From assembly GCA_964016885.1 (NCBI GenBank), contig OZ024742.1, positions 146,072,001 through 146,136,000 of the forward strand: a stretch of DNA of 64,000 nt, written 5' to 3'. Below the pieces are notes generated by a model, which was not told the DNA's origin, ran no database searches, and saw only the letters and a program-made list of their open reading frames with translations. Each line of letters opens with the position of its first letter. Position 1 is the first letter of the stretch. Source of the stretch: Eledone cirrhosa (Eukaryota). The translations under genes and the position numbers were made by a program. Positions 1 to 64,000 of the stretch are shown here, one piece after another.

Positions 1-222
1 ATAAGTGTGTGAGACTGTTTGTATGTGTGTATGTGATTGTGTATGTGTGTGAGTATTTGTGTGTGTATGTGAATGTGTGTGTGTATGAGTGTGTGTGTAT
101 GTGTGATTGTGTGCGTGTGTGTGTGTGTGAGTGTGTGTGTGTGTGTGTGTGCATGTGTGTGTGTGTATGAGTGTGTGACTCTTTGTGTATATGTGTCTCA
201 GTGTGTGTGTGTGTGTGTGTGT
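1..222. repeat. Imperfect (GT)n microsatellite
   Basis: Direct reading of (TG)n with interspersed A. Confidence 0.95.
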
Positions 223-1109
223 GACTAGCTATGACAACTTCAATCAATACAATGTTATGGTTATGAAACATTAAAATGAATTTTTCTTATAAACTTGTTT
301 GTTTTCTGGTCAGGCTGTGTAGCTTTTGTTCTATGATCTCACAATCCAAAATTAACTTCTTATGGAATTCTTAGGGCCAACATAAATCCATATGTGGTTC
401 TTGATTTATTACGACACAGCTAAAATTGAAATCAATGGCAACCTCATTGCCTTCTTTATAACCTTGGAGTAACTTCAATTCATATTGTGTGTGAGACTGC
501 ATTTTTATAAAATGCTGACATTTGATTGGTTCATCTATAGATGGAGGGACATTAAAAACAGTAAATGTAGAAGCTGACACACATTTAATTTATTATGTTA
601 CTCAATTTTCATTAATTATCTGTTTAGCTAATTGGCAGATTCATTAAGATGTCAGATTGAATACCTAGACATTTATTTCAGCTCTCTCTGCTCTGAGTTT
701 AAATTTCACTGAGATCATCTTTGCCTTTCATCCTTTCAGAGTTGATAAATAAAGAACCCGTCCAGGGGCAATGGATTGGCAGAGTTGTTAAAGAATTGCA
801 CTGGATACTTTGCAGTATACATTATCATTCTGTTTGTTCTCTGTTCAAATCCTGCTTTTTGTTGTCAGGAATTATGACTGACAGAAAGTATAAACAATGG
901 AAAGACCAATGGAAACATAGTTTCTTTAGCCAAATCTGATGATAAACTCTTTTCCTTTCTTTCTGTTTTGCATTATTTTTCATCTTGAAATGTTCAATTG
1001 ATAAAATCCTGATATATTCAGGAACCAAATATTGTTGTACATTATTATCATCACCAGCATTATCATCCAGAGCACATAGAGCACATACTTTGTCAATTCA
1101 CTTAATTTA

Positions 1110-1478
1110 TTTGTTTTATTCTTATACTGGTTTCAGTCACTAGATAGCAGCCATGTTGGAGCCCTAACTTAAAGAGAATTAAGTAGATTATATCGACCCC
1201 AGTACTTATCTTGATACTTGATACTTATTTTATCAATCTTTTTTTTTTCTTTTTCTCAAACTGGTAAGTTATGAGACATAAACACAGAAACAGACACAAA
1301 TATGAACACACACACACACATATGTATAACAGACTCCTGCAGTTTCTGTCTGCCAAATTCCACTCACAAAACATTAATCAACCCAAGGCTATGGTTGCTC
1401 AAGGTGTAACACAATGGGACTGAATCCAGAACCCTGTGGCTGTGAAGCAAACTCCTAACCACACAACCATGACTGCTT
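1110..1478 (-). mobile_element. Decayed tRNA-derived SINE, family B (internal (CA)n/(GT)n)
   Basis: The reverse strand reads a tRNA-like head (gcagtcatggttgtgtggttaggagtttgcttcac...ggattcagtccca), then a body with a microsatellite. Similar copies lie at 4085-4745, 34800-34930, 46900-47060, 47670-47815 and 62800-62995. Confidence 0.6.
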
Positions 1479-2904
1479 CTATATATTGCAGTAAAGAAAT
1501 GATTGAGATAGTTAAACTATATTTCATATTTCCATAGCACACAATTTGCATATTGAACAATTGTTTTATTGTCAGTCATTGAACAGTCTTATGTATTCAC
1601 AGCATTCAACATGATTATTGTACAGATGAGGGTTTGTTTTTTTATAATATGATGGTTATATTAAACATTGAAATCAATGAAATAGAGTAATAAGTTCTTG
1701 TTTACAAACCTTAGGATATTTTTAGCTTTGATGATTGATTTTTCTCTGATACAGTAAATAGAGTATTGTTTGCATAGTTATAAAGCTAGCTATATCAATG
1801 GTAGAAAGAGAATTTCTAGAATAAATGCATAAAGAATGGAAGGAAATATTAGAAATTTTCTATAGTAATTAGCTGTTTTTGCAAGAAATTAACTATATCC
1901 TTTTATATATAAGATGCACTTTTTTACCCCAAAACTTGCTTATTCACTGAAAAAAATGTTAAATAATATCATCATCATCATTTTATGTTCATTTTCCAAG
2001 CCATTCTGAGAGGGAAGATTAAGTCAGTTTCAAAATGAAAATTTAATTGGAACTCTTGCATATTATTTAAGATAGCAGGAAAAAAAACAACAACATTGGA
2101 GCCCTTTCAATAATGTGGGATCCCAGGATATATCCCAGTCAGCAACCACACTTAATCTGCCACTGGCCTTTCTCATACATTTCATAATTTGGTATGTTTT
2201 CTATGACTAGATGCCCTTTCAAATGCCAGCCATTTTACAGAGTGTACTGAATGCATTTTATCATGGCATCACCACTATCACTTTATAAAGTGTACTGTGA
2301 TTTTTTTTCCTCAAACCCTTTTTCTTCAAAATAAAGGTGTGTAACATAAATTGAAAACTATGGTAATTTATAATTGGCTAAAATATTGTTTTCTTTTCAA
2401 TAGTTAAAGTATATTCTTAGTATCCAGTTTAGAATAGGTACATCATAACTTTGTGTGTTGTAAGAGGAAACTTAGAGGGGCTCACAGAAAGGCATTTGAC
2501 TGTAAACTATTGCCTCAAAAAGGTCTCCATAATGACTATAAAATATGTCATGGGCGTCTCCATGCATTTACCATGCTTCAGGAAGGTAAATGGCCTTTAA
2601 AAACTTGTTACAGTGCTGTTTCAATAGTTACATTCTGATCACAGAAGGACTATTGAAATTATTTTATCACCTTTCAAGATGATCAAATGCCACTTCTTCA
2701 AATATTTTGTTGGAACAGCCAAAAACTGAAAAATTAGAAAATATCTTCTTCAAAATTATTATAAATGCTGGACCTTGTAATTTTTTATGTTCTAATAGTG
2801 TACAACACTACTAAATAAATATTACAAAGACTGGGTTTCCTTTTCATCACCTGAAAATACTGACAAATCTCAAAAGTTGTTCACTTGGGAACATATTTCA
2901 AACA

Positions 2905-3244
2905 GTGTTGCAGTTGCTTCTGCTGTTACTGTTACTGTTACTGCTACAGCTATTGCTGTTGCTGTTGCTGTTGTTTCTGCTGTTACATCTATTACTGTTG
3001 TTGTTGCTGCTATTTTTGTTGTTACTGTTATTGTTGCTGTTGTTGATATAATTGCTACTACTTTTGCAGTTATTATTGTTGCTGTTGCTGCTACTGCTAT
3101 TGTTGTTGTTGTGATTGCTATTGTGACTATTGCTGTCGTTGCTAATTTTGTTGTTGTTGCTGCTGCTGTTATTGTTGCTGTTGATGTTGTTGATATTACT
3201 GCTATTGCCTTTGCTGCTATTGCTGTTGTTGCAATTGCTGCAGC

Positions 3245-3278
<34 letters not shown>

Positions 3279-3420
3279 CCTGCTACAGCTGTTGCTGCTA
3301 TGCTGTTGCTATTACTGTTGCTATTGTTGTTGTTGCTGCTACTGTTGTTGCTGCTGCTGTTGTTGGTGTGTTGTTGTTGCTAATACTCTTACTACTAGTG
3401 TTGCTGCAGCTATTACTACT
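2905..3420. repeat. Degenerate (GTT/GCT)n trinucleotide tract
   Basis: Direct reading; it explains the poly-V/A and poly-L ORFs. Confidence 0.95.
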
Positions 3421-4140
3421 GCACACATAGAAACATCTTTATTATGTTAAAGATTCCTTCAACAATATACTATAGCCGCTGGCACTGACACATAGACATG
3501 CTATGTCTACTCCTTGACAGTTTTATAACTACTACTACATCCTTTGCTCCACTAAGCTAACTCACTGTACACCACCTACGCCTAATTTCATTTTCATGCC
3601 TCTATCTAAATTCATTCTAAATTATCCATCTCCCATTACCATGCCATCACCACTACCACCACCACTATCACCAACACAACATCATTATTGTCATTTCTAA
3701 CCTCCTCCTTCTCCTCCTCCTCCTCCCCCTACTCATCATAATCATCATCATCATCCTCATTATCACCACCACCAACACCACCACCAACATCATCATCAAC
3801 ATCCCTAAAATGTTTAACCCTCACATTCACAACACCATAGTATACAGTTTTCCAATCTTTCCTCCCAAGAACTGCCACCCCCTTGAATTTCCAGTCTGTT
3901 CTGACATCAACCTACAGAACTTCACACTGAATGTTAACCTCATTTATCTCACCAGTAAGTGATGGTGTATGTAGTTCAAAGCTGCTGCCCCTCCTTTTCT
4001 CACTAATCAATATTTTTTTGAATATTGGAATCAAGGTCAAAAGATTCAGAAAACTTAAATATTTTCACTTCATTCACTCTTTTATTTTTATTCTTTTATT
4101 GGTTGCAGCCATTAGACTGTGACTATGCTGGAGCACTGTT

Positions 4141-4380
4141 TTAACTCTTTCATGACCACATTTATAATGAAATACACTCTGTTTTAACAAATTAATGAAG
4201 TATTTTGAGGGGTTGACTAAAATAATTAATCATTTCATTATTAAAATAGTAACTTAATGTAAGGTTCTTATATAAAATTATGTTGGAAGACTTTAATTTA
4301 AATTGGAAACCTTTAAAATGGGTGGTTTTATTTCATAGAGCCAGAGCCAGTTTTTGCCAGGTTGGTAACTAAAGGGTTAA
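4141..4380. mobile_element. TTAA-flanked non-autonomous DNA transposon (piggyBac-like MITE) nested in a SINE
   Basis: Termini ttaactcttt...aaagggttaa. It splits the SINE at 4085-4745. Related copies lie at about 39529-39690, 48506-48964, 49672-49915 and 53050-53305. Confidence 0.6.
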
Positions 4381-6224
4381 AGACGATCATATCAACTCTA
4401 TTATTTATTTTTTCAAGCCTTATACTTATCTTATCAGTCGCATTTTGCTGAATTGTCAAACTGATATGTTATGGGATATAAACTCAAACACGGACACAAA
4501 TGTAAACAAAGACACAGGACATACACATACACACAAACATACACACATAACACACATTCACAAACACACACATATATATGTATACAACAAACTTCTACAG
4601 GTTCCATCTACCAGGTTTCACTCACAAGGAAATGGTCACTCTGCGGTTATAGTAAAATACACTTGCCAAAGTTGTCTCACATTCTAACTGAACCGAAAAC
4701 CATGTAATTACAAAGGAAACTCCTTAACTGCACAGCCATGCCTGCATTTGCCACAATTCCTAAAATAATCAAGTAAATTGAGGTGGAATGGTTGTTGCAG
4801 TGAGTGTTGCTGGCCATACTCCATGGCAATACCTTTTTCCACAGCTGAAACACTGTTCAGACTGGGGTGTAGAGCCTGTCACCCCCTCCTTTCTTTCATT
4901 GCTTAATTCCCTTTTTTTTCTTACTCTTTTTTTCTTTTCCTTTTCTTTTTTTTTGTTTCCTTATTGCCATGTATATTGAATAGTATGTATTGCAACAAAT
5001 TCTATATTTAAAACTAAAAAAAAATAAATTGATTAAATTACCCTTGGAGACAGAAAGAGTTGGACAAAGATGCCTGCTGGAATCAAACCACACATCTGCT
5101 ATATGCCAGACTGTTGTGAAAGATTAGCACTTTGGCTAATCTTTCACCAGTTAAATAGAAGTTTTAAGAGTTGACTAGAAATGTCAGTAAACAAAATAGT
5201 TTATGAAGAAATTTGGCATGTTTGAAAATAGGAAATTTATTTTTTTTAGTTGTGAAAAGCTGCCATAATTCATATATGAATATAAAATATTTGAATAAGT
5301 TGTCTAAATTACCTTTGGAGATGGACAAAGGTGTACAGAGATATCAAACCACACATTTGCCATATGTCTATAGGCTGTGATAGCTATTACATTCAACACC
5401 CTGACTAACTTATTTGGTTATTTGATGGTTAACATATGAATCGTGGCAACTTTTCACAACAAAAGCAAATAAATTTCAAATTCTCAACTTTGCAAAATTT
5501 CTTCATAAACTTATTGATTTACTTACAGTCAACTGTTAACACTTCTGTTTAGACAATGAAAGATTGGCCAGGACACTTTAATGTAATATCTACCACAGAT
5601 GTCTGGTATATGGCACGCCTGCCCAATTTCTTAATAATTTGTCAGTGTATATATATATATGTATATATCGAAACTAGAGTCATTTCTAGAGGTTGACTAA
5701 GAAGATGGGATTGTCTGTTTCTCCATTGTTTTTTCCATTGTATTTGTACTGTGCATCCTCATGTTTTGAATTCATATTCTAAAGACTTAGCCAGATTTTC
5801 CGCTATGAAAATATTTTTTTATTTTTTTCTTGTATTGTGAACATGCCAGCCATCTGAGTGCTAGTTAGAATACCTGACAACTGTTTCAAGATTCATAAAT
5901 CTCTCATCAGTGACACTCACCCACCAGCACTGAGATAGTTGGGACTTGTCCTCCCGTCTCCATCACTAAAAATTATCAGAGTGGTGTTGGCTGCTCCCTG
6001 CAGGTGCATCAAGCTCTACGATATGGGGTGGCTGTTCCAGCGAGTTGTCTACTTGTCGGCCAGGAGCAAGAGGTAAAAGGTAAGTTAAAATGTTCACAGC
6101 ACAAAAAAGAGAAAAATATATTTTCATACTGAAAGAAAATTAGACATACCCATGCGAGTAAGGAATGGTGGACATAAAATGATGATAATATATATTATTG
6201 TTGTTGGATCTCCATTATTTCTGA

Positions 6225-6525
6225 TGATGAGTGCCCCAGTCCATTCATTGAACAGTACTGCATGCTCATGAAATTAATGTGTATGTGGCTGAGCATTCTA
6301 CAGACAGGTGCATCCTAAATGTAGTAATCACAGAAATTCAGCATCACACAATATGTAACAAAACTAGCCTCATGAATTGCAGGTACAATTCATTTTTGCC
6401 AACTGAGTGGATTGAAGCAACATGAAATAAAGTGACTTGTTCAAAGTAACAACAAACTGCCCAGTTCAAGAATCAAAATCATGATCTTACAATTGTAATC
6501 CCAGCATCCACACCACTATGCCACA
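6225..6525 (-). mobile_element. Decayed tRNA-derived SINE, family C (V/CORE-like central domain)
   Basis: Reverse-complement homology to the 42878-43020 head (ttgagcaaaacactttatttcacattgctcc) and to the 47830-48210 body. Confidence 0.55.
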
Positions 6526-6839
6526 TATTTTCACTATATATATATTTGTTGCTTAAATCATGTTGCATAATGCTAAACATTAATGCTTTTTGCTGCCTTG
6601 CTTATGAATCTATCTCTCACATTTGGCTTTTTAAAAAAAACTTCTTTTCACTTTATGTCTGTTATTTACTGATTATCGCCTGCTTTCGACACATTTAATA
6701 TCTTTCCTGAAGAGATTTCTGATATGTGATTGTAATGTTTGTTGATTTAATTAATTAGTTAATTAAATCGAAATGGACAGAAATTAATAAATTGATTTGT
6801 ATATATGAATATATATTATATATATATTATATATGTATA

Positions 6840-7545
6840 TTAAATATATATATATATGTATGTAAAAGGTAAACAGAAATAACAAAAATAACAAAACAAA
6901 CAGCACAGTAGATGGAATAAATATATTAGTTTAACGCTTGAAATAGCAGGAAAGTTGGAGAGAAAAATTTGGGAGAAAAAAAATCACATGTGCGTATTCA
7001 GTCAGCCATCATGATATATATTTATATATAAAAATCATTATATATATAAATATATATAATACAATTCTGAGTTCAAATCCCGCCGAGGTTAACTTTGCCT
7101 TTCATCCTTACGGGGTCGATAAAATAAAGTAGCAGTAATACACTGGGTAATTGCTGGCCTTGTGCCTAACGTAGAAGCAATTATATATATAAATATATAT
7201 ATATGTATGTAAAAGGTAAACAGAAATAACAACACAATCGGTACAGTATATGGAAGGAATATATTAGGGTAATGCTTGATATAGCAGGAAGAGGGTCTTA
7301 ACGTTTCAGATGCTAGTCCTTTATCAGAAGAAAGAATGAGAAATAAGATAGATTGAGGGAACGGGCGAGTTGGAATTGGAAAAAATGTCTTTAGATAAAA
7401 ATAACAGATTCATTCATGTTGACATCTCTTGAAATGACAAGACAAATGCAGATATGCAAAACACAAAGTCTTATTAGCTTCACACTGAGGAAGCAGTAGA
7501 AGAGTGTTTGACGTTTAGGACATAAATCCTTCTTCAGAAAATAGA
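6840..7545 (-). mobile_element. Cluster of Penelope-like 3' ends with decayed hammerhead cores
   Basis: Direct duplication 6840-6955 / 7190-7290. Minus-strand motifs CTGATAA..GAAACGTT (about 7296-7328) and CTGAAGA-AGGA..TCC-TAAACGTC (about 7508-7538). Confidence 0.45.
7063..7182 (+). mobile_element. 5'-truncated SINE, family A
   Basis: Matches the 3' part of 48251-48441 (gagttcaaatcccgccgaggttaactttgcctttcatcc...). Confidence 0.85.
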
Positions 7546-7785
7546 ATGTTTGGAGAGAGAAGATGGAGTTTGGAAAAAAAATGTTCTAAGAATATTAGGG
7601 AGGGTAGATGTGTGTCCAGTGTGCAGGGATGGGTGCTGAGCTGGAGAGTCCAGGTGTTGTCATTGGTGTTGTTATGTGCAGATGGAGTGCATTTCGTAGG
7701 TCTGCCTTATTGCTTCTGTGTGTGTGTGTGTATGTGTGTGTGTATTGTTGATAGAAGTGTGTGTGTAGCTGTGAAATCTTTTGTA

Positions 7786-7819
<34 letters not shown>

Positions 7820-8304
7820 AGTATGTGTGCATATATACGTGTATGTCTGAGTTTTTTGTATTGTTTGTGTGTGCATGAGTGTGCATGTTTGTGTGTGCAT
7901 GTATACATGTGTTTGTCTTTGAATGTTTTTTTATGTGTGCATGTGTGTACACATACATATGTGTGAATGTATTTATGCATGAATTTTTTTATGTAGTTTG
8001 CGTGTGTGTGCACGTGCATGTGTGTATGTACATTTTTGTATGAGTATGTGTGTGTACAAGTTTATTTATGAGGGTGTATGTGTATATACATGTGTGTTTG
8101 TGACTTTTTTTGTATTGTTTGTGTGTGTGTAAGTGTGCATATTTGTGTGTGTGTGTGTGTCTGGAAATTCTTTGTTTTTTATGTGCATGTGTGTATATGT
8201 AATTGTATGTAATTGTATGTGTGTGTATGTGTATGGGTGTGTGTGTATGTGTGTGTATATGTATGCTCACACATACACACACGTGGACATATAGACATAT
8301 ACAT

Positions 8305-11300
8305 TTTAAAATCCCATTATTCGCTTATTACTGTTATATGCTTGTCCAATTGTGCCCAAAATTCGAAGATTTTATTTAAACCCTCTCGCTAACTACCCCA
8401 TACCCCTCCCACCCGCCAACACTCTCCACTATTATTATTTGGACCAATCATAATTCAGCGGCCTATGTTATCACTTCTCCTGGTTGCTTTTCGATATGAT
8501 GGATGGACTAAGGAATTCTGGAGAGTCTGAAAAATCTGGACACTCAGTGACAATGCCAAAGATAAAGACAAATTCACCTCATGCTGCCGGACGAAAAGGC
8601 AAGGACTCCTCCTCTTTGTTTCGGCCGCGGATGGCCAACATAACCCCAACCCCATCACCCTCACCCTCCCTGCGCCCCACCGTTCCCACCCACCAAACGC
8701 AATGCAAAACTTCAGAGTTGGTACCATGAATGTAGGCACCTTAAAAGGTCGCTCTAACGAGGTTGTAGAAATGCTTGAATGCAAGGAGGTTGATGTTTGC
8801 TGTATCCAAGAGACCAGGTGGAGGGGTGGGTCTGCAAGATTCATTGTGGGTAAAAAACGATGCTATAATGGGCTGGGTGGGGTAGGAATCAGGTTAGCAA
8901 AAAAATGGGTAGATAAGATAATAGATGTAAATAGAGTGAACGACAGAATAATTAAAATAAGACTTGTCCTAAATAGAACTACTGTGACAGTAATATCTGC
9001 GTATGCACCCCAATCCGGACTGTCTGGTGCTATAAAAGACAGATTCTATGAGACATTGATGCTCACTACCTCCCAAATAACCGACAGTGACTACATAATT
9101 ATTGCTGGCGACCTAAATGGTCATGTTGGACAACATTGTGACGGCTATGACGGAATCCATGGAGGCTATGGGTTTGGTACTAGAAATGAGGAAGGCTCCA
9201 GAATCCTGGAATTCTGTGACGCAAATAACCTAACTATCTGTAACACTAACTTCAAAAAACGAGACAATCACTTGATCACCTATAGATCAGGGGAACACGC
9301 CAGTCAGATAGATTATATCCTTACCAGGAGACGTGACAGAGTGTCTGTTGTAAACACTAAATCCCTCCCCCATGAAGAATGCACCTCCCAACATAGACTC
9401 ATAGTCAGCGACCTCATAGTCAGCGACCTCATAGTCAGGACAAGGCGTACTCGACAACAGATGAGGACTATCCTCAGGAGAAAAATATGGAAGCTAAAGG
9501 ACCCCACAGCCAGTAATAAATTTAAAAGCATATTACTTGATGCTTTCGACAGTAAGGAAGAGCAATTAGAGTTGTACAATATAGAGGAACAGTGGGAATT
9601 CCTGAAAGCTAACCTGCTGAAGGCGACAGATGAAGTCTGTGGATGGAGCAGGCCTATAGGCAGGAGGAGAGTAACATGGTGGTGGAACAGTAAGGTGGAG
9701 GAGTCAATTAAAGCCAAAAAGCAGGCTTGGAAAGTATGGCGGGATGGGGGAAGTAGAGAAGACTATCAAGTGGCCAGGAGGGAAGCTAGGAGACAAGTGT
9801 ACTTCACAAGAAGGGAAGCAGAGGAAAGAAAGTTCAAGCATGTTCTACAATGCGAGGACCAAAAATGTGAGGTGTTCAGGATTGCTAGGCAATGTGTCAA
9901 GGAAAACCGTGATATTGTCGGGGAGAAGTGTGTTCTTAATGATGATGGTGTACTTGTCATCACTGATGCTGATAAGAAGGTAGCCTGGAAGTGTCACTAC
10001 GAAAGGCTACTAAATGAGGAGAAAAAATGGGAGAAAGACAGTCTCCCCCACATCGATCCAATAGAGGGACCAGCAGTGCTAGTTGAAGGTAGTATAATAA
10101 GTAAGGCAATCAAAGATATGAAGACGGGTAAGGCGGCTGGGCCTTCGGAAATAGTTGCTGAAATGCTGAAAGCATCTGGAACTATGGTCACCCGGATAGT
10201 AAACTAAGTCATACAGAATGGGGCCATTCCGAAGGACTGGCGTAACAGCATCATCATTAACTGCTACAAGGGTAAAGGAGATGCCCTAGATAGGGGTAAC
10301 TATAGAGGCATTAAATTAATCGACCATGTCATGAAAGTCACAGAAAAAGTAATAGTGCAACTAATCAGAGAGCGAATTGATCTAGATGAAATGCAGTTCG
10401 GGTTTGTGTCAGGTAAAAGTACCACAGACGCTCTTTTCATTGTACGACAACTACAGGAGAAGTACCTAGCTAAAAGTAAACCCCTATACTTAGCTTTTGT
10501 TGACTTGGAGAAAGCCTTTGACAGAGTCCCCCGCTCCATTATCTGGTGGGCTCTTAGAAAACTAGGTGTTGATGAATGGCTTGTGAGAGTTATACAAACC
10601 ATGTATAAAGAAACAGTCAGCAAGGTTAGAATTAACAATGAATAAAGTGAAGAGTTTAGCGTAAAAGTTGGTGTTCATCAGGGCTCCGTTCTTAGCCCCT
10701 ACTATTTATTATTGCCCTTCAGGCTATAACAGAGGAGTTCAAGACCAGCTGCCCATGGGAACTTCTATATGCACATGATCTAACGCTCATAGCTGAATCA
10801 ATGGCTGAACTAAAGAAGAAATTCCAAACATCGAAGCATGGCCTAGAATCAAAAGGCCTTAAAGTTAACTTGTCTAAGACTAAAGTTCTAGTATGTAGGA
10901 AGGAAAATAGGGTACCGGTCCCATCTGGGAAATGGCCATGCTCAGTGTGTAGGAAAGGAGTAGGCAGAAACTCCATTTTATGTCCCAAATGCAAAGTATG
11001 GGTGCATAAAAGATGTAGTGGGATCACAGGTAAGCTAACTAAGAATATAGATTTTATATGTGGCCGGTGCTCTGGTGCAATAAGTAGCAGCAAGTGCCCA
11101 CAGAATACTAGCTCATTCCATTGCACAGATGGTTCTATAGAAATAGTGGACACCTTCCATTACCTGGGTGACAAAATCAGCAGTGGGGGAGGGTGCTCTG
11201 AAAGTACAGTAGCTAGAATCAGAACGGGATGGAAAAAGTTCAGAGAGCTTATACCACTATTGGCCACTAAAGGGTTCTCTCTAAAAATGAAAGGCAGGCT

Positions 11301-12100
11301 GTATGATGCCTGCATACGAACAGCAATGCTACATGGCAGTGAGACCTGGGCATTGTGTGCAGAGGATATACGCAGACTGGAGAGGAACGAAGCATGCATG
11401 CTCCGCTGGATGTGTAATAGTAATATACGTGGACGGCAAAGCATAAACGAACTAAGGGAGAAATTAGGAATAAGAGGGATCAGATGTTGTTTACTCAAGA
11501 GAAGACTACGTTGGTATGGTCACGTGATGCGCATGAAAGACGACAGCTGTATAAAAAAGTGCAGGGCAATAAAGATAGACGGTAGCCACGGAGTAGGCAG
11601 ACCCAGAAAAACCTGGGACGACTTGATAAATTCCGACCTCACACACTTACACCTCTCCAAGACAATGTCACTGGACTGATACCTTTGGCGGTACTCAGTA
11701 ATAGAGAAGACCCACCTTGCCTAAGTACAAAGCGAAACCTACAGTCAGTACAAAAATACACCCCTGTCCCACTACCTACACCCCATTCACACCACCCCCT
11801 TCAATGTGAAGTTATGTTGGTACCACAACATCCAGTCCGAAACAAATGAGGTCATGTAGGTGTCACGACAAAAAAACACTCAGTCCACGCTGTAATGTGG
11901 CCGTGTAGGTAACACGGTAAAAACCTCCCAGCCCCACACTGTAAATGTGGTTGGTGTTAGGAAGGGCATCCAGCCGTAGAAAACCCGCCAGACAGTCCTA
12001 TGCGAGCAAGACAATCACTCTTGCCTCAAGTGGGAAAACCCCCGTCCAAACCCATGCAAGCGTGAAACACGGACGTTAAACGTTGATGATGATGATGATG
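8305..12100 (+). mobile_element. Near full-length RTE-clade LINE (APE-RT-PHD), decayed
   Basis: APE motifs (GTMNVGTL, CIQETRW, SAYAPQ, GDLNGH, QIDY, SQHR), RT motifs (QFGF, FVDLEKAFD, GVHQGS), 3'UTR and (TGA)n tail at 12084-12100. Possible TSD atatacat (8297-8304/12101-12108). Confidence 0.93.
8702..11679 (+). pseudogene. RTE ORF2 pseudogene (endonuclease-reverse transcriptase)
   Basis: In-frame stops at 10205-10207 and 10643-10645, a 1-bp deletion near 10697, catalytic YADD changed to YAHD, and a 15-bp tandem duplication (LIVSD) near 9400-9435. Confidence 0.92.
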
Positions 12101-13628
12101 ATATACATATGCATGTGTGTACACATCAGTGAATTTTTGTTTGATATATATATACATATGCATGTGTGTACACATCAGTGAGTTGGTTTGTGTGAGTGAA
12201 TGGTGTTTCATAAAGATTGTAGTCTATCATGGCTGATATGGTAAAAGCTGGTTTATTTCAGGAAGTGGCTAGAGAAGGAAGTGGTGAGAGGAGAGGCTGC
12301 ATGTGGTGCACAAAGAACAGAAGAGGTATGGAGTGAAAGTAAGGTGTGTGTGTGTGGTGTAAGAGGGATTGGAATAGGAGCTGTGGTAGTAGTGTGTGGT
12401 GTGTATATGTATTGGTAGTAAAGTATAGAAGTAACCATGATTGAATAAATTGGTATATAAATTTCATTCTTTAGTATATAGACATGTAAATATGCCAAAT
12501 ATATATATTTCCCTGGGAAAAATAATAAACACCTTGAAGTAATTTTCAGACTATGTTTGATCCTACATCAAAACAACTACAAGGAAATATGTACATATAT
12601 ATGTGCATGTATGTGTATGTATGTGTGTCTGTATGTGTGTCTGTATGAATTTGTGTATGTGTGTGTGTATGTGTGTGTTTTTGTATGTATGTGTGCGTGT
12701 GTGTGTGTATGTGTGTGTATTTGTATGTATGTATGTGTGTGTGTGCGTGCATGTGAGTATGTCTGTATTTATATATATGTGTTTGGTACAAGACAATTAG
12801 TTAAAAAATCCCAGTGTTCTGTCAAAAACAATACTTAGTCATTTGATAAAACTAAATCAATAAAATATATATTGCAATACATACTGGCAGTTGATTCACT
12901 AAAATCCCTGAAGATCATACCATAGCTAGAACTAGTCCCTGGGTAATTAGTGCCTATAATGTGCAGTCTCTTCTCCCAGTAATGTGTTTCTTTCTTCTCC
13001 CAAATAAAATAGTTTGATATGCCGATAAATCTACTTTTTAATAATTCTTGCTCTGATAATGTTACAAAAATTACTAAGCCTGCATTTTCTACCACACTGT
13101 CCATACTCACCCATGTCAAATTACATGACAACTCACAACACCATGTGGTCTGCTTCACCACTTTGGCTATTTTCACAAAACTGCTACAGAGCAAAGGCTT
13201 TAGGAAAATCTTCTTCTTCTTCTTCTTCTTCTTTGTATAAAACAGTTCAGAAGTGTATGATTCAAAGCTCTATGTCCGTGGTCATGCAGGTCTTAATGGT
13301 ACCCTACCACCTCCACAAGTTTAGTCTAGCGATTAAACCCAGTAAAAGAATATGTTTCTTCAGTGAAAATTGGTGTTTTGTCTAAGAAATCAATCAATAT
13401 GTTATCTATAGATAATGTTAGTAGTGGAATCAACAAAACTGATCTTGTCAATATTTCTGAGAAGTTATTGATATAATTAAACTAGGTTATCTATTCTATA
13501 GCTAAATTGAGATTTACAAAACACAACATTGTTTCAATAGTAATCAAGTAAATAGATTAGATTCTGTAGATTGAGACTGTAGCAATTAAATAGATTAGAT
13601 TAATTACAGTGAACCTATATATATATAG

Positions 13629-15210
13629 CTAGTGTATGTTAACGCTAACTCCAACCACCCTAGATCTATTTTTAAGGTCGTAGTCAAGAGTGTCTTGGAC
13701 AGGATCTCCAACTTGTCTGCCAATAAGGAGATCTTCAATAGTAATACTGCTTATTACAATACAGCTGTAGCTAAGGTGCCCATGGTCACATTCTCTGTTA
13801 TAAACACAGGGGGCCATGATAGAGATGATCTAGGGGGACTTCCAGCCTATAGTCTTGGGAAGGGGGGAAACCCACGTAATACAGGAAGGGTTGAAACTAC
13901 TGCACTTAAACCCCCGGAACCTAGCACCATCACGTTTGCGGGAAAGACACATACCCCTAGGCATGTGAATAAATGCAATAAGTAAGGTAGGTCTAGCGGT
14001 GATACAAACCAATCAAGCCCCATCATCCCCAACCACATAACACCAACCAGGATAGACAGTGGAATACTCCAACATGGGAACCCCAGTGCGGGCCAACATC
14101 ACCCCACCGGCAGGGAGAGAATAGTAAGCAGAAACCATAATGCGCAATGGGGCAACAGTAGTGCTGGAGGCCGTGGGACCCCAACTCCTCAACGGCCTGG
14201 TGCATACTCAATGCACTCACATAGGACTAAGCTTAGAAAAATAACATGGTATAATCCACTATATTCCATGGGTCTGCAGACCAGCATGGCCCGCTCATTC
14301 TTTAGGGCATTGGATACGTTTCCCGAAGATTCACAGGTACCACAAAATCTTTAATAGGCACACGGTGAAGCTCTCATACTTCACTATGCGCAGCATAGCC
14401 CAGCACATAGCTAGTATCAATAGAAATAGAATTAGGACATTTAGACAGACAACAGTTGATCCTATAGACACCCGGCAGAGCCATGACAGGGTAAACAGTG
14501 GACCTGGAACTGACCCGAGTAACACCAACCAATCCTTTAATAGGATCGACAAAAGGGTAAGTACAGCCCTTTCCGAACTGATCTGGAACAAGAACCTATA
14601 TTCTTTGGTTTGGTCCAAAGTTAGGGCGGTACCTCCAGACGGAGGTGGATCTGATATTTGCAGCCTCTGTCTAAGTGAGACACTTGAGATACTCAGTGGT
14701 GAAATAAATTTAATCAATCGCAGAGAAGATTTTATTGGTACATGTCGACACCTAAGGACGAGAACTTTCCTCAAGCTATATGGATAGCAACCCCACTACA
14801 CTGAGTCCCAGAGACTCCAGCCCCACCAACTGTACTTACCTTTCTATCCTCCTCTCTTCTTGTCTCGACTAGCATTTAAAACACCCCAGATCCGCACTTA
14901 GTGGTTAGGCCTATGCCTCACATCGCAGTGGTTCACCCTTCTATCTCACTCTCTTAGTTCTAACCCAAGTAAACAGCCACTAGCTAATTAGCAAGATAAT
15001 ATACGTCGGTAGAGTCCTACCCTGGGTATCTCCATGCACCCCACATTTCTGATCACCGGGCTTCACCATCCACCCCTGGTCTGCAATCCAGTTTTCCAAA
15101 GGACAAGCTACCTCTAACCTAATCCCTTTCACACATAAAAGTCAGTACTAACTGTGATAAGTAAATAACACGTACCTATTATTTCTTTTTCCACCGCTCT
15201 AAAGGGTAGA
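13629..15210 (+). mobile_element. Decayed Penelope-like element (RT C-terminus/linker plus partly deleted GIY-YIG region)
   Basis: Motifs YVNANSNHP..RISNLSANKEIF, KITWYNP, VKLSY, STALSELIW and CSLCLSE..IN.R; homologous to the 30787-31527 ORF. Confidence 0.75.
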
Positions 15211-15258
15211 TATGTGTCTGTGTATGTGTGTATGTATACAGGTATGTATATATATATA

Positions 15259-16532
15259 CAAGTGCGGACGATATTTGTTTGCAAGATTACTGTCTAGGAA
15301 AAAAATAACACAGTAGTTTTATTTTTTAAGATTTATTTATCAAACTTGGGTCAGTTTGTCTTCATGACTTGTTCTTTCGATCTCACTCGATAAACCCGCC
15401 ATTGGCTTTGATGACGGCCTCAGAACCAGCTACAGGCCTTCGCCACTGTCCCCCGACTTAGGCCCCTAAAGGCACTTGTGATCCTGGCCTTCAGATCGTC
15501 TTTTGTATTGCAGCTAGATCTGGTGGTGTCTCGTTCCACTGTGCCCCACACAGAAGTCGAGGGGGTTGCAGTCAGGCGAGCTGGGAGGCCAGATGTCAGG
15601 TGAAGTGTGGTCGACGAAGTTCTTTGACAGCCAGGCTTGGGTCTTTCGGCTGGTATGACAGAGTGCTGAGTCTTGCTGCCACACGTACGGCCTACCTGCA
15701 GCTATCTGGTCGATGCAGGGCTTTACTACCTCGCTCAGAACGCGGATGTAGCCATCGGTGTTCAGCTTGAGGCCCTCAGGGAAGAAGTGAGGTGGCATGA
15801 CATCATCTTGACTGCTGACGACACCTAAGACCAATGTTGTCGCTGGAAACTTTGTCTGCATAACTCTGGGCACATCTTTGGATGAGACAGCTGTTGTTCT
15901 GGAAGTTGATCTTCTGGTCTTGGCAGAAGTTTTTTTCGTCGGAGAAAAACCACAGCATGTCTGGCTCCAGTGGGTGTTTCAACTTCTTTGCGTGCTTCAG
16001 TCGCTTTTCTTGCATCACCTTTGACAGAAATTGTTCTTTCCTCATCTTGTATGAAACGTAGTGAATGTCTTCATGTACCACCAGCCTAATGAGCTTTTCA
16101 TCCACGCCTTTCTCCCTTGCAATGGCATGCATTGACTTGTTAGGTTCATTGTTGATGATATCCTGAACTTCAGCGACGAACTCGGGCGTTCTGAAGGCGT
16201 CAGGTCGTCGATCATGTGTTTTCCTCTCTGATGTTGCTTCGTAGTCGAATCCTGAATCTTCCAATTCCTTTCTGATCTTTTCCACCAATCTCCTGCTGAC
16301 GCTGAGAAAGTCTGAAATTTCCTTATTTGTCCTCCCGGCGCGGATTCCAAGAAGAACTCCGTGTCTCTTCCACAAATTTGGAGGTTCAAAATTATTCATA
16401 ATCAATTATTCTGAAAATAAATAATGGAAATATAGTCGCTGTTTTTATGAAGACAAGAGTGACAACGGAAGTAAAAAAGATTTGCATAAAATTAGCAGTT
16501 GAAAATTGCGAACAAATATCGTCCACACCCTG
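15259..16532 (-). mobile_element. Tc1/mariner DD37D (maT-family) transposon
   Basis: TIRs of about 26 bp (caagtgcggacgatatttgtttgcaa / ttgcgaacaaatatcgtccacaccctg) with TA flanks. Confidence 0.9.
15383..16399 (-). pseudogene. Frameshifted DD37D transposase
   Basis: N-terminal HTH-like region, FFSDEKNF, and WQQD..SPDCNPLD with 37 residues between the 2nd and 3rd D; ends ...KANGGFIE*; several frameshifts. Confidence 0.88.
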
Positions 16533-17000
16533 TATATATGTGTACTTAGATATGTTTATGTATGGATGTATGTGTAGGTATAGATATATGTGTATGTGTG
16601 CAGGTGTATATATATTTGTGTGTATGTGTGGCGGTACGTAGATGTGTGTTTGCAGGTGTGTACTGTTTACAATATGGATTATAATTTTTAACACTTACAA
16701 ATTTTAACACTTATAAGTTTTAACACCTACAGTTATAATTCTAACATCTCTTACAATCAGGACTAGCAGACTAGCAGACTGACCTGTTTCAAGGACAACT
16801 GACCTAAGAAATTCAATAGACTTGTTAAGATAGAGGAAGATATATTCTTCGGATACTTGAATTCGTTCATTCTAATTCATATGCCACCAGTTCTTTGAAA
16901 AAACAACACCACACTTCGGAACTGGTTATATCAACGAAATAATGGTGGTAAACTTTGTTCCACCATTATGTTTTCTTGTTTTTTCTGTTCAAGTTCTAGC

Positions 17001-17056
17001 CTCCTGATCAGGTTATAGCTGTTCAATAAAGGTTATCACCGAAATATATATTGCAG
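17001..17056 (+). ncRNA. Decayed hammerhead-like motif in a PLE 3' region
   Basis: CTGATCA (G8 mutated), a 10-bp stem II, GAAA and palindromic AATATATATT; stem I is weak. Confidence 0.4.
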
Positions 17057-17116
17057 CGAATATGAATAAATGAAATTAATTTTAACCTGTTGACTTACAC
17101 TTCTTGTTTATATATA

Positions 17117-17172
<56 letters not shown>

Positions 17173-17363
17173 GATTAAATCTCCACTACGGTAACCCTTC
17201 TACCTTTGTTTTGTTTTCATTTTCGTTTCTCTCAATTTTCACTTTTCTCCTATTTCTCACTCACTTCCTACCTCGAGATTTCCCATCTGCATTGTTGTGG
17301 CTTTCTAAACTACATATTTTACACATTTCACAATGCTTCAAGCAAACTTTAACACCCTCTTAT

Positions 17364-17451
<88 letters not shown>

Positions 17452-17525
17452 AAGAGAGAGAGGATGTAAAATCATCATATATATGTAATATATATAATAT
17501 GCATATGTATATATATATATATATA

Positions 17526-17893
17526 CGAGACCGTGACCTCTGGCGTCATGCAGTAATTCAGAAGACCCGACTTCCCACGGGTACAAGCTGAAGCTGAAGC
17601 AGAAAGACAATATGCCCCCGTCCCCTCCCACTGCAAAGTAGTCATGGAGGTGCCACGGCAAAAAAGCACCCAGCCTACACTGTAAAGTGGACGTGTAGGC
17701 ACCACGCCAAAAAACACCCAGCACTCACTGTAAATGAGGTTGGTGTTAGCAAGGGCATCCAGCTGTAGAAATCAAGCCAGAATCAGTACCCATATGAGCA
17801 AGACAAGGTTAGCTGACCAGACACTGCCCACAACAGGACAACCCATCTAACCCATGCTAGCATGAAAGAACGGACGTAAAACGGTGATGATGA
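17526..17893 (+). mobile_element. RTE 3' end (same subfamily as 58317-60199)
   Basis: Reverse-complement match to 58317-58685; (TGA)n tail; inserted in (TA)n. Confidence 0.85.
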
Positions 17894-18046
17894 TATATAT
17901 ATATATGTGTGTGTGTGTGTATAATACATATATGTATTATATTATATATATATTTATTTATTTAATAAAAAATAATAGAATTTACAAATGGCAGTTTATT
18001 AGAATCCTTTACAATTTTTTCCACATGTAAGATCCTTTGTATTTTC

Positions 18047-18331
18047 TGTGGGTATGGTGTGGTGTGCGGTGGCCGGAAGCTGGGGAGTGCTCGACCGGAA
18101 GAGTGCTTGACCGGAAGGGTGCTTGACCGGAAGGGTGCTTGGCTGGAAGGGTGCTCGACCGGAAGGGCCAGCAGATCGGTCTCTCTCTAGTGTGATCAAA
18201 AATGTGGTGGACGTGAATTTGGCAGCTCCCGGGTATTAATGCGTTGGACGCACGTGGAAGAGAAGAAACCAGCCATGGGATTTAGCGGCGCCTATGAAAA
18301 GCGGTAAGTGAGATAGCTTTTTCTAACCACA
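18047..18331 (+). repeat. 5' LTR
   Basis: tgtgggtatgg...ctaaccaca; internal 15-16 bp tandem units gtgct(c/t)gaccggaagg; TATTAA-like motif near 18234. Confidence 0.93.
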
Positions 18332-18465
18332 AGCTCTTTCGGCATTGGAAACTGAGATCTGATTGAAAAAAAAAAAAAAAAAAACTTTCTCGAAAACAAA
18401 GCTACTGGAAGAACAGAGAGGAGTCTGTTGTTTTTTTTATTACGTACCTCAAGAAAAATTAGGAT

Positions 18466-21400
18466 ATGGCGACGAGACTACGAACGAGCGAAGCGATTAG
18501 GGCATTTACCGGTGAAGGCGATGTTGCCTCCTGGCTGCGAAAAGTCCGGCTGGTCGCAAGCTTACAGAAGATAGAAGATGTAGCTGGCCTCATGGCATTG
18601 TACCTTGAGGGGGACGCGTTGGTACTCTTCCTTGAGTTGGATGAACACAGCCAAAGAGATGCGCAAAAGATTGAGAGGCGCATGATGGAAGCGTTAGCTG
18701 CTTTTGCTAAGCTGGCAAGAATTAGATGGAACGGTGAACACGTTGACATTTTCGCAGCGGAAATACGGCGATTGGCCATGTTGGCTGGATATCAGGTGGA
18801 ATGCGAACGCACGGTGCGGTTGGCGTTCATAAATGGATTTCCAGACGACATAGCGGTGAAACTGCAGCAAGTCCTGGGTTACAAAGAAATGGAGATGCGT
18901 TCACTGGTGGAGCAAGCCCGCATCCTAGCAGAAGATGCCAAGAAGAGTGTCGCGGTGATAGCAACTACAGAGGCTCAAGACAGCTGGCAGCGAAATGGTG
19001 AAAGGGAGGCAACCACGCACGCGGTCGCCCACGAACGTTTAGAGGTTGCTGTTTTAGGTGCCAGGGCCCGCACGTGGTGAGAGACTGTAGAGAGTCAAGG
19101 CCAGAAATAATATGCTACTGGTGTAAGCGACCAGGCCACATTATTACTAACTGCGACCAGGGAAACGATCCAAGGGGAACTACTGCGCCGGTAGTTGCCC
19201 TCTTAAGAGTAGAGGCGCTGCCCGTGGTAGAAGTCTTCGTGAGGGGAAAGCCACAGTGAGCCCTCGTGGACACGGACTGTACGACGACACTGGTAACTGC
19301 GGGGGTGGCGCAGAGGTGGAGAGGGAAGACCAGCATAAGGGCAGTCGACGGCAGGAAAATTGAATGCCGAGGTCGCAGTGAGGTGGAGATGGCAGTCCAG
19401 GGAAGGAAAATAAGACTTTCTGTCATCGTAGTTGGCAATGTGGTGGATGGGGTTGGCGTGGTTATAGGCATGGACGCAATTGGCCATCTAGGAGGCGTCA
19501 CAGTGAACAACGTCGGTGTGTTTTTTGGCGGCGCTGTGAGTACCCGACAGGAGAACCAGAAGGCTCACGAGGAGAAATACCCCACTTACACTGTGCAGGA
19601 CAAATACTTCAAGGCCGTGTGCGATGGGTTGTTGAGTGGTACTGGAAGGGAGAACCACCAACACTGAAGACCAAAGTGGGCTGCTATCAACACACATTTA
19701 AGGGAGACATTAGGTTCGAGTGAGAGGTAGAGAGATGGATTGAGGAGGGCATACTGCTTCACTGGAAAGAGGAGGTGAAGTGCAGATTATTGCCGTTAAT
19801 GGCGGTGGCGCAACCCATGAAGAACAAGGTGAGGTCGGTACTGGACTTTCGGGAGCTGAACGAGCACATGTCATGCCACACGGATGTCTGTGGGGGAAAC
19901 CCTGCGTGAGTGGAGACGCATGGTGGGGGGTTCTGCAATCGTAGATCTAAAGTTGGCATACTTGCAATTGCATATAGATGAGAAGCTCTGGCAGTATCAG
20001 CTGGTCAGGTATAAGGGCCAGACATATTGCCTGACCAGGCTCGGTTTCGGGCTGAGCTCTGCACTGAAGATCATGGTGGCGGTCCTCAAGACCATTTTGG
20101 GAAAGGCCGAAGATGAAAAGGGCCACTAATTCCTACATTGACGACATCCTAGTGGACGAGTCTGTAGTGTTGGCGGCGGAGGTCACAAGCCATTTACAGG
20201 GGTATGGACTGGCTGCGAAGCCGTCAGAAGCATTGGAGGGAGGAGCCACGCTGGGACTTAGGCTACGGCGAGACAGGACGGGCGTCTTTGTATTCCAGAG
20301 GGGAAATGAAGTTCCAGAACTGGGCCTAAGTATGAGTAGGTGGGAGCTTTTCTCGGTGTGTGGAAAGTTGGTGGGTCACTACTAGATTGCTGGGTGGCTC
20401 TGGACGGCATGCAGTTATGTCAAGAGACGAGTGGGAGGGGTGACTTGGAGTTACAGAGTGGGAGAGAGGATGGTGGCTATGATGCAGGAGATCGTGGAGA
20501 GGGTGAAGGCCGACGACCCAGTGTGGGGACGCTGGTATGTTCCCAAATCGCAGAGCGTGACCGTATGGTGCGATGCCAGCAGCATAGCGCTGGGTGTCAC
20601 ATTGGAGATAGGACGTGCTGAGGTCGAGGATGCAGCCTGGTTTACGAAGAAGGACGACTGCAACCACATAAATGTGGCTGAACTGCAGCAAGTCCCGGCT
20701 ACTGTACTCGGATGGGTGAGATCAGTGCTCACCAGTGAGAAGAGAGTGCGAACGAGAGGGGCGGCGGAGATGCTGATAAAGCGCCGCCTGGGAACTTTAG
20801 GAGAGCTGGCCACTGAGTCCGACCTGAGGCTGAGCGTAGTTTTTGTGCCCTCAAAGAAAAATAGGGCGGACGTCTTAACCAGGGTGAGGAAAGCCTGGAT
20901 GGAAGCGCCGGAGGAGGTAGAAGAGGAGATAGCTGCCGTGTGTCAGCTGATCGAGTTGGATCTGAAAGGGTTGCATGACATGCATCACATGGGAGTGGAT
21001 AGGACTCTGTTCCTAGCCAGGAGAATCGACACAGTGTTCAAAGGGTGGTTAGAGGCGGCGTCCGATGTCAGTCCATTGATCCCACCCCAGGTGTGCACGA
21101 AACGGGAAGCCTCCCAGTGGATCGCGGTTGGCGGTGGATGTAACGCACTACCAACAGGGAACGTACCTCTCGATGGTCGACTGTGGACCAGGACGGATGG
21201 CGATATGGAGGGAGATGAAGACTGGAACGGCCGAGGAAATCATGCGGACGTTGAGAGAGGTGTTCTTGGGGCAGGGCCCTGTGGACGAACTGCTGATGGA
21301 TAACAGCGCAGCGTTCCGTTCGGAGGCGCTGAGGGAGATGCTCGATGGATGGAAGGAGGACCGTTTCTTCAGAGCAGCACACAGGCCGAGAGGGAATGGA

Positions 21401-21880
21401 ATTGTGGAGTGACACCACCGGACGATCAAGGCAATGGCGGAGCGGGACCACATCTCACCAATGGAGGCAGTGTTCTGGTACAACATGTCCCCTCGGGTGG
21501 GACAGGTTGAGGAATCGGTTCCACACAGAGCAGTATTCAGATACGAGTGGCGGCACCTGTGCACGCCACCACAACGGCCAGTGGGGAGAGAGAATGCATT
21601 CGTGCAGGTGGGCGAAGAAGTCTGGGTTAAGCCCCCAGATGCACGTTGCACATCTCAATGGGGAAGGGGAACGGTGACGGCCGTAAATTCCCAGAACAAT
21701 GTGTCCGTGGACGGAGTACCACGTCATGTCCTGGATGTCCGTAGAATCACTGTCAACGGACTCCAAAGAAGAGGAAACCCAAAGTGCCGCCCCAACACTG
21801 CGGAGATCGCAAAGAAGTCGCAAACCACCAACCTGGACAGCAGACTTTCATATGCAGAAAGACGAGGGGGAAATTGATCC
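18466..21880 (+). pseudogene. Gypsy gag-pol, multiply frameshifted
   Basis: Gag with two CCHC knuckles (CFRCQGPH..C, CYWCKRPGHIITNC), protease ALVDT(D)CT, RT YIDD, RNase H WCDAS..HINVAEL, integrase VDVT..MDNS..GNGIVE, and a GPY/F-like VGEEVWVK motif. Confidence 0.9.
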
Positions 21881-21907
21881 TTGAGATCAGGGGGGGGGGG
21901 GGGGGCG

Positions 21908-22163
21908 TGTGGGTATGGTGTGCAGTGGCCAAAAGCTGGGGAGTGCTCGACTGGAAGAGTGCTTGACCGGAAGGGTGCTTGGCTGGAAGAGTGCTCGACC
22001 GGAAGGGCCAGCAGATCGGTCTCTCTCTAGTGTGATCAAAAACGTGGTGGACGCGAGTTTGGCAGCTCCCGGGTATTAATGAGTTGGACGTACGTGGACG
22101 AGGAGAAACCACCCATGGGATTTAGCGGCACCTATGAAAGTAAGATAGCTTTTTCTAACCACA
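21908..22163 (+). repeat. 3' LTR
   Basis: Direct repeat of 18047-18331 with one fewer internal unit. Confidence 0.93.
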
Positions 22164-23623
22164 TTTTCTTATTCCAGAAACTTCCTTAGAGATCCTGTGT
22201 ATTTATTTTCCTACTCACAAGATTTCCTTTGAGAATATTCCTACATTGTACTTTAACAGTTTGTTTTACTTCTGGAGGTGTTCTTATGCATTCCATTTGA
22301 AGGCAAAGTTTTGACAAATTCTTTTATGCATGTTGACCATCTTTAGTATATATATATTCACATATAATTATAAGTGGAAAGAGCAAATAAGATAAAATGT
22401 TACCTAATTTTACTTCAGTGTCCTGACTGCCATTTTGTCGTGTGAGTTGCAGCTTAGATATTTTACGATATCCATAGTTGTGAGATCATGGATTTTCAAG
22501 AGACTTCTTAGTATAAGAAAAAAATCTTCCAAGTCATCAAGAACAGCAGCAAAATAAAAAAGGTGAATCATTGATGGGTAACAGAGCTGCTAAAGAAGCA
22601 GTCTATTTTAGCCTAAATTTTTACTCAACTGTAAGGGAGCATATATATATAAATTTAAAAAAACTTTTAATTTACACACATATTATACATCGATTCCCAT
22701 CTAACAACTTTTTTATACATACAGATATATAAAAATATAATTTTTCTTTTCTTCCAAATTTCTAAATGAGAGTTACCTCCCCTATTTGTTTTTAAGTGGA
22801 ACTCTTTATGAAGTATGAATATTAATCGTAAAGTAATGTTTTTTTCTTTAAATTGTCCTTGTGCTTGATGAGAGAGGCCAGTTTTTGAATTGCTACTCCA
22901 CTATACATTGGTAGTCATAATTGAACTCTGAAACCTAAAGTAGCACATACATGTTGAGTAAATGAACATTAATAAAAATTATATATATATATATATATGT
23001 ACACTTACTAAAACTGGTGGTGGTGTGGCGGTGTTGGTAGTAGTGTGGTGGTAGTAGTGGTGGTGTAGAGGGTGGTGGTGGTAGTGTGGTATTGTTGGTG
23101 GTGTTTGTTTATTTTGAATCTATCTATCTATCTACATACTACTAAAACCCTGTGATTGTGTGCTTGTCTGTAATTTAATACACCTAAAACAGTGAATAAT
23201 GGGAACATACTTTTAAAGGAAGTTGTCCCTGAAATAGGAATACAAATGGAATAAAACAAGTTTCGCGTAAATTGGAGCATAGGTTCCCAAGATACTGGTT
23301 TTTTCTGGGTACCTTCATAAATAGAGAGATAGAAAGCTAGAGAGAAAGAGATAGTGGTTTTGAGAGCTTAGTGAATATTTCCTGCTAAATAAGAAGGGTT
23401 TATAAGTGTGTGTGTATATATGTGTGTGTGTCTGTGCCAAGTGTATATAGGGCATAGATGCCGATTCACATATATATATATATACACACATACACATGCA
23501 TATGTATATATATATATGGGCCTTCCGATTTCATTTTACATTATATACATGTCTGTGTATATTTTAATTATTTAAAATTTATTTTTAAATGGATGTGACC
23601 AAACGGGTCATGGATGGTCTAGT

Positions 23624-25608
23624 ATCATCATCAACATCATCATCATCGTTTAACGTCCATATTCCACGCTTGCATGGGTTTGGACGGGAGTTTTCCCACT
23701 TGAGGCAAGAGTGGTTGTCTTGCTCTCATAGGACTGTCTGGCGGGTTTTCTACAGCTGGATGCCCTTCCTAACACCAACCATATTTACAGTGTGGACTGG
23801 GAGGTTTTTACCGTGTTACCTACGCGGCCACATTACAGCGTGGACTGTGTGTTTTTTTGTCGTGACACCTACACGACCTCATTTGTTTCGGGCTGGATGT
23901 TGTGGTACCAACATAACTTTACATTGAAAGGGGTGGTGTGGATGGGGTGGGGGTAGTGGGACAGGGGTGTATTTTGTTAGAGATGCCTACTGACTGTAGT
24001 AGGTTTCGCTTTGTACTTAGGTAAGGCGGGTCTTCTGTATGACTGTGTAGCGCCAAAGATCTCGGTCCAGTGACATTGTCTTGGAGAGGTGTAAGTGTGT
24101 GAGGTCGGAATTTATCAAGTCGTCCCAGGTTTATCTGGGTCTCCCTACTCTGTGGCTACTGTCTATTTTTATTGCCCTGCACTTTTTTATACAGCTGTCG
24201 TCTTTCATGCGCATCACGTGACCATACCAACGTAGTCTTCTCTCGAGTAAAGATCTGATACCTCTTATTTCTAATTTTTCCTTTAGCTCGTTTATGCTTT
24301 GCCGTTCATGTATATTACTATTACACATCCAGCGGCGTATATCCTCTGCACACAATGCCCAGGTCTCACTGCCATGCAACATTGCTGTTCGTATGCAGGC
24401 ATCATACAGCCTGCCTTTCATTTTTAGGGAGAACCCTTTAGCGGCTAATAGTGGTATAAGCTCTCTGAACTTTTTCCATCCAGTTCTGACTCTAGCTACT
24501 GTACTTTCAGAGCACCCTCCCCCACTGCTGATTTTGTCACCCAGGTAACGGAAGCTGTCCACTATTTCTATAGAACCCTCTGCGCAGTTGAAAGAGCTAG
24601 TATTCTATGGACACTTGCTGCTGCTTATTGCACCAGAGAACCGGCCACATATAAAATCTATGTTCTTAGTTAGCTTACCTGTGATCCCACTACATCTTTT
24701 ATGCACCCATACTTTGCATTTGGGACATAAAATGGAGTTTCTACCTACTCCTTTTCTACACACTGAGCATGGCCATTTCCCAGATGGGACCGGCGCCCTA
24801 TTTTCCTTCCTTCAAACTAGAACTTTAGTCTTAGACAGGTTAATTTTAAGGCCTTTTGATTCTAGGCGATGCTTCCATGTTTGGAATTTCTTCTCTAGTT
24901 CAGCCATTGATTCAGCTATGAGCGTTAGATCATCTGCGTATAGGAGTTCCCATGGGCAGCCGGTCTTGAACTCCACTGTTATAGCCTGAAGGGCAATAAT
25001 AAATAGTAGGGGACTAAGAACGGAGCCCTGATGAACACCAACTTTTACGCTAAACTCTTCACTATATTCGTTGTTAATTCTAACCTTGCTGACTGTTTCT
25101 TTATACATGGCTTGTATAGCTCTCACAAGCCATTCATCAACACCTAGTTTTCTAAGAACCCACCAGATAATGGAACGGGGGACTCTGTCGAAGGCTTTCT
25201 CCAAGTCGACAAAAGCTAAGTATAGGGGTTTACTTTTAGCTAGTTACTTCTCCTGTAGTTGTCGTACAATGAAAAGAACGTCTGTGGTACTTTTACCTGA
25301 CACAAACCCGAACTGCATTTCATCTAGATCAATTCTCTCTCTGATTAGTTGCGCTATTACTTTTTCTGTGACCTTCATGACCTGGTCGATTAATTTATTG
25401 CCTCTATAGTTACTCCTATCTAGGGCATCTCCTTTACCCTTGTAGCAGTTAATGATGATGCTGCTACGCCAGTCCTTCGGAACAACCCCATTCTGTATGA
25501 CTTGGTTTACTATCCGGGTGACCATGGTGTGTCCCACCGTTCCAGAAGCTTTCAGCATTTCAGCAACTATTTCCGAAGGCCCAGCCACCTTACCCGTCTT
25601 CATGTCTT
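23624..25608 (-). mobile_element. 5'-truncated RTE LINE (same subfamily as 8305-12100)
   Basis: RT (YADD), PHD-like finger and C-terminal domain with stops; (TCA)n tail at left. Confidence 0.92.
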
Positions 25609-25654
25609 ATAAAATGCAAATAAAGTCACAAATTCCAAACATTTTCTTCAAGAT

Positions 25655-25836
25655 AATTAATTGTTTCTATTTTAGGCACAAGGCCAGCAATTACCCAGTG
25701 CATTACTGGTATTTTATTTTATCGACCCCGTAAGGATGAAAGGCAAAGTCAACCTTGGCGGGATTTGAACTCAGATCGTAAAGGGACGTAACTATGCTAG
25801 AAAGCATGGCGTCTGACCCTCTACTGATACTGCCAA
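25655..25836 (-). mobile_element. SINE family A
   Basis: Reverse-complement match to 48251-48441. Confidence 0.88.
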
Positions 25837-26099
25837 TGATAACTTACATCTTCTCACAAGTATTTAAAAATTTTTATTAACTGCATATTCTACTACCCCA
25901 AATCTCATAGATTACATTGCGTTCATAAATTGCAAGAGATCATGTAAAAACATCAAATTTTAGAACCTCCAGAGATGAACTGAACAATTTAATAACTAAA
26001 AACCAATGGCAACTTAATAGGATTGAAAGGGAATGTTAGCACAACAAGCAACTGAGGGTCTAAATCATAAAGACCTGAGGAAGGGCAACAGGCAGCAGT

Positions 26100-26390
26100 C
26101 AGTACAGTAACAGCACCTGTTGTGAACCTACAAAATAGTGGGCTAAGCACAGGATCTAACCCCAAAATTGCCTAGAGGCAAAAAAGGAGTACCTATAATC
26201 AGGATATGAGGATCTGCAACTGCAGACAACCTGAAAAATACCCCACTAAATCAAAAGTGCCTATCTAACAAAACAACTTATGAGTGTAAAGGGAACATAC
26301 TGTTACTTCAGTGCAATGGCCAACTCATTCAAGAAAAGATTTTGCAAGCAGGTCCACTCATTCAAAAATGCCAATCCTAACTATCTGCAT
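26100..26390 (+). mobile_element. Highly decayed Penelope-like GIY-YIG remnant
   Basis: ICNCRQPEK..PL..KC and NSFKKRF..HSFKN resemble CSCRKPE..PL..C and FKERFLNHQSTF in the 30787 ORF. Confidence 0.5.
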
Positions 26391-26914
26391 AGTTCCCGAC
26401 TACCAAATTTACCCCAAAAGGCATTGGTGAAGCTGATGCTGTAGTAGAAGACACTTGTTGAGGATGATATGCCTTGGGATCAAACTTGGAACCATATGGC
26501 TATGACTGCAATTTATGGTTAAAAAACATGGTTTAAAATAAATGGTTGATTAAAAACTAAACCCAAACTAAAGAATCAAAGAAAAAAGGAGATAAAACTA
26601 AGAACTATTTAAAATGTAACAGGATTAAACTTTGGTAAATATTGATTCTGACAGAAGATCCATTCTTTCATTGATCCATGTCAGATATAGTAAACTTCAA
26701 TGGTAAAAGAACTGAAGCATTATATACCAAAATGACATGAATAAAACTGACTAAAGACTGTAGAGAACAGAGATAAAAAAACATTGGAAAATATATTTGA
26801 ATTTCTTAACATTCTGTTTTTCTGGAATAATAATAAAACGAAAAGTAGAATCTGAAAAATAAATTATTGACATCAGAAAATACTGGGAACTAATCAGATA
26901 AAAACGTTTAACGA

Positions 26915-27345
26915 AAAGAAATTAAAATTGTATGTTATAGAAAATAACATTTAACAAAAAAAAAATATTAAAAATAAAAATAAATTACATTTCATGTTAT
27001 GGGAAATAGTATTCTTAAGAAAAATTATATTTGTATGCTATATAACATAACATGTAACAAAAAAATATAATTGTATGTTATAGGAAATAATATTTAAAAG
27101 AGAAATTATATTTGTATGTCACAGAAAATAATATTTTCAAGAAAGAAATTATAATTGTCTTATAGAAAATAACATTTAACAAAAGAAAAATGATTGTATG
27201 TTACAGAAAATAATTTAAAAAAATCAAATTATAATTGTGATACAAAAATCATTTTCAAGAAAGAAATTATAATTGTATGTTGTAGAAAATATCATTTAAA
27301 AAAAAAATGATAATTGTATGTAATACAAAATAATATTTTCAAGAA
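26915..27345. repeat. AT-rich degenerate minisatellite, unit about 42-44 bp
   Basis: aaattataattgtatgttatagaaaataa... recurs about 10 times. Confidence 0.85.
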
Positions 27346-27554
27346 TGAAAAAATATATTAATCTGTGAAAGACGGTAGGGGAAGAAGATATTTTTTAAGT
27401 CAAAAGATCAAACTGATTGGTTTATGATGATCAGCGTCTCTCATTTGCAGCGACTTCTTCATACTATTGTAAAACGAAAGCATGTAATGTTTAGTGTTTT
27501 TTAAACCCTATGATATACCTAACTGTAATTAAATGGAAAGTTCCGGGCAACTTA

Positions 27555-27736
27555 ATATAATTGATTCTACTTTTGGCAGTGCCAGCAATTGCCCCAGAGC
27601 ATTTCTGGTGCTTTATTTTATCAACTCCATAAGGATGAAAGGCAAAGTTAACCTCAGCAGGATTTGAACTCAGAAATTAAAGGGCCATAACTCTATACGG
27701 CAAAGCATGATATTTGACACTCTACCGATACTGCCA
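27555..27736 (-). mobile_element. Diverged SINE family A
   Basis: ggatgaaaggcaaagttaacctc..gatttgaactcaga. Confidence 0.8.
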
Positions 27737-27789
27737 CAAGGGGATCCAAATATCTACTCTTCAGCAATGTAGCCAGTGATTTTTGACTA

Positions 27790-28261
27790 TGTTGATGGTG
27801 GTGGTGGTGATAAAGGGGAGGATGAAGAGTGTAGTGGTAGTGGTTATGGTGATGATAGTAAGGATAACTGTTATAATAGTGATGATGAAGGTAATGAGGA
27901 TGATGGTGATGGTAATGATGATGATGATAGTGGTGGTGGTGATGATAGTGGTGGTGATGGTGATAATGGCTATGATGAGGAAGAGGGTGATGATGATGAT
28001 GACGATGATGATGGTGATGATGATGATGAGGGCCATAATGATGGTTATGATGGTCATGTTAATTATGGTGATGATGATGATGATGATGATGATCGCGTTA
28101 GGAAGGGCATGCAGCCATAGCAACCTTTCTATAGATGAGATTTCTCCAAGCCATCTGGTCAAGGACCAAAGACAACCCGTCCAATCCATGGCAACATGAA
28201 AAGTGAACATTAAACATGATGATGATGATGATGATGGTGGTAATGATGGTGGTGGTGGTGG

Positions 28262-28299
<38 letters not shown>

Positions 28300-28360
28300 G
28301 TGGTGATGAGGATGATGATGATGATGATGAGGATGATGATGAGGATGATGATGATGGTGG

Positions 28361-28395
<35 letters not shown>

Positions 28396-28480
28396 GTGAT
28401 GGTGATGAGGATGATGGTGATGATGATGATGGTGATGAGGATGATGGTGATGATGATGGTGATGATGATGATGATGGTGG

Positions 28481-28518
<38 letters not shown>

Positions 28519-28638
28519 GTGATGATGAGGATGATGATGATGATGGTGATGAGGATGATGATGATGATGGTGATGATGATGGTGGTGATGGTGATAATGA
28601 TGATGGTGATAATGATGATGATGATGGTGATGGTGATG
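27790..28638. repeat. (GAT/GGT)n tract containing an RTE-like 3' end (about 28094-28230)
   Basis: Direct reading; gttaggaagggcat...aacattaaacatgatgatg runs into the expanded (TGA)n. Confidence 0.9.
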
Positions 28639-28718
28639 AATGTTTATTTCAGTTGCTGTCAGACGAGGACTTAATTATTTAAACTATCCACTTTTGATAA
28701 ATAGGATTTACTGGCTGA

Positions 28719-28724
28719 TTACTT

Positions 28725-28775
<51 letters not shown>

Positions 28776-28943
28776 TTACTACTACTACTACTTCTACTAC
28801 TACTACTACTATTACTACTACTACTACTTCTACTACTACTACTACTATTACTACTACTACTACTTCTACTATTACTACTTCTACTACTACTACTACTATT
28901 ACTACTACTACTACTTCTACTACTTCTACTACTACTACTACTT

Positions 28944-28980
<37 letters not shown>

Positions 28981-29069
28981 TACTACTACCACCACCACTA
29001 CCACAACCACTACTACTACTACTTCTACTACTACTACTACTTCTACTACTACTACTACTACCACTACTA

Positions 29070-29151
<82 letters not shown>

Positions 29152-29201
29152 TACTACTACTACCACCACCACCACAACCACTACTACTACTACTACTACT
29201 T

Positions 29202-29255
<54 letters not shown>

Positions 29256-29315
29256 TTACTACTACTACTACTTCTACTACTACTGCTACTACTACTATTA
29301 CTACTACTACTACTT

Positions 29316-29379
<64 letters not shown>

Positions 29380-29404
29380 TACTACTACTACCACCACCAC
29401 CACA

Positions 29405-29470
<66 letters not shown>

Positions 29471-29474
29471 GCTG

Positions 29475-29507
<33 letters not shown>

Positions 29508-29508
29508 T

Positions 29509-29544
<36 letters not shown>

Positions 29545-29653
29545 CACCACCACCACCACCGCCACCACCACCACCACCACCACCACCACCACCACTACTA
29601 CTACTGCTACTACTACCACCACTACCACCACCACCACCACCACCACCACCACC

Positions 29654-29711
<58 letters not shown>

Positions 29712-29931
29712 TCCCCACCACCACTACCACCACCACCACCACCACCACCACCACCACCACCACCACCACCACCACCACCACCACCACCACCACTACTACT
29801 ATTACTACTACTACTACTAAGTACTACTGCTATCAACACCAACAATGTAACAACAATAACAACAACAACAAAAATAACAACAACAACATAAGCACCATAA
29901 CCACCACCACCACCACAACCATCAACACCAC
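28719..29931. repeat. (ACT/ACC)n trinucleotide tract of about 1.2 kb
   Basis: Direct reading; it explains the poly-T/S/V ORFs. Confidence 0.95.
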
Positions 29932-30438
29932 CTGGCGGAGCCGATCTTCCCTACAAGTCTGAATACAGCCAATTTCTTCCAAAGAAAGAGAGGGAGTGAT
30001 AGAGAAAAGGTGAGAAAGAGATATAGAGGAAGAATCAACCCCAGTACATGACTGGTACTTTTTTTATCAACCTTGAATGGATGAAAGGCAAAGTTGACCT
30101 TGGCAGGATTTGAACACCTCCTCCATAGCAAGTTTCCTTGAGATACTATCATGATATAATGCATGGAGCACTCGGTATAATGTGGGTACATATGCAAGCA
30201 AGATAAGATTCTGGTCATCTGAGAGACCAGTGGCTCCGATTAAGTACCAACCTAGTCTGTGACAACCTGACAACTCTTGCTAAGAGGGAAAGCATATGTT
30301 GAAAATAATGATGATGATGATGATGCTGATGATGAAGATTATATACATAAAAATAAGCAGCGTAAGTCAAATATATATGTATATATATATATACATATAA
30401 TATATGTATGCCAGCCTGGAAGAATGGATGTTAAATGG

Positions 30439-30470
<32 letters not shown>

Positions 30471-30584
30471 ATATATATATATATATAGTGGTGGAACACT
30501 GGAAGGTAATATCCGTAGTGGTAGAGCACTCAGTCCATGGGACGAGTTAGGTAGAAGTGGTTACACAACAGTTAGTTCACCATA

Positions 30585-30624
30585 CCGAGAACAATTGTTT
30601 CACCTTAGCGGATCCTCAGCTCGG
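30585..30624 (-). ncRNA. Minimal type-I hammerhead ribozyme
   Basis: The minus strand reads CCGAG-CTGAGGA-T-CC-GCTAA-GG-T-GAAA-CAATTG-TT-CTCGG; stem III is the palindrome ACAATTGT. Confidence 0.8.
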
Positions 30625-30786
30625 AATGGGCATGGTTATAGGAACAGAAAGGACAACCGTACGAACGCGCATGCGCAGAAACCCGGTCACTTCACACAGG
30701 CAATATTAGACTGCGTGCGAGAGATGTAAGGGAGATATCTGCGAAGGTCCGAAAAGTTTTTAGGTTGAAACTAAAATTACAAAGAA

Positions 30787-31527
30787 TCAGTCCGGAGCCT
30801 TGTAGTTATGCAATAGGTGTTTGGCGACGTGTGGACAACGTGTGAAAAATTCATTTCTCGTGTTTAGGCAATCACTATTGCGTAATCTGTTTAGAATAGT
30901 TATTCGTTCGTCAATACATAAGCCACACGTCGGATTTCCCCTTGCGTATGGCTTGGACTTAGTGATGGCTTTCCATTGAATGGAGTAGTCTATACTTGAG
31001 TCCTTGAGGGACCATACGTGGGTCGCGAGTTTCGTGGATGAACGTCTGTCCGGGTACCTGAAGGTAGACTGGTGGTTCAGGAAACGTTCCTTAAATCGGC
31101 CCTCTGCCATGCCCACATAGGATTTGACCTCCTGTGGTTCGTTTGGTCGGTTGGAAGTGACCACAGCTTCATAAATTACAGCTGGTTTATTGCATTGCTG
31201 TTGAAGGAGGAAAGCTTCAGGCTTACGGCAAGAGCACCCTGGTGGGGTGTTGCTCCTAGGGCTGCTGGTGATGTGGGCCTTCATGTTCTTAGCGCAGGAG
31301 TATCCTAGTTTAACTTTGTGTCGGTTTAAGATTGAGAGGTATTTATGACCTATGGGAAAGTGTCTATCTAAGAGGGCTAGAAATTTTTTTCCTACATTGG
31401 TTTTAACGTTGAGTGAGAAGGGAGGAGAGAACCAGATAGTTTGTCTATTGTTGCGCTTACTTTTCTTAATGGTGTTGTTGCTAGTGGGAGAGTAAGTGAT
31501 AGGTTGTGAGAAGCCGCTGTTAGCCAA
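30787..31527 (-). CDS. PLE linker plus GIY-YIG endonuclease (C-terminal part of the element ORF)
   Basis: IWFSPPFS..VKTNVGKKFL, CSCR..C, VIYEA..YVG..FKERFLNH, CGLCIDE..LNTRNE..CPH; the upstream RT is frameshifted. Confidence 0.8.
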   Translation of the reverse strand: MANSGFSQPITYSPTSNNTIKKSKRNNRQTIWFSPPFSLNVKTNVGKKFLALLDRHFPIGHKYLSILNRHKVKLGYSCAKNMKAHITSSPRSNTPPGCSCRKPEAFLLQQQCNKPAVIYEAVVTSNRPNEPQEVKSYVGMAEGRFKERFLNHQSTFRYPDRRSSTKLATHVWSLKDSSIDYSIQWKAITKSKPYARGNPTCGLCIDERITILNRLRNSDCLNTRNEFFTRCPHVAKHLLHNYKAPD

Positions 31528-32614
31528 CGCCGTGTTATAGTAGGGTGCCGCTCTGTCAAAGATAGCCTTATTTGAGGAGACGTTTGAGATTCTAGTACTG
31601 ATATTCTTAACGAAGTTTCTAAAAACAGTGGGAGGGTGGCATGAGTCCTTGTGAATGTAATTGAGTTTGTTTCTCGTTTAGCTTATGGAAGGGTCTGTGG
31701 GTGGGTGTGCGAAGGTCTAAATTAATGTCTAAGAAATCTACGCTAGAGAGGTTGGTGGCTACTGTTATCCTAAGTCCTAACCCATTGAAGGTAGAAGCTA
31801 AGTCTTTTTTAAACCGGTCGAGGTCGTGACCACTTTTATGGCTCGATAAGTCAGTCCATCGTCGCGGTATATTCCCGTCCGGGAATCTAACACGTAATTC
31901 CCATAGGTCATAAATACCGCTCCATCCTTAACCGACACAAAGTTAAACTAAGATACTCCTGCGCTAAGAACATGAAGGCCCACATCACCAGCAGCCCTAG
32001 GAGCAACACCCCACCAGGGTGCTCTTGCCGTAAGCCTGAAGCTTTCCCCCTTCAACAGCAATGCAATAAACCAGCTGTAATTTATGAAGCTGTGGTCACT
32101 TCCAACCGACCAAACGAACCACAGGAGGTCAAATCCTATGTGGGCATGGCAGAGGGCCGATTTAAGGAACGTTTCCTGAACCACCAGTCTACCTTCAGGT
32201 ACCCGGACATACGTTCATCCACGAAACTCGCGAGCCACGTATGGTCCCTCAAGGACTCAAGTATAGACTACTCCATTCAATGGAAAGCCATACGCAAGGG
32301 GAAATCCGACGTGTGGCTTATGTATTGACGAACGAATAACTATTCTAAACAGATTACGCAATAATGATTGCCTAAACATGAGAAATGAATTTTTCACACG
32401 TTGCCCACACGTCGCCAAACACCTGTTGCATAACTACAAGGGTCCGGACTGATTCTTTGTAATTTTAGTTTCAACCTAAAAACTTTTCGGACTTTCGCAG
32501 TTATATCCCTTACACCTCTCGCACGCAGTCTGGTATTGCCTGTGTGAAGTGACCGGGTTTCTGCGCATGGGCGTTCGTACGGTCGTCCTTCCGGTTCCTA
32601 TAACCATGCCCATT

Positions 32615-32654
32615 CCGAGCTGAGGATCCGCTAAGGTGAAACAATGGTTCTCGG
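32615..32654 (+). ncRNA. Minimal type-I hammerhead ribozyme (inverted copy)
   Basis: CCGAG-CTGAGGA-TCCGCTAAGGT-GAAA-CAATGG-TT-CTCGG; one change breaks the stem III palindrome. Confidence 0.72.
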
Positions 32655-32699
32655 TATGGTGAACTAACTGTTGTGTAAGCACTTCTATATATATATATA

Positions 32700-32980
32700 A
32701 TCATCATCATCATCTCTGTTTAATATCCATCTTTCAACGCTATGTTAGCATGGGTTAGATGAATTATCTTGTGAGCAATGCCAGGTCAAGTGACCATATC
32801 TTGCTTGTACAGAACTGATTTTGGCTTGGTTTCTACAGCTGGATGCACTTACTAACACCAACCTCATTTACAATGAGTGCTGGGTGCTTTTTACCGTGAC
32901 ACCTACACGACCACTTTACAGTGCGGACTGGGTACTTTTTGCCATGACACCTACATGACCACTTTACAGGCTGGACGCTT
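32700..32980 (-). mobile_element. RTE 3'UTR fragment
   Basis: (TCA)n tail plus cactttacagtg units; homologous to 58317-58570. Confidence 0.8.
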
Positions 32981-33229
32981 TTTTAAAAAGGGAGCTAATA
33001 TATTTAATGCTGCATGCCAAAAACGTATTCACTAATTAAAATTACTTCTATTACTCATATAGAAGAGAAAAATTGCCAGATTTAATGGTCAATTCTGGTT
33101 AAGACAGACAATTCAGAAATAATCCAAATTATTTCATTTTCAAATGGCTAACTAAGATGTGTGTGTGTGTCCATGAAACATATATATATACACCAGATCC
33201 AAACACAAAAGAACCAAACTTCCACTGTC

Positions 33230-33560
33230 ACTGCCTCCGTCTCTCCCACTCTCCCCATCTCTCACTATTGTGAGCAAATAAGGGCCCACACGCTGGCCGC
33301 CCCACGGCCCTTCTGGACAGAATGGAGATGACATTTTCCCAGAGAATGGTGAGGGAGATGCATTGGAAGAGACATTCCAGCTTGTGAGGCTCACACCTGT
33401 GGCTAGCCAAATCTGTGCCAATGGTGGTGAGCAGACAGCTGGCCCTATGACCAACGACACCAGAAGTCTTCACTGCCACGAGCTTGACTGGGGTCATGAA
33501 GTGGGGAATAAATCTGATCCTAAGCACATACTGTAATAACTCAAGATATCTTCCCATCTA
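33230..33560 (-). mobile_element. CRE-like non-LTR retrotransposon C-terminal (RLE-region) remnant
   Basis: VAVKTSGVVG..LLTTIG..LECLFQCISLTILWENVISIL resembles the P.AVET.G..LFQRLS.A..RGNA motif of CRE-type elements. Confidence 0.55.
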
Positions 33561-33938
33561 TTTTGATTTCCTCAATGAAAACTAAGTGTTACCAGTAGTT
33601 GCCATATTAAATCATAGATCTATTCAGTTAGATATCTGCTGCCAATATTGACATAACCATCCATCAGGCCTATCACCAGGCTTTGTAGCTCAGGAAAATT
33701 TCAGAACATTCTAGGTGGGCACTCTTTTGCAAGGAGTGAATTTCAGGACTTCTTTTTTATAAACTTTATTTTCTAAATCTGAGGATGAACCATTGAAAAG
33801 TAAAGGGAGGACAGTGTCATTTAGTGCATCACCTCTGCTCTTAGAAACTGACCTGCCATCTACCCATATTTGTTCCCATCAAAGTTAGTTCTCTGCTGAA
33901 CATGCTTTCATTTGACAACAATGGTAGCTGGTTAAGAA

Positions 33939-34477
33939 GCACACACACACACACACACACACAGTCACACACATATACACAAGCACACACAATAACACAT
34001 ACACATACACATATACACATACACAAGCACACACAATAACACATACACATACACATATACACATACACAAGCACACACAATAACACATACACATACACAT
34101 ACTTGCACAGAAACAGGTATATATACACACACACAACACAAACATACACACACACAAACACAGACATACACATACACGCAGGTATACACATACCACATAC
34201 ACATACACACACAAACACAGATACACTCACATAGACACAGGTATACACATACACACACGCACACATACACACACACACACTACACACACACACACACACA
34301 GTCACACACATATACACAAGCACACACAATAACACATACACATACACATATACACATACACAAGCACACACAATAACACATACACATACTTGCACAGAAA
34401 CAGGTATATATATACACACACACAAACACAAACATACACACACACAAACACAGACACACACACAACACACACACACA
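33939..34477. repeat. (CA)n-derived compound repeat with internal duplications
   Basis: Direct reading. Confidence 0.9.
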
Positions 34478-35370
34478 TTTCTTATCTCCAATAGTTTTGT
34501 TAATCTTGTTTACCACAATGGAAAACTTATTGATATCCTTTTCTTTATGTCATAATACATTGACTTTAAAACACTTTTTGTGTGTGTTACTGTTTGTTTT
34601 TGCTCATAAATTATCTTCCAAAATTAGGAGTACTTGGCAATCTTGATTTAAATTCTGTATAGAGTTTTATAGCTAGTTAATCCATTGCTTGTAGTTGTTG
34701 TTCACCATGTCAACATGTGGGGTTTCTTTAAGCTCAACACAGATTTTTAGTAGTAGAAGCTATATTATAAATACTGATAAACTATTTCATTTCTCCTCAG
34801 GCATAGTCATGTGGTTAAGGAGTTTACTTTGCAACCATGTGGCTTCATGTTCACTCCAAAGGCATGGCACCTTAGATAAGTGTATTTTACTATAGCTTTG
34901 GGTTGAGCAAAGCTTTGTGAGGGAAATTTGATATATAACATCATCATCATCATTAACATCTACTTTCCCTGCTAGCAAGGCTGGTGAGGAGGTGAGTCTC
35001 TGCATCTTGCTTATGTACGGTCTCATATTCTACCGAGTGAACGGGGGAGGTTGTCATGTCTTTGACACAACTGAAGGGTCTCCCAGCCCTTTGTTTGTCA
35101 AGCTTTCTATGGCTGGTTGCCCTTTCTTTCATCAACCAATTTACAGTATGTACTGAGTGTTTATCCTGCAGATCACCAACACTAAGGAAGTTGTCATATA
35201 CTTGACTCTATTGAAGGGCCCTCCTAACCCTTTGTTTGACAAGCTTTATATAGCTTGATGCCCTTCCTATTACCTACCACTTTACAGCATGTACCAGGTG
35301 CATTTATCATATGGATCACCAACACTACGGAGGCCATCATGTCTTTGACACCAATGTAAGTTAGTCAGTA

Positions 35371-36907
35371 ATCATCATCATCATCATCTTCGTTTAACGT
35401 CCATCTTCCACGCTAGCATGGGTTAGACGGGAGTTGTTCCACTTGAGGCAAGGTTGGTCATGTTACCTACACGGCCACATTACAGCGTAGACTGTGTGTT
35501 TTTTTTTGTTGTGACACCTACATGATCTCCATCTCGATCTCATTATCTCATTTATTTGGACTGAATGTTGTGGTACCAAATTTACAGAGAGAGGGTGGTG
35601 TTGGTGGGAGTGGGAGGATAGGGTAGGGGTAGTGGATTGGGGTGTATATTTGGTTAAGAGGTGCCTACTGACTGTATATTTCGCTTTGTACATAGGCAAG
35701 GCGGGTCTTCTGCTAAGCGCCAAAGATCTCGGTCCAGTGACATTGTCTTAGACAGGTGCAAGTGTGTAAGGTCGGAATTTATCAAATCGTCCCAGGTTTT
35801 TCTGGGTCTACCTACACCGTAACTACCATCAATTTTGATTGCTCTGCACTTTTTTATACAGCTGTCATCTTTCATGCAAGTCACGTGACCATACCAACGT
35901 AGTCTTCTCTCAAGTAAATAGTATCTGATCCCTCTTATTCCTAATTACTCACTTAGTTCATTTATGCTTTGCCGTTCACATATATTACTATTACATATCC
36001 AACGGAGCATGCATGCTTCATTCCTTTCCAGTCTGCACAGGTCCTCTGCACGCAATACCCATGTCTCACTGCCATGTAGCATTGCTGTTCGTATACAAGC
36101 ATCATACAATCTGCCTTTCATTTTTAGAGAGAAACCTTTTGTGGCCCGTTCTAACTCTGGCTACTGTACATTCAGAATACCCTCCACCACTGCTGATTTC
36201 ATCACCCAGGTAACGGAAAGTGTCCACTATTTCTATAGAACCATCTGGGCAATAGAAGGAGCTAGTATCCTGTGGGCACTTGCTACTTATTGCACCTGAG
36301 CATCGGCCACATATAAAGTCTACGTTCTTAGTTTACCTGTGATCCCACTACATCTTTTATGTACCCATAATTTGCATTTGGGACATAAAATGGAATTTCT
36401 GCCTACTCCTTTCCTACACACAGAGCATGGCCAGTTCCCTGAGGGCACCTGTGCCCTATTTTCCTTTCTACAAACTAGAACTTTAGTCTTAGACAAGTTA
36501 ACTTTAAGGCCTTTTTGATTCTAGGCCATGCTTCGATGTTTGGAATTTCTTCTCTAGTTCAGCCATAGATTCAGCTATGAGACTTAGATCATCTGCGTAT
36601 AGGAGTTCCCATGGACAGCCGGTCTTGAACTCCTCTGTTATAGCCTGAAGGACAATAATAAATAGTAGGGGGCTAAGGACAGAGCCCTGATAAACACCAA
36701 CGTTTACACTAAATTCTTCACAATATTCATTGTTAATTCTAACCTTACTGACTGTTTCTTTATACATAGCTTGTATAGCTCTCACAAGCCATTCATCTAC
36801 ACCTAGTTTTCTAAGAGCCCACCAGATAATGGAGCGGGGGACTCTGTCAAAGGCTTTCTCCAGGTCTACAAAAACTAAGTAGGTACTTCTCCTGTAGTTG
36901 TTGTACA
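35371..36907 (-). mobile_element. 5'-truncated RTE LINE
   Basis: FVDLEKAFD..YADD, PHD-like finger, frameshifts and a (TCA)n tail. Confidence 0.9.
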
Positions 36908-36969
36908 TATTTATTGATTACTGTAGCCCTCAAAGCTACTACTTAAACAAGGTGATTCCAATAAAAATT

Positions 36970-37257
36970 ATGCATGAGAGAATGAAGTTTTATTTCAAAA
37001 TAATTTCATTCATTACTGAACATGACACGTGCTTTGCATATTGTCGATTCTAGGTCTTAATAAAAATGCTAAACCTAACTCCAGTATTGATCTGTTCATT
37101 AGACATGTCGATTTAAATCAAAATCAAAATATTCTGATTATATATAATCAAAATATGATGTTGATTAAGGCCTAAAATCGAGCATCTGTGATGCATGTGT
37201 CACATTCAATAATGAATAGAAATATTTTAAAGTGAAATTTCATTCTCTTATTCATAG
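36970..37257. mobile_element. Old foldback/MITE-like element with long imperfect inverted arms
   Basis: atgcatgagagaatgaa...taggtcttaat versus attaaggccta...ttcattctcttattcat. Confidence 0.55.
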
Positions 37258-37780
37258 TCTGGAACTAGCTGTTGAAATGGCAAGAACTCACCCGTTGTGG
37301 TCCTGTAACAGTTTACTTGTTTTCCCTCTTCATTTTCTTTTTTTTTTTTGTCTTTATTGGACCTTTTTTCTGTTTCTCCATTGTGATCCTGTCTCTATTT
37401 TGTACTCCTGAAGAGGGGCTTAAGTCCAACATGTTGAACTTTCTTTCTCCTTTTCCATATAAAGTGGGAAACTAATAAGACTTTTTGTACCTATTTGTCA
37501 TCTCTTTGAACTATATATATATATATATGTAATTATGTATATATAACAAATGTAAAAAAAGTTGAAAGATGAAGCGAGTAAAGTTATGCTAGCAAAATTT
37601 CAAGCTTAAGTCTCTGAGGATACATGTGGCTGTGAAATTAAGTGTTAAAAGTAAATTTATCGAATTAATGCTCAGATTATAATATATAGACATATCTCTA
37701 TATATTAAATGGGTCTTAAGTGAAATTCTTGCCATTTCCTTGTTTCATATTTTTTTCTGTTGAAACATGTGTAAGACAAA

Positions 37781-38243
37781 ACAAAAACAAGAATATACTT
37801 CTTGGCAATACTCCCACAATTTCTCGAATACCTGCCGAAGTGTGAATATTTAGTTGGCTGTGCTACATCCGGGGCAAAAAAACCACACTGTTCATCAGCT
37901 AGCTTGGACTCGACAATCTCCCTACATCTCTTTGCCAGTCATTCAAGGTAGAGTGGCTACTTCTCTGAATTGAGAGATTACAGCTCCGATACTATGGGCA
38001 TGTGGTTAAAATGTCTCAGGAAAGAATTGCTGGACAAAACCAGCTGGCAGGAGAACCATAGGTAGGCTCCGAGCAAGATGGTTGGATAACATCCTTGAGC
38101 TTGACAGATCACGCTTAGGGATCCAAATGGATCAGTTGCTTCTGACAGGGCCTGCTAGAAGGAGTGTTTGAGGACTCTGCCCTCATGATCCTCTCAGGAA
38201 TAAGTGGGTGAAGAAGAAGAAGAAGAAGAAGAAGCAGAAGAAG
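37781..38243 (+). mobile_element. RTE (different family) with a 5' inversion, (GAA)n tail and 14-bp TSD
   Basis: 37800-37948 on minus encodes REIVESKLADEQCGF..; 37950-38210 on plus encodes LQLRYYGHVVKM..RPRARW. TSD atgtgtaagacaaa at 37767-37780 and 38244-38257. Confidence 0.8.
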
Positions 38244-38364
38244 ATGTGTAAGACAAATAATATATCTTAAATATCTTCATCTTATTTATTTTATATATAT
38301 ATATAAACACACACACGTGTGCGCGCATGGACACACACACACACACACATATCATTATTATATT

Positions 38365-38502
38365 CAGTTACGTCCCTTTACGGACTGAGTTCAAATCCCG
38401 CCGAGGTTAACTTTCCCTTTCATCCTTACGGAGTCGATAAAATAAAGTACCAGTAATGCACTGAGTAATTGCTGGCCTTGTGCCATAAGTAGAAACAATT
38501 AT
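38365..38502 (+). mobile_element. 5'-truncated SINE family A with TSD
   Basis: attattatattcagtt occurs on both sides. Confidence 0.88.
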
Positions 38503-39779
38503 TATATTCAGTTTCATATCAATTTTCAATGCTGACACAGCTTAGATGGGTCATCACATTTTGAGATATAACAGTTCAGATGACCATACATTCCATTTTG
38601 GCATGGTTTCTATGGCTGGGTGCCTTATCTAACACCAATTACTTTACAGTGTGTACTGAGTGGATTTTAGCAATGCATCAGCATTACCACCTTACAGAAG
38701 ATTCACCTTTCCAAGCAAGTAGGATGAAATGACCATGAGGAGGATGGTAGTGAAGAAGTCAAGAGGTGTAGTGCCATTTAGGTTTCTGTTGCCAAAAAGC
38801 TCTCCCTCATCTTGTTTACTCCCCACCCCCTCCACAATGTACTGCAAAATATCTCATATATATATGTGGGAGTGTGTGTGCATGTGATTGCATGTGTGTG
38901 TATGTGTGTCAAGAGCAGTTTGACAAATGAAATCAATAAATTAAGCACCAGGCTTGAAAAGTAGGTACGAGGGTCAATATGATCGATTAAATCACTTTAG
39001 CATTGTCATTATCAAACACATGTGCACCCCCCACACATACATACATATATATACATGCATATATACAACAGGCTTCCATTCAGTTTCTGTCTACCAAATT
39101 TTACTCACACAGCATTGTAAACCATGTCTTGCTCATACATTTTATTTTTATCATAATTTATACAGCTGGATGCCCTTCCCGACACCAACTATTTTACAAA
39201 GTTAATGGATGTACTTCATCATGGCACCAACAAAACTACTTTACAGAGTGTACTGTGTGCATTTTCTCATGGCTTTGACACTTCGACTCTTATTGTAGTA
39301 CTGTCACTTTAAATGCCATCTTAGTTACAATATACTCACTACTTTACAAGGAAAATGGTTCAGACCCTCACAGACCTATAGGAGGCTGCATCTCAGAGGA
39401 GTCCTATCATATTACTTTTATCTGAAAACTGGGGTTAGGATTTGAACTCAGAATGCATAGATGGGGATAGATACCACAAGGTATCAAATATGGTCACACC
39501 ATGAATAAGCTGGTACTTGCAATGTCATTTAACCCTAAATATACAAAACCGCCTAAAACCACCCCAGGTTCTATAAAATGAAAAAAGAAAAATCACCCGT
39601 TTAATTGTTCTTATATAAAATTATTTGTGTTTAAATTAACATCTTGCATAATTTTATATAAGAATCATTTGTTAAGTTATGTTAACAATTCAATTTCCAA
39701 ATGAATAAATAAAAAGGAAATAGAAAGACGACAAAATAGCATGTATTGATGCACCATTACTATTTTCTTTTTAAGCTAG

Positions 39780-40100
39780 TCACTATTGAGACCAGCAGTA
39801 TTCTCAGCCCCTGGACAACTGTTTTCCCCTGCCAAGTTAGGAGGATGGTGTCATGCCTGAGAAAGAATCTTGCCCACACGATAGAATTGCTGATGCAGTG
39901 GGTACCACTGATTGTTCTTTGTGGTAATATTTTCACCATCTTGTCTGCAGCAGGGCACAGCAGAAATATACCATTCAGCCAGGGAAGAAGAGCAGTGGCT
40001 CCAAATTTTTCACTACCAAGCACTCCTTTTATTGGAATGAATTTTTCCACAGATCCTTACCCCTACCTCACTAAAATGACGCCTTTCCCATATGGTTACA
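39780..40100 (+). mobile_element. Decayed CR1/L2-like LINE 3' remnant
   Basis: Frameshifted GHS...RR..FFT....YWNE resembles the C-terminus of CR1-type ORF2. Confidence 0.4.
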
Positions 40101-41941
40101 CAGAGAGAATAACAATCCTAAGATGTTTATACACAGAGAAGAATGGATACTCAACAGTGTGTGTATATTATGAGTTAACAAAGTAATTGAGATTTTGAAT
40201 TTAACTAACAAATCAGCATTGCCACCTCTGTGGGCCCTTGTGGTTCTCATACTCCAGGTGGGAACTGCTAATATAGTGTTTTCCCCCTCCCAAATTTCCC
40301 CTGCTCTTTTTTCTTTTTCTTTCTCTTTGATTTCTTTGAAGAGAAAAAAAACCATATTATTAGAAAATCAAAAGGAAAAAAAAATCAACATACGTAAAGA
40401 TAAAATAGGGAAAATCTAAAATGTTTTTCTCTTTTCAATTTCCTATATGAATAAATAAAAACAGGAATAATTTGAATTGCAATTGTAGAATATATTTTAT
40501 CTACTCTGTATTGATACATAGATCAACTGCCATAATCAGTGACTCACAGAATACAAAGGAAGTTACAATATACATACATACATACTCCTACACAATCATA
40601 TATACACGCTGGCATACTGCACATGCTTAAATACCCACTCATACACAATAATGTATACAAACACATATACACTTACATACACACTTAAATACACATTCAC
40701 ACAGAATAATATATATATATACATTTACATACACCCTTACATATAAAAATATAGGCACACTTACATACAAACTTAAATACACATTCCCACAGAATAATAT
40801 ATATATATATACACATTTGCATACAATAATACATACATATACACTTCCACACATATATATATATATACAATAGTATATCCACATTCCACATACACAGACA
40901 TACTGTAATACATACACACTTACATGCAATAATATATACACACTCACACATACATGTATACACACATATAGAATAATGCATAGACACTTACATATCCAAT
41001 ACATACTCTCTTTCAAACAGATTGATATGGTTTCTCTATAGATGTGGTTCTCTTATAAGTTATCAGAAACATCAGTTATGAAAGCTTACAATGAATTTTC
41101 TGTGTTTTACTATTATTGAATTTACTTTAGGAAATAACAATCTCTCTTTCTCACTTTCTACATAAATCGAAATATAATTTAATGATGAAAATCTGTGAAA
41201 ATCTTTTCAGCTTGTAATTCAATACCTTTGACAATATGTTGAAGGTTTATCAGATTGATTTCAAACAAAAATTTATTTCTTATATATATATATATATTCG
41301 TTTTTGTATTACTTTAGAAGTTGCTTGATGTTAAATCATGGGTTGAAACAGATATTATATGATTTGGGAGGGTCATGCTGCCAATAAAAATACATGTACT
41401 AGTTGAGTTTCCATTCGGCCTGTCTGGGAGGTCAGTAGATCTGCTTTAGTACTGACTCTGTCTGTGATGACCCACTCATTGTAGGGAAAGTGGATATTAG
41501 ATGATGATATATATATAATGTATATCCTTATAAAAAAAGAAGTTTGTTTGTACATTGATCGCTAATAACACTAAATAAAATCGATAATAATTAAGGCTTT
41601 ACATGTGTTTTCAACTAATCTGACCTCCATCAAGCTCACTGTCGTCTCATTTTCTGAAAATGGAATGTTGGGGAGAGTTGGGGGAGAATTTACTGCTATT
41701 TCTAGCTCAGTGATACTGTCTGGTCGTCTCTCATGCTATCTATAAAAAGAAAATGAAATACAACTTCAGCTCTCACTCAATCCACGTCTCCCTCTCTCTA
41801 ACTAACTACCTACAATTTATTTTCATTTGATGTCAGCTGATCTGATATCTGACTCTCTCTCTCTCTTCCCCTTTCTCTTTCACTACCTTTTTTCTATCTA
41901 TCTATATGTGTCTCTTACTCTTTCTGTATGTATATATATAT

Positions 41942-42103
41942 ACCGGGGTTCTGAAAAGTTCCTGGCTTAAGGGTATCATGAAAGGGTAGAATTGCTACCA
42001 TTACAGGGGAAGTAGGACTGCTGCAATATGTGCGTGAATCTGAGAGTAAATATGTTGAACAAAATCATAATTAATTGATCCTCCAGTATTTACTTTTACC
42101 TAA
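41942..42103 (+). mobile_element. Mariner-like MITE remnant
   Basis: TA followed by ccggggttctgaaaagttcctggct, a mariner-type terminal sequence; cut by an RTE 3' end. Confidence 0.45.
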
Positions 42104-42104
42104 A

Positions 42105-42331
42105 TCTTCATCAACACTGGGTAAAGAAGTGCCAAGTAATCCCAGTAGAAGGAAGACGCAGTCGAGGAAGACCACGAAAAACATGGGCGGAGGTGGTGAG
42201 AGCTGACCTCAGATTGCTGAAGCTCACAGAGGAGATGACAAAGGACCATGACGAATGGAGAGATGCTGTGCTGAATAGGACGCGTCCCACCCTTGCAAGC
42301 AGGGAAAAGTGGACGTAAAATGATGATGATG
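42105..42331 (+). mobile_element. RTE 3' end (third family)
   Basis: WVKKCQ..GRRSRGRPRKTWAEVVRADL..WRDAV plus (TGA)n. The same terminus appears at 43165-43212, 54333-54397, 54523-54572 and 63502-63690. Confidence 0.85.
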
Positions 42332-42877
42332 ATATATATAAATATATAAATATATTTAAAAAAAGGAAGAGAATGATTTCACTTGTAGTTACTCTTTTAC
42401 TCTTTTACCTGTTCCAGCCATCCGGTTTGTAGATCTAGTAAGTTCTTTGTTAACTTCGGTGGGGTGGTTTTTTTAAAGATTCCTGGTTAACTTTCCTGGA
42501 GAACGATTTTCAAACTGATCTCAGGTTGTGTTGTGATGTGTGACTCTATATATAACAGATTTGGGTGTGTTTGGGGTGGGGGAGGGTGTTAATAAGTGTG
42601 GGAGTGAAGGAGTGTTGATGAAGATTTAAAGGAATTAAAGCATATATATACAGAAAATAGTGAATGGTAGGAGCAAGATAATTGATTGGGAGTGGATGTG
42701 GGAGGTGTTGGGGTGTTGAAGAGTGTTTTAGAAAGGGGTTGTAAAAGTGCCCTCCTGCTGGTTCCATTTAAAAAGACAACCGTTGGTGGATAAAATATAA
42801 TGGCCAGATGTTTTCAAATTCTTTTCTTATAGCTGAATCAACTATCTTAAATTTATAAAGAATATATATATGTATAT

Positions 42878-43212
42878 GGAGGCACATGGCTTAGTGGTTA
42901 GAGCATTGGCCTTGCAATCGAAAGGTTGTGAGTTCAATTCTCAGACCGGGTGATGTGTTGTTTGCTTGAGCAAAACACTTTATTTCACATTGCTCCAGTT
43001 TACTCAGCTGTAGAAATGAGATGATAGGGACTGGGGTCCATATCATTCCACTGCAAAGTGGTCGTGGAGGTGCCACGGCAAAAAAGCATCCAGCACTCAC
43101 TGTAAATGAGGTTGGTGTTAGGAAGGGCATCCAGCTGTAGAAATCAAGCCAGAATCAGTTCCCGTCCCACCCTTGCAAGCAGGGAAAAGCGGACGTAAAA
43201 TGAAATGAATGA
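42878..43212 (+). mobile_element. SINE family C head joined to RTE 3'UTR pieces
   Basis: Box A (tggcttagtggtt) and box B (gagttcaattc), a V/CORE-like domain, then RTE 3'UTR from two families. Confidence 0.65.
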
Positions 43213-44009
43213 ATGAATATATTAATAAAAACAATAAAGTTTCATTTATATGTATTAGATTTTTATTGTGTATCAATCAGTTGTATGCGTTTCACAGAGG
43301 ATTGGCTCAGGGTCACCCATAGAAGTTATGGACATGACTCCGTTATAGATCTGCTCTTCAGACTGGTGATGAGACAAAAAAATATAGTGTTTGTTGTGAT
43401 TTGTGAGATGATGGTTGTATATATAAGCATTGGTCCTATTTTTTTTGTATGTGGGCGTATGTGGGTGTTGGAGTACAATAGGTAGGGCAACTTTGCACGT
43501 ACATATATACACGTATATTGATGCATGTGTGTGTATGTATGTGTGTGTGTGTGTGTGTGTGTGTGCATGTAACGATTTACGTGTGTCTGCATGCGTACAT
43601 GCATGCATGTTGGTATGTGAATTGGACATTCAAAGACTATCTTTTGTGTAAACAGGGAGCTGAATGAGCGAGTGACCATATTGGCATGGAGGTGTGGAAG
43701 GTGTCACGCTACAATGATCCAGAAATTTGTTGGGGGAGAGGAATGTCGATTAAATCGAGCCCAGTGTATTACTGGTGCTTTATTTATTGACTGTGTCAGG
43801 ATGAAAGGTAAAGATAACCTCAGCGAGATTTGAACTCAGAATGTAAAAAGCCGTAACTCTATGCTGCGAAGCATGTTGTCTGACAATCTAGCGATACTAC
43901 CAACTATATTACAATGTGGGTACTTTTTATTGTGCCACCAAAGTGACCATTTAACAGGGTGGACTGGGTGCTTTGTTGTCATACAGGCTGCACTGTATAT
44001 TTATATTTA

Positions 44010-44465
44010 TGGAAGCATAACCTGGAATGAAAAGGTCTTCAAGACAACTAGGAAAAGGACCAAAGTTCTCGTAAGTAGTAAGGAAAACAAGGCCCTGTTC
44101 AGTGTAAGAAAGGGGAGGGGTAGAAATTCGATTCTCTGTCCTAAATGCAAACAATGGGTGCTCAAGAGATGTAGTGGGATCCAAAGTAAGTTAGCTAAGA
44201 ATATATATTTACATGTGGGCATTGCATGGGAGCAGTAAGTAACAAACGTTCACATGTGCTATCAATTTCTTGGGTGTTTCCATAGAAGCAGTTGACAGCT
44301 TCTGTTACCTGGGTGACCAAATTAGCAGTGGAAGTGGGTGTTCAGAAAGTATAGTTGCAAGAGTGAGGACAGGATGGAAAAATTACAAGGAGCTACTACC
44401 GCTGCTACTACATGAAGGGCAGATTGTATGATACGTGTATTCAAGAAGCCATGTTGCATGGTTCA
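44010..44465 (+). mobile_element. Decayed internal RTE fragment
   Basis: KTKVLVS..GRNSILCPKCKQWV..RCSG..MKGRLYD. Confidence 0.75.
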
Positions 44466-44621
44466 TACGGAGACATGGTTCTGTGTATTTTGAGGGTCAG
44501 GTGTAGAGTATTACAGAATGAAGTGAATGCATTTTATCATGACACCAGCTCTAGAGAAGTTGTCATGTCAATAAGACTGAAGAGTTCACTCTAACCTTTA
44601 GTGTATATATATATATATATA

Positions 44622-45071
44622 TAGGAGTAGCTATCAGCTATGTTTGTAGGATTATATACATAAAAGTCTCTATTATAACAAACTAATATAATGAAATTAT
44701 AAACATGATAAATATTTTACATCATACATAGACATTTACATTTATAGGGCATTTACTTTCAGAACACATAACACACATACTAACAGATATATGTGTGTGT
44801 GTGTGTGTGCACTTATATGTGTATATATATATATATATATATGCACTTATATGTGTATATATATATATACACACATATAAATGCACACACACACACACAC
44901 ATATATCTGTTAGTATGTGTGTTATGTGTTCTGAAAGTAAATGCCCTATAAATGTAAATGTCTATGTATGATGTAAAATATTTATCATGTTTATAATTTC
45001 ATTATATTAGTTTGTTATAATAGAGACTTTTATGTATATAATCCTACAAACATAGCTGATAGCTACTCCTA
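44622..45071. repeat. Near-perfect palindrome of about 450 bp
   Basis: taggagtagc...(GT)n is mirrored exactly by (AC)n...gctactccta around a (TA)n centre. Confidence 0.95.
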
Positions 45072-46036
45072 GGAAACCTTATCTCAGTGTATATATATAT
45101 ATAAAAACCTATATTACCATATATAAAAATGATTATCTGTAAGTTTCTAATCTAACTTTATGTGTATTTGGAATTTTTGTAAAAATAAAATATCTGTAAA
45201 GAATAATAGATGGATTTTATTACGAATGTCTTAGTGATTATCATAAATGTTGTATCTTTGAAATTTTACTATCAAATAGGTATGATTAGATGTTAATATA
45301 ATTAATGCAGATTAGAAGATATATAACTAGAACTTGCAAACATACTAAAAAATCTTCATCATCATCAACATTTGATATCCGCTTTCCCTGCTAGCGTGGG
45401 TTAGTTGAATTGTTACAGATTGAGAGCAGTTGGACTGGAGAGACCTTATTTTTTTATATAGGTTCTATGGCTGGATGTCTTTTGTAACACCAACTGCTTT
45501 ACAGAGTGCGCTGGTTGCATTTTATCGTGTCAAGAACACTGACACTTTACAGAGTGTAGTGGGTGCATTTTATCATAGCACCAGCGTTAACTCTTTATAA
45601 GGTGTACTAGAAGCATTTTATCATGGCAGCAGCCCTACCACTTTACAGAAAGTACTGGGCACATTTTATTGACACCTGCACTCGCAGTTTACAGACTGTA
45701 TTGGGTGCATTTCATTGTGACACAGCACTGCCTCTTTATAGGGTGTACTGTGAGCATTTTATCATGGTACCAACTTAATTGAGTGTACTGAATGAAGTTT
45801 ATATACATAAAACATACATACTCATGTTAAAAATATACATACACTCACATACAAAATACATATGCAGCACATACAATAACATAACAATAATATATACACA
45901 ATTGTATACACTTACATTTATATATATAATTACATACATTCATATACACTTACATACATGGAAGGAAGAAATGGAATAAAATCTCTGTTGGTTTTGCTGA
46001 TGCATGTTCCAGTTGTTTTATCAATGACTGGTCAAA

Positions 46037-46817
46037 TAGGTGTCACAACAAAAAGCACCCAGTCCACACTGTAAAGTGTTCATGTAGGTGTCACGACAAA
46101 AAACACCCAATCCACACTGTAAAGTGTTCATGTAGGTGTCACGACAAAAAACACCCAATCCACACTGTAAAGTGTTCATGTAGGTGTCACGACAAAAAAC
46201 ACCTAATCCACACTGTAAAGTGTTCATGTAGGTGTCACGACAAAAAACACCTAATCCACACTGTAAAGTGTTCATGTAGGTGTCACGACAAAAAACACCT
46301 AATCCACACTGTAAAGTGTTCATGTAGGTGTCACGACAAAAAACACCCAGTCCACACTGTAAAGTGTTCATGTAGGTGTCACGACAAAAAAACACCCAAT
46401 CCACACTGTAAAGTGTTCATGTAGGTGTCACGACAAAAAACACCTAATCCACACTGTAAAGTGTTCATGTAGGTGTCACGACAAAAAACACCTAATCCAC
46501 ACTGTAAAGTGTTCATGTAGGTGTCACGACAAAAAACACCCAATCCACACTGTAAAGTGTTCATGTAGGCATCACGACAAAAAACACCCAATCCAAACTG
46601 TAAAGTGTTCATTTCATGTAGGCATCACAACAAAAAGCACCCAGTACTCACTGTAAATAAGGTTGGGTGTTAGGAAGGGAATCCAGCTACAGAAACGAAG
46701 CCAAACTCAGTTCTGTATGAACAAGACATGGTCACCTGACCTGGCATTGCCCACAACAGGACAACTCATCTAACCCAGGCTAGTGTGAAAGAATGGACAT
46801 AAAACGGTGATGATGAT
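46037..46817 (+). repeat. 48-bp tandem array (about 13 units) expanded from an RTE 3'UTR, followed by the RTE terminus and (TGA)n
   Basis: Unit atgtaggtgtcacgacaaaaaacacccaatccacactgtaaagtgttc; the same unit occurs about twice at 11854-11950. Confidence 0.92.
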
Positions 46818-47894
46818 AAAACAGCCTAAGCATTCCATAGATACATGACTCCTTAACAATATTTTTAGGGAAACTCACTGCGATACACTGTGTGACAAGC
46901 GAATAACAAGCACAGTTTATCTGATGGGTTTCCAATCAGTTTCTCTCTACCCAGTTTCACTAAGCATGGGTTATCCAGAGGCTACGTTAAATGATACTTA
47001 TGAAGATGCCAAGTGGTGGGACCAAATATGGGACCTAATGGTTGTGAAATGAACTTAATCATTCAGTTATATGTTCACACTTGCATACATAATACATATA
47101 CACTTACACACAATAATGCATACATGTTTGCATGCATATATACACACTTACACAAATATAGTCTTACATGTATGCCTACACACTCACATAAAACAAATAT
47201 ATAGATGCATATATACAATAATACATATGCACTTACATATGAAATACAGATACACACACATAAAATAAGCACATTTCTCAAATGCACATACAAAATACAT
47301 ATATACTTGCATACAATAATACATATACACACATAAAATAAACAACATGCATAGAGTGTTGAAGATATAAAGATAAAGAAAACATAAGCCAGAGGTTCCA
47401 ATGAAGTAGAAATAGAAAATAAAAGCAACAGTTGATTCAGTTTGCCAAAATTCAATAAACTTGGTAGTACAAACTACAAATAAAGCTGACATTAAATGGG
47501 AATATATAATACATATATTTTACTATTGAAATCAAACAAATCCTTCTGTTACATAAAAACAGAGCTGTTTATTCTATTCTATTCATCCATACCTGGTTAT
47601 ATTAGCACATGATCTGTGATAGGTGGAGAGTCATAAAATTACAGAAGAAACTAGATATTTTCCTGTGGACATATGCATGGTTAAATGCTTATTAAGTTTG
47701 CTTCAGAATCATTAGGTTCTAAGTTCAATCCCACTGCATGGCATCTTGGGCAAGTGTCAAAGTCAGCCTAAACCTTGTGAATGAAATTGGGTAAACAGAA
47801 ACTGTTTGGAAGCCCATCAGATGGATTGGACTTGTATTTCAAATTTCCAGCCTTGTCACACACTGTGTTGTGCTAAATTACTTTGAAAATTACC

Positions 47895-48111
47895 TTGACC
47901 CTTTAGATTTTAAATCGGCCATATCCGGCCAGAATTCTTTTTACCTTTTTCTTTTCAAGCTGGCTGCTTATACTTATGTTAAGGTATTGTTCTCAAAATA
48001 AATATCAAAATTTCGTCGATTTGATATTATGTGAGATGATTATGTAAGATAAAGCCTTTACCATAAAAATATAATAGTATATATAGAGTAATGTAAGTGT
48101 TACAGGGTTAA
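47895..48111. mobile_element. TTAA-type MITE nested in a SINE family C body
   Basis: ttgaccc...gggttaa; the flanks rejoin to match the 6230-6370 copy. Confidence 0.55.
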
Positions 48112-48250
48112 GGGTACACGAATCTGTGGAATGCTCAGTCACTTACATGTTGATTAGATGAGTAGGCTGTTCTGTTGACAGAAGAAATGAAACACACATT
48201 GTTGAAACCGATGAAAATTCATTCCATTATTTTCCTATATATTTTCCTAA

Positions 48251-48441
48251 GGGCAGTGGATTGGCAGTATCAGTAGAGAGTCGGATGCCATGCTTTCTAG
48301 CATAGTTACGTCCCTTTACGGTCTGAGTTCAAATCCTGCCGGGGTTAACTTTGCCTTTCATCCTTACGGAGTCGATAAAATAAAGTACCAGTAATGTACT
48401 GGGTAATTGCTGGCCTTGTGCCAAAAGTAGAAACAATTATT
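48251..48441 (+). mobile_element. Full-length SINE family A (tRNA head plus Meta/MESC-like core)
   Basis: Box A tggcagtatcagt, box B gagttcaaatcc, core ttgcctttcatcct..gtcgataaaataaagtaccag; TSD tattttcctaa. Confidence 0.9.
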
Positions 48442-48556
48442 TTCCTAAAATAAAAAGTAGAATTCAAGCAAACTAGTGTTACTGTATGTTGGCAATGGGT
48501 GGCTTTAACCATTTTGTTACTATATTTCTAATGAAACATACTGCATTTGAATAAAT

Positions 48557-48744
48557 TAATTGTTTCTACTTTAGGCACACGGCCAGCAATTACCCAGTGC
48601 ATTACTGGTACTTTATTTTATCGACCTCGTAAGGATGAAAGGCTAAGTCAACCTCGGCGGGATTTGAACTCAGATCGTAAAGGGACGTAACTATGCTGGA
48701 AAGCATGGTGTCCGACTCGCTACCGATACTGCCAATCTACCGCC
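48557..48744 (-). mobile_element. Full-length SINE family A nested in a TTAA MITE (48506-48964)
   Basis: Reverse complement of 48251-48441; duplicated flank tgcatttgaataaattaat. Confidence 0.9.
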
Positions 48745-49294
48745 CTAGATTTGAATAATCTACCCCTTGCATTTGAATAAATTAATGAAGAATTTGGAGG
48801 GATTTACTAAAATTATTTCATTAAAATGGTATTTGTATCATAACATAACAAATTATATAAAATTATGCTGGAAGATCTTAATTTAAATAGGAACCCTTTA
48901 AAAAGGGTGGTTTTGTTTCATAGAACCAGAGGCAGGTTTTGGGTGAGTTAGTATCAAAAGGGTTGTTAGACTCTTTCCTCTTTCTCACAGTAACCCAATT
49001 TATTATAATTTTGTTTCAGTCATTGTTGGTGGCTTGCCATACTGAAGTATCAAGTGATACGTGTATGGATATTTAGCTATTTTAGCTCTTTAGCCACACT
49101 ATCTCTTGCGACAAGACAGTGAGTGTCGTGGCTTACCCTGAAAATATTTAGAGGGAAAACACCAACATTTGCTGTTGTTGCATGTAATTGAGTGCGCATG
49201 ACTTTTCTCATTATTTTCTTTCTGACTCTTTTTTATTCATTTGTTTTCTTTATAAATCATAAACATTATGTTTAGAAAGTGGTGAGCAAAGTTA

Positions 49295-49504
49295 GAAAAT
49301 TGAAGTAGAAATAAGGCTTTGCCGTGACATTTGACTAAGTAACAATCTTAATAATGGGGCATATAAACCCACCGAATGGAAAAAGATAGGTATCAGCACA
49401 TGTGTGTTGATACCCAACTTTTTCCATTCAGTAGGTTTATATTCCTTGTTATTAAGATTATGTTATTTAATCAAATGTTAAGTCTTATTTCTACTTCAAT
49501 TTTC
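49295..49504. repeat. Imperfect palindrome/foldback of about 210 bp
   Basis: gaaaattgaagtagaaataag...gtatcagcaca | tgtgttgatac...cttatttctacttcaattttc. Confidence 0.85.
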
Positions 49505-51631
49505 ACCAACAATTATAAAGTTCATTTTAGAAAAAAACCCAAAATGGAACATTATTCCCTGACACATCTAATGGGAAAGAAGCTTTAATTAAGAACTAAA
49601 TTCATTTGTAATGATTGTCCAGAACATGCCAGCAAGGAAAGGTAAATGTAAGATGAGAATGAATTGTCTGGTTAACACTTTTAATACCAAACCACCCGAA
49701 ACTTCCGCTGGTTTTATGATGCTAAGCTGTATATTTTTATGTGTTTATATTTTTCTAAAAACCTTCCATCATGATGTAAAAAGACTTTAAGTTATGTTCC
49801 AAACATCGACTTAATGAGAATGTTACTTATTTTACCAAATTTATTCAAATTCACATTTTCAAAATAATTTGAAGCATGCTGGCTTACCTAAAAAATTATT
49901 AGAGAGGTTTTCCAGTGCTTCTTACAATAGTGTTATCTTTTGCTCTGGCAGCAGTTTGTTTGCACACCCCTTTCAACTGCCTTTTGTTGTATGTAGTCCA
50001 AAATATGTGTATTATCTGGTTGTGTGTTTTTTTTCTTTTTTCCTTTCCCCTTTCTTTTTTTCTCTTTTTATTTGTAATATTATGATGAAGGTTATATTGA
50101 CAAATAAAGTCATCCCCTTTTTTAAACCACAGGCAGTGTATTCCATGAGAAATACTTTAATAACTTTTGTTTGTTCATTATGTTACCTTGATTGTTTTTA
50201 GTATTAGAAAATGTTTTTTGTGTGTAAAGGGAAAATCGTTTTATAAATAGGCCACCATGTTGTTTGCTAAAGTCACATGGCAATGTCACATGACAAAATC
50301 ACATGAAAATCACACAAGAAAAATACATGCCAATCTTTTCTTTTTTGAAAAACATGCGTATGAAAGAATAATTGGACCAAAACAAAATGAAGAAAATCTT
50401 TATTTTTATCCTTGTTGATGGTACAGCAGTAGAATTGTGGGAGAAAGGGGTTAGGTTGCTGATTTGAAGTGAAAAAGTGGGTTGAGTCCCATAGTTAGCA
50501 ACAGAGGTGGGGGAGGGGTTAATAAAACACTACCACAGATTCTAATCACATTTGATGTTCCAGTATAGAATTGCTTCAGAATTGCCAGTTAGTTTCAAAA
50601 TGGAACAATTGTGCCAAAACTTCTGATCTTAAACTTTTTATGAAAACTATCATAAAAAGGAAAAAAAATGGATGTGAATCCCATGGGTTTGGTTTTGTTT
50701 TTATATATTTTTTACATATTAAAATGTTGAAGAATTTGCCCATTTTACATGTATATTTTGGCAACAAATTTAGTCTCTGTATTCTTCAATGTTCCTTGTA
50801 CAATGCAACAGTTTTTTGCTTCTAAAAACATTTCTTTCTTGACACATGCTTTTAGAATGAATTTATTACTTTGGAAAATAAATAAACAACAAAAAACAAC
50901 AAACAACAAACTATTTTCCCAAGAAAACAAGTTGCCTGATGATGAATAATAAAAAAAAAATGTATGTTTTGAAAGGGAAACAACAGAAAAAATATGCATA
51001 TAGAATAATTTAAATTGATGGTCAAGTGAGTCATGTGGAAGTTAAAGGTGACAGAAATATAAGAGGAATGGGACCTTTAAAGGTAAGTGTGATCATCTGA
51101 AAACCCTCCCAATCCCTTCAGCAAAGTCACAATGGTTTGGTTTATGCTTGCTGCCAGCAATGACTTAATTCATATATGTTTGGAGCCAGCAATGAGTTCA
51201 GAACTCAAACCATGACTTATTGTAATCCTCTCATCATCAGTAAAGCAGAACACCACAAGAAATATCTCATATTTGTTCTCCAAAATAAATGAAGAAATAA
51301 TTCTCTTTTATTTGTCATCCACAAAGTAGGATTTTCTTTTCTTTTTTGTTTTTAATACTTAAGAATGTAGAAATAGCAGAGAGAACTGTGTAATGGTGGA
51401 TGTGTGAGTGATGTGTATTATTTAATAGCTTTGGTATATAGATAATGATTTAAATAAAACTTTGACATAATTACCTAGAAAAATATAAACTGCCACTTCT
51501 GAAAATGATGAAAATACTGAAGAATGTTGAATAGAAATAAATAATAGTAAACTGATAGTATAACTAGTATGGTACTAGCTGTATTTTTATGACATCAGTG
51601 TTGCTTGACAAACTATATAAATGTATTAGAG

Positions 51632-51901
51632 CAGGTATGGACAACCTGCGGCACTTGGGCCACATGTGGCTCTTTATGACTTTTTGAATGGCAGCACACG
51701 AATTGTCAGGATTATATAAACATAATAATTTTTACTAAAACTTTGTAAAATAATCTTTAGGTCTGACACTAATATATTTTAATGATTTGTTTAATGTAAT
51801 ATATAGTAAACTCTGCACTACATATGATGCTTGTTACATTGTTGTTTTAATGGTGTGACCTGCTATATTGATGAGCAATATTTCATTTAAGGCCCATCCC
51901 T
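51632..51901. mobile_element. hAT (Charlie-like) MITE
   Basis: Left end caggtatggacaacctgcggc..ggccacatgtggc; right end ggcccatcccta. Confidence 0.5.
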
Positions 51902-51904
51902 AGA

Positions 51905-52093
51905 TAATTGTTTCTACTTTAAGCACAAGGCCAGCAATTACCCAGTGCATTACTGGTACTTTATTTTATTGACCCCGTAAGGATGAAAGGCAAAGTCAAC
52001 CTCGGCGGGATTTGAACTCAGATCGTAAAGGGACGTAACTATGCTGGAAAGCATGGCGTCCAACCCTCTACCGATACTGCCAATCCACCGCTC
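51905..52093 (-). mobile_element. Full-length SINE family A
   Basis: TSD ccctagataat on both sides. Confidence 0.9.
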
Positions 52094-53544
52094 CCTAGAT
52101 AATGTTTGCTTATGGCTGATTTGTGTTTGTTGTGTGTGTATAAATACGTGTATGTATTTGTTGTGATTTTGTGTAGAAAAGTATGTGTAATTCTGTACAT
52201 GATGTGAAATATATTTTGTAATGAAGAGAGTTGCAATTCTTCATAAAAAGGGAAAGTTAAAATAAAGCTATTTTTATTCCCAGATGAAACTAATCTACTA
52301 TTAACTAGCTAGTTGAGATTTCCCTTGCCTAATTCACATGACAACCAATCAAAGATTTCATGCCAAGAGACAAAACACAGCCAAATGTTAGTATAGTATA
52401 TTTAATGAAAGTTAATGTTTTTTTTAGTTTAGAAAATATTTCAACAGCCAAACCATGTATTTTTAAGTATCTAAAAGTTATTATTTTTCTCTAATATCAT
52501 AGATTTATTATTTAATAGAGGGTCAGTTATTCCAAATATATTATTGCAAGATTCGATACAACAACAAACAGCAAGCACTTTAAGGCCATTTTTTTCCTGC
52601 CAAAGCAGGGTTTAACCTTGTGGGCTCCATGACAAGCTTTTCCATTTTGCCCCATCGTCTGCATCTCCCTTTCATCAACGACCTGGCTTTCATTTCCTCC
52701 TCTCCCTTAATCATTATCATCATCATCATTTGATGATATGGAAATTTGATTTAGGTGAGAGAGAGGAGAAGCGAGAGGGAGAGGGGGGAAGAGAAAGAGG
52801 GGGTAAAGTGAGAAAGAGAGATGAAATGAAATAATGTAATGAATATAGATATATTGATTGGCTTTCACTGTTCGTTTTATTGAAGACTGGAATTTTTGAA
52901 GAATTTACCAATAATTTCTATAAAATATCAGGAATAATATGATGAAATCAAAAGAATTAATTTCCAAGTATTGTTACTAATGATAAAAAGCTTCATTCAG
53001 AGACAAAGATAGCAGTCTCTCTGCTTTCAACAAATTTAAATCTCTAAGGTTATCTTAATTATTTTAATACCAAACTGCTTAAACTATCCCTGGTTTTATG
53101 ATACTAAGCTATTTATTTTAAAGTATATATATTTAAAAAGATTTCAACATAATTTTATGTAAGAATTTTGGTTATATTTTAAACAGCAGCTTAACAATGA
53201 AGAAGTTACATTACTATATCCCTCCAAATTTTTGAAAACTTTTCAAAATGATTTAAAAATCACAAGCAATGGCATTCTTTAGAAATATTGTAAAGAAAGA
53301 GTTAACAACAGGCTGTATTTATTCATAAGTCTAAAGCTAGTTTAAAGTTTTCTGATCTACATCACCATAGCAACCTCCAAAATAATATTATCATAAAGAC
53401 TGCCATAAAAAAAAAACTATTTCAAAATACTCGATGCCTTTCAAGTTGTGTTTGCATCTATCTCGAGCAGATTTCATAAAAACATATTACTATGCTACTA
53501 AGATATCATTAAATAATGTCTACATCACAGTACTGCATATATAA

Positions 53545-56005
<2,461 letters not shown>

Positions 56006-56204
56006 ATTGTTATCGTTGTCATTGTCGTTGTTTTAACAAACTATTTCTGTTTTTCTTGTGGTTCCTTGTTGTGAAGAGTGATAATGATAATAATAATGAC
56101 CATAATGATGATGATGCTATTATTTTTTCACAATTATTTTTATCATTATCATTATTATTACTGATATTATGATTATTGTTATTATTATTATAATTAATAT
56201 TATG

Positions 56205-56237
<33 letters not shown>

Positions 56238-56273
56238 ATTATTATTATTGTTATCCTGTGTTGTCATGTGACA

Positions 56274-56626
56274 TCATATATCTGCAACAACAACACGACC
56301 ATCATTTATTGTGGCTTGCTTCATCAGTTGATAGGCAGCCTTGTTCTTGCTGTTCGGGTTGTTGCAGTATTCTTCAGTAGAAGAGCCCATTCCGTCGTCA
56401 TCTTCTCCTTGACTTCCATCAATAAAGGAGGTTTGCATGACACAGTGTCTACGAGAAAGTGGGCTCTGATCAAGGGGTGGCAAATGTGAGGTGAGTTGTT
56501 GGTTCTGTGAAGATGACTTTTGAAAGTGTTGTCTCCGGTAGCAGTAGACGATGATGAGTGTGAGCAATAAGACAAAGATTAGCGGAGCCACAACACATGC
56601 CGTAATCAACAAGATTTCTTCCAAAC
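56274..56626 (-). CDS. Terminal coding exon of a host single-pass (type I) membrane protein: TM helix plus cytoplasmic tail
   Basis: Acceptor ttttcttttaattAG at 56627-56628 (phase 1). TM ILLITACVVAPLIFVLLLTLIIVYCY is followed by RR; complex, non-repetitive sequence; TGA at 56274-56276. Confidence 0.78.
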
Positions 56627-56789
56627 CTAATTAAAAGAAAAAGTAAACAAAATAATTATTATAATGATTTCTTTCTTGGCCACTGGGATTGAAAACATTT
56701 AGGACAATACAAATAAACAAGGGCTGTGGGGATTTATATAAAATGTGTAAACAGAATAAAGAAATGGATAACAAAAAGTAACAGTAAAT

Positions 56790-57349
56790 AATGGTTTTTG
56801 ATTTAGGCACACGGCCAGCAATGTTTTTTTTGGGGGGGAAGTCGATTAAGTTGACCCCAGTCCCTGACTGGTACTTTCTTTGGTTTCTCCTCACCCCATG
56901 CAGATTAAAAAAAAGTAACAATAAATAATTGTTTCTACTTTAGGCACAAGGCCAGCAATTACCCAGTGCATTACTGGTACTTTATTTTTTTATCGACCCC
57001 GTAAGGATGAAAGGCAAAGTCAACCTCGGCGGGATTTGAACTCAGATCGTAAAGGGACGTAACTATGCTGGAAAGCATGGCGTCCGACCCTCTACTGATA
57101 CTGCCAATCCACCGTAAAGTAACAATAAATAATGGTTTCTGATTTAGGTATAAGCCAACAATTTTTGGGATGGGGGGAACAGTTGATTAAATTGAGTCCA
57201 GTGCATTACTGGTATTTTATTTTATCAACCTTGTAAGGATGAAAGGCAAAGCTAACCTCAATAGGATTTGAACTCAGAAAGTAAAAGGCGCTAACTCTGT
57301 CACAAAGCATGTTGTCTGATGCTCTACTGATACTGTTAATCCACCGCCC
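56790..57349 (-). mobile_element. Three stacked SINE family A copies
   Basis: Copies at about 56790-56905, 56927-57114 and 57134-57349, separated by repeats of the target aca(a/g)taaataat. Confidence 0.85.
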
Positions 57350-58316
57350 TTTACAATAAATAATCACAACAGAATTCTCCAAAGTTACACTGACTCAAAA
57401 TGATATCAGTCGTCAAAGAAACCAGCCTACGCTGGCCATTCTCACTCCCTACATTCATCTGTTTAGTTTTTGTTTTTTTGATTTTTTTCAATGTAACTCT
57501 TGAAGAAACCATTGGAGTGCCATATTGACATATGGCATTTCTATGGCAATCTTTATATACGAAGTACGTCTCCTTTGCAGGTTTGAATATAGCAGATTTC
57601 TTCCAGAGAAGGATAAAGAAAGTGAGAGAATGGAACTCAGAAAAAAGATATAGATTGGTACTATTTTATCATCCTTGACTGGATGAAAGACAAAATTGAC
57701 CTTGGCATTCATCTACCTTTTAACAAATACACTTCCCTTTTCATTTTCTACTTCCTATTCAAATAGAACTTGAAAAAGTCAATAATAGCTAGATCAAAGA
57801 AGAATGTGTCTTCAGTCTTTTCAGCCTTCTTCACCACACACACTCTTTCACCATATCCCTCAGATGGAAGAAAATTGCTTGTCATTCATGATAGAATTGG
57901 CCAACAGTTGGATCCATCTTATACACGACAACAGTTGTTTGACAAAATTCTACAAATCAGCAATGCATGGACAATGATTTCATTGCTCTGCACACATCTC
58001 AGACAGAAACATCTGATAGAGTTTGTATATTTGATCAGTTGAATACATCTCTTCCAGAATAAGTGGTAGTGGTGATTGTATTGGTTTTGGTGATGTGATG
58101 ATGTGGTGGTGGTGGTGGAGGTGGTGTGATGACAGTATGGAGTATATTTGATGTAAACAATTATGGCTTCAAATATTATTGTGCCAAACCAAAGATAAAA
58201 AACTAATAAAGTAATATGAAAAATCCATAATAAAGACGATCAAATTTGAGCTCAGCCATTTGAAAGAAAAGTTGTTCTCTATTTACACACACACATATCA
58301 TATATATATGTATATA

Positions 58317-60199
58317 TCATCATCATCATCATCATCACCGTTTTACGTCCGTTCTTCCACGCTAGCATGGGTTAGACGGGTTGTCCTGTTGTGGGCAGTG
58401 TCTGGTCGGCTGACCATGCCTTGCTCATACAGGAACTGATCTGGCTTGATTTCTACAGCTGGATGCCCTTCCTAACACCAACCTCATTTACAGTGAGTGC
58501 TGGGTGCTTTTTCGTGGCGCCTACACGTCCACTTTACAGTGTGGGCTGGGTGCTTTTTTGCCGTGGCACCTCCACGACCACCTTGCGGTGGGGGGGGGGG
58601 GCATATTGTTTATATGCTTCAGCATGTACCCATGGGAGGTCGGGTACCCTGTATTACTGCGTGACGCCAGAAGTCACGGTCGTGTGTCATTGACTTTGAG
58701 AGGTGTAGTTGGGTAAGGTCGGCTTTTATCACCTCATCCCAAGTCATCTTGGGTCTCCCCACTCCGCGGTTTCCATCAACTTCTAGTGCTCTGCACCTTT
58801 TTATGCAGCTGTCATCCTTCATACGCATCACATGTCCATACCAGCGTAACCGCCTCTCCTGCACGCAGCATTTGATTCCTCTTATGCTCAGTCTCTCTCT
58901 CAATTCATTTATGCTTTGTCGTTCACGTATATTACTGTTACACATCCATCGGAGCATGCAGGCTTCGTTTCTCTCTAATCTACGTAAGTCTTCCACCTTC
59001 AGCGCCCAGGTCTCACTACCATGCAACATCGCTGTTCGGATACACGCATCATACAGTCTGCCTTTCATTCTGAGGGAGAAGCCTTTTGCAGCTAGCAGTG
59101 GTAGTAGTTCCCTAAACTTCTTCCATCCCGTTCTTACCCTAGTTATTGTACTTTCTGAGCACCCACCTCCGTTGCTAATTCGGTCACCTAGGTAGCAGAA
59201 GCTGTCTACTGTTTCTACAGGGCCCTCCCAGAGATTGGTGGTACTTGTTTCCTGTGGCTGTTTGCTTGCTGTTTCAGCACAGCTGCTGCATGTGAATCCT
59301 ACATTCTTAATTAAGCTTCCTGAGATCCCGCTACATCTCTTGTGTACCCATTGTTTGCATTTGGGGCAGAGAATGGAGTTCCTACCTACACCTTTCCTAC
59401 ATACTGAGCAAGGCCATTTCCCTGAGGGGATCTGGGTTCTGTTTTCTCGTCTACTTATAAGGACCTTAGTCTTTGTCATGTTGACTTTGAGGCCCTTTCT
59501 CTCTAGTCCCTGCTTCCAGGTTTGGAATTTATTCTCTAGTTCTACCATAGATTCAGCTATGAGTGCGAGGTCATCAGCATACAGGAGTTCCCATGGGCAT
59601 CCGGTCTTAAACTCCTCCGTTATTGCCTGCAGGACTATGATGAACAGGAGAGGGCTAAGAACAGAGCCCTGGTGGACCCCAACCTGTACGCTAAATTCCT
59701 CGCTATACTCATTGCCAATCCTAACTTTGCTGACTGCTCCCCTATACATGGCTTGTACCGCTTTCACAAGCCATTCATCTACTCCTAGTTTTCTAAGAGC
59801 CCACCAGATTACTGCACGTGGAACTCTGTCAAAGGCTTTCTCAAGGTCGACAAATGCCAAGTAGAGTGGCTTACTTTTAGCTAGGTACTTTTCCTGTAAT
59901 TGCCTCACAAGGAAGAGCGCATCAGTGGTGCCTTTCCCTGGAACAAACCCAAATTGCATCTCGTCTATATTCACCCGGTCCCTAATCAGCTGTGCTATAA
60001 CTCTTTCTGTTACTTTCATGACCTGGTCCATCAACTTTATACCTCTATAGTTTCCTCTATCTAGTGCATCGCCTTTACCTTTGTAGCAGTTGACAATGAT
60101 GCTACTGCACCAATCTTTTGGTATGGCCCCCTCTAGTATTACCTGGTTAACGATACGTGTGGTTATAGTGTGACCTACAGACCCAGATGCCTTCAGCAT
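58317..60199 (-). mobile_element. Young 5'-truncated RTE LINE
   Basis: (TCA)n tail, 3'UTR and an uninterrupted ORF; inserted in (TA)n. Confidence 0.95.
58619..60199 (-). CDS. Intact RT + PHD-like finger + C-terminal domain of RTE ORF2 (no endonuclease)
   Basis: 526-aa open frame with NYRGI, QFGF, FVDLEKAFD, GVHQGS, YADD and a C4HC3 finger. Confidence 0.85.
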   Translation of the reverse strand: MLKASGSVGHTITTRIVNQVILEGAIPKDWCSSIIVNCYKGKGDALDRGNYRGIKLMDQVMKVTERVIAQLIRDRVNIDEMQFGFVPGKGTTDALFLVRQLQEKYLAKSKPLYLAFVDLEKAFDRVPRAVIWWALRKLGVDEWLVKAVQAMYRGAVSKVRIGNEYSEEFSVQVGVHQGSVLSPLLFIIVLQAITEEFKTGCPWELLYADDLALIAESMVELENKFQTWKQGLERKGLKVNMTKTKVLISRRENRTQIPSGKWPCSVCRKGVGRNSILCPKCKQWVHKRCSGISGSLIKNVGFTCSSCAETASKQPQETSTTNLWEGPVETVDSFCYLGDRISNGGGCSESTITRVRTGWKKFRELLPLLAAKGFSLRMKGRLYDACIRTAMLHGSETWALKVEDLRRLERNEACMLRWMCNSNIRERQSINELRERLSIRGIKCCVQERRLRWYGHVMRMKDDSCIKRCRALEVDGNRGVGRPKMTWDEVIKADLTQLHLSKSMTHDRDFWRHAVIQGTRPPMGTC

Positions 60200-60694
60200 A
60201 TATATAAATTAATACGGATTGGACACTACCGTATATTTTGGTAGATTTATCTACATATATATATAAATTTTAACAACATCTTCCAACCAACACAGGTTCC
60301 TGCTCTCTTGCTATCTCTCAGAAACAAATGTGTAGTTACCATTGCTCTCTACAGTGCCATCTCCACCAACATCTCACATGCCCTCTGCCATTACTCAATA
60401 CTAGAAGTTGCTGTGATTTTGTTAGAGCAAACATTGCCCTGGTGAAATCACAGCAACTCTTCTTTTGTTGGTTCCATGATATATGATGTACACAGTACAC
60501 TGAGAATAGCCATAGTGCTGGTGGCACAATAATATTCACCCAGTACATTCTGTAAGGGGCAATGCTCGTGCTATGATAAAACACACTCAGCGTACTCTGT
60601 AAAGTAGCTGTGCTCATTCCATGGTAAAATGCATCCAGAACATTGTGTAAAGTTGTTTCTCATTGTATCTGTATATAAACCAGTACAGAGATAC

Positions 60695-61475
60695 AAGGAG
60701 AAAGGCAGAACAATGAGAAAAGGAGAGAAAGGAGGACAAAGAGAAAAGGATAGCAAAGAGAAAAGGAGAGCAAGGAGAGCAAGGAGAAAAGGAGAGCAAT
60801 GAGAAAAGGAGAGCAAGGAGAAAAGGAGAGCAAGGAGAAAAGGAGAGCAAGGAGAAAGGGGGAGAAAGAAGAGCAAGGAGAAAGGGAGAACAAGGAGAGC
60901 AAGGGTAAAAGGAGAGCAAGGAGAGGAACGGGAAAAGGGGAGCAAGGAGAGGAAGGAAAATGAGAAAAGGAGAGTATGGAGAGCAATGAGAAAAGGAGAG
61001 CAAGGAGAGGAAAGAGAAAAGGAGAGCAAGGAGAAATGGAGTGCAAGGAGAGCAAGGAGAAAAGGAGAGCAAAATAAAAGGAGAACAAAGATAAAAGGAG
61101 AGCAAGGAGAGGAAGGAAAAAATGAGAGCAAGGAGAAAAAGAGTGCAAGGAGAGCAATGAGAAAAGGAGAGCAAGTAGAAAAGGAAAGCAAGTAGAAAAG
61201 GAAAGCAAGTAGAAAAGGAGAGCAAGGAGAAATGGAGAATAAGGAGAGCAAGGAGAAAAGGAGAACAAGGCGAGGAATGAGAAAAGGAAAAGGAGAGCAA
61301 AGAGGAAAGGAGTGCAAGGAGTGCAATGAATAAAGGAGAGCAAGGAGGGGAAGGAGAAAAAGAGAGCAAGGAGAGCAATGAGAAAAGGAGAGCAATGAGA
61401 GGAAGGAGAAAATGAGAGCAGGGAGAGCAAGGAGAGGAAGGAGAAAAGGAGAGCAATGAGAAAAGGAGAGCAAAG
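60695..61475 (+). repeat. Polypurine degenerate tandem repeat (aaggagagc/aaggagaa units)
   Basis: Direct reading; about 780 bp, overwhelmingly A/G. Confidence 0.93.
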
Positions 61476-61487
61476 AGTGGTTAAGGT

Positions 61488-62150
61488 AAATATTGCTGAA
61501 GTAGAAATATTGTGGAAGAAGAAAAAAAATCAACTGAAGAGGTACATTCTGCACCAAAATGACTTTTCTTCCTTTACAAAGATTGAGGTTTCATCTTTTG
61601 TAACTCCTGGTACAAAAACTTTCTTCACAAGATTTTCTATCAGCACTGATTTCCTTGACAAAGACCCTTCAAGATGGAAGGATGGCCCTGGTTTCAAAAG
61701 TGGACTTGAAAATCTTGAGAAGACAGTTGTGAATGATGTTGAAGAAAGAGGTGTCAAACTCATTCAGGGCTACAATAACATTCTCACAGATTGTTCCCGA
61801 AAACTGTAAAATATACCCAACTGCCACTAAATCCTCTCTTATGCAAAAATAATGTTCAATATTCAAAATATAGAAATTATTGTTGTAAATAAAAATGCGT
61901 TTCTCTTATAGAAGTTGTGTGCTTTATTAAGAAAATCTAATATTTCTTAAGTTTTTCATGTTATTTCAGGAATTTTTCAAATTAACTATTGGTAAATTTG
62001 ATTCAGAACGTTTTTAAACATTTGCTGGGGTTGCCTGGATGAGTCCACATAAATTTCTCTAAGAAGAAAAAAGAAAATGGTCGAGATAGGGAACAGAATT
62101 AATTGTTGCGTATACCATGTTCCAACTTCAAGGCGTTTGAGGGTCACCTA
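61488..62150 (+). mobile_element. hATm-like DNA transposon 3' remnant
   Basis: FFTRFSISTDFL..DP..W...VVND..ERGVKLIQ.YNNILT is typical of this transposase C-terminus; ends ...gtcaccta. Confidence 0.55.
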
Positions 62151-62267
62151 ACATTTGTTCGATTGAGCTGAAATTTTCCACTTCCCATTCTTCTGTTGAT
62201 TGAAAAAGGATTAAAGGTTGGGAGCAGCAAAATTTTAACTTTCGGAAAATTACCTATTGCTAAGAAT

Positions 62268-62335
<68 letters not shown>

Positions 62336-62420
62336 TAAGTTATTCCGGGTTGAATCGGAGGTAACCACAGTAAGTAAGGTACTCAATACATAGCAGAGTA
62401 TAAAAGTTTTAATATAGATG

Positions 62421-62471
62421 AGATTCTACAAGACTAGAACTGTTTCATTTTTTAGAAATCATCAGGAATCT
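62421..62471 (-). ncRNA. Type-I hammerhead ribozyme (inverted copy, 2 substitutions)
   Basis: The minus strand reads AGATTC-CTGATGA-TTTCTAAAAAAT-GAAA-CAG-TTCTAGTC-TTG-TA-GAATCT. Confidence 0.65.
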
Positions 62472-62623
62472 GGCTCTCCAAAATAAATGTTGTGGTATTT
62501 ATATCTTTTCTGGTGGTAGAAGAGGGTGGGGAGTGGGATGGGTGGAGGTCATTGGTTGAAAGAAAAGGGAATTCATTAAAAGCTAATTCTTTAAGGCTAT
62601 AATTATATTTATTTTGGACAGCC

Positions 62624-62674
62624 AGATTCCTGATGATTTCTAAAGAATGAAACAGTTCTAGTCCTGTAGAATCT
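62624..62674 (+). ncRNA. Type-I hammerhead ribozyme
   Basis: AGATTC-CTGATGA-T-TTC-TAAA-GAA-T-GAAA-CAG-TTCTAGTC-CTG-TA-GAATCT. Stems I, II and III all pair; the GUA cleavage triplet is at 62666-62668. Confidence 0.82.
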
Positions 62675-62711
62675 CATCTATATTAAAACTATATATATAT
62701 ACACACACACA

Positions 62712-62772
<61 letters not shown>

Positions 62773-63445
62773 TATATGTATATGTATGAATGTATATATG
62801 TATGTGAGTTTGTGTCTGGATCTGTGTATCTGTGTTTACATTTGTGACTGTGTTTATGTTCAACAAGAAAGGGATCAATAAAACTAATGCCCAACTTGAA
62901 AAATAATTACTGGGGTTGATATGGTCCACTAAATCAAAGCAGTGCTTCAACACAGCAGAAGTCTGATGACTGAAACCAGTAAAAGAATAAAAGAATTAAT
63001 TTGCTTTCTATCTCTGTCCATGTACAGTTATTCCCAAACTCATACATACATACACAGATAATCCTAAACATACACATACATACATATGCTTTCCAAGATG
63101 GAGATTATGTTGAATAATTTATAAACACTTTGCATAATATAGGAAACTCTCAGTCAGTTGTCATTTGAAGTATTTCAACAGTTAAATTATTTAATAAAAT
63201 AATAGTTAATTTGTTTGATTTATCAGAAGACAAGTTATGAGATTTTTAGACTAATAAATTAATTTGGTGGGTAAAATTGAAAATTTCTTCTGTGTTACAT
63301 TAATCATTGTGCTGTTGAGACTTTAAATTCCTCAAATCATCAGATTTTTGTTGAATGTGAGTAAATATATTGTTTATATAAAGTGTTCCCAAATGTCTCA
63401 GTTTGAAATTGTCCCAGTTTGGGGCTTGAAAATTCTGGTAAGCAT

Positions 63446-63501
<56 letters not shown>

Positions 63502-63503
<2 letters not shown>

Positions 63504-64000
63504 TCATCTTTTTAGCTGCTTTTAGCTGCTTTTCCATGCTTGTTGGATGGGTCCTTCTCAGCATGGCATCTCTCCATTTGTCGCATTCCTTTGTCATCTC
63601 CTCTGCCAGTCTTAGCGATTTGAGATCAGCTCTCAGAACCTCAGCCCAGGTCTTTCTTGTTCATCCTCTACTGGGGTTTCCTAGCATTTCTTCACCCATC
63701 AATTATTATCCATGCACATGTTACTAGTTTGATTCCTACCTCTCCCAATACTTTTAGCACCTCAGCAATTATTTCTGATGGTCCCACAGCTTTACTGTTC
63801 TTCATTTCCTTGCTTTCATCTTTGACCCTAAAACTATCAACTTTAATAGCTGGTCATAACCTTCCTTTGGGTAATTGAGGGGTAGTCACAAGACAATGGA
63901 AAATTTACTTTCTTTAGCCTTTCTCTGGGCTGTCGCCTAGCTTCTTTCTTAGCTAATTGGTACCAATCTCTGCTACCTCCATTTTTCCAGCTTTTGCATG
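63502..64000 (-). mobile_element. Decayed RTE with an internal deletion, running off the window
   Basis: The 3' end (TWAEVLRADL..WRDAML) abuts a pre-RT segment (KEMKNSKAVGPSEIIAEVLK). Confidence 0.75.

What the first reader, a model, noticed from the sequence alone, without database searches (positions are those of the whole stretch)
62333..62690. Tiny element (about 350 bp) with hammerhead ribozymes on both strands
Seen: about 84-bp inverted arms (62405-62488 / 62607-62690) separated by about 120 bp and inserted in (TA)n. Each arm holds a complete type-I hammerhead (CUGAUGA...GAAA, GUA triplet, 6-bp stem I, closed stem III). There is no ORF. Established: Penelope-like elements carry minimal hammerheads in their pLTRs and often form inverted 5' duplications. 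Inference: this is either an extreme PLE truncation or a non-autonomous retrozyme/MITE-like family whose transcripts of either polarity could self-cleave. It lies upstream of the host TM exon on the minus strand (probably intronic), so the minus copy could cut the pre-mRNA.
Basis: partly seen in the sequence, partly recalled or inferred. Interest (0 to 1): 0.75.

Follow-up and report, generated by a model that had tools for sequence, protein, structure and literature searches.

The report
Truncated head-to-head Penelope retrotransposon insertion
The two back-to-back hammerhead-ribozyme motifs are the shortened, mirror-image ends of a common Penelope-type jumping gene sitting in an intron, a known layout that is likely inactive here, although an insertion of the same build elsewhere in the genome begins a huge repeat array made only of this ribozyme motif.

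Summary
The arms, hammerhead motifs, (TA)n target and intronic position are real. It is not a fixed-length MITE or retrozyme family. The stretch is two 5'-truncated, head-to-head copies of the 3' end of a coding Penelope-like element (PLE) that carries the Hydra-clade motifs. The parent (pLTR, tail, RT, GIY-YIG) lies in the same genome and is 94-96% identical over the 278-bp long arm. The exact junction occurs once. Among the first 100 listed hammerhead cores, 16 head-to-head pairs are spaced 40-7,144 bp apart, and all 16 have one tailed and one untailed arm. Opposite-strand hammerhead pairs from truncated PLEs are published (PMC4209133, PMC8557442), and this scan noted the same build on other DNA. 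Cleavage of the host pre-mRNA is unlikely: the minus-strand motif has a mismatch in stem II, and a read-through RNA is predicted to bury it in an 84-bp hairpin. Side find: on C28 an insertion of the same build starts a roughly 377-kb array of about 4,800 78-bp units, each essentially one hammerhead, with no sign of selection or transcription. No RNA data and no cleavage assay were available.

The parts
62271..62333 (.). (TA)n microsatellite, left side of the target; the last base can also belong to the element (the parent continues with T)
   Evidence: sequence; parent continuation
62334..62404 (-). 71-nt PLE 'tail': the sequence that follows the pLTR in coding copies and leads into the RT ORF (first in-frame ATG at about +115); ends in a predicted bulged hairpin
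   Evidence: ATG offset and fold (-10.7 kcal/mol)
62405..62488 (-). left inverted arm = last 84 nt of the pLTR of the tailed copy
62421..62471 (-). type-I hammerhead motif, damaged: stem II C.A mismatch at 62450, stem III G-U at 62431; predicted cut after 62427; sense to the host pre-mRNA
   Evidence: (fold energy +1.0 against -4.2 kcal/mol for the plus copy)
62489..62611 (-). further upstream pLTR sequence of the tailed copy (the 'spacer'); 5' truncation point at -207 from the pLTR end
62607..62611 (.). 5-nt overlap (microhomology) joining the two truncated copies; this junction is unique in the genome
62607..62690 (+). right inverted arm = second, tail-less copy truncated at -83 and ending exactly at the pLTR end
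62624..62674 (+). type-I hammerhead motif, identical to the commonest family form; predicted cut after 62668
62691..62770 (.). (TA)n, then (CA)n and (TA)n: right side of the target
   Evidence: sequence
56277..56626 (-). last coding exon (TM and cytoplasmic tail) of the host gene; the next exon upstream lies about 15 kb beyond the window end, so the element is in a 22.5-kb last intron

Best explanation
This is a pair of 5'-truncated, head-to-head copies of the 3' end of a coding Penelope-like retrotransposon with Hydra-clade motifs, lying in a (TA)n tract in the last intron of a host gene; it likely arose in one insertion event and is likely inert. Inferred mechanism: the element's GIY-YIG endonuclease cut both strands of the (TA)n tract; its RT primed one cDNA from each cut end on uncleaved element RNA, one starting at the tail end (+71) and one at the pLTR end (0); both stopped early (278 and 84 nt) and were joined through a 5-nt microhomology. 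The hammerheads are on both strands only because both cDNAs include the pLTR end. A read-through RNA of either polarity is predicted to fold into an 84-bp hairpin that hides the ribozyme. Shown: anatomy, parent, junction, variable lengths, one-tail pattern, intron. Inferred: the enzymatic steps and the inactivity.
For: Parent: the tail runs on into one shared sequence at 15 places listed; 12 were fetched and 11 of 12 continue about 380 nt or more past the pLTR end into an RT ORF; the long arm is 94-96% identical to L064, L066, L070 and L072. L064 and L070 show pLTR+tail, ORF, microsatellite-rich 3' UTR, tail-less pLTR. Motifs RW[KR], DKT, YRDD, CxCX5C, YIGxT, CxxC, CxH are those listed for Hydra (PMC8557442 section 11). 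Not a fixed unit: of 40 scored candidates 3 match the whole 357 bp and 37 only about the first 278; the 3 have different junctions; the window's junction has 1 match. Of 18 neighbouring cores within 8 kb among the first 100 of 6,570 rows, 16 are head-to-head at 40-7,144 bp; 16 of 16 have one arm ending at +64..+76 and one at -15..+6. Both arms of a pair carry the same subfamily type in the pairs printed, and are closer to each other than to arms of other loci (mean difference 1.8% against 4.7%; best or tied-best match in 8 of 12 pairs). PAc cuts and extends both strands and starts RT at two sites flanking the tail, on uncleaved RNA (PMC11167929). Hairpin -141.6 kcal/mol on the minus strand; forcing the hammerhead fold costs about 80 kcal/mol.
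Against: No fetched parent copy has an intact ORF, so current activity is not shown. Pfam found no RT family in L063 and only a sub-threshold GIY-YIG hit in L062 (E 0.0013, 19.4 bits against a cut-off of 22.6); the PDB search found nothing meaningful; no tree against reference PLEs was built. The two-primer model is carried over from a Poseidon element in vitro, and fold-back copying of one cDNA also fits same-subfamily arms; several junctions are near-symmetric or have filler (overlap -32 to +6). In 4 of 12 pairs an arm of another locus was closer than the partner. The 16 pairs come from the first 85 Mb of C1 and need an exact core in both arms, which favours young copies. Folding is secondary structure only.
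Confidence: 0.93

Rival explanations
1. A non-autonomous, fixed-length MITE- or retrozyme-like family that is copied as a two-armed 350-bp unit.
For: Two other loci match the full 357 bp at 91% (L002, L003). Many single-armed copies stop near the same (CA)n/(TA)n tract about 560-620 bp upstream of the pLTR end, which mimics a fixed size.
Against: In L002 and L003 the short arms are 99 and 79 nt and the junctions differ; the window's junction is unique; pair spacing is 40-7,144 bp; the microsatellite is part of the coding parent's 3' UTR. The unit is not a head-to-tail repeat.
Confidence: 0.03
2. Same origin, but the insertion acts on the host gene: the minus-strand hammerhead cuts the pre-mRNA in the last intron.
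For: The element is intronic and the minus motif is in the sense of the gene; its core and GUA are unchanged; helix III can form as a dimer through the palindromic loop (-7.4 kcal/mol for the minus copy, -12.8 for the plus copy).
Against: The minus motif has lost a stem II pair; its antisense is transcribed first; the hammerhead fold has probability about 0 in the whole and in the nascent RNA. Metazoan PLE hammerheads showed little or no cleavage as monomers (PMC4209133), and the PAc hammerhead needed its protein (PMC11167929).
Confidence: 0.03
3. Same parent, but the inverted arm came from fold-back (snap-back) copying of a single cDNA, not from two primers.
For: Arms share subfamily variants; some junctions are symmetric (L078 -72/-72, L074 -208/-207, L122 -80/-80).
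Against: Fold-back does not by itself explain why the second arm stops at the pLTR end and omits the tail in 16 of 16 pairs; in the window the arms are very unequal (-207/-83). This rival concerns the mechanism only and leaves the identity unchanged.
Confidence: 0.25

Closest known systems
Hydra clade of Penelope-like elements (Craig et al. 2021, PMC8557442), e.g. Penelope-13_HM and Hydra-1_Obim
   Same: C-terminal GIY-YIG, RWK, DKT, CxCX5C linker, CxxC/CxH, ORF of about 712 codons, (TA)n target, hammerhead in the pLTR with the 'ctgatgat...tgaa' core. Penelope-13_HM is listed with a 5'-truncated inverted copy and a hammerhead on each strand.
   Different: A different family from Hydra-1_Obim (different hammerhead sequence; RT similar by eye only). 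The tail is 71 nt against the 30-40 nt given as typical; helix III has a longer, 8-nt loop; the 3' UTR holds a long microsatellite.
Dual minimal hammerheads on opposite strands in Schistosoma mansoni (Cervera and de la Pena 2014, PMC4209133)
   Same: Two PLE hammerheads about 100-700 bp apart on opposite strands, in a passage that relates the dispersed motifs to truncated PLEs; here the two motifs start 182 bp apart.
   Different: This motif has a 6-bp stem I, a short stem II with U.U in place of G10.1-C11.1, and a 4-bp stem III, so it is not a 'minimal' motif lacking helix III.
PAc (Poseidon_Ac) of Anolis carolinensis (Frangieh et al. 2024, PMC11167929)
   Same: Two RT start sites flanking the tail, AT-rich target, both strands cut and extended, uncleaved RNA as template.
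   Different: Different clade; its start sites lie inside the ORF (+111-118), whereas here both ends lie upstream of the first in-frame ATG. The passages read do not describe head-to-head products.
Metazoan non-LTR retrozymes (PMC7229834; bioRxiv 10.64898/2026.07.22.740005)
   Same: Type-I hammerhead, no ORF, PLE-related; the C28 array and the L033 three-junction repeat of this family have the head-to-tail layout.
   Different: The window element is head-to-head and single. The C28 array (78-bp unit, about 4,800 units at one place) exceeds the repeat limits quoted in those papers (62; 300) and shows no dispersed units or selection.

Membership tests
EN+ Penelope-like element (truncated copy) | Sequence is the pLTR/3' end of an element with one RT + GIY-YIG ORF | tested here: met
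   the GIY-YIG Pfam hit is below the cut-off; all fetched ORFs are broken
EN+ Penelope-like element (truncated copy) | Variable 5' truncation with an inverted truncated copy at the 5' end | tested here: met
EN+ Penelope-like element (truncated copy) | [quoted passage not shown] | tested here: met
   16 of 16 sampled pairs plus L001-L003
EN+ Penelope-like element (truncated copy) | Type-I hammerhead in the pLTR, sense to the ORF | tested here: met
   no Rfam hit
Hydra clade | RWK motif and DKT in place of DKG | tested here: met
   RWK in L068, RWR in L070; DKT in L068, L070, L072
Hydra clade | CxCX5C linker; CxxC and CxH in the EN; CCHH absent | tested here: met
   L062, L064, L070; absence of CCHH judged by eye
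Hydra clade | Insertion into (TA)n | tested here: met
Hydra clade | Groups with Hydra in an RT tree | not tested
   reference proteins were seen only in the paper's supplement and compared by eye
Non-LTR retrozyme | Head-to-tail monomers flanked by same-sense hammerheads | tested here: not met
   the two motifs face outward on opposite strands
Non-LTR retrozyme | Expressed as linear/circular monomer RNA; self-cleavage | not testable with these tools
   no RNA holder listed; no assay
MITE / fixed-length non-autonomous family | Many dispersed copies of the same length and junction, terminal inverted repeats at both ends | tested here: not met
   unique junction; variable lengths; the 71-nt tail lies outside the left arm

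The most novel reading that the evidence does not exclude
Tiny two-armed PLE insertions like this one are the seeds of hammerhead satellites. On C28 an insertion of the same family and build ((TA)n, tail, inverted arm, junction at -80/-80) continues directly into about 377 kb of 78-bp head-to-tail units, each the last 78 nt of the pLTR and so a bare hammerhead. If transcribed, the array would give dimer-competent ribozymes that cut it into 78-nt RNAs or circles: a retrozyme-like locus caught at its birth from a PLE end, more than ten times longer than the arrays quoted in the two retrozyme papers read. The origin from a two-armed insertion is well supported by the sequence; the probability given is for the full reading with transcription and self-processing.
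Probability: 0.15. Interest if true: 0.6.

Novelty: new member of a known kind. Interest (0 to 1): 0.2.

Why it matters
The element itself matters little: it is one of probably hundreds of similar scars. Two by-products have some value. First, the strict one-tailed/one-untailed pattern of head-to-head pairs is a genomic read-out of the two RT start sites found in vitro for a different PLE clade, and it gives exact coordinates (0 and +71, beside a predicted hairpin) for testing how PLEs prime both target strands. Second, the C28 array shows at sequence level how a PLE end can become a hammerhead satellite, which bears on the proposed PLE origin of animal retrozymes. Long intronic hairpins of this kind could also be substrates for RNA editing in cephalopods (own knowledge; untested).

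Tried and rejected
Rfam scan: no hammerhead family at E<=1. Folding of the isolated arms: no signal over shuffles. Pfam on the parent RT and three homologues: no RT family; PDB sequence search: only E>=0.9; the 120 listed homologues (of 731) carried no informative names. Sequencing runs: no RNA holder listed, which says nothing about expression; the four runs laid are contigs of one study, of unrecorded kind and possibly the assembly's own sample, so they show neither cleavage ends nor circular junctions. They gave the lead to the 78-bp array through 'goes back 77' joints. Cys-rich ORF scanning for host exons was uninformative; tblastn with a homologue solved it. The 221-bp tandem in L033 as a dispersed retrozyme family: rejected, its junction has 3 matches, all at one locus. 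Selection on the hammerhead in the C28 array: not detected (differences per site in 524 distinct 78-nt units: core 3.2%, stems 3.6%, rest 4.3%; 400 of 1,108 units intact against 34% expected from independent changes). Literature: 'hammerhead, satellite DNA, tandem, octopus' found 0 papers; one search listed none on such an array among 15 shown of 36. These two searches do not show that it is unpublished. The preprint's supplements were not seen and may list short-unit arrays. The scan's sequence look-up found nothing.

Full report
Observation. The inverted arms are at the stated places: 62405-62488 and 62607-62690, 84 nt, 96% complementary, 118 nt apart, between (TA)n tracts. Each arm reads outward as a type-I hammerhead layout with a 6-bp stem I, CUGAUGA, a U.U pair plus 3-bp stem II, GAAA, a 4-bp stem III and GUA; the predicted cuts are after 62668 (+) and after 62427 (-). 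The arms differ at 3 of 84 positions. The plus arm is the commonest family form (61 of the descriptor hits in the loci then held, which include duplicate loci); the minus arm has lost a stem II pair and has a G-U in stem III, and its hammerhead fold scores +1.0 against -4.2 kcal/mol. Rfam gave no hammerhead hit at E<=1 and the isolated arms fold no better than shuffles. A related copy with a compensatory change in stem I and copies with changes confined to loop II (L067, L069, L071) support the structure. There is no meaningful ORF.

Family. A search of the own genome (about 3.0 Gb) with the 357-bp unit gave 2,891 candidates, of which 40 were scored: 3 match full length (the window, L002, L003) and 37 only about the first 278 bases. 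The single-armed loci fetched continue into further shared family sequence for varying lengths. L002 and L003 have other junctions and other arm lengths, and the window's junction occurs once. The exact 30-nt hammerhead core occurs 6,570 times, its backwards control never; about 2,300 of these lie in one array (below), which leaves about 4,200 dispersed.

Parent. The 71 nt left of the left arm are a PLE tail. At 15 places listed the tail runs on into one shared sequence instead of (TA)n. Twelve were fetched; 11 of 12 continue about 380 nt or more past the pLTR end into an RT ORF, and the window's long arm is 94-96% identical to the pLTR and tail of L064, L066, L070 and L072. L064 and L070 show the whole layout: pLTR with tail, an ORF of about 712 codons (measured in L062 and L064), a microsatellite-rich 3' UTR and a tail-less pLTR. 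All fetched ORFs carry stops or frameshifts. The proteins have RW[KR], DKT, YRDD, a CxCX5C linker, a C-terminal YIGxT, CxxC and CxH, the features given for the Hydra clade (PMC8557442 section 11). The hammerhead has the 'ctgatgat...tgaa' core of many Hydra-clade motifs in that paper's File S2. Pfam support is weak (GIY-YIG E 0.0013, below cut-off; no RT family), and no tree was built.

Architecture. Among the first 100 listed cores (first 85 Mb of C1), 18 neighbours lie within 8 kb: 16 head-to-head at 40, 55, 206, 224, 338, 342, 372, 382, 698, 1017, 2742, 3257, 4937, 6122, 6809 and 7144 bp, one tail-to-tail and one same-strand. The window's spacing on that scale is 182 bp. All 16 were fetched; in 16 of 16 one arm ends at +64..+76 (tailed) and the other at -15..+6 (untailed) from the pLTR end, while the 5' ends range from about -70 to deep in the ORF. 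The window fits: tailed arm -207..+71, untailed arm -83..0, with a 5-nt overlap. Arms of one pair share subfamily type and are on average closer to each other than to arms of other loci (1.8% against 4.7%; best or tied best in 8 of 12). The sample favours young copies and covers one region.

Mechanism. In vitro, the Poseidon element PAc cuts and extends both target strands, starts reverse transcription at two sites that flank the tail, and uses uncleaved RNA (PMC11167929). The simplest inference is that one (TA)n cut primed two cDNAs, at +71 and at 0, both of which stopped early and were joined by microhomology. Both ends lie 3' of the hammerhead cut (about -22), which fits an uncleaved template. 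Fold-back copying of one cDNA remains possible for the inversion step.

Host gene. The minus-strand exon at 56626-56277 matches P0001, named 'tolloid-like protein 1 [Argonauta hians]' by its source, at 99%; the genome is therefore likely an octopod (inference). P0001 has two CUB domains. tblastn on the window plus the next 200 kb placed eight exons on the minus strand over about 180 kb, the seventh about 15 kb beyond the window end. The element is in the 22.5-kb last intron. The copy in the sense of the pre-mRNA is the damaged one, and its antisense arm is made first; the whole RNA folds into the 84-bp hairpin (-141.6 kcal/mol) and the hammerhead fold has probability about 0, also in a nascent RNA ending at stem I. 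The same holds for a plus-strand read-through. Only an RNA starting inside the spacer would free a motif, and even the intact arm alone reaches the fold with probability 2e-5 in this model, which ignores tertiary contacts; helix III could form as a dimer. Metazoan PLE hammerheads cleaved poorly in vitro (PMC4209133). No RNA data were available.

What is known. PMC8557442 describes inverted 5'-truncated copies and a one-sided tail as typical and lists Penelope-13_HM with a hammerhead on each strand. PMC4209133 reports dual hammerheads about 100-700 bp apart on opposite strands in a passage on truncated PLEs. The finding is thus a new family member of a known kind in a known arrangement. After I had stated this reading, the scan's notes showed the same conclusion for similar elements in this and other genomes; these are unchecked and not counted as support.

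Side find. The strand imbalance (4,456 forward, 2,114 reverse) is explained by an array on C28: a junction pattern gave 702 matches, all forward, and the 100 listed all lie there. It runs from about 30,496,700 to 30,873,700 (377 kb, about 4,800 units of 78 bp). Ten sampled interior 10-kb blocks each held 121-128 units; the rest of the interior was not read. It begins with (TA)n, the tail, an inverted arm and a junction at -80/-80, the same build as the window element, after which the second arm repeats head-to-tail. It ends in three 422-bp-spaced hammerheads of another family. About 36% of units keep an intact motif, close to the 34% expected from independent changes, so no selection is shown. 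Repeat limits quoted for retrozymes are 62 units (PMC7229834) and 300 units with consensus lengths of 51-972 bp (bioRxiv 10.64898/2026.07.22.740005). Unequal crossing-over of a neutral satellite is the likelier cause of its size (inference).

Papers seen. PMC8557442: passages, sections 11 and 20 whole, supplement part 2 of 59 and search hits. PMC4209133: parts 1-2 of 4. PMC11167929: parts 1-2 of 4 and passages. PMC7229834: passages. The 2026 preprint: abstract and Results part 1 of 2, supplements not seen. Searches.

Verdict. An ordinary truncated, inverted insertion of a Hydra-type Penelope-like element; interest 0.2, carried mostly by the one-tail pattern and the C28 array.

Noticed in passing
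G000:C28:30,496,700-30,873,700 (L113-L120, L122-L132, L137): About 377-kb head-to-tail array of about 4,800 78-bp units, each the family's hammerhead (last 78 nt of the pLTR), starting from a two-armed tailed insertion of the same build as the finding; no sign of selection; interior sampled, not fully read.
   Followed up: partly
G000:C28:30,873,700-30,874,700 (L137): The 78-bp array ends directly in three 422-bp-spaced hammerheads of an unrelated family; two 498-bp gaps lie near the array's end.
   Followed up: no
window 30488-32687: A second, longer head-to-head insertion of a different Hydra-like PLE family: arms 30552-30954/32285-32687 and 30965-31358/31898-32291, hammerhead motifs at 30624 (-) and 32615 (+), RT and GIY-YIG remnants, extra tail-like sequence on the left only.
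   Followed up: partly
L033 (G000:C1:67,880,700-67,881,450): Three head-to-tail 221-bp units (hammerhead, tail, first 70 nt beyond) of the same family in one (TA)n site; the junction occurs only here.
   Followed up: yes
window 56277-56626 and the 180 kb beyond the window end: Eight-exon minus-strand gene for a protein with two CUB domains, a Cys-rich segment and one TM helix; the architecture recalls Neto/SOL-2 receptor auxiliary subunits (recalled, not tested) more than the source's name 'tolloid-like'.
   Followed up: partly
window 62334-62370 (-): Predicted bulged hairpin immediately before the fixed +71 end of tailed copies; candidate RT start signal.
   Followed up: partly
window 58600-60150 and 60690-61480: Reverse-strand LINE-like RT fragment and a long GA-rich degenerate repeat in the same intron (read by eye).
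   Followed up: no
L005, L009, L013, L018, L063, L065: Flanks often hold ORF fragments of other PLE families, and several other hammerhead families appear in the fetched loci.
   Followed up: no
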